Positions 1 through 32,000 of a DNA stretch of 32,000 bases are shown piece by piece. The notes beneath the pieces were generated by a model, which saw only the letters and a program-made list of their open reading frames with translations, did not search any database and was not told where the DNA came from. The DNA is from an uncultured bacterium (lineage in GTDB: Bacteria; GCA-001730085), in the NCBI GenBank assembly GCA_964565945.1, contig CAZMGY010000010.1, positions 1 through 32,000 of the forward strand. The letters run 5' to 3'. The stretch's first letter is position 1, and the number at the start of each line of letters is the position of its first letter. The translations under genes and the position numbers were made by a program.

Positions 1-16
1 GAGGGGCTTTTTTATT
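1..16. terminator. Possible distal half of an intrinsic terminator cut by the window edge
   Basis: GAGGGGC followed by T6 (gaggggcttttttatt) at the window start. The complementary arm would lie outside the window, so the hairpin cannot be verified. It lies just beyond the stop of the minus-strand peroxiredoxin gene. Confidence 0.25.
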
Positions 17-34
17 GCTTCAGGGAGAGCTCTT

Positions 35-625
35 TTAAGCATTTGCAAAATAAGCTTCCAAACCTTCTTGATTAGGTTTCATAGATGTTTCGCCTGTTTT
101 CCAGTTAGCAGGACAAACTTCGCCGTTCTTTTCAAAGAACTGCAGGGCATCAACCATACGCAAAGCTTCATCAATATTACGACCCAAAGGAAGATCATTC
201 ACAACTTGATGGCGCACAACGCCTTCAGTATCAATTAAGAAAAGACCACGATAAGAAGCAGCTAATCCATCAACCAAAACATCATAAGCTTTAGAGATCT
301 CTTTATTGAAATCCGAAAGAATAGGGTAAGTTACACCTTCGATACCCCCCTTGTTTTTAGGTGTGTTCAACCAAGCCACGTGAGAAAACCATGAGTCAAC
401 AGAACAACCCACAACTTGAACATTGCGTTTTTCAAAATCCGCCAATTTGGACTGAAATGCATGCAACTCCGTAGGGCAAACAAAGGTGAAATCCAAAGGA
501 TAGAAGAAAAGCACAACATGCTTTCCTTTCAAATCCGACAACTTGTAAGAGTCGACAACTTCATTACCATTGACAACCGCTTTCACATCAAACTCAGGGG
601 CTTGCTTTCCAACTAATACTCCCAT
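35..625 (-). CDS. Typical 2-Cys peroxiredoxin (AhpC/Prx1 subfamily)
   Basis: 196-aa ORF with peroxidatic Cys motif FTFVCPTE and resolving Cys EVCPANW. It lies 15 nt downstream of the SOD gene on the same strand. Confidence 0.93.
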   Translation of the reverse strand: MGVLVGKQAPEFDVKAVVNGNEVVDSYKLSDLKGKHVVLFFYPLDFTFVCPTELHAFQSKLADFEKRNVQVVGCSVDSWFSHVAWLNTPKNKGGIEGVTYPILSDFNKEISKAYDVLVDGLAASYRGLFLIDTEGVVRHQVVNDLPLGRNIDEALRMVDALQFFEKNGEVCPANWKTGETSMKPNQEGLEAYFANA

Positions 626-640
626 AGGAGACTCCTTTCT

Positions 641-1264
641 TTAGTTAACAACTTTTCTTGGGGATGTTTTAAAACGTGCAGCCACTTTATCCCAATTAAC
701 AACACTCCAGAAAGCTTTAATCCAATCTGGACGCACATTTTTGTATTGCAAGTAATAGGTATGCTCCCACACATCAATCGTGAGCAAAGGTGTTTGTCCT
801 AACGACAAAGGGCACACTTGATCATGAGTGGTGGTCACTTCCAACTTATCTTGAGAATTTACCACCAACCAGGCCCAGCCAGATCCAAAGTGAGTAGCCG
901 CCTTGGTGCTAAACGTTTCTTGAAACGCTTTAAATGAACCAAAAGCACCCGTAATTGCGTCGGACAAAGCTCCTTCAGGGGCACTGCCACCATTAGGAGC
1001 CATAGACTCCCAAAAAAATGTGTGATTGTAATAGCCCCCACCATTGTTAATCACAGCCGTTCTTTTGTCATCTGCAATGCTATTTAGACTTGTCAAAATG
1101 TCTTCAATTGCTTGACCAGCAACACCCGCTGTTTTAGCTGCAGCATTCAACTTATCGGTATAAGTTTGATGATGTTTGCCATGATGAACACGCAGTGTTT
1201 CCTCATTATAATGAGGTTCAAGCGCATTATAATCATAAGGAAGATCAGGTAACGTAAAGACCAT
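641..1264 (-). CDS. Fe/Mn-family superoxide dismutase
   Basis: 207-aa ORF with family motifs HHGKHH, NNGGGYYNH and DVWEHTYY. Metal specificity cannot be decided by eye. Confidence 0.93.
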   Translation of the reverse strand: MVFTLPDLPYDYNALEPHYNEETLRVHHGKHHQTYTDKLNAAAKTAGVAGQAIEDILTSLNSIADDKRTAVINNGGGYYNHTFFWESMAPNGGSAPEGALSDAITGAFGSFKAFQETFSTKAATHFGSGWAWLVVNSQDKLEVTTTHDQVCPLSLGQTPLLTIDVWEHTYYLQYKNVRPDWIKAFWSVVNWDKVAARFKTSPRKVVN

Positions 1265-1448
1265 TGTCTTCTCCTTTATGTTTGTACTGATTCAATTCTA
1301 TATTAACCCTGCTTGCAGGGAGTAATATCTGTTCCCATGTCTTAAATTCTTAATCATAGTTAATTGCACAGCCTTTGTCAAGCAAAGTTACGGTTAGGCT
1401 ATTCTCTTGAGTGATAAGTCTTGGCAGAAGAAGATCCCTTACAGTACA

Positions 1449-2399
1449 ATGGCTCTTATGGAAAAGGCCGTTAAATTTCTTAAAATCATAGGCAATGGGC
1501 CAAAGTCAAATCGTGATTACACATGTCAAGAAGCGTTTAATCTAATGCAAGCCTTGATCGACGGAGATATTTTTAGCGACGCCCAGCTAGGGGCCTTGTT
1601 GTTGATGATGCGACGAAAAACCACCACAGCCGACGAGCTCAAAGGTTTTCTTGATGCCTGGGAAGATCGTTTTCCGCCGCAAGATCGTTGGTCCCAACAA
1701 ATGAGTCTTTTACTCGCCAACCCATTTGATGGCAAAAAGCGCTCGATTGCCCTATCTTCCTTAGCCGCCTGTTCGTTGGTGAAACAAGGTATTCCCGTGG
1801 TCATTGGAGGCGTGGATCGTTTAGGCCCCAAGTTTGGCGCCACGGAGCAACAACTTTTTCAAGCCAGCAAAACCCACAAACTGCCTATCGATCAAAAATA
1901 CCACCCAGTCCTGTGGGATGCTTGTGAACTTTATCCTTTTTATCGGCCCTTGATCAAGTTACGCAATCAACTTGGCTTCCGCAGCTTTTTGCATACCATC
2001 GAAAAATGCGTCAATCCTTACAAAGCAACCCATGCCATTTTAACCTTGCATCACGATCCCTATATTGAGCGTTTCATCCATATGGCTCAAACCCGTTTTG
2101 AAAGTGCCACACTTCTGTTTGGAGAAGAAGGCAGTGCCGACCTTTGCTGGAAAAAGCCCACTCGCTACATTCGAGTGACAGGCGATATCATCGAAGACGG
2201 TCAAATCGACCCTGCCGAATGGCAACTGCCCCAGCTATGCTCTCAACGACCTGGCGGTGTCGAAAACACTATAGCCTTTTGGACAACAGCACTCACAGAC
2301 CCCCAAAGCTCCGAAGCGGTATGGCTTCAAGCCCAAACAGCTCTTTTACGATTTGCCTTAGGCGAAGGTCAACACCCTTACGAGCTCTTCACAAGATAA
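1449..2399 (+). CDS. YbiB/TrpD2-like protein (glycosyl transferase family 3 fold, not a canonical TrpD)
   Basis: The ORF is open from TTG 1407. I place the start at ATG 1449 by comparison with my recollection of the E. coli YbiB N-terminus. IIGNGPKSNRDYT...DAQLGALLLMMRRKTTTADELKGF and NPFDGKKRS...GIPVVIGG parallel YbiB. There are no trp genes nearby. Confidence 0.7.
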   Translation: MALMEKAVKFLKIIGNGPKSNRDYTCQEAFNLMQALIDGDIFSDAQLGALLLMMRRKTTTADELKGFLDAWEDRFPPQDRWSQQMSLLLANPFDGKKRSIALSSLAACSLVKQGIPVVIGGVDRLGPKFGATEQQLFQASKTHKLPIDQKYHPVLWDACELYPFYRPLIKLRNQLGFRSFLHTIEKCVNPYKATHAILTLHHDPYIERFIHMAQTRFESATLLFGEEGSADLCWKKPTRYIRVTGDIIEDGQIDPAEWQLPQLCSQRPGGVENTIAFWTTALTDPQSSEAVWLQAQTALLRFALGEGQHPYELFTR

Positions 2400-2595
2400 A
2401 GCGCTACAACGGTGGTAAGGTGAGTCCGATTATGAGCCTTTTTTTTTGGGGGGGGGGATTCTAAGCCTCAGCCAAAGAGCCCGAGGAACCAACAGCTCAT
2501 CCAGGGACTTTAAGAGAAATCTAGCCCCCTACATACAGGTCAAGACTTTAATTTGTACCAAGTGCAAGTTGAAGCTCAGGCCTAAAAAAGAAGAT

Positions 2596-3975
2596 TTAAG
2601 ATTTTTTGAATTCCGCCACAAGACTTTGCAAGGTTTGCTTGGCATCACCAAAAATCATCGCCGTGTTGTCTTTGAAAAAGAGGGGATTTTCCAGGCCCGA
2701 AAACCCTGAGGCCATCGAGCGTTTGAGTACATACACGGTTTGGGCATGATCAACATTGATCACAGGCATGCCATAAATAGGTGAACTTTCATCTTCACGT
2801 GCCGAAGGATTCACCACATCGTTGGCCCCAATCACAAGAGCTACATCGACAGATGCAATTTTGTCATTCATTTCATCCATATCAATCAACTGCTCATAAG
2901 GCACATTGGCTTCGGCCAACAACACATTCATGTGCCCAGGCATTCGGCCTGCCACTGGATGAATTGCATACACAACTTCGGCGCCATTGTCTTCGAGAAT
3001 CTTACCTAATTCATGCACCACATGCTGAGCCTGAGCCACAGCTAAACCATAACCAGGAATCACTGCAACAGTTTGAGCGGCTTCGAGCACATAATAAGCA
3101 TCTTCGGGGCTAACACTTTTGGCCTCTTGTTGGATACTTCCCTTTGACCCAGAAGAATTACCGCCACCAAAACCTCCAAGTAAAACATTCGATAAAGAGC
3201 GATTCATTGCCTTACACATAATAGTTGTTAAGATAAGACCACTAGCTCCAACTAAAGCTCCCGATACAATAAGTAAATTATTTTGAAGTGCAAATCCAGC
3301 AGAAGCTGCTGCTAAGCCCGAATAACTATTCAATAACGAAATGACAACTGGCATGTCAGCGCCACCAATCGGCAATACCATTCCTTTGCCTAAACCTAAA
3401 GCAAGCAATAAGGCCACGTAAAATATCCAAGGATTCTGCAGAGGGTTTTGAGCAAATATCAGACCCAAAACTAATAGCGCCATTAAAATAAGAAAATTCA
3501 CAAAGCGCTGTCCCCAAAAAGTGATGGGACGTGTAGCGACTATACCACTGAGCTTGCCCCAAGCCACGCAGCTTCCCGTGAAAGTTAACGCACCAATCAA
3601 AACAGCCAAATACACCATAGCTGCGGTAAAAGGATCATTTAAGCTTCCTTGCTCAAAAGCGGCCCATCCCACGCACAAACTAGCCAAACCTCCAAAACCA
3701 TTAAACAGCGCCACCATTTCAGGCATGGCCGTCATTGCTACCATACGTGCAACTACTGTGCCTATAAGACTACCCACAACAACCCCTAAGGCAATCCAAC
3801 GATAATCTAAGATATCTTGATGTAGCAAGGTTACAATAACAGCTAAAAACATACCTAAAGCTGAAAGCAAATTGCCTTTACGTGCGGTGAGAGGTTTACC
3901 TAGTTTTTTAAGCCCTAAAATAAATAGAGCAGCACTGACCAAGTACACTATGCTAATCACAATATTCATCGACAT
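2596..3975 (-). CDS. pntB: NAD(P) transhydrogenase subunit beta
   Basis: 459-aa polytopic N-terminal part plus C-terminal NADP(H) domain (GYGLAVAQAQH, HPVAGRMPGHMNVLLAEA, VIGANDVVNP). It is the last gene of the pnt cluster. Confidence 0.95.
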   Translation of the reverse strand: MSMNIVISIVYLVSAALFILGLKKLGKPLTARKGNLLSALGMFLAVIVTLLHQDILDYRWIALGVVVGSLIGTVVARMVAMTAMPEMVALFNGFGGLASLCVGWAAFEQGSLNDPFTAAMVYLAVLIGALTFTGSCVAWGKLSGIVATRPITFWGQRFVNFLILMALLVLGLIFAQNPLQNPWIFYVALLLALGLGKGMVLPIGGADMPVVISLLNSYSGLAAASAGFALQNNLLIVSGALVGASGLILTTIMCKAMNRSLSNVLLGGFGGGNSSGSKGSIQQEAKSVSPEDAYYVLEAAQTVAVIPGYGLAVAQAQHVVHELGKILEDNGAEVVYAIHPVAGRMPGHMNVLLAEANVPYEQLIDMDEMNDKIASVDVALVIGANDVVNPSAREDESSPIYGMPVINVDHAQTVYVLKRSMASGFSGLENPLFFKDNTAMIFGDAKQTLQSLVAEFKKS

Positions 3976-4006
3976 ATTACTTATTTCCTCTTACTTAACA
4001 TAAAGA

Positions 4007-4300
4007 TTACGCTTCTTTGGCTTTAAACATCGACAACATCCTATGTGTAACAAGGTAGCCTCCCACCACATTGATGGTAGCAAACACAACCGCCAAAGTG
4101 CCTAAAATCACACTCCATTTCGACCCAGAGGTTTGCCCCGCGGCCACCATTGCACCAATCAAGGTAATTCCCGAAATAGCATTTGCGCCAGACATTAAAG
4201 GCGTATGCAAAGTGGAAGGAACCTTAACAATCAATTCAAATCCTAAAAAAATCGACAGCATCAAAATGAACGCTAAAAAAATAATCGTTTGCGCATCCAT
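4007..4300 (-). CDS. pntAB: NAD(P) transhydrogenase subunit alpha part 2 (membrane part)
   Basis: 97-aa hydrophobic ORF between pntAA and pntB, as in split-alpha transhydrogenases. Confidence 0.9.
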   Translation of the reverse strand: MDAQTIIFLAFILMLSIFLGFELIVKVPSTLHTPLMSGANAISGITLIGAMVAAGQTSGSKWSVILGTLAVVFATINVVGGYLVTHRMLSMFKAKEA

Positions 4301-4311
4301 TGCGTTTCTCC

Positions 4312-5430
4312 TTAGTCAAAAGTTCGTACAACTTGGCCTTGGTGCGTTAGCACAGCCTGCAACATAATTTCATCATCAGCCACATAAGATATTTTGAGAG
4401 CCTCTTTATCCCAAAAGTGAGATACAAAATGATAAAGATTAGATGCATACATCTCACTTGTGGGTAAGGGCACACGCCCTGGCAAGTTCCCATAGCCAAT
4501 AATTTTTACCCCATTCACATCAATCAACTGATCAGGCTTAGAACCAACCACATTGCCGCCAGTTTCGGCCGCCATATCAACAACCACTGAACCAGGTTGC
4601 ATTGAGGCCAATATTTCTTCGGTCACAAGCACAGGCGGTTTGCGTCCAAATACTTGAGCCGTTGTAATAACAATATCACTGCTTGCGCACACTTTGGCCA
4701 TGGCTTCGCGCTGCATCTGTAGTTGCTTCTCGGTTAAAGCTTTGGCGTAACCTCCGGCGGTTTGCCCCGTTTCGCCCACATCAATTTTGACAAACTTGGC
4801 GCCTAACGACTGAACCTGCTCTTCGACCACAGGACGCGTGTCATAAGCTTCGACTCGTGCTCCCAAACGTTTAGCCGTTGCAATCGCTTGCAGACCAGCA
4901 ACACCAACACCAATTACAAACACTTTGGCTGGAGAAATGGTTCCAGCCGCGGTTGTCATCATCGGAAAAATCTTTGGCGACTCCTCTGCAGCTAAAATAA
5001 CCGCCATATAACCACCTAAATTAGCTTGCGAACTCAATGCATCCATTTTTTGAGCCAGTGTTGTTCGAGGGATCATTTGCATGCTAACAGAGGTCACACC
5101 TTGAGCTGCCAAAGCTTGAACCAATTCTTGCTGATCAAAAGGACTCAAATAGCTGATATGCCAAGCCCCTTTTTGCACAAGCGCAATCTCATCGGATGGG
5201 GAAGGATGCAACCGTAAAACAATATCGGCCTGCGCTAAAAGCTCCTGGCGGTCGTCGATAACTTTGGCTCCAGCCAATGTAAATGTTTCGTTAGACCAAC
5301 CCAAATGCTGTCCCAACTGACTTTCGACCATAACCTCTGCCCCAAGAGTCGTTAATTTTTTCACCGAATCAGGTGAAGCCGCAATACGTGTCTCTGCAGT
5401 CAAAGCTTCCCAAGGAATAGCAATTTTCAT
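4312..5430 (-). CDS. pntAA: NAD(P) transhydrogenase subunit alpha part 1
   Basis: The ORF is open to 5457, but MKIAIPWE from ATG 5430 matches the usual N-terminus. It has the alanine-dehydrogenase-like fold with NAD-binding GVGVAGLQAIATAKRLGA. Confidence 0.93.
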   Translation of the reverse strand: MKIAIPWEALTAETRIAASPDSVKKLTTLGAEVMVESQLGQHLGWSNETFTLAGAKVIDDRQELLAQADIVLRLHPSPSDEIALVQKGAWHISYLSPFDQQELVQALAAQGVTSVSMQMIPRTTLAQKMDALSSQANLGGYMAVILAAEESPKIFPMMTTAAGTISPAKVFVIGVGVAGLQAIATAKRLGARVEAYDTRPVVEEQVQSLGAKFVKIDVGETGQTAGGYAKALTEKQLQMQREAMAKVCASSDIVITTAQVFGRKPPVLVTEEILASMQPGSVVVDMAAETGGNVVGSKPDQLIDVNGVKIIGYGNLPGRVPLPTSEMYASNLYHFVSHFWDKEALKISYVADDEIMLQAVLTHQGQVVRTFD

Positions 5431-5737
5431 ATAAATCGAACCTTTATTATCTTTCATCTATGACTATAATTATGAATCAATCAAGCACATCTATATCGTA
5501 CCATACCCTATAAGGTATATTTTTATTAGTCATCATGTCAGAGTGTTTTTTATGGCCTACTGAAGAAAATACTTTTGAATATGTAGCTGCTATATTTGTT
5601 TCTGTCTCAATATACAAATCATCAGGGATATTATGAGATCCATCGTGTTGAGTTAGTAGTAAGGTATTGATAAAAGTTGAAACTTTAAGAGCAGTATTGC
5701 TATTTAAAGCAGGGAAGTGGGGGTCAATGGCCTTTTA

Positions 5738-5766
5738 TTATCAAGGCTAAGTGATTGCATTATAAT
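5738..5766 (+). promoter_or_regulatory. Candidate sigma70-type promoter (TTATCA-N17-TATAAT)
   Basis: Consensus -10 TATAAT at 5761-5766. A 4/6 -35 TTATCA at 5738-5743 has a 17-nt spacer. The region is AT-rich, so a chance match is quite possible. Confidence 0.3.
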
Positions 5767-5773
5767 GTGCGGG

Positions 5774-5802
5774 TGCTAACAAGCCTGTACGGGCAGTTAG
5801 AA
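5774..5802 (+). mobile_element. attC-like fragment (R''-spacer ... R' only)
   Basis: TGCTAAC-AAGCC (same spacer as the 6692 site) is followed 10 nt later by GTTAGAA. CTAAC and GTTAG are complementary. It is far too short (29 bp) for a functional attC. Confidence 0.25.
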
Positions 5803-5871
5803 GTTCGTTGGTGGAGGTTGAGTTTATAGTTTAAAATATTCATAAGCACAGAAGTTTGGTTACCTTTGGTG

Positions 5872-5902
5872 TTTTTACCCATTGGGTGAAAAGGTTTTTT
5901 TT
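5872..5902 (+). terminator. Intrinsic terminator-like hairpin plus T8
   Basis: TTTTTACCC (5872-5880) pairs with GGGTGAAAA (5884-5892) as a 9-bp stem with one G-U and a 3-nt loop. GG and T8 (5895-5902) follow. Confidence 0.45.
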
Positions 5903-6009
5903 GTTGAAACCATTATAGCAGTTGGGATTTTTGTGTTTTTTGTTTTCTATTTTTGGATGGGGGTAATTATATTTTGAATCATAATAATAATTATGACCTT
6001 AATAAATAG

Positions 6010-6442
6010 TTATGTGTAAAAAGGAGAATAACAAATGAGCAATATCCAAAGAATAAGTATGCCAAACCCAGTTATATATATTGTTGCATTACTGCTCTTT
6101 ATTGGTGCTGCACCATTACCATATGGCTATTACATGCTTCTTCGGTTAATAGTGTGCGGTGTTTTTGCATGGGCATCTTTTATTACTTATGAGCGAAAAC
6201 ATGAAACATTACCTTGGGTGTACGGAATAGTGGCAATACTTTTTAATCCATTGTTGAAAATACATTTTCCTAAAGAAATTTGGGTGTTAATTGATATCGC
6301 TACTGCTATATTATTACTTTACACACGCAAGGTAATCCAGGTGCAACCAAATGAAAACACATAACAAGTCGTCCAACCTAGCCTTTTTATATGCCGTACC
6401 GCTTCGCTATGCTCTGTATAAAAAGGCCAGTTAACTCAAACG
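6010..6442 (+). mobile_element. Integron-type gene cassette 1 (ORF plus attC)
   Basis: The boundaries are G|TT at 6009|6010 (GTTATGT) and 6442|6443 (GTTATAT). The first six bases TTATGT plus a preceding G are the exact reverse complement of the cassette's own R'' box ACATAAC (6359-6365). The ORF starts 25 nt inside the boundary. Confidence 0.7.
6035..6364 (+). CDS. Small integral membrane protein, DUF6804-like (cassette cargo)
   Basis: 109-aa ORF with AGGAG 8 nt upstream and 3-4 hydrophobic helices. PYGYYMLLRLIVCG ... NPLLKIHFPKEIW matches my recollection of the DUF6804 family (not searched). The stop TAA lies inside the attC R'' box. Confidence 0.8.
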   Translation: MSNIQRISMPNPVIYIVALLLFIGAAPLPYGYYMLLRLIVCGVFAWASFITYERKHETLPWVYGIVAILFNPLLKIHFPKEIWVLIDIATAILLLYTRKVIQVQPNENT

Positions 6443-6448
6443 TTATAT
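6359..6448 (+). mobile_element. attC recombination site 1 (90 bp)
   Basis: The site reads ACATAAC-AAGTC-GTCCAAC-cta-GCCTTTTTATA(6381-6391)-25 nt-TATAAAAAGGC(6417-6427)-cag-TTAACTC-aaac-GTTATAT. That is R''/L''-stem-L'/R' order with an 11-bp perfect central stem. ATAAC and GTTAT are complementary. Confidence 0.75.
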
Positions 6449-6748
6449 TGTAAACAATAAAAAGTACTTTAAAGTCAAAACAAAATTCATTTATCGTTTG
6501 ATACCTTTTAGTTTATTTGGTGCATTAATGAGAAGTGCCAAATAAAAAAAGCAACGCTACACAAATAGTCAGTGCCATGAATGGTGCCAGCCAAATAAAA
6601 GTAAAAAATCAAGTTTAAGTGCAATTCAAAAAAATCAATGATAGCCAGGTAAGTTAAACATTGAAGGTATGTGGTATAGTCTTAGTCCGCAATATAACAA
6701 GCCAATCAACAGCGACCGGCAAAAAGCGTCGTCGCGTTATCTTAAACG
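6443..6748 (+). mobile_element. Integron-type gene cassette 2 (ORF-less)
   Basis: It starts TTATAT. G plus TTATAT is the exact reverse complement of its own R'' ATATAAC (6692-6698). It ends at G6748 of GTTACAA. There is no ORF longer than about 13 codons ahead of the attC. Confidence 0.6.
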
Positions 6749-6754
6749 TTACAA
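6692..6754 (+). mobile_element. attC recombination site 2 (63 bp)
   Basis: The site reads ATATAAC-AAGCC-AATCAAC-AGCGACCGGC-AAAAA-GCGTCGTCGC-GTTATCT-taaac-GTTACAA. GCGAC (6712-6716) pairs with GTCGC (6731-6735). The box order is the same as in site 1. Confidence 0.6.
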
Positions 6755-6791
6755 AACACTTCAATATATTCAAAGATACGAGATTTAGCCG

Positions 6792-7070
6792 CTATTCTGG
6801 TTTGGGTGATATTGTTGGTTTTGAATAGTCAAACCCCATACTGGCCACGATACGCTTCAATGCGTTCAATTTTCTATTCCTATGCCTCTTTTTCTCTAAA
6901 ATTACCTGAATTTGGTATGGGTATATTTTACTGGAGAGGTGTTTTTGAGGGTGTATTTTGCAACGGTCTCGATTTAGGTATTCAAGATCGCTTAATGATG
7001 GACTTATTTGAGCAGCTTGGTCGTATTGACTCCTCTTTGACGCCAGAGCTTGAGGGGCGCGCAAGCTCAC
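6792..7070 (-). CDS. Doubtful basic 92-aa ORF overlapping the ispD stop (GTGA)
   Basis: GTG start overlaps the ispD TGA by 4 nt. I recognise no motifs. A same-phase antisense ORF (6806-7144, plus strand) is equally open, so one or both are shadows. Confidence 0.2.
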   Translation of the reverse strand: MSLRAPQALASKRSQYDQAAQISPSLSDLEYLNRDRCKIHPQKHLSSKIYPYQIQVILEKKRHRNRKLNALKRIVASMGFDYSKPTISPKPE

Positions 7071-7780
7071 GGGCGAGTTCTGGAGGCGGCGTAGTCCTTG
7101 GCTTTGGCATAGTCATCGGGGTGGGTAACTTTAAAGTTATCTAAACTACCTTCAAACAAGTGAACCGTATATCCTAAACGATGAATTAAGAGGGCATCAT
7201 CGCTAGTGTCGGTGATGCTCTGTGTTTGGGCTTGTTGATGAGCTTGCCAAATCAGATCAAATTGAAAACATTGAGGCGTTTGCACAGCGACAAGTTCGTC
7301 GCGCTTCAGGGCTTCTGCGATTGTTGCGCCCTGTTGGCGCACAATGGTGTCGGTGACAGGAACGGATGGTTCGGCCGCGCCATGTTTGTGAGCTAGATCT
7401 AAGCCTTGCGAAATCATATCTTGAGAGATAAAGGGTCGTGCCGCGTCGTGAATGGCCACAAGTGCAATATCGTTATCCAGGTGATGCAATGCTTGTAAAC
7501 TGTTGAACGAAGAATGTTGGCGTGTGGTGCCTCCAATTACCACCTGCAAAGGTCGGCTTAAAGGAATGGCACGCAAAAGATCAATATAAGGCGATTCTTC
7601 GCCGTCGGCGATAGCGACCACCAGGTGTTGAATCCATGGGTGACGATCGAATTGTTGCAAACTGTGGGCAATTAAAGGTTGATCGCCCAAGGGTAAAAAT
7701 TGTTTCGGTTGATTGTAGTCTTGCATACGGCTGCTGGTTCCTCCGGCCAAAACAATGGCCCCACTCTTGGGGGCTATCAT
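7067..7780 (-). CDS. ispD: IspD-family cytidylyltransferase (2-C-methyl-D-erythritol 4-phosphate or related polyol-phosphate)
   Basis: Motifs AIVLAGGTSSRM, AIHDAARPF and VQTPQCF. The start is placed at ATG 7780, which forms an ATGA overlap with the HAD gene stop. The longer ORF to 7831 lies inside the HAD coding region. Confidence 0.85.
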   Translation of the reverse strand: MIAPKSGAIVLAGGTSSRMQDYNQPKQFLPLGDQPLIAHSLQQFDRHPWIQHLVVAIADGEESPYIDLLRAIPLSRPLQVVIGGTTRQHSSFNSLQALHHLDNDIALVAIHDAARPFISQDMISQGLDLAHKHGAAEPSVPVTDTIVRQQGATIAEALKRDELVAVQTPQCFQFDLIWQAHQQAQTQSITDTSDDALLIHRLGYTVHLFEGSLDNFKVTHPDDYAKAKDYAASRTRP

Positions 7781-8334
7781 GATATTGGCTCCTGAGGGAG
7801 GTCTTGCACATATACAAAAGAAACTTGACAAGCCTCGGCTGTTTGTTGGTCGGTGATTTTATCTCCCGAAAAAATTAAGCTGTTTGGTTGGATCGAAAAA
7901 TGATCCAGAATAATTTGAATCCCATCGGGGTGAGGTTTGAATTGTGCAATATCTTCGAAGGCTAAGGTGAGCGAAGGTTGTAAAGAGATGTCTTTAAGAA
8001 TACGTTCAATAGTGGAGGCACAGTTGTTGGACAAAATGGCCCAAGGTTGATCGGTTTGCAAGAGGTAATTCACCAAGGGCTGATTGTTGGTGAACGAACA
8101 GTTGTTCTCGTGTTTTTGCATAAGGATTTGAGCTTCTTGTTTTACCTCGGGGCCGTGTTTTTCGCTGGCAACATCAATCATTTGATGAATGGGGTAAGAG
8201 TCTCCATCGAATTGGTAGTTATTGCGAAGAAAGTTAAGCAAGTCTTGTCTGACCTGTCCCCAGTCTACATCCATCGTGACGATGGTGGAGTCGAAGTCAA
8301 ACGCTAAATAAGGGTATTGGTTTAAGATGTTCAT
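7777..8334 (-). CDS. HAD-superfamily phosphatase
   Basis: 185 aa with HAD motifs I DFDSTIV, II ILSNN, III KPHP and IV GDKITD. Confidence 0.85.
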   Translation of the reverse strand: MNILNQYPYLAFDFDSTIVTMDVDWGQVRQDLLNFLRNNYQFDGDSYPIHQMIDVASEKHGPEVKQEAQILMQKHENNCSFTNNQPLVNYLLQTDQPWAILSNNCASTIERILKDISLQPSLTLAFEDIAQFKPHPDGIQIILDHFSIQPNSLIFSGDKITDQQTAEACQVSFVYVQDLPQEPIS

Positions 8335-8345
8335 GGGCGTAGCCT

Positions 8346-8930
8346 TTATCGATTAGAAGTTTTGATATTTTGGAGGTGACGCGTTTTGATAACACTTGGG
8401 TCATCGAGCAGTCGAAATTGCACCGACGTTTTTTGAATGTTATGAATCAGCCAATCTTTCAAATGTGCCGATTGTTTAAGATACAGGCGGCGACCCGTCT
8501 GTTTGTTTTTAAGAATAACTAAAGGTGTGTTGGTGTGACTCCAAATAATACCATCAATATCGTACTGGTCCAAAGAGGTGTGTTGGTCAGCACGCTTTTG
8601 ACGTGCTTCCTCTAAGTGTTGCAGGTAAGATTTGGGTGATTGAGTGCGTTGCTGGTTCGCTTTGTTGATCCGTTCTTCTTGTGTTTCGGGCAATTGAAGG
8701 CACGTGGAGCGATAAAGCTTTTCGAGGTCATAGGGCATCTCTTTGGGTTTCGAGAGTTTATCGGTGAGGGATTGTGAAAGAATCAATTTGCTCAGTCGAC
8801 CTTGAATCGGTTCAACGGGGTACGATGCAAAGACAAAAACTCTTAGGGCTTGGATAATACAAAAGATACCCGTACTAAGGGCGAAGCCTTGAGCAATGCG
8901 TAGTAGCATGTGATCAGAGAGGTATTTCAT
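8346..8930 (-). CDS. Hypothetical N-terminally membrane-anchored protein
   Basis: 194 aa with one N-terminal hydrophobic helix. The C-terminal part (GIIWSHTNTPLVILKNKQTGRRLYLKQSAHLKDWLIHNIQKTSVQF) is faintly reminiscent of GspC/PilP-type beta domains. It has an ATGA overlap with the GT2 stop. Confidence 0.6.
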   Translation of the reverse strand: MKYLSDHMLLRIAQGFALSTGIFCIIQALRVFVFASYPVEPIQGRLSKLILSQSLTDKLSKPKEMPYDLEKLYRSTCLQLPETQEERINKANQQRTQSPKSYLQHLEEARQKRADQHTSLDQYDIDGIIWSHTNTPLVILKNKQTGRRLYLKQSAHLKDWLIHNIQKTSVQFRLLDDPSVIKTRHLQNIKTSNR

Positions 8931-9802
8931 AGGTTAGCGTTCCTCGACACTAAAGTTTGTAGCCATTTTTTTATAAGTGCAGCACTTGTGGCAAGGATCA
9001 GTCCTGCAACGATCATCGTTTTGGTTAAAAGGTTCATTTTGTTGGCGTAGTGTTTCTGAAAAAACAGATAAGCGGAATAATAAAAATGAAACGTGCTTTT
9101 CACCCAGCGCTTGGAACTACTTCCACGATGATGATGTGTAATCACGGCTTGAGGTTGATAAAACCCTCGCAAACCTTTTTGGCGAATGGTCAGGCATATA
9201 TCAAGGTCTTCGGCGTACATAAAATAACGTAGATCAAAGCCTTGGCCATAGGCTTCACGGCGAAAGAGCATGCATGAGCCAGAAATAGCCTCAACTTCGC
9301 TGGGTTGATCGGGATCCAGGTGGCCTAAATTGTATTGGGCAATGGTGGGATGTTTGGGGAAGAGTTTGCTAAGGCCAGAGATTTTAAAGAGTGCCGACTG
9401 GGGTGTGGGAATGCTGCGGCGACATGCGGCTTGAAACGAACCATCAGAATTTAAAATTTTGGGACCAATAAATCCAATAGACGGGTTTTCTTGAATTGTG
9501 TCTAACAAAACATTGAGTGTCTCAGAGGGTACTTCGGTATCGGGGTTCAAAATCAAAATGAAGGACCCTTTTGAGTGGCGAACGCCCAAATTATTGCCTT
9601 TCCCGTAGCCCCAGTTGTTAGGTTCTTGCCAGATAATAACATGTGAAAAATGTTGCTGAATGAGTGAGACGGTGTTGTCCTGGGAGTTATTATCGACCAC
9701 AATGATCTCGTGATCCAATGTTGCACACGCCGTGGATAGCGAAGACAAACATGGGATAATACGCTCTTCACTGTTCCACGTAACAATAATAACCGATAAC
9801 AT
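8927..9802 (-). CDS. Family 2 glycosyltransferase
   Basis: 291 aa with the GT2 N-terminus SVIIVTWNS...IIVVDNNSQDNT...ILNPDTEV and a C-terminal hydrophobic helix. Confidence 0.88.
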   Translation of the reverse strand: MLSVIIVTWNSEERIIPCLSSLSTACATLDHEIIVVDNNSQDNTVSLIQQHFSHVIIWQEPNNWGYGKGNNLGVRHSKGSFILILNPDTEVPSETLNVLLDTIQENPSIGFIGPKILNSDGSFQAACRRSIPTPQSALFKISGLSKLFPKHPTIAQYNLGHLDPDQPSEVEAISGSCMLFRREAYGQGFDLRYFMYAEDLDICLTIRQKGLRGFYQPQAVITHHHRGSSSKRWVKSTFHFYYSAYLFFQKHYANKMNLLTKTMIVAGLILATSAALIKKWLQTLVSRNANL

Positions 9803-9803
9803 T

Positions 9804-10910
9804 TTAAACCGCGGCTTTGGCTTTCGATTTATCTTTGGTTTGATAGGTGAAGCCAGGAAGCATCGAACTCATTTTTAACAAAACGGGAATGCTTCGTGGA
9901 ATGCAGTTGGTGCATATAGCCAAGTCATTTTTTTTCTTCTTGAACTTGGTGCGCAGATCCTGCATCTTTTGGCTATTCCAGACAGGTTCAAAGCCTTGTT
10001 CAAATACATTGCCTGCCGACCATGCTTCGTTACTATAGGTAGCGCAACAGGGCGATAGTTCACCTTTAACCGAAACAAAACATTGCAGCCAAGGTAAGAG
10101 GCAGACATCTTCGTTCATTTTGGAGTCATGCTCAACATAGAGTGATTCGTAGACCATGAAATCCCGAGCAATGTCTTTGAGGTTAGTTTTGATCTTGTAC
10201 TCTTCGGCTAAAGTAAGCCCTTTCTTAACGGCATTGAATAGCTCTTTGAAGTCCACATCGCGCCCGAGCAGTTCTTCGCGTTCTCCTTGAATCCCTTCGA
10301 CTTGAAGCGCACGAAAAAAGACTGTCGGGATATTGAGTGTTTTGGCAAGTGCGACGAGTTGAGGGATTTCGTGAAAATTGTCTTCAAGTATGACGAAGTC
10401 AAAACGTAACTCGGGGAAACGTGTATTACGTTCACGCTTTACGTCTTCGAGAACATTGATGCCTTCTACAATGTCGTCGAAATAGTCTTCGAGACGAACC
10501 TTCAAATAGGTTTCACGTGAAGCGGCATCAACTGAGATTTTTAAAACATTTAGCCCCGCATCAACCAACTTTTCGGATAATTTGCGACGGTTGAGCAAGG
10601 TGGCATTCGAGGGAATCATCACTTCGGTGTTGTGTTTGCGTGCATAGGTCACCATGTCGTAGAGTTCGGGGTTAAGCATGGGTTCGCCCACACCAGACAA
10701 GGTTAATTTCTTAGGAACCACTTGATCAAACACCTTTTTGAACTTATCAAACTTAAGGTGCATAGGGTTCTTAATGGTTTCGTTACGCACACACATTTTG
10801 CAAGCCAAGTTGCAGTGAGTGGTTGACTCGATCTGCATATAAAAAGGATTGGAGCACGTACTGGGTTTGGCTAATGCCTCGAGGGGCTTTTTAATATATG
10901 TCATATCCAT
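9804..10910 (-). CDS. Radical SAM enzyme with C-terminal SPASM-type Cys cluster
   Basis: CNLACKMC (CxxxCxxC) near the N-terminus. The C-terminal Cys-rich segment is CLLPWLQCFVSVKGELSPCC...CTNC. The start is placed at ATG 10910, with AAAGGAG 8 nt upstream. The ORF is open to GTG 10919. Confidence 0.88.
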   Translation of the reverse strand: MDMTYIKKPLEALAKPSTCSNPFYMQIESTTHCNLACKMCVRNETIKNPMHLKFDKFKKVFDQVVPKKLTLSGVGEPMLNPELYDMVTYARKHNTEVMIPSNATLLNRRKLSEKLVDAGLNVLKISVDAASRETYLKVRLEDYFDDIVEGINVLEDVKRERNTRFPELRFDFVILEDNFHEIPQLVALAKTLNIPTVFFRALQVEGIQGEREELLGRDVDFKELFNAVKKGLTLAEEYKIKTNLKDIARDFMVYESLYVEHDSKMNEDVCLLPWLQCFVSVKGELSPCCATYSNEAWSAGNVFEQGFEPVWNSQKMQDLRTKFKKKKNDLAICTNCIPRSIPVLLKMSSMLPGFTYQTKDKSKAKAAV

Positions 10911-10948
10911 TGCTGGCACTCCTTTCCTTAGTCATTAGATAACTAAGT

Positions 10949-10957
10949 ATTCTAGCA
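10949..10957 (-). promoter_or_regulatory. Candidate extended -10 (TGcTAGAAT) for the radical SAM operon
   Basis: The minus strand reads TGCTAGAAT about 40 nt upstream of ATG 10910. There is no convincing -35. Confidence 0.35.
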
Positions 10958-11043
10958 TAGACTGTTTTATTTGGCTTACAAATTTTTCACAAACTACGTA
11001 AGATTCATGATAAGCAAGCTAGAATATGACGCTTATTCAAATA

Positions 11044-11628
11044 TTAAAAGCTGTCGAATAATTGGTCGCGCTTGGATGCGGAGTCTTTTTTCAATGTTTC
11101 GTGCAAACTGGCACCCGTGGAGTCCATCGTAACCAATGCTGGAAAATCTTTGACCTCGATGAGCCACATGGCTTCAGGGGTGCCAAACTCATCAAGCATA
11201 TAGACATCTTTCACCTGAATCACATGTTTGGCCAGTAAGGGCGCGGCACCTCCAGTGGTATGCAAGTAAACGGCGCCGTGTTGTTTAAGAGCGACGAGGG
11301 TTTGGAGACCCATGCCACCTTTGCCGATCACGCCACGTACCTGGTAGTCAGCAATCACCTGATGCTGGTAAGGTTCTTCGCGAATGCTGGTGGTGGGACC
11401 CGCGGCAATAAAATGATAACCGTCTTCGTCTTTGCGAATTACTGGGCCACAATGATAAATAATGCTGTTTTTCAGCAAAGGCTTAAGAAACTCGGGTTTG
11501 TCTTCGACCATCAGTTTGTGCGCCGCATCGCGAGCGGTGAGCATGGTACCAGAAATGAGGACATTGTCACCAACTTTTAGCTTACGAATAGATTCTTCCT
11601 GAATGGGTAGAGCGAGAGACTTAGACAT
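11044..11628 (-). CDS. Fe-S hydro-lyase (class I fumarate hydratase/tartrate dehydratase family) beta subunit
   Basis: 194 aa (GTMLTARDAAHK, GPTTS, GKGG motifs). It overlaps the alpha subunit gene by 8 nt. Confidence 0.88.
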   Translation of the reverse strand: MSKSLALPIQEESIRKLKVGDNVLISGTMLTARDAAHKLMVEDKPEFLKPLLKNSIIYHCGPVIRKDEDGYHFIAAGPTTSIREEPYQHQVIADYQVRGVIGKGGMGLQTLVALKQHGAVYLHTTGGAAPLLAKHVIQVKDVYMLDEFGTPEAMWLIEVKDFPALVTMDSTGASLHETLKKDSASKRDQLFDSF

Positions 11629-12499
11629 AGGCCACTTTGTCTCCTAGAATGGTTAAAGTTCGTCTGCGAAACGTCCAGCACATGTAGGACACGCTCACAA
11701 AATAAGATGCGGGAATACGTGTTTGGGCACCAATCAAAACGCCCAACAAGGTGGTGTTTCCGCTGTAACCCATAGGCCCAATGCCTAATTGATTGGCTTT
11801 TTCGTAGAGCTCGGTTTCCATCTCTTGCAAAACAGGATTGGGATTTATGCTATCGAGGCGACGCAAAAATTGCTCTTTCGAAAGCAAATAGGAACTGGCA
11901 CGATCGCCACCAATACCAACACCCAAAATGCCTGGTGCGCATCCTTTGCCCTGGGCTTGATATGCTGCGTCCAAAATGCATTTTTTGATGCCTCTGATAT
12001 CGCGACCGGCCCCTATGCTTTTATCGGGGAGAGAATATTGAATACCGACATTTTCGCAACCACCTCCTTTGAGAACTAAGGTTGCCTCGAATGAAGAACC
12101 TTCCGTTTGCTCAATGTGAAAGAATGGTTGTCCTTCGCCCCAGTTGGCGGCTAAACTTTCTCCCGTGAGGGTTTCGACAGTGTTGGGTCGCAAATAGCTT
12201 TTTTGGGTGGCAAGCAACGTTGCTTCCTCGATCGCATTGATCACGTCTTTGTGTTTCACCGAGAAAGGGATTTTGAGAAAATAAATGTTGGTGCCAGTAT
12301 CTTGGCACATAGGCAGGGATTCGGCACGCGCCATTTCTAGGTTTTTGATAATGGTACCAAGGCATTGTTGCGCGGTTGAATCAGCTTCTTCGTTGGCATA
12401 ACCCTCACGAATTTTGCATTCGACATCGGCAGGCAGGTCGGTTGAGGCTCTTCGAATCAGTTCGACGAATGAGCTTACATACAGGTCTTTATTCATCAC
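11621..12499 (-). CDS. Fe-S hydro-lyase (class I fumarate hydratase/tartrate dehydratase family) alpha subunit
   Basis: 292 aa with PMCQDTG and GGGCEN motifs typical of the family. Confidence 0.88.
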   Translation of the reverse strand: MMNKDLYVSSFVELIRRASTDLPADVECKIREGYANEEADSTAQQCLGTIIKNLEMARAESLPMCQDTGTNIYFLKIPFSVKHKDVINAIEEATLLATQKSYLRPNTVETLTGESLAANWGEGQPFFHIEQTEGSSFEATLVLKGGGCENVGIQYSLPDKSIGAGRDIRGIKKCILDAAYQAQGKGCAPGILGVGIGGDRASSYLLSKEQFLRRLDSINPNPVLQEMETELYEKANQLGIGPMGYSGNTTLLGVLIGAQTRIPASYFVSVSYMCWTFRRRTLTILGDKVAYV

Positions 12500-12647
12500 G
12501 GATCCAGGTTACCATGTCCTGTGTGTCTGTGTCAATAGTTGGAATGTATAAAACAAATGCTTTATTTAAGATACTCACAACGGCTTAAGCCATTGTAGTC
12601 TGCTATTCAAATAGACAAATGGAGTCTTGTTAGGTAGGATGAGTCGG

Positions 12648-13280
12648 ATGAAAAAAGAAATGGCTATTCTTAAGGCTCTTAAGCAATACTATCCGACAAT
12701 TCGCATTGCGCTGAACTACAGCAACACCTGGGAATTATTGGTGGCAACCATTTTGTCGGCGCAGTGTACCGATAAACGCGTCAATATCATCATCAAAGAT
12801 TTGTTTCGCCTCTATCCCTTGATCGAAAACTATGTGACGATGCCTTTAGAACAGCTTGAAGATGCGATTCGCACCGCGGGTTTGTTTCGTTCCAAGGCTA
12901 AAAATATCAAAATTACGGCTGAGCGTATTTTGGAGCATTACGATGGTTGTGTGCCCGATACCATGGAGGATCTTTTAACTCTGGCTGGGGTTGCGCGCAA
13001 AACAGCTAATATTGTCCTTTATAACGGTTACGGAAAAAATGAGGGGATCGCCATTGATACGCATGTTCAACGTATTGTACAATTATTAGGACTGACTTCT
13101 TTTTCCGATCCGAAACATATTGAGCAAGATATGATGAATTTGTATCCGCGTAAGGAGTGGGGAGACTTGAATCATCGCTTGGTCCAGTATGGGCGAGATG
13201 TTTGTGTGGCGCGGCGCCCCAAGTGTGGTGAGTGTGTGTTGCAGAAGTATTGCGATAATTATCAACATAAGCAGGGGTAA
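12648..13280 (+). CDS. nth: Endonuclease III
   Basis: LSAQCTD, HhH LAGVARKTANIV, and the 4Fe-4S cluster CVARRPKCGECVLQKYC. The start is ambiguous (TTG 12627, ATG 12639, ATG 12648). 12648 fits homolog N-termini best. Confidence 0.92.
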   Translation: MKKEMAILKALKQYYPTIRIALNYSNTWELLVATILSAQCTDKRVNIIIKDLFRLYPLIENYVTMPLEQLEDAIRTAGLFRSKAKNIKITAERILEHYDGCVPDTMEDLLTLAGVARKTANIVLYNGYGKNEGIAIDTHVQRIVQLLGLTSFSDPKHIEQDMMNLYPRKEWGDLNHRLVQYGRDVCVARRPKCGECVLQKYCDNYQHKQG

Positions 13281-13295
13281 GGAGCGGATCAAACA

Positions 13296-13454
13296 ATGGG
13301 GGCTATCAGTGATTTATTGGTGTAATTGGGAGGCACTGACCATGTGTCGTCACAGGCGCTGGATGCTTTGGAAAAACTGGATGCCTGTTGTTATTTGTAT
13401 CATGCGAATACGCCCGAGAAAACCATTGATTTGATCAAGCAGTTGATCGCTTAA
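13296..13454 (+). pseudogene. Possible remnant of a tetrapyrrole-methylase-fold (RsmI/YabN-like) N-terminus with an in-frame TAA
   Basis: AAGGAG lies 11 nt upstream of ATG 13296. The 53-codon frame MGAISDLLV*LGGTDHVSSQALDALEKLDACCYLYHANTPEKTIDLIKQLIA is interrupted by TAA at 13323-13325. Its pattern resembles hhVGhGxG...hsxxAxxxLxxADxhhY. Confidence 0.25.
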
Positions 13455-13468
13455 AAGAGGGTGAATTG

Positions 13469-13909
13469 ATGAGGTGGACGTGTTGTTGTTTAATGATAGG
13501 GTTTGGGCTTTTAGCTCAGGGGATTGCGACGGCAAATACTCAACTGCCATGGCATGAAATACGCACTCAATCGCATACGTATTTGGTGCAGGTGGCCAAC
13601 TTCGACCAAGAACGTCAGCAAGGACTGATGGATCGAAAGTATCTTATGCCGCATCAGGGTATGTTGTTTGTATTCGATCAGCCAGGATACTACTCCTTCT
13701 GGATGAAAAACACCTTCTTATCTTTGGATTTTCTTTGGTTGGATTCTCATAAATGTGTGGTGCACATGATTGAACGTGCGACGCCACAGAGTATGGTTTT
13801 GATGACAACTCCTCAGGAAGCCCAATATGTGATTGAATTGTTGGCAGGGCAAATTCAGTCCAAAAATCTTAAACGTGGTGATATATGGCAGTGGGGAGAT
13901 GTGTCTTAA
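13469..13909 (+). CDS. DUF192-family protein with signal-like N-terminus
   Basis: GLMDRKYLMPHQGMLFVF...FWMKNTFLSLDFLWLD matches the DUF192 pattern. GAGG lies 8 nt before ATG 13469. Confidence 0.85.
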   Translation: MRWTCCCLMIGFGLLAQGIATANTQLPWHEIRTQSHTYLVQVANFDQERQQGLMDRKYLMPHQGMLFVFDQPGYYSFWMKNTFLSLDFLWLDSHKCVVHMIERATPQSMVLMTTPQEAQYVIELLAGQIQSKNLKRGDIWQWGDVS

Positions 13910-14094
13910 TGAATGGTTTGAGACAAAAGTGGGGCTTATGGCTGTGTGTGTTATGGGCGTGTTGCGAAGGTTTTATTTTTTTGTTGGCAGATTTTTTGGA
14001 AAGAACGGTGATGCTCCTTCAGGGGTATTGGAAAATGGGCTTTCAGTATAATTATGAAGTGAACGATAATATCTGGTCAAAGCCACTTTCTTGA
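13909..14094 (+). CDS. Doubtful 61-aa ORF with one hydrophobic helix
   Basis: The ATG overlaps the DUF192 stop (TAATG). It has a WGLWLCVLWACCEGFIFLLADFL segment and no recognisable family. It runs into the SRP RNA promoter. Confidence 0.25.
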   Translation: MNGLRQKWGLWLCVLWACCEGFIFLLADFLERTVMLLQGYWKMGFQYNYEVNDNIWSKPLS

Positions 14095-14102
14095 GATATA
14101 AT
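14074..14102 (+). promoter_or_regulatory. Candidate promoter of the SRP RNA gene (TGGTCA-N17-TATAAT)
   Basis: Consensus -10 at 14097-14102 lies 8-9 nt before the inferred RNA 5' end. The -35-like TGGTCA is at 14074-14079. Confidence 0.5.
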
Positions 14103-14110
14103 AACAGTTA

Positions 14111-14383
14111 AGAGTCGCACTAGACGGGGAAGTAGCGGGGCCCTGTAACCTGCAATCCGCTATAGCAGGGTTGAAGTCCCTCCAAAAGGATTTTTGTCTT
14201 TTTTTATGGGTTAGTAGCGGTGTTGAGGGGCAAGTCCTGGACAATAAAGGTTTATGAATTCCGTCAGGTCTGGAAAGAAGCAGCGGTTAATAGGCTCTAT
14301 TTATGTGTCTTTAGGATAGCTTGTTCTGAGTCGTTTGTTGATTTGTGGAAAAGCAACAGTTTGGCGGGGGGTGGGCGACTCCC
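14111..14383 (+). ncRNA. ffs: Signal recognition particle RNA, large (Bacillus-type, with Alu domain)
   Basis: The 5' part GACGGGGAAGTAGCGGGGCCCTGTAACCTGCAATCCGCTATAGCAGGGTTGAAGTCCCTCC closely parallels my recollection of the B. subtilis scRNA Alu domain. The helix 8 motif GTCAGGTCTGGAAAGAAGCAGCGG (14263-14286) has a GGAA loop. The closing helix is GAGTCGC (14112-14118) with GCGACTC (14375-14381). It sits upstream of dnaX as in Bacillus. Confidence 0.85.
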
Positions 14384-14424
14384 TAATCATGTGGTATTGA
14401 TCTTAAATCTGTGTGAGAGAGAAA

Positions 14425-16032
14425 ATGTATACGGTTCTAGCGCGTAAGTGGCGTCCTCAAACCTTTGGCCAAACCCTTGGTCAGTCGCATGTTTTGACAA
14501 CACTTAAAAATGCCATTGAGATGGATCGTGTGGCGCATGCCTATTTGTTTTCTGGGCCTCGAGGTGTAGGGAAGACCAGTGTCTCACGCATTTTGGCGAA
14601 ATCGCTCAACTGTGTGCAGGGTCCTACGGTGGAACCTTGTGGCGAATGCCGGCACTGTGTCGAAATTATGCAGGGTCAAAGTTTGGACGTTTTGGAAATC
14701 GATGGTGCGTCGAATCGTCGAATTGATGATATCCGTAAGATTGAAGACCATGTGAAGTTTACCCCTGTCGATGGCAAGTTTAAGATTTATATTATTGATG
14801 AAGTGCACATGTTGACAAAAGAGGCATTTAACGCCTTGCTCAAAACTCTTGAGGAGCCGCCAGGGCATGTGAAATTTATTTTTGCCACTACCGAAGATGA
14901 CAAAATTCCCGACACGATTCATTCGCGCTGCCAGCATTTTGCTTTTCGTCGTTTGAGTTTGGATGACATTGTTACCAACTTGCAAATGATCCTTAATGCC
15001 GAAAATATTTCTTTTGATCAAGATGTGCTGTTTGATGTGGCTAGAGTTGCCGAGGGCAGTTTGCGTGATGCACAGTCGTTGCTGGATCAAGTGATTTCTT
15101 TTTGTGGTCAAGATCTAAAAGCTAATGATTTGGAATTGGTACTAGGTCTGGTGGGGCATAAGGCCTTGGCATCGTTTGTGGGCCATATTTTGACCGAAGA
15201 TTATGTGGCGACCTTAAAGGAAATTCAAAAACTCAATGCCCAAGGCAAAGATATTTATCGCTTTGTGGTTCTTTTGATTCAGTACATTCGTGATTTGATT
15301 GTGCTTAAAGTCAGTCGAGATCAAGGGCCTTCATTGGTCGATATGACCGATAAAGAGTTGAGTGTGGCTCAAGACTTGATCAAGCAGGTGAGTTTGGATA
15401 AGCTTTTGTATATGAGCCAAATCCTCATGAAAGCTGAGCAACAGATTAAACAAGCCCCTTTCCCTTGTTTGCCACTCGAAATGTGTGTGATCAAAATGAT
15501 TCAAGCGGGCAACATGATTTCCTTAAAAGCCTTATTGAAAACAGCCGAACAAACGTTAGTTTTAGAAAAAAAAACTCTAAAATCGAAAGCTGTGCCACAT
15601 CTGGCCGCTAAGCCAGATGTTATTCCACAAGCTTCTCCTCCATCTCGATCTACAACAGAGGGGCCAGCAAGTGTGCCCTGGGAGAGATTTTTGTCGGTGG
15701 TTAAAGCCGAAAAGCTAAGCTTGTATGGGGCTTTTCAAAAAGTCGACCATTTTGATGTGGCCGAAGGCACACTTTCGCTGGTGTTTAAAGAAGAAGATGA
15801 ATTTAATCGTCAACAGGTGCTTCGAGTGCAATCTTGGCTTGAAGATACTTGGAGCAAAGTAACAGGACAGCGTGTTAAAGCTCAAATTCGAACGGGGGCT
15901 TCCGAAGTACAGGTGGAGAAAAAAACACCTGTTGTTCAGGATCGTTCGAATCAAGAGATTTTGCGCGAACCTGTGGTGCAAAGCCTTTTAAAATCTTTCG
16001 AAGGCAAAGTCACAAATGTGATTAAATCATAA
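14425..16032 (+). CDS. dnaX: DNA polymerase III subunit tau (gamma/tau)
   Basis: LARKWRPQTF, Walker A GPRGVGKTS, zinc module CGECRHC, and SRC (HSRCQ). The ORF is open from GTG 14413, and ATG 14425 gives the usual N-terminus. Confidence 0.95.
   Translation: MYTVLARKWRPQTFGQTLGQSHVLTTLKNAIEMDRVAHAYLFSGPRGVGKTSVSRILAKSLNCVQGPTVEPCGECRHCVEIMQGQSLDVLEIDGASNRRIDDIRKIEDHVKFTPVDGKFKIYIIDEVHMLTKEAFNALLKTLEEPPGHVKFIFATTEDDKIPDTIHSRCQHFAFRRLSLDDIVTNLQMILNAENISFDQDVLFDVARVAEGSLRDAQSLLDQVISFCGQDLKANDLELVLGLVGHKALASFVGHILTEDYVATLKEIQKLNAQGKDIYRFVVLLIQYIRDLIVLKVSRDQGPSLVDMTDKELSVAQDLIKQVSLDKLLYMSQILMKAEQQIKQAPFPCLPLEMCVIKMIQAGNMISLKALLKTAEQTLVLEKKTLKSKAVPHLAAKPDVIPQASPPSRSTTEGPASVPWERFLSVVKAEKLSLYGAFQKVDHFDVAEGTLSLVFKEEDEFNRQQVLRVQSWLEDTWSKVTGQRVKAQIRTGASEVQVEKKTPVVQDRSNQEILREPVVQSLLKSFEGKVTNVIKS
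15566..15574 (+). promoter_or_regulatory. A9 tract, a candidate frameshift/transcriptional slippage site inside dnaX
   Basis: GAA AAA AAA ACT at codons 381-384 counted from ATG 14425. The +1 frame gives CTC TAA. The -1 frame gives 12 codons and then TAA at 15609-15611. Confidence 0.35.
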
Positions 16033-16044
16033 AGGAAACGCCTA

Positions 16045-16353
16045 ATGAACATTAACAAAATAATGAAACAAGCACAGAAAATGCAAAAAGATTTGCAAAA
16101 AACCCAAGCAGAGATTGCGCAGCTAAGTGTCGAAGGTACTGCTGGAGGCGGTGCCGTCACCGTAACTCTTAAAGGGGACTATTCGGTGGACAACCTGTCA
16201 ATTGATATTGATTCATCTCAAGATGATATTGAGATGTTGCAAGACATGATTCAAGCAGCATTCAACAATGCGGTCGAGAAAGTGCGTCAAGAAAGTGAAA
16301 AGCGTATGGGGGCTGTTTCGGGTGATATGCCTGGCATACCTGGTATGTTCTAA
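16045..16353 (+). CDS. ybaB: Nucleoid-associated protein YbaB/EbfC
   Basis: 102 aa. The N-terminus MKQAQKMQKDLQKTQAEI, the GGGAVTVTLKG core and the position after dnaX are all typical. Confidence 0.92.
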   Translation: MNINKIMKQAQKMQKDLQKTQAEIAQLSVEGTAGGGAVTVTLKGDYSVDNLSIDIDSSQDDIEMLQDMIQAAFNNAVEKVRQESEKRMGAVSGDMPGIPGMF

Positions 16354-16370
16354 CCATTTGAGGTAAGGTC

Positions 16371-18998
16371 ATGAGTCTGATAAGTGAGGTGGCGGTCGAA
16401 TCGACCACACCAATGATGAAGCAATATCTCGACATCAAAAAGCAAAACAAAGATTATGTGTTGTTCTTTCGTTTGGGTGAGTTTTATGAGATGTTTTACG
16501 ATGATGCTTTGGAGATTTCGCGTTTTTTGGAATTAACACTTACGGCGCGTGGACACAAAGATAATAAGATCCCTATGTGTGGCATTCCTTACCATGCGGC
16601 TGAAAATTACATTGTCCGACTGATCAAAGGTGGCTATAAAATTGCTATCTGTGAACAAGTGGAAGACCCCTCGCAAACCAAAGGCATTGTGAAGCGAAAA
16701 GTGGTTCGCTATTACACCCCAGGAACCCTTTTGTCGGATCAAATGTTAGATGCCAAAAATAGTCATTATTTGGTGGCTTGTGTCGAAGGTAAGCAACGAA
16801 GGGCTTTGTCCTTTGTCGATTTATCGACTGGTGAATTCAAGACCATTGAATTTGTTCAAGCGGCCGATATGTTGAATGAGCTGGAACGTCTGGCCCCCAA
16901 AGAGGTTTTGTATTCCGAAGCCGAAACGCTATCTTCGGCAATTCAGCATTGGGCGAAACGGACAGGAGTCTTGCTATCGCCCTTTGATGATTGGGCTTTT
17001 TCTTTGGGAACGGCCCAGCAAACCTTGCAGCAGTTTTTTCAAACCCAATCTTTAGAGGGCTTTGGACTTAAAGACCTTAAAGAAGCGATTCAGTCCTCTG
17101 GAGCGGTGATTCATTATCTCAAGCAAATGCATGGTGATCAGTTAGGTCATATTCGTAAAATTCAACGTTACTCCTGCGAAGAGTTTATGGTTTTGGATGT
17201 TGCTACGCAGCGCAATTTGGAATTGGTCCAAAGTTTGTCGGGTAAAGACAACAAGGGCACCTTATTGTCGGTAATGGACTATACTTTTACGTCGGCTGGT
17301 GGGCGTTTGTTGCGTCAATGGATGCTGCAGCCCTTGCGTAACCCCGAGCTGATTAATCAACGGTTGAATGCTGTAGAGGAATTGTATCAGCAAGAGCCTC
17401 TACGCCGTTCTTTGCGGGATCTTTTTAAGTCGGTGCATGATGTACAACGGATTGTCGGTCGCGTTGATACGGCGGTGGCGAATGCACGAGACTTGGTTGC
17501 CTTAAAAGAAACCTTGCATAAAATACCAGTGATTCAAGACTTGATGGCTCAAGTGCAAAGCCCGTTACTAAGCCAATTGAAGAATGAGTTGCAAACCTTG
17601 CCTGAGTTGCAAGCGTGTTTGGAGACAACGCTTGTGAATGAGCCGCCTTTTTCGGTGCGTGAAGGGGGATTGATACGGACTGGTTACAATGAAGAAATCG
17701 ATGAGCTGCGTGCTGTCAAAAATGGAGGCAAAGAATGGTTAATTCATTTGCAAGAGGACGAGCGACGTAAGACTGGCATTAAAACACTCAAAGTCAAATA
17801 CAATAAAGTGTTTGGCTATTACTTGGAAGTGACGAAGTCGCAGATTGCCTCTGTGCCAGATCATTACATTCGTAAGCAAACGATGGTAAATGCCGAAAGG
17901 TTTATCACTCCAGAGCTTAAAGAAAAGGAAGCCCTTATTTTAGGAGCCGATGATCGCATTCATAAAATGGAATACCAACTGTTTGAACAATTACGCTTGC
18001 GTGTGGCTCAAGATACACCGCGTTTGCAACAATTAGCTCAAGCCTTAGCCGTCCTTGATGTGTTGCAGTCCTTTGCTGAGTTAGCGTCGAGTCAAGCTTA
18101 TTGCAAGCCAGAGGTAAACCTGACCGATAAGCTTAATATCGAAGGTGGACGGCATCCTGTTGTCGAGACTTTATTGGAAGGGGAGCGTTTTGTACCCAAC
18201 GATACTCACTTGTCTTGCGATGTCAATCAATTGATGATGATCACAGGACCCAATATGGCTGGAAAGTCGACCTGTATTCGCCAAGTGGCGTTGATCACTT
18301 ACATGGCTCAGCTAGGCTCCTTTGTTCCAGCCGAGCGTGCCGAAATAGGCATTGTGGATCGTATTTTTACTCGCGTTGGTGCGGCCGATGAATTGGCTCG
18401 AGGTCAAAGTACGTTTATGCTCGAAATGAATGAGATAGCCAATATTTTGAACAATGCAACTTCGCAAAGCTTGATTATTTTGGACGAAGTTGGGCGAGGA
18501 ACAAGTACGCTGGATGGAGTGAGCATTGCTTGGGCGATTGCCGAATATGTTCACGAGGTGATTAAAGCCAAAACAATTTTTGCCACGCATTATCACGAAT
18601 TAACGGCATTGGCGGATCACTATGAGAGAATTGTGAATTACAATGTGGCTTGTCAAGAAAATGCTGGCGATGTTGTGTTTTTGCACAGAATTGTTGCTGG
18701 GGGAACCGATAAAAGTTATGGCATTCATGTGGCACGGCTAGCTGGTGTTCCGCAAATGATTGTGCGCAGAGCCAAAGATTTGCTTAAAGATATGGAGGCT
18801 CAGCACGAGCAAGTGAAGCCTTCGATGGAACATGTTCCGTCGGTGCAAGAGGAGTTTCCGATAGATTTGGATGTTCAGGAGGCTTCTGCGAATGTGCAAG
18901 AAGTGATTGATCGACTGAAAGACATGGATTGCAGTTCATTAAGGCCGATTGAAGCGCTTATGGTGTTGGATGAATTAGTGCAGAAGGTGAAGATATAA
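16371..18998 (+). CDS. mutS: DNA mismatch repair protein MutS
   Basis: 875 aa with TPMMKQY, the GEFYEMF mismatch-binding motif, Walker A GPNMAGKST and DEVGRGTS. Confidence 0.97.
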   Translation: MSLISEVAVESTTPMMKQYLDIKKQNKDYVLFFRLGEFYEMFYDDALEISRFLELTLTARGHKDNKIPMCGIPYHAAENYIVRLIKGGYKIAICEQVEDPSQTKGIVKRKVVRYYTPGTLLSDQMLDAKNSHYLVACVEGKQRRALSFVDLSTGEFKTIEFVQAADMLNELERLAPKEVLYSEAETLSSAIQHWAKRTGVLLSPFDDWAFSLGTAQQTLQQFFQTQSLEGFGLKDLKEAIQSSGAVIHYLKQMHGDQLGHIRKIQRYSCEEFMVLDVATQRNLELVQSLSGKDNKGTLLSVMDYTFTSAGGRLLRQWMLQPLRNPELINQRLNAVEELYQQEPLRRSLRDLFKSVHDVQRIVGRVDTAVANARDLVALKETLHKIPVIQDLMAQVQSPLLSQLKNELQTLPELQACLETTLVNEPPFSVREGGLIRTGYNEEIDELRAVKNGGKEWLIHLQEDERRKTGIKTLKVKYNKVFGYYLEVTKSQIASVPDHYIRKQTMVNAERFITPELKEKEALILGADDRIHKMEYQLFEQLRLRVAQDTPRLQQLAQALAVLDVLQSFAELASSQAYCKPEVNLTDKLNIEGGRHPVVETLLEGERFVPNDTHLSCDVNQLMMITGPNMAGKSTCIRQVALITYMAQLGSFVPAERAEIGIVDRIFTRVGAADELARGQSTFMLEMNEIANILNNATSQSLIILDEVGRGTSTLDGVSIAWAIAEYVHEVIKAKTIFATHYHELTALADHYERIVNYNVACQENAGDVVFLHRIVAGGTDKSYGIHVARLAGVPQMIVRRAKDLLKDMEAQHEQVKPSMEHVPSVQEEFPIDLDVQEASANVQEVIDRLKDMDCSSLRPIEALMVLDELVQKVKI

Positions 18999-19105
18999 CA
19001 AAAACATGATTGCTTAAATTGCCTCGCCACATACCGTGGTGGTGGCACGTTATTGCGAGAGGGTTCGTGCGATAAGGAAGCAATCGCAATAAGAAGGGAA
19101 AACTT

Positions 19106-19486
19106 ATGAAATTTTTTTTATTGAAAGTTATTCGTTGGATTCTAGGTCGGATTATTTTGTTGTTGAATGCACTTACTCCGCCTAAGTCTCTTAAACGGTC
19201 GGTGGATGATCAATCTAAAGTGGATCAAGAGACCCAAAGCATGATGCTTTATCAATTTGAAGCGTGTCCTTTTTGCGTTAAGGTGCGTCGTACTATTAAG
19301 CGTTTAGGCTTAAAGATTCGTCTGAAAGATGCTAAGCGGGACTGTGTGGCTCAAGAAGAACTTTTGCGTGGAAGTGGTCGGGTCAAAGTGCCTTGTCTTA
19401 AAATTACACAAGACGATGGTTCGGAGAAATGGATGTCTGAATCGGCGGATATTGGGGCTTATTTGAATCAGAAATTTGGAGCATAA
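19106..19486 (+). CDS. Glutaredoxin-family protein with N-terminal hydrophobic helix
   Basis: 126 aa with a CPFC active site and a downstream VPCL (cis-Pro-type) motif. The N-terminal hydrophobic segment is IRWILGRIILLLNAL. Confidence 0.8.
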   Translation: MKFFLLKVIRWILGRIILLLNALTPPKSLKRSVDDQSKVDQETQSMMLYQFEACPFCVKVRRTIKRLGLKIRLKDAKRDCVAQEELLRGSGRVKVPCLKITQDDGSEKWMSESADIGAYLNQKFGA

Positions 19487-19500
19487 AAGGAGGGACTGTT

Positions 19501-21408
19501 ATGGCAAAAATTCATGTCTTACCCGACCAGGTGGCCAATCGTATTGCTGCTGGAGAAGTTGTTGTTAGACCTGCCGCGGTGGTGAAGGAACTTGTTGAAA
19601 ATGCTCTTGATGCAGGAGCGAGCAAAATTGTGGTTGAAATCAAAAAAGCTGGTCGAGAGCTGATGCGGGTGATTGACAATGGATGTGGTATGGATCCCGA
19701 AGATGCAAGGAGGGCTTTTCAGCGGCACGCAACAAGTAAAATTGTAAGCGACCAAGATCTTTTGCGTCTCAATACCTATGGTTTTCGTGGAGAAGCTTTG
19801 CCGAGTATTGCTTCGGTGGCTATGGTGGAGCTGATTACCTGTCAGAAAGATGCGGCCGAAGGTGTTTGTGTTAGTTCGGCTGGTGGTGAGGCGTTTGATA
19901 TTAAGCCGGCAGCTCCTGTTCAAGGCACCCAAATCGATGTGGCTAATTTGTTTTTTAACACCCCTGCCCGGCGCAAGTTTCTCAAAAATGATACCACCGA
20001 GTTCAGTCATATTATGGATGTAGTGATCAATCAATCCTTAACGGCTTTGTCTGTTCATTTCGAATTGATCCACGATGGTAAAATTATGTTCGCCTTGCCA
20101 GCAACCGACGACTTAAAGCAGCGGATTGGTGATGTCTATGGCAACTCTCTTAAGGAGGCACTCTTTCCTGTTAAAAGTGGCTCGCCACTTATGCGTTTGC
20201 GCGGTTTGATTTCGCGACCGCACTTTATGCGTTCAAACCGAAGTTTGCAGCGTTTGTTTGTGAATGATCGGGGGGTTAAAGATAAGGCTGTTTCATTTGC
20301 CATTCAAAATGCCTACAGCCATATACTAGCGGGTGGACGTCATGCGGTGTGTTTTTTGTTTTTAGATTTGGCGGGTGATGCGGTCGATGTAAATGTTCAT
20401 CCGACCAAAGAAGAGATTAAATTTAAAGATGAATCGTCGGTGAAGCATATGGTGCAAAAGGCGATTAAACAAGCTCTGGATGCGATGGCTCAAAATGAAC
20501 TTGTGGCTAAAGAAAGTGCGATTGGGTTTAAAGCTATCGATCTCCCCGTAGCCCAAAAGACTGCTGTTGAAGAATCCTCGCAAGAGGAGAAACCTCTGGT
20601 GCAAGAAAAGGCGGCTCAGGCGATTAAAGATTATTACGATAAGCCAGCGCAAGCGACTCCTTTTTCGGCGATGCGTGAAAGTTCATCGTATCAATTTTAT
20701 CAGCCTCACGATGACGAAGACCTCAAAGCAACTATTGCTGTGAACGATGCTCCAGTCGAATCATTTGGATCCCAAGATAAAGAAGAACACTTGGTGGATG
20801 CGGCTTTTTTTGAATCCAAAGTCTTGGATCCCAAACGTTTTTTTAAAGTTAAAAACTTGTTTGTGGTCACCGAGGATGCCGAAGGTTTGGTGCTGGTGGA
20901 CCAACACGCGGCTCAAGAGCGAGTGTTATATGAACGTTTTTTGAATTTCGTGAAAAGTGAAAATAAATCAGTGCAAGAATTACTGATTCCCTTAACCTTA
21001 GATGTCCCCAAACCAGACATGCTTTTGGTGGAAGCTTTGTGTCCTGTTTTAGAATCTATGGGATTTCAATTGGAAGCTTTTGGTGAAGATGCTTATGTGG
21101 TGAGGTCTGTTCCTGTTTTTGTGCGGGAATCTGAAGTGGTGGTGATTATTCACGACATTTTGGATGACGTGCGAGAGTTGGGCTATGAACCACAGTCTCT
21201 TATGAAGAACTTTGATGAAGTGATTGCAACCATGGCGTGTCGTGCTTCGATTAAAGCGGGTGATAAAGTGTCTGATATCGAGCTGAGTCACATCTTTGAT
21301 GAGCTTGAGGCTTGTGATGATCCACATACCTGTCCTCATGGGCGTCCGACGATGATTAAACTCACCTTTGATGAGTTGGAACGTAAGTTTCGTCGCGTGA
21401 AGTCTTAG
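19501..21408 (+). CDS. mutL: DNA mismatch repair protein MutL
   Basis: 635 aa with the GHKL ATPase motifs IAAGEVV, ELVENALDAG, DNGCGM and GFRGEAL, plus the C-terminal dimerisation domain. Confidence 0.96.
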   Translation: MAKIHVLPDQVANRIAAGEVVVRPAAVVKELVENALDAGASKIVVEIKKAGRELMRVIDNGCGMDPEDARRAFQRHATSKIVSDQDLLRLNTYGFRGEALPSIASVAMVELITCQKDAAEGVCVSSAGGEAFDIKPAAPVQGTQIDVANLFFNTPARRKFLKNDTTEFSHIMDVVINQSLTALSVHFELIHDGKIMFALPATDDLKQRIGDVYGNSLKEALFPVKSGSPLMRLRGLISRPHFMRSNRSLQRLFVNDRGVKDKAVSFAIQNAYSHILAGGRHAVCFLFLDLAGDAVDVNVHPTKEEIKFKDESSVKHMVQKAIKQALDAMAQNELVAKESAIGFKAIDLPVAQKTAVEESSQEEKPLVQEKAAQAIKDYYDKPAQATPFSAMRESSSYQFYQPHDDEDLKATIAVNDAPVESFGSQDKEEHLVDAAFFESKVLDPKRFFKVKNLFVVTEDAEGLVLVDQHAAQERVLYERFLNFVKSENKSVQELLIPLTLDVPKPDMLLVEALCPVLESMGFQLEAFGEDAYVVRSVPVFVRESEVVVIIHDILDDVRELGYEPQSLMKNFDEVIATMACRASIKAGDKVSDIELSHIFDELEACDDPHTCPHGRPTMIKLTFDELERKFRRVKS

Positions 21409-21468
21409 AAATATATACCTTTCAATAATCTGTGGATATGGATTCCACGGTCAAACCACGGGATAACC

Positions 21469-22144
21469 AAGAGAGTAATTGTGGGAGCTAGTCATAGAAG
21501 GGTTGGCAACTGCAAAAATCTGGCATTCGCACTGTTCAACAAGTTGTAGAAACTGCTCTATCAAGCGTCGCAAATCACCCTGTGCGTGTATTTTACTCAG
21601 GCAGAACTATATGCCATCGAGCAAGTAATCCACTTTGAAACAATGGCAGACAGAGCTGACAAAGCCTGGTTTTTTGGTGGTAATGTCAATCTTCCCTATG
21701 ATGTTAATTTCATTTGGGCAAAACGTGTTGATGATGATTTTCATGCACGCTTTAATGCTATTGCTCGTCGTTATCATTACAAAATTCACAACACCAAAAT
21801 CCGCGCTTTATGGGAAATTAGGGCATTAGATATTGATGCTATGCAACAAGCCAGCAAATATTTACTCGGAAAACACGATTTTTCCGCCTTTCGCAACAGT
21901 CTTTGCCAAGCCAAATCCCCCGTTTACCCAGCAAAACAACAATATTTTATTAGACATCAAAGCCAGCGCTTTTTTGCATCATATGGTGCGTAATATTGTT
22001 GGCACTTTGCTAAAAATCGGCAGAGGTGAACGCTCCATAGAATGGATGCAATCAGTGTTAGCATCTAAAGACAGAAAAAAGGGGGGTGCTACTGCCTCGC
22101 CTCAAGGTTTATGTTTTGTTAAAGCCTTTTATTCTAATCTCTAA
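21469..22144 (+). pseudogene. truA: tRNA pseudouridine synthase A pseudogene
   Basis: TruA-like segments lie in three frames. These are KRVIVGASH (frame 1), KGWQLQKSGIRTVQQVVETALSSVANHPVRVFYSGRT (frame 0), QVIHFET...DDDFHARFNAIARRYHYKI...GKHDFSAF (frame 1) and LDIKASAFLHHMVRNIVG (frame 2). In-frame TAGs sit at 21489 and 21495. The conserved GRTDxGVH catalytic motif is cut after GRT. Confidence 0.85.
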
Positions 22145-22173
22145 TATCATTATTTTTTATATAATGATATTAG
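22141..22173. terminator. 13-bp perfect inverted repeat spanning both convergent stop codons
   Basis: CTAATATCATTAT (22141-22153) and ATAATGATATTAG (22161-22173) with a 7-nt loop. It covers the truA TAA (22142-22144) and the metE stop (22150-22152). It is very AT-rich, so it would be weak as a terminator. Confidence 0.4.
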
Positions 22174-24436
22174 CTGTTTGCTTGCTAATACCATATTTTC
22201 CAAGGCTGGCTTAACCTCAGCCCAGTTGCGAGTCTTCAGTCCACAATCAGGATTTACCCATAAACGCTCTGCAGGAATACGTTGTGCGGCTTTTTGCATA
22301 AGTTTAACCATAGCGTCCACTGTAGGAATATTTGGTGAGTGAATATCGTAAACACCTGGTCCAATTTCATTTGGATAAGCAAAATCATCGAAAATATCTA
22401 ATAATTCCATATCAGAGCGAGAGGTTTCAATGGTAATAACATCTGCATCCATTTGTGCGATTGCCTCAATAATATCGTTGAATTCTGAATAGCACATATG
22501 TGTATGAATTTGGGTTTCATCCTTGACACCGTTGGCACTAATTCGATAGGCATTAACTGCCCAATCAAGGTATTCTTGCCATTGAGATTTTCGTAATGGT
22601 AAACCCTCTCTTAAGGCTGCCTCGTCAATTTGAATGATATTAATATTTGCTTTTTCAAGATCCATAACTTCATCTCTGATGGCAAAAGACAATTGCAAGC
22701 AGGTGGTTGCACACGGCTGGTCATCACGAACAAACGACCAGTTGAGCATTGTTACAGGCCCTGTCAGCATTCCTTTCACAGGCTTATCTGTCAATGATTG
22801 TGCGTAAGTTGCCCATTCTACTGTCATCGGTTTTGAGCGAGAAATATCACCGAAAATAATGGGCGGTTTGACGCAACGAGAACCATAAGATTGCACCCAG
22901 CCAAATTGAGTGAAGACGTAACCCTCTAATTGTTGCCCAAAACACTCTACCATATCGTTGCGTTCAGGCTCACCGTGAACCAAAACATCTAAGCCCAATT
23001 CTTCTTGCACCTTTATACAATGTTGCACTTCAGCACGCATTGCTTTAATATACTCAACTTCCAGTAATTGTCCTGTTTTATAGCCTCGTCTTGCTTGTCG
23101 AATTTCTGTCGTTTGTGGGAATGAGCCAATTGTCGTCGTTGGATACAACGGAAAATTAAACTGTTCACCTTGAATTTTTGCCCTCACTTCGTAACCGGAT
23201 TGGCGATTGCCTAAGGCATCACTCGCATCAGTAACACGCTTTTTAACTAGGCTATTGTGGACAAGTAATGAATGTTTTCGGTCATCAATTGCATTAATAT
23301 TACTCGCTATTTCTTTGGTAACACTCGCCTGCCCTTGATTGAGTGCCTTCGCTAAAATTCGCAATTCTTCCAATTTTTGCACAGCAAAAGACAGCCACGA
23401 TTTAATATCCGCATCCAGCTCTTGTTCGTTGTCTAAAATCCACAGGCACATGTAGTAGCGAACAAGAGGGGGCTAGCCACAACCTGTCTTTTAGTTGATG
23501 ATAAATAGGTTCTAACCATAATAAAGTTGCACTTAAATCCGTTTTCCAAATATTACGACCGTTAATAACACCCAAAGATAAAATTTGGTTATCTGCTAAA
23601 TTATCAATCACTTTTTGCACTTCTTCTTTGGCGTTAATTGCATCAATATGCAGCCCATCAACAGGTAAGTTGCAAGCAAGCGTTAAGTTATCTTGCAAAG
23701 TGCCGAAATAACTGGCAAGTAGTAATTTAACGGGACTGTTGGTTAATGATTGGTAAGTTTTTTCAAACGCCAATTGCCAGTCTGCTAATAATTCTGTGAC
23801 CAAAATAGGTTCGTCAATTTGTATCCATTCTATGCCTAATTTTGCCAACTCATCAAATAATTGGGCATATATCGTAACCAGCGAATCTAATAAATCCAGT
23901 TTGTTGGTTGCGTCCTTGGATTTACCCAGCCATAAATAAGTAACAGGCCCTACAATAACAGGCTTGGTATTGACCCCCTGTGCTTTTGCTTCCATGATTT
24001 GTGCAATCAAGCGTTTCGGTTGTAATGCAAAATTCGTTTCTTGGCTAAATTCTGGCACAATATAGTGATAATTGGTGTCAAACCATTTGGTCATTTCACC
24101 CGCTTGGACGCAAGTGCAACTAGGTTCATTGACCGAAGCGCGTCCTCGTGCCACTCGAAAATAGTTATCCAATTCATTGTCCGATATATTTTCAACGCGT
24201 TGTGGCACATTGCCCAATAAAAAACTGCTGTCTAAAATTTGGTCATAAAAAGAAAAATCACCTACAGGTACTAAATTTAAAGCACTTTGATTTTTCCAAT
24301 GATGTTGACGCAGTGTGCTAGCGGTTTGTAATAATTCTTCTTGAGAGATAGGGTTTGCCCAATATTTTTCTAATGCAAACTTTAACTCTCGTTGCTTACC
24401 GATACGGGGGAAGCCTAAGCTGTGTGTTGTAACCAT
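22150..24436 (-). pseudogene. metE: Cobalamin-independent methionine synthase, disrupted by a single frameshift
   Basis: Two overlapping ORFs (23402-24436 and 22150-23451) together cover a full-length MetE (HSLGFPRIG ... [10 protein letters not shown] | [14 protein letters not shown] ... C-terminal Zn-binding HMCYS). The coding strand reads GATTTTAGAC where GATTTAGAC would keep the frame. Confidence 0.85.
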
Positions 24437-24520
24437 GCTATAAGATGCCTTATTGATTTAAAGTGGATTGTTTTATAGCAGTGATAATGTGAAGTAAAAT
24501 GATTATTTTTACCTCAATTA

Positions 24521-24533
24521 TGAATTATATTCA
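24521..24533 (-). promoter_or_regulatory. MetR-type box TGAA-N5-TTCA upstream of metE
   Basis: The minus strand reads TGAATATAATTCA about 85-97 nt upstream of the metE ATG. It fits the TGAANN(T/A)NNTTCA consensus known for gammaproteobacterial MetR. Confidence 0.35.
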
Positions 24534-24580
24534 AAGAGCTACGTTCGATCAAACACAGCTCTTTTAACAATTTTTTTTTT
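24533..24580 (+). terminator. Hairpin plus T10, oriented as a plus-strand terminator
   Basis: AAAGAGCT (24533-24540) pairs with AGCTCTTT (24557-24564), followed by TAACAA and T10 (24571-24580). No plus-strand gene ends here. It may serve hup bidirectionally or be an orphan at an island edge. Confidence 0.3.
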
Positions 24581-24596
24581 CGAACAAGAAAATCGA

Positions 24597-24866
24597 TTAA
24601 AGATTTTCTTTGAAAGATTTTCCAACTTTAAATCCAACAGATTTAGAAGCTTTGATTTTGATTTCTTCACCTGTTTGAGGATTGCGACCTGTACGAGCTT
24701 TTCTTTTAACCAAGTTAAAAGTTCCGAAACCGATCAATTGAACTGAACCTTCTTTTTTAACACCTTTTTTGATGTTGTCCAGGATAGATTTCAAAGTACG
24801 ATCAACTTCAGCTTTCGAAAGATCAGTTTCATTAGCTACTTTTTCGATTAAATCTGCTTTATTCAT
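24597..24866 (-). CDS. hup: HU-family DNA-binding protein
   Basis: 89 aa with MNKADLIEKVA, GFGTF and RNPQTGEEI motifs. Confidence 0.95.
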   Translation of the reverse strand: MNKADLIEKVANETDLSKAEVDRTLKSILDNIKKGVKKEGSVQLIGFGTFNLVKRKARTGRNPQTGEEIKIKASKSVGFKVGKSFKENL

Positions 24867-24975
24867 TTGACTTGCTCCTTTGCTATTATGAATTTATTAT
24901 ACACGTTAACTCAACACCGATTATGCCATAAGCTTTTTCCGAATGCAAAGAAAATTGTTTTGATGAGCTAGATAT

Positions 24976-25015
24976 TATCAGCCTTTACGCTGGTTGATCA
25001 GATCAAAGGCTGATA
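24976..25015. promoter_or_regulatory. 11-bp perfect inverted repeat overlapping a TATAAT in the hup-dapL divergent region
   Basis: TATCAGCCTTT (24976-24986) and AAAGGCTGATA (25005-25015). TATAAT at 25014-25019 overlaps the right arm. Confidence 0.35.
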
Positions 25016-25091
25016 TAATGAAGCTTTATAATCATGACGAGGATCAAAACTAGATAAAACCTCGCCTTATATGGACAGAAAGGTTTCTAAA

Positions 25092-26327
25092 ATGGCAAAA
25101 ATAAATGAAAACTATTTGAATTTAACTGGAAGTTATCTTTTTTCGGAGATTACCAAGAGAGTGGCAGATTATAAAAACGATCATTCCGAAGCCGATATCA
25201 TTCGTTTGGGTATTGGCGACGTGACGCGACCTTTATGTCCTGCGGTGATTGAAGCGATGCATGAGGCGGTGAATGAGATGGCTCAGGCGAGTTCTTTTCA
25301 TGGTTATGGTCCCGAACAAGGTTACCGTTTTTTAATTGAAAAAGTGATTGCCTATGATTTTGAGCCCTATGGCGTTAAGCTTGATCCGAGTGAAGTGTTC
25401 CTCAGTGATGGTGCCAAATGTGATTCGGGCAATATTCAAGAAATTTTTGATCAAGAGGCGAAAGTTGCTCTTATGGATCCTGTGTATCCTGTTTACTGCG
25501 ACACCAACGTGATGGCGGGACGTTCGGGGCAATTGAATGACAACGGACAGTACAATAATTTTGTCTATTTGACTTCGACTGCCGAAAATGGATTTAATCC
25601 TGAGCTGCCAAAAACCAAAGTGGACTTAATTTATTTGTGCTTTCCGAATAACCCCACGGGAACGACTATAACCAAAGATCAACTCAAGGTGTGGGTCAAT
25701 TATGCCAAGAAGAATAAGGCGATTATTCTCTTTGATGCGGCGTATGAAGCTTTTATTCAAGATGACGACGTTCCGCATTCGATTTATGAAGTCGAAGGAG
25801 CCAAGGATGTGGCGATTGAGTTTCGTAGCTTTTCCAAAACTGCTGGTTTCACTGGTGTTCGTTGTGCCTACACTGTAGTTCCTAAAAGTGTGATGGGATA
25901 TAAATCGAATGGTGAAACGTATTCCTTGAATGATTTGTGGAATCGACGTCAGTGCACCAAGTTTAATGGTGCCTCTTACGTGGTGCAGAAAGGGGCCGAA
26001 GCGATTTATTCCGAAGCTGGACGTGCTCAAATTACCGAAAACATTGCTTACTATATGAACAATGCTCGCATTATTCGCGAAGCCCTCACGGCTCAAGGTA
26101 TTGAATTCTACGGCGGGGTCAATGCCCCTTATGTGTGGTTAAAAACGCCTAAACAAATGCCTTCCTGGGACTTTTTTGATTTGATGCTTAAGCAGGCCAA
26201 TGTGGTGGGAACGCCAGGTGTTGGCTTTGGTGTTAGCGGTGAAGGTTATTATCGTTTAACGGCCTTTGGTGACCAGTCTCAAACCGAAAAGGCCGTTGAG
26301 CGTTTTTCACAATTGCTGGTCGCGTAG
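25092..26327 (+). CDS. dapL: LL-diaminopimelate aminotransferase
   Basis: [48 protein letters not shown] and [10 protein letters not shown] (PLP Lys) match the DapL family as I recall it from Chlamydia and plants. The start is placed at ATG 25092. The ORF is open from ATG 25071. Confidence 0.88.
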
Positions 26328-26457
26328 CTTCTTAATTGTTTCAAAATAGCAAAGCCCTTTGTCTGTAAGCTAAAAGATATAAGCTGATCGCGTTCAGTTA
26401 TAATGCTATATTATTATGGTTATAATAATATAAGTTATAAATGTTGACTTTTAACTT

Positions 26458-26486
26458 TTGACTTTTGTTTGATCTCATAATATAAT
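26458..26486 (+). promoter_or_regulatory. Consensus sigma70-type promoter TTGACT-N17-TATAAT upstream of the protease gene
   Basis: -35 at 26458-26463, a 17-nt spacer, and -10 at 26481-26486. It lies about 60 nt before ATG 26548. A second TTGACTTTT copy is at 26444. Confidence 0.55.
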
Positions 26487-26547
26487 GGGAGTTAAGATTT
26501 TGTTGAACCTTGAGTATTTGCCAGAGACACGATAAAGGAATTTTTGT

Positions 26548-28809
26548 ATGCATGTGACTTTTCGACTTTTTAGCTTGGTGATTGTCTCGTGCTTGGCGGG
26601 GACAACGTCTCTGTGGTCTCAAGATATTTTTTCTCATCAGAGGTATATTGTTGTTTATCAGCCACAAGATACAGATTCGCAAGAGGCTGTTCTTGGTCGT
26701 CGCTCTGCACGTTTAAGTCAAGGCTCTACGGGGAAAGAGAAGTTACTTCAAAAGCTAGAGTCTCATCGTGCTAAAGCCAAAGGCAGTCGTGAGGCCGTTG
26801 TTAAATCCAAACGCTTGTCTTTGCGCAAAGTGGACTCTGCGGCGTCGTCTGATGTTATTGTGCAACGCAGTACTCGTCTGAGCTCTGGCGAACAACCTTC
26901 GATGGAGGTGTTTAGTTTAGACCCTCAAGGAGATATGGATCTGGTACGAGCCTTGGATGAAGATCAAGAATTTTTGATTGAAGTTGATTATCCGCATAAG
27001 AAATCCTTTTCGTTTTTCGACCATCCTTCGAGTTCGGATCCTGAGCTTGTACCAGTTGATGAGTCTGGTGATGATCCTGTTGAACAAGGTTTTATTGATA
27101 GAGTGATTGAGATTATTCAAAAGATTCTGGAAGGTAACGAACCTCCCACGGAGATGAGGCCAGAACCAATACCCGCCGAGCAGGTGCTTCCAGTTCCTCA
27201 AATTACGCCTACGCCTGTGTCAGAAGTTCCAGAAACACCAGTTCCTGAACCTATTCTCGAGCCAACATCAGAAGAGCTGGAGGTTATTGTTGAACCTGCA
27301 CTGAGATTGCCTGATGATGTGGAACCTTTGTGGACTAATGATCGTCATGTCCGTCGTCAATGGGCTGTGGCCGCGATTGGCCTTAATAAGGCCTGGGCTA
27401 TTGAGCAACCTGGTGAAACAATTGTGGTGGCAGTGATTGATGATGGAATTGATCTGGAGCAATTAGATTTGGTGAACAACATTTGGACCAATCTGGATGA
27501 AATTGCTGGCAATGGGATTGATGATGATGGCAATGGTTATATCGATGATGTACATGGTTGGGACTTTGCCGACAATGACAATAATCCGCAAAGCTCTGAT
27601 TTTCATGGCACGCATGTGGCGGGCATTGTTGCGGCTGAGTCTGATAATGGCCTTGGCGTAGCAGGATTTTCTTTGCGCAATAATATCAAAATATTGCCGC
27701 TCAAAGTGTTTGGTGATGGCGAAGACTTTGCAAGTACCTTCGACATTATGGAAGCGGTCAACTATGCCTCCAATATGGGGGTTCGTGTGATTAACATGAG
27801 CTTGGGAAGTTTGGGTTATTCGTGGACTTATGATCAAACCATCAAGAATGCTGTTAACCGTGGTGCTGTGGTGGTTGCGGCGGCGGGCAATGACACTTCG
27901 GCGGAGACGAGTTATCCAGCGGCCTTTCCCGATGCGATTTCGGTGGCTTCAGTTGATCAACAAGGACAAAGATCAAGTTTTAGCAACTTTGGTGTGACTG
28001 TCGATGTTCATGCGCCTGGGGATCAAATTTTGTCGACTGTTCCAGGTGACTTGGTGGAAGAATCATCGGGAACGTCGATGGCAGCTCCTATGGTGTCGGG
28101 TTTGGCGGCATTGATGTTTACACAAGATCCTTCCTTGTCGCGAGCACAAGTGGTGAATCAGTTATTAGGAACGGTTGATCGTGTTAGCACTCGTCAGGGT
28201 ATTGGACGCGGGCAAGTGAATGTGTTTAAGGCTATCTCTGTTTTGAACGGTGATATGGAGTTGCCTTCCTCGTCTTGGGATCGTCCTGAGTTGACCTTAG
28301 TGATTTCGAAGACAAATTCTCGCTGGTATTTTGTGAATGCGTCTAGCTCGGAACGTGTTGGGGTATTAAGAGCCCGTATGAAAGCGGGTAGCTACCAGAT
28401 TGATATTAAGTTAGCGAGGAGTGGACAAGTGGTTAGTTCGCAAACTCACGACAGTCCTGTGAATGGAACCCATGACTTGCTTGACCTGCGAACGGCTTTG
28501 CACCATCCAGGTAAGCACATTGTTACAGTTACGGCCTTTCGCACTGGTCGCAGTGTTCAGGCGAGTGTGATTGTGTGGTACGAAGTTAGTTCGGCAATCG
28601 AAGATCGCTTTTACGAAGACCGAGTGGTGGCCACAGGGATTCTTCATCCTAAGGGTGTGGTTAGCGAAGTTGCTGCCGATGTTTCCGAGGGTGAAGAAGA
28701 AGCTCCTGTAGTGGTCGAAATTTCTACGGAAACGACTTTGGAACCTTCCGAAGGTTATCGTCGTCAGTCACGACAAAGAACTGTCTCTCGCTCGATTATT
28801 GTCCGATAG
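26548..28809 (+). CDS. Secreted subtilisin-like (S8) serine protease with long N- and C-terminal extensions
   Basis: The catalytic triad motifs are VAVIDDGID, HGTHVAGIVAA and SGTSMAAPMVSGLAA. It has the NGIDDDGNGYIDD insert, a signal-like N-terminus MHVTFRLFSLVIVSCLAG, and a Pro/Glu-rich linker. Confidence 0.93.
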   Translation: MHVTFRLFSLVIVSCLAGTTSLWSQDIFSHQRYIVVYQPQDTDSQEAVLGRRSARLSQGSTGKEKLLQKLESHRAKAKGSREAVVKSKRLSLRKVDSAASSDVIVQRSTRLSSGEQPSMEVFSLDPQGDMDLVRALDEDQEFLIEVDYPHKKSFSFFDHPSSSDPELVPVDESGDDPVEQGFIDRVIEIIQKILEGNEPPTEMRPEPIPAEQVLPVPQITPTPVSEVPETPVPEPILEPTSEELEVIVEPALRLPDDVEPLWTNDRHVRRQWAVAAIGLNKAWAIEQPGETIVVAVIDDGIDLEQLDLVNNIWTNLDEIAGNGIDDDGNGYIDDVHGWDFADNDNNPQSSDFHGTHVAGIVAAESDNGLGVAGFSLRNNIKILPLKVFGDGEDFASTFDIMEAVNYASNMGVRVINMSLGSLGYSWTYDQTIKNAVNRGAVVVAAAGNDTSAETSYPAAFPDAISVASVDQQGQRSSFSNFGVTVDVHAPGDQILSTVPGDLVEESSGTSMAAPMVSGLAALMFTQDPSLSRAQVVNQLLGTVDRVSTRQGIGRGQVNVFKAISVLNGDMELPSSSWDRPELTLVISKTNSRWYFVNASSSERVGVLRARMKAGSYQIDIKLARSGQVVSSQTHDSPVNGTHDLLDLRTALHHPGKHIVTVTAFRTGRSVQASVIVWYEVSSAIEDRFYEDRVVATGILHPKGVVSEVAADVSEGEEEAPVVVEISTETTLEPSEGYRRQSRQRTVSRSIIVR

Positions 28810-29148
28810 CTTTATGGTAGCCTTTCTCTGCTACAATAAGGTTTTGTTGCACCTGCTAATCTTACCCAGCGAAATAAACTAAAACTTACCCACACACCCT
28901 CTCAACAACAGGGGCTTAGGAGCGTTGTGGTTGATTGTTGTCATCGATTTCATAGGTTGTTTTGCCTTTGGATTTTTTTCGCATTCTTTGCAAGAGTGAT
29001 GCCTTATTTCGGGATATGGCTAAGTAGCATGCTATCTATAAAGATGCTTAGTATTTTTTAGTTTAACTATAAATAATGCTCAGAACTGCTCAAAAAGACC
29101 ATAAAGTGGTACAATAGTTTTTTCAATTTTGTATGGTACATAAAAGTT

Positions 29149-30063
29149 ATGAAGCACTTTGTTAGTTTAAAAGATTATTCTCGTGAACAATTGGAGACCT
29201 TGCTTGAGTTGGGAGCTCAACTTAAAGCTCAGCGAGGTTATCATGACAAGGTTCTTGAAGGCCAAACAGTTGCGATGCTATTCACTAAACCTTCAAATCG
29301 GACACGTGTGTCGTTCGAGGTTGGTGCCAAAGAGCTTGGAGCGCACACTATTTGCCTTGGGCCGCAAGAAGTTAAAATGGGAGCGCGCGAAATGGTCAAG
29401 GATGTGGCGCGTGTGTTGTCGCGTTATGTCCATGCGATTGTGATTCGGACGTTTGATCATGAGGATGTGGTTCAGCTTGCTCAATGGTCTGATGTTCCTG
29501 TGATCAATGGTTTAACAGATTTGTTTCACCCTTGTCAGATTTTAGCTGATGTGATGACGGTGAGAGAGCACAAGACGCATGTTGAAAATCCTAAAATTGT
29601 TTATGTGGGGGATGGTAACAATATCTTAAATTCGTGGCTTTATGCGGCAGGCTTGCTTGGTTTGAATTTTGTTTATTCTACACCAGTGGCTTATCAACCG
29701 CAAAAGGCGATTGTGCAAGAGGTCCAAAATTTGGCTCAATCTTCGGGTGCTCAAATTCAATATTTTGAGGATCCTTTAGAGGCAGTTGCGGATGCAGATA
29801 TTATTTACACCGATGTTTGGGTAAGTATGGGGCAAGAGGTGCAGGCCCAAGAGCGCCAGAAGTTATTTATGTCTTACCAAGTCAACGAAGCCTTACTTAC
29901 GAAAGCGAAGTCCGATGGTTCGGTGATGCATTGTTTGCCTGCTCATCGTGGTTTAGAGGTGGAGGAGGTGGTTTTGGATGGTCCTCATTCGATCGTATTT
30001 GATCAGGCCGAAAATCGCATGCATATCCAAAAAGCTATTATGCAGAGTTTAATTGTTTCGTAA
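29149..30063 (+). CDS. argF: Ornithine carbamoyltransferase
   Basis: 304 aa with SNRTRVSFE (STRTR-type), HPCQ, DVWVSMG and HCLPAHRG motifs. Confidence 0.93.
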   Translation: MKHFVSLKDYSREQLETLLELGAQLKAQRGYHDKVLEGQTVAMLFTKPSNRTRVSFEVGAKELGAHTICLGPQEVKMGAREMVKDVARVLSRYVHAIVIRTFDHEDVVQLAQWSDVPVINGLTDLFHPCQILADVMTVREHKTHVENPKIVYVGDGNNILNSWLYAAGLLGLNFVYSTPVAYQPQKAIVQEVQNLAQSSGAQIQYFEDPLEAVADADIIYTDVWVSMGQEVQAQERQKLFMSYQVNEALLTKAKSDGSVMHCLPAHRGLEVEEVVLDGPHSIVFDQAENRMHIQKAIMQSLIVS

Positions 30064-30089
30064 TATCAATTATTCAAGGAGTTTGAGAA

Positions 30090-31289
30090 ATGAAAAAAAT
30101 TGTTTTAGCGTATTCAGGCGGACTAGATACTTCAGTAATTATTCCTTGGTTAAAAGAAAAATATGGCCAAGATATCGAAGTAGTGTGTTATGCAGCTGAT
30201 TTGGGACAAGGCAAAGACTTAGATCCTCTTGAAGAAAAAGCTATTAAGAGTGGTGCCAGTAAGATTTATATTGATGATCTTAAAGAAGAGTTTTTGACCA
30301 ACTATGTCTATCCTGCGTTGAAAGCTGGGGCGCTTTATGAAGGACAATATCCTCTAGCGACAGCTTTAGGTCGCCCCTTAATTGCTCAAAAAATGGTGGA
30401 TGTGGCTCTTAAAGAAAAGGCTGATGCAGTCTGTCATGGTTGTACGGGTAAAGGTAATGATCAGGTGCGTTTTGATGTAACATTTGCTGCCTTAGCACCA
30501 GAGCTTAAAATTATTGCTCCTTTGCGTGAGTGGGATATGAGATCTCGCGAAGAAGAGATTGAATATGCCAAAAAATATGGTATCGATGTTCCTGTGACCA
30601 AAGAAAAACCCTATAGTCTAGATTTGAACATTTGGGGACAAAGCATCGAATGTGGTGTGCTGGAAGATCCTTGGAAAGAGCCTCCTGCGGATGCATATGT
30701 GATCACGCAAGCTCCAGAAGAAGCGCCTGATAAAGCGAAATACATCGAGATCACTTTCGAGCAGGGAACGCCTGTGGCGGTGAATGGAGAGAAATTGGCA
30801 CCTATTGCTTTGGTGGAAAAGTTAGGTCAATTGGGCTGTGTCCATGGTATTGGTCGTTTGGATATGGTGGAGAATCGTTTGGTAGGGATTAAATCTCGTG
30901 AGATTTATGAATCTCCTGTAGCAACGATCTTATTCAATGCGCACCAGTCTTTGGAGGCTTTAACATTAGAACGTGAGTTAATGCATTACAAACAAAAGTT
31001 GTCTCATGATTATGCCAACATGGTGTACTATGGTCAGTGGTTTTCTCCTTTGCGCGAGGCCTTGGATGCATTTGTGAATTCGACTCAGCAGTGGGTCTCG
31101 GGTGATGTGCGTCTAAAACTGTACAAAGGTAATGCCACGGTTGTGGGACGCAAGTCTCCACACTCTTTGTATGACGAATCCTTGGCCACATACACAATTG
31201 AAGATAAGTTTGATCATAAGTCAGCCGAAGGTTTTATCAAGTGTTTTGGTTTACCTTTGGAAGTGGCTGGGTGTCGTTCGCGTAAATAA
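30090..31289 (+). CDS. argG: Argininosuccinate synthase
   Basis: 399 aa with [21 protein letters not shown] and [11 protein letters not shown] motifs. Confidence 0.96.
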
Positions 31290-31366
31290 TTATTTCAGTT
31301 TATTTTAGATTTTTTTGGTAGTGTTTTTAGGGTGGAAAATGATGGATTATACAAAGCCCCCAGTTG

Positions 31367-32000
31367 TTAATGTGCTAAATATATTCTGAATAACTTAGGT
31401 AACAAGCCTAATAATCTTTTTCTGATTTGATGCCAATATATCGATAAAAGTAAAAGCGCACCACCAACCCATGCCCCTGTTAATGCTAAGCCATATGAAT
31501 TTTCCACAGAGACTGATAAAACGCTTGAAACTGCATAAATTACATATATTAAAGAAGAGACCATAAAGCCACGCCTATTGATAATAATAGCTATCAAACT
31601 CAGAAATATATATAAAATAATGATAATAATGATATTGCTTACTTCACCATGATTTTTTAGAGCATCAAATATTGAAAAAATAGGGTGAATGATCAAAGGT
31701 GCCGAAGTTAAATGCAACCAAAAGGCGACATCAGATTTATAGGTAGTTCTGTGAATATCAGTACAATCCCAAAACATAGCCAGTGCAAAAGCCATCACTC
31801 CAAAAAGCAAGAAAATGCATGTTGCATGATCTTTTAATAATGTAGGAAAGGCGGATAAAATAATGCTTAATAAAAAAACATAGAGCAATATAACGTTAAG
31901 GGCAACTGTGATAGGCACTCTAAAGCGAACCCAATGAAAATAAGCACTAATTGTTGTTACAAAGGAGGCAAAAATTAAATTTTCTTTGTTTTTAACTAGT
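31367..32000 (-). CDS. Polytopic membrane protein of unknown function (5' end beyond window)
   Basis: The frame stays open from 31367 to the window edge, and the listed GTG 31918 is not necessarily the start. It has many hydrophobic helices and is markedly AT-rich. Confidence 0.6.
   Translation of the reverse strand, partial: LVKNKENLIFASFVTTISAYFHWVRFRVPITVALNVILLYVFLLSIILSAFPTLLKDHATCIFLLFGVMAFALAMFWDCTDIHRTTYKSDVAFWLHLTSAPLIIHPIFSIFDALKNHGEVSNIIIIIILYIFLSLIAIIINRRGFMVSSLIYVIYAVSSVLSVSVENSYGLALTGAWVGGALLLLSIYWHQIRKRLLGLLPKLFRIYLAH

Follow-up and report, generated by a model that had tools for sequence, protein, structure and literature searches.

The intergenic region between pntAA and ispD in the window (the whole 32,000-nucleotide stretch of DNA that was analysed) almost certainly contains real integron gene cassettes, two in tandem, each with its attC site after the cargo, which together form a CALIN, i.e., clustered attC sites with no integrase (Table 1). 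The full statement, in which this two-cassette CALIN came into being through the insertion of cassettes by an integron integrase (IntI) at a GTT that was not an att site, is in our view probable. The first cassette encodes a small membrane protein of the DUF6804 family and has relatives in cassette arrays from metagenomes; the second has no convincing ORF.

Table 1. Features of the cassette locus between pntAA and ispD (positions in the window).
Feature	Position	Strand	Description
Left flank	5458..6009		non-coding, 552 bp, 33% GC, from the start of pntAA to cassette 1; no attC, no intI remnant
Left junction G|TTATGT	6009..6015	+	crossover between G6009 and T6010
Cassette 1	6010..6442	+	433 bp; leader with GGAG at 6023-6026, DUF6804 ORF, attC1 up to the G of R'
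DUF6804 ORF	6035..6364	+	109 aa, small membrane protein; Pfam PF20619, E = 6e-26
attC1	6359..6448	+	90 bp; R'' ACATAAC, spacer AAGTC, L'' GTCCAAC; L' GTTAAC, spacer TCAAAC, R' GTTATAT
Cassette 2	6443..6748	+	306 bp, 33% GC, A+T-rich, no convincing ORF
attC2	6692..6754	+	63 bp; R'' ATATAAC, spacer AAGCC, L'' AATCAAC; L' GTTATC, spacer TTAAAC, R' GTTACAA
Right junction G|TTACAA	6748..6754	+	identical to R' of attC2
Right flank	6755..7066		non-coding, 312 bp, ends at the stop codon of ispD

Read directly, the sequence presents GTTATGT at 6009-6015, an ATG at 6035 and a TAA at 6362-6364 within ACATAAC (6359-6365), followed by GTTATAT at 6442-6448, ATATAAC at 6692-6698 and GTTACAA at 6748-6754. An earlier reading, made from the sequence only, had given the ORF 6035-6364 with its TAA stop inside the ACATAAC box, and these coordinates are as it had them. 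It had also remarked that, in each unit, reverse-complementing the R'' box gives exactly G followed by the unit's own first six bases. This holds for both units, as for a cassette that is bounded by G|TT and can be circularised; cassette 2, for instance, begins with TTATAT, complementary to its own R'' ATATAAC. The two downstream elements, for which the sequence-only reading had proposed lengths of 90 and 63 bp and the layout R''-spacer-L''-stem-L'-spacer-R', are aligned in precisely this manner by two covariance models (see below).

The two elements lie on the same strand, 243 bp apart, and are unlike in length and in central sequence. The central stem of attC1 has 14 bp (6378-6391 with 6417-6430, found by an inverted-repeat search) and a 25-nt loop; the central part of attC2 is a short GC stem. 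In the outer core sites R'' and R' of both elements the AAC and GTT triplets are invariant, and the remaining four positions keep the purine/pyrimidine pattern RYYYAAC/GTTRRRY only loosely. In the covariance-model alignments the L boxes correspond to GTC[C]AAC with GTTAAC in attC1 and to AAT[C]AAC with GTTATC in attC2, with one non-canonical pair in each L box, and the C that is bulged on the top strand of each L'' (in brackets) represents the extrahelical G of the recombinogenic bottom strand. Both elements possess unpaired spacers of 5-6 nt between the R and L boxes and a variable central stem-loop. The bottom strand of attC1 is predicted to fold more stably than the top strand (-11.5 versus -8.6 kcal/mol), since an A.C mismatch of the top strand turns into a G.T pair. 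Taken in isolation, the two elements have unremarkable folding z-scores (-0.5 to -1.9), so that the case for attC sites rests on models and homology and not on thermodynamics.

Rfam contains no attC family, and a permissive Rfam scan of the interval 5400-7100 (E ≤ 10) gave no relevant match; we therefore built our own covariance models. The first model, R1, was derived from 17 attC sites of clinical class 1 integrons, obtained by locating IntI1 on plasmids and reading 16 cassette arrays (sites of aac(6')-29a, blaVIM-2, arr-3, aac(6')-Ib, aadB, aadA2, dfrA12, dfrA5, aadA5, dfrA27, dfrA1, aadA1, estX, psp, cmlA1, qacL and gcuF); in its structure, three stem pairs accompany the R box and the bulged L box. 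For the second model, R2, we used 73 attC sites that R1 had detected in metagenomic arrays, none of them from the source organism. Run on both strands of the window with filters off (a search space of 64 kb), R1 matched 6359-6448 with 23.7 bits (E = 4.7e-4) and 6692-6754 with 19.9 bits (E = 4.9e-3), both on the plus strand, and its next-best match in the window had an E-value of 0.74, all E-values from these models being rough because model calibration was shortened. R2 matched attC2 with 41.8 bits (E = 1.3e-7) and attC1 with 23.1 bits (E = 2.6e-3), with no other significant match, and attC1 and attC2 are the only matches in the window with E < 0.01 for either model. The score of attC1, about 23 bits, is modest. 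When R1 was run on 552 kb of control loci (1.1 Mb of strands), the sole strong matches belonged to the copy of this very locus in the control locus L058, and the best unrelated score was 14.1 bits.

Two models trained on foreign sites thus match at exactly the coordinates that had been proposed from the sequence. According to both models the two elements are attC sites, and they would be recombined by an integron integrase as folded bottom strands, for which the higher predicted stability of the attC1 bottom strand is indirect evidence. A third candidate attC, at 5774-5802, consists of R boxes only and was rejected as not significant (11-11.6 bits and E-values of 0.7-1.6 with the two models).

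The ORF of cassette 1 is slightly longer than its family. An alignment with 13 homologues, which begin with MP.AVIYI at a position corresponding to residue 9 of the ORF, places the family start at ATG 6059, and the first eight codons (MSNIQRIS) are, as judged from this alignment, the relic of a fusion. At E ≤ 1e-5 we found 173 relatives of the protein, the closest of which (excluding itself) is 70% identical. Named matches come from Methylotenera, Methylobacter, Crenobacter, Shewanella, Campylobacterales, Nitrospira and others, many of them on short contigs, and the named relatives of the cargo are mostly proteobacterial MAGs.

A scan of JGI metagenomes for DUF6804 yielded 80 loci, in which R1 detected 151 sites at E ≤ 0.1, all but one on the strand of the gene. 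At least one R1 site with E ≤ 0.01 is present in 41 of the 80 loci, and in 32 of the 80 an R1 site starts between -15 and +80 nt from the end of the DUF6804 match. The three DUF6804 contexts that were read are runs of small co-oriented genes interspersed with R1 matches. Moreover, an IntI homologue lies beside the array of L124, with 57% identity to IntI1 over 320 aa, and another beside that of L133 (42%). The gene-attC junction (..NENT*, R'' ACATAAC) is kept in L065 and L066, where the attC overlaps the stop codon, which lies inside R'' as it does in the window ORF. Cassette 1 shares 69-70% DNA identity with L065, L066 and L067 over the gene and R''.

At the other end of cassette 1, G6009 of G|TT is the exact point from which the DNA is homologous to L066/L067, L090 and L077, and a leader, GTTATGTGTAAAAAGGAGAA..ATGAG, is common to the window, L066, L090 and L077. 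What precedes this shared leader differs from one locus to the next: L066 and L090 have the 3' half of an attC match there (the two attC differing from each other), and in L077 and the window the DNA is unrelated, that of the window being A+T-rich. These comparisons indicate that cassette 1, a copy of a widespread DUF6804 cassette, recurs with the same G|TT boundary in differing contexts. The counterpart in L066 is a two-gene cassette (9633-10382, 750 bp) that encodes a 113-aa membrane protein, then DUF6804. Compared with it, cassette 1 misses about 317 bp, i.e., almost all of the first gene, of which the window retains the start-codon region, joined in frame to the last codons. Cassette 1 is, on the strength of this alignment, a deletion derivative of a two-gene cassette. 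It has its own Shine-Dalgarno sequence and would rely on a host promoter for expression.

Cassette 2 has no homologue among the about 90 cassette loci that were fetched, and its longest ORFs encode 38 aa on the minus strand and 27 aa on the plus strand. We read it as a cassette that either has no ORF or has decayed. Lying between attC1 and attC2, it would stay excisable given an integrase.

The functions of the window genes were taken from Pfam scans and from the annotations precomputed for these genes where they occur on public contigs. The left neighbours of the cassettes are pntB, pntAB and pntAA (2596-5457, minus strand) and the right neighbour is ispD (7067-7831, minus strand), followed by a gene for a HAD hydrolase; the description of the flanks as housekeeping pnt and ispD operons is thus supported by both sources. 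Elsewhere on the window are further housekeeping genes, encoding AhpC, SOD, a glycosyltransferase, a radical-SAM enzyme, fumarase, EndoIII, DnaX, YbaB, MutS, MutL, MetE, an aminotransferase, a subtilase, ArgF and ArgG. For the ORFs of the right flank (6755-7066), which run into the end of ispD, Pfam gave no match. The whole 1.6-kb pntAA-ispD intergenic region is A+T-rich (27-40% GC versus 43% for the window). At about 5.4-5.6 kb the GC skew of the top strand, negative before, becomes positive, whichever strand the genes are on; a cluster of DnaA boxes, as a mark of a replication origin, was looked for at this switch and none was found.

A tblastn search of the whole window with IntI1 returned only noise (E ≥ 0.75), and neither Pfam nor the precomputed annotations revealed Phage_integrase, recombinase or transposase domains in the window ORFs, in line with the claim, made from the sequence, that the 32 kb encode no tyrosine recombinase. 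IS elements, terminal inverted repeats and other mobile-element genes were likewise not found in the window. The span thereby covered as free of intI extends over 6 kb to the left of the cassettes and 25 kb to the right. A CALIN is defined as two or more attC sites with a spacing below 4 kb and no nearby intI (PMC4889954). The attC sites at 6359-6448 and 6692-6754, both on the plus strand, lie within 4 kb of each other and the window contains no intI, so that the locus fits this definition, and the first of the two assignments offered by the sequence-only reading stands. In a complete integron, intI would lie next to attI with the Pc promoter upstream; here cassette 1 is preceded by 552 bp of non-coding DNA and then pntAA, with no intI.

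Two origins have been described for CALINs: a complete integron decays or is split, or cassettes insert at secondary sites (PMC4889954; bioRxiv 10.1101/2022.09.11.507474). A secondary genomic site of this kind, called attG, has the minimal consensus 5'-GWT-3', and insertion at attG is a published route to small CALINs (bioRxiv 10.1101/2022.09.11.507474). The two alternatives of the sequence-only reading, a CALIN or an insertion at a secondary GTT site, are therefore not mutually exclusive. At our locus the GWT triplet of attG is present as G|TT at both junctions, and the left flank is not an attC: neither R1 nor R2 detected an attC ending at the left junction (6015). Joining position 6009 to position 6749 gives AATAG|TTACAAAAC, and no ORF is restored in the joined flanks, which indicates that an insertion here would have disrupted no gene. 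Insertion is favoured because the left junction is exact to the base, because no attC and no remnant of intI make up the left flank, and because GTT is present at both ends, no gene is disrupted and no IS elements are found. We infer the action of an integrase from these junctions, and for the attG route specifically we lean towards acceptance.

Insertion at attG could have proceeded as follows. An integron integrase encoded at another place in the genome, or on a mobile element present only transiently, would have acted in trans, and the folded bottom strand of an attC would have recombined with a non-att 5'-GTT-3' in the pntAA-ispD intergenic DNA (attC x attG). Either a circle of two cassettes was inserted in one step, or cassette 1 came first and cassette 2 was added later at the resident attC. 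G6009 would then derive from the target DNA, with TTATGT as the first bases of cassette 1, and at the other end TTACAA and the bases downstream of it would be target DNA. The left junction would then have become a poor site.

The lineage is very poorly sampled: no close relative suitable for comparing the pntAA-ispD interval was present among the PntAA matches in GTDB representatives or among the IspD or MutS matches. Among the GTDB representative genomes, PntAA identity reaches 55% at best, in a different gene order. The best non-self IspD (59% identical) lies on a 3.4-kb contig, on which a different, convergent gene follows ispD. The best relative of MutS is 78% identical, and its contig loses synteny before this region; the closest named MutS (65%) is that of 'PVC group bacterium (ex Bugula neritina AB1)'. 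Within the source organism, the per-sample contigs with DUF6804, IspD or PntAB are 99.9-100% identical to the window (21 were read back), the cassette region is identical wherever it is covered in all 21, and none of them presents a variant junction at 6009, 6442 or 6748. The same arrangement being present in every covering public assembly of the organism, the element appears to be fixed and not actively shuffling, i.e., a genomic passenger.

The most serious alternative to insertion is that the locus is the remnant of a once complete chromosomal integron, whose intI and attI, to the left of cassette 1, were deleted or split off by a rearrangement. This is the classical explanation for CALINs (PMC4889954). 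A rearrangement itself mediated by IntI (attI x inverted secondary site) would also leave a clean G|TT junction; moreover, the flip of the GC skew at about 5.4-5.6 kb is compatible with a rearrangement breakpoint beside the cassettes, and the synteny of the nearest relatives breaks exactly at this intergenic region. The left flank could even be a degenerate attI, a site that is not recognisable by its sequence. However, tblastn detected no IntI-like relic anywhere in the window, which is also free of IS elements and transposases, and only 552 bp of non-coding DNA, with a junction exact to the base, separate cassette 1 from pntAA. Also against a remnant, 95% of CALINs contain no intI pseudogenes, and small CALINs are now thought often to be insertions (PMC4889954; bioRxiv 10.1101/2022.09.11.507474). 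We consider an integron remnant a possible, rather unlikely source of the two cassettes.

A different kind of alternative concerns the DNA around the cassettes. Each long per-sample contig ends at 5682 or begins at 5938, which suggests that the interval 5683-5937 is repeated or polymorphic in every sample; with an assembly at k = 31, the possible repeat spans 5653-5967 (about 255-315 bp). If the cassettes were the cargo of a larger mobile element (a transposon, an ICE or a prophage) inserted between pntAA and ispD, this behaviour in all per-sample assemblies and the A+T-richness of the 1.6-kb intergenic region would both fit. Such an element is nevertheless very improbable, as the window contains no transposase, recombinase, terminal inverted repeats or other mobile-element genes, and the boundary of homology of cassette 1 is the G|TT crossover, a signature of IntI recombination.

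Within the assembly-break zone, a sigma-70-like promoter lies at 5738-5766 and a hairpin with a T-run, resembling a terminator, at 5872-5903; between them is the mini R''/R' hairpin at 5774-5802 that both attC models left below significance. No second copy of 5683-5937 was found in the window, no Rfam family and no significant fold were detected in it, no record of its 40-aa ORF was retrieved, and it has no match in viral contigs. It might be speculated that this zone, which lies at the GC-skew switch, is used by an unlinked integrase as a platform for capture, repeated or variable, in the form of an attI-like site or of a landing pad present in several copies; the cassettes would then not have landed beside it at random. 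We give this idea very little credence. If true, it would correspond to a 'split' integron architecture in a PVC-related lineage. The break zone is the only feature that could lift the locus beyond an ordinary CALIN.

Finally, the proposal that attC1 and attC2 are chance look-alikes, i.e., generic intergenic hairpins (REP/BIME-like elements or terminators) next to an ordinary resident gene, could draw on the unremarkable folding z-scores, the A+T-rich region and the terminator-like pattern that the attC2 bottom strand fits, but it is effectively refuted by the two foreign attC models, which pick these two sites only in 64 kb and nothing comparable in the 1.1 Mb of control strands, by the lack of further copies in the 32-kb window (copies scattered in non-cassette contexts were what the sequence-only reading had named as evidence against itself), and by the homology of the gene, the attC junction and the 5' boundary with cassettes in arrays beside IntI genes.

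The cassettes between pntAA and ispD can be compared with four known systems. Like the CALINs of Cury et al. (2016; IntegronFinder), the locus is small, with two attC sites on one strand and a cargo of unknown function, and there is no qualitative difference; its host lineage is uncultured, and the assignment was made here via home-made covariance models and not via IntegronFinder. Most CALINs carry cargo of unknown function (PMC4889954), and those with two attC sites form the largest class, with 1362 of the 2961 in RefSeq (bioRxiv 10.1101/2022.09.11.507474). The locus is thus real but ordinary; what is particular to it is the lineage of its host, the derivation of cassette 1 by deletion and the lack of an ORF in cassette 2. 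Thousands of small CALINs are already on record, and the current understanding of integrons is unchanged by this one; what it provides is a clean natural case, resolved to the base, of integron cassettes that are stranded without an integron in a poorly sampled PVC-related host.

The attC x attG insertions described by Loot et al. as SALIN or small CALIN are mechanistically the closest to our locus and resemble it in the GWT crossover, in a left flank without a recognisable att site, in their intergenic position with no gene disrupted, and in the intact attC fused to the target at the right end. They differ from it in that two cassettes, not one, are present here, and the CRGM motif associated with attG hotspots at +6 to +9 is absent (AAAC). 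The locus fits the recently proposed spread of cassettes into genomes via minimal GWT sites.

The class 1 integron sites attC(aadB) and attC(aadA1) from plasmids share with attC1 the layout and much of the outer-box sequence (TAACAAnTCGTCCAA...TTAACTCAnnnGTTA). In contrast to the attC of class 1 integrons, attC1 has an A+T-rich and longer central stem (14-bp stem, 25-nt loop), and unlike class 1 integrons themselves, the window locus has no resistance gene and neither 5'-CS nor 3'-CS.

The environmental DUF6804 cassettes (L066, L090, L124, L133 and others) share the gene family (53-70% amino-acid identity), the C-terminal codons running into R'' ACATAAC and the 5' leader starting from G|TT. 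The cassettes of L066 and L068 contain two genes, an upstream membrane protein of 97-113 aa and then DUF6804, whereas in cassette 1 of the window the first gene is deleted and an in-frame relic of 8 codons is left. The attC sites differ as well, attC1 having another central part than those of L065 and L066 and a GC content of 40% versus 52-57%. With these relatives, DUF6804 joins the recurrent cassette-borne families of unknown function.

DUF6804, the family of the small membrane protein encoded by cassette 1, is a recurrent integron-cassette family. An attC site lies directly 3' of the DUF6804 gene in at least 32 of the 80 metagenomic copies that we retrieved (loci L072-L151), and IntI homologues adjoin some of the arrays, as at loci L124 and L133, or at L088, where the adjoining homologue is possibly disrupted. 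Many of these cassettes hold two genes, DUF6804 standing second and the first encoding a membrane protein of 97-113 amino acids (L066, 9633-10382; L068, 9697-10300).

The bottom strand of attC2, the right-hand attC of the two cassettes, followed by TTGTTATATT (6701-6720, minus strand), fits a terminator-like pattern. Since this pattern shares its strand with the ispD operon, the inserted attC2 could terminate ispD read-through.

To the left of the cassettes, all long per-sample contigs of the same organism either end at position 5682 or start at 5938, despite 99.9-100% identity with the window on both sides of this gap. The stretch 5683-5937, possibly extending to 5653-5967, must therefore be either repeated or polymorphic; no Rfam family matches it, and it shows no significant fold. 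The promoter-like site and the terminator-like hairpin that it contains (see the table) could frame a small RNA of about 130 nt. A mini hairpin at 5774-5802 scored 11-11.6 bits (E-values of 0.7-1.6) with the two attC covariance models; it represents a chance resemblance or else a scar left by an attC that collapsed.

The top-strand GC skew, profiled over positions 1-32000, is negative across 1-5000 and positive across 7000-32000, whatever the strand of the genes. The sign changes at about 5400-5600, on the left-hand border of the A+T-rich intergenic region (1.6 kb) between pntAA and ispD, and synteny with the nearest relatives is also lost there. A skew profile of this kind characterises either an origin or a rearrangement breakpoint; a search for clustered DnaA boxes at the switch found none.

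Features located in the window outside the two cassettes
Feature	Position	Strand	Remarks
Promoter-like site	5738-5766	+	inside 5683-5937
29-nt hairpin, TGCTAACAAGCC-N10-GTTAGAA	5774-5802	+	attC-like R'' and R' boxes; L boxes absent
Terminator-like hairpin with T-run	5872-5903	+	inside 5683-5937
94-aa ORF	6860-7144	+	called on public contigs
'Bacteria_large_SRP' RNA	14115-14378	+	full-length; 144.6 bits
MetE (cobalamin-independent methionine synthase)	22150-24436	-	split gene, two overlapping ORFs
MetE catalytic domain ORF	22150-23451	-	
MetE N-terminal domain ORF	23402-24436	-	

The 94-aa ORF is probably not a gene, since it lies antisense across the 3' end of ispD and lacks a Pfam match. The partition of the N-terminal and catalytic domains of MetE between two overlapping ORFs suggests a frameshift, corresponding to a pseudogene or an assembly error. 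The SRP RNA is of the long form, and the closest named relative of this genome, as judged from MutS, is a bacterium of the PVC group.
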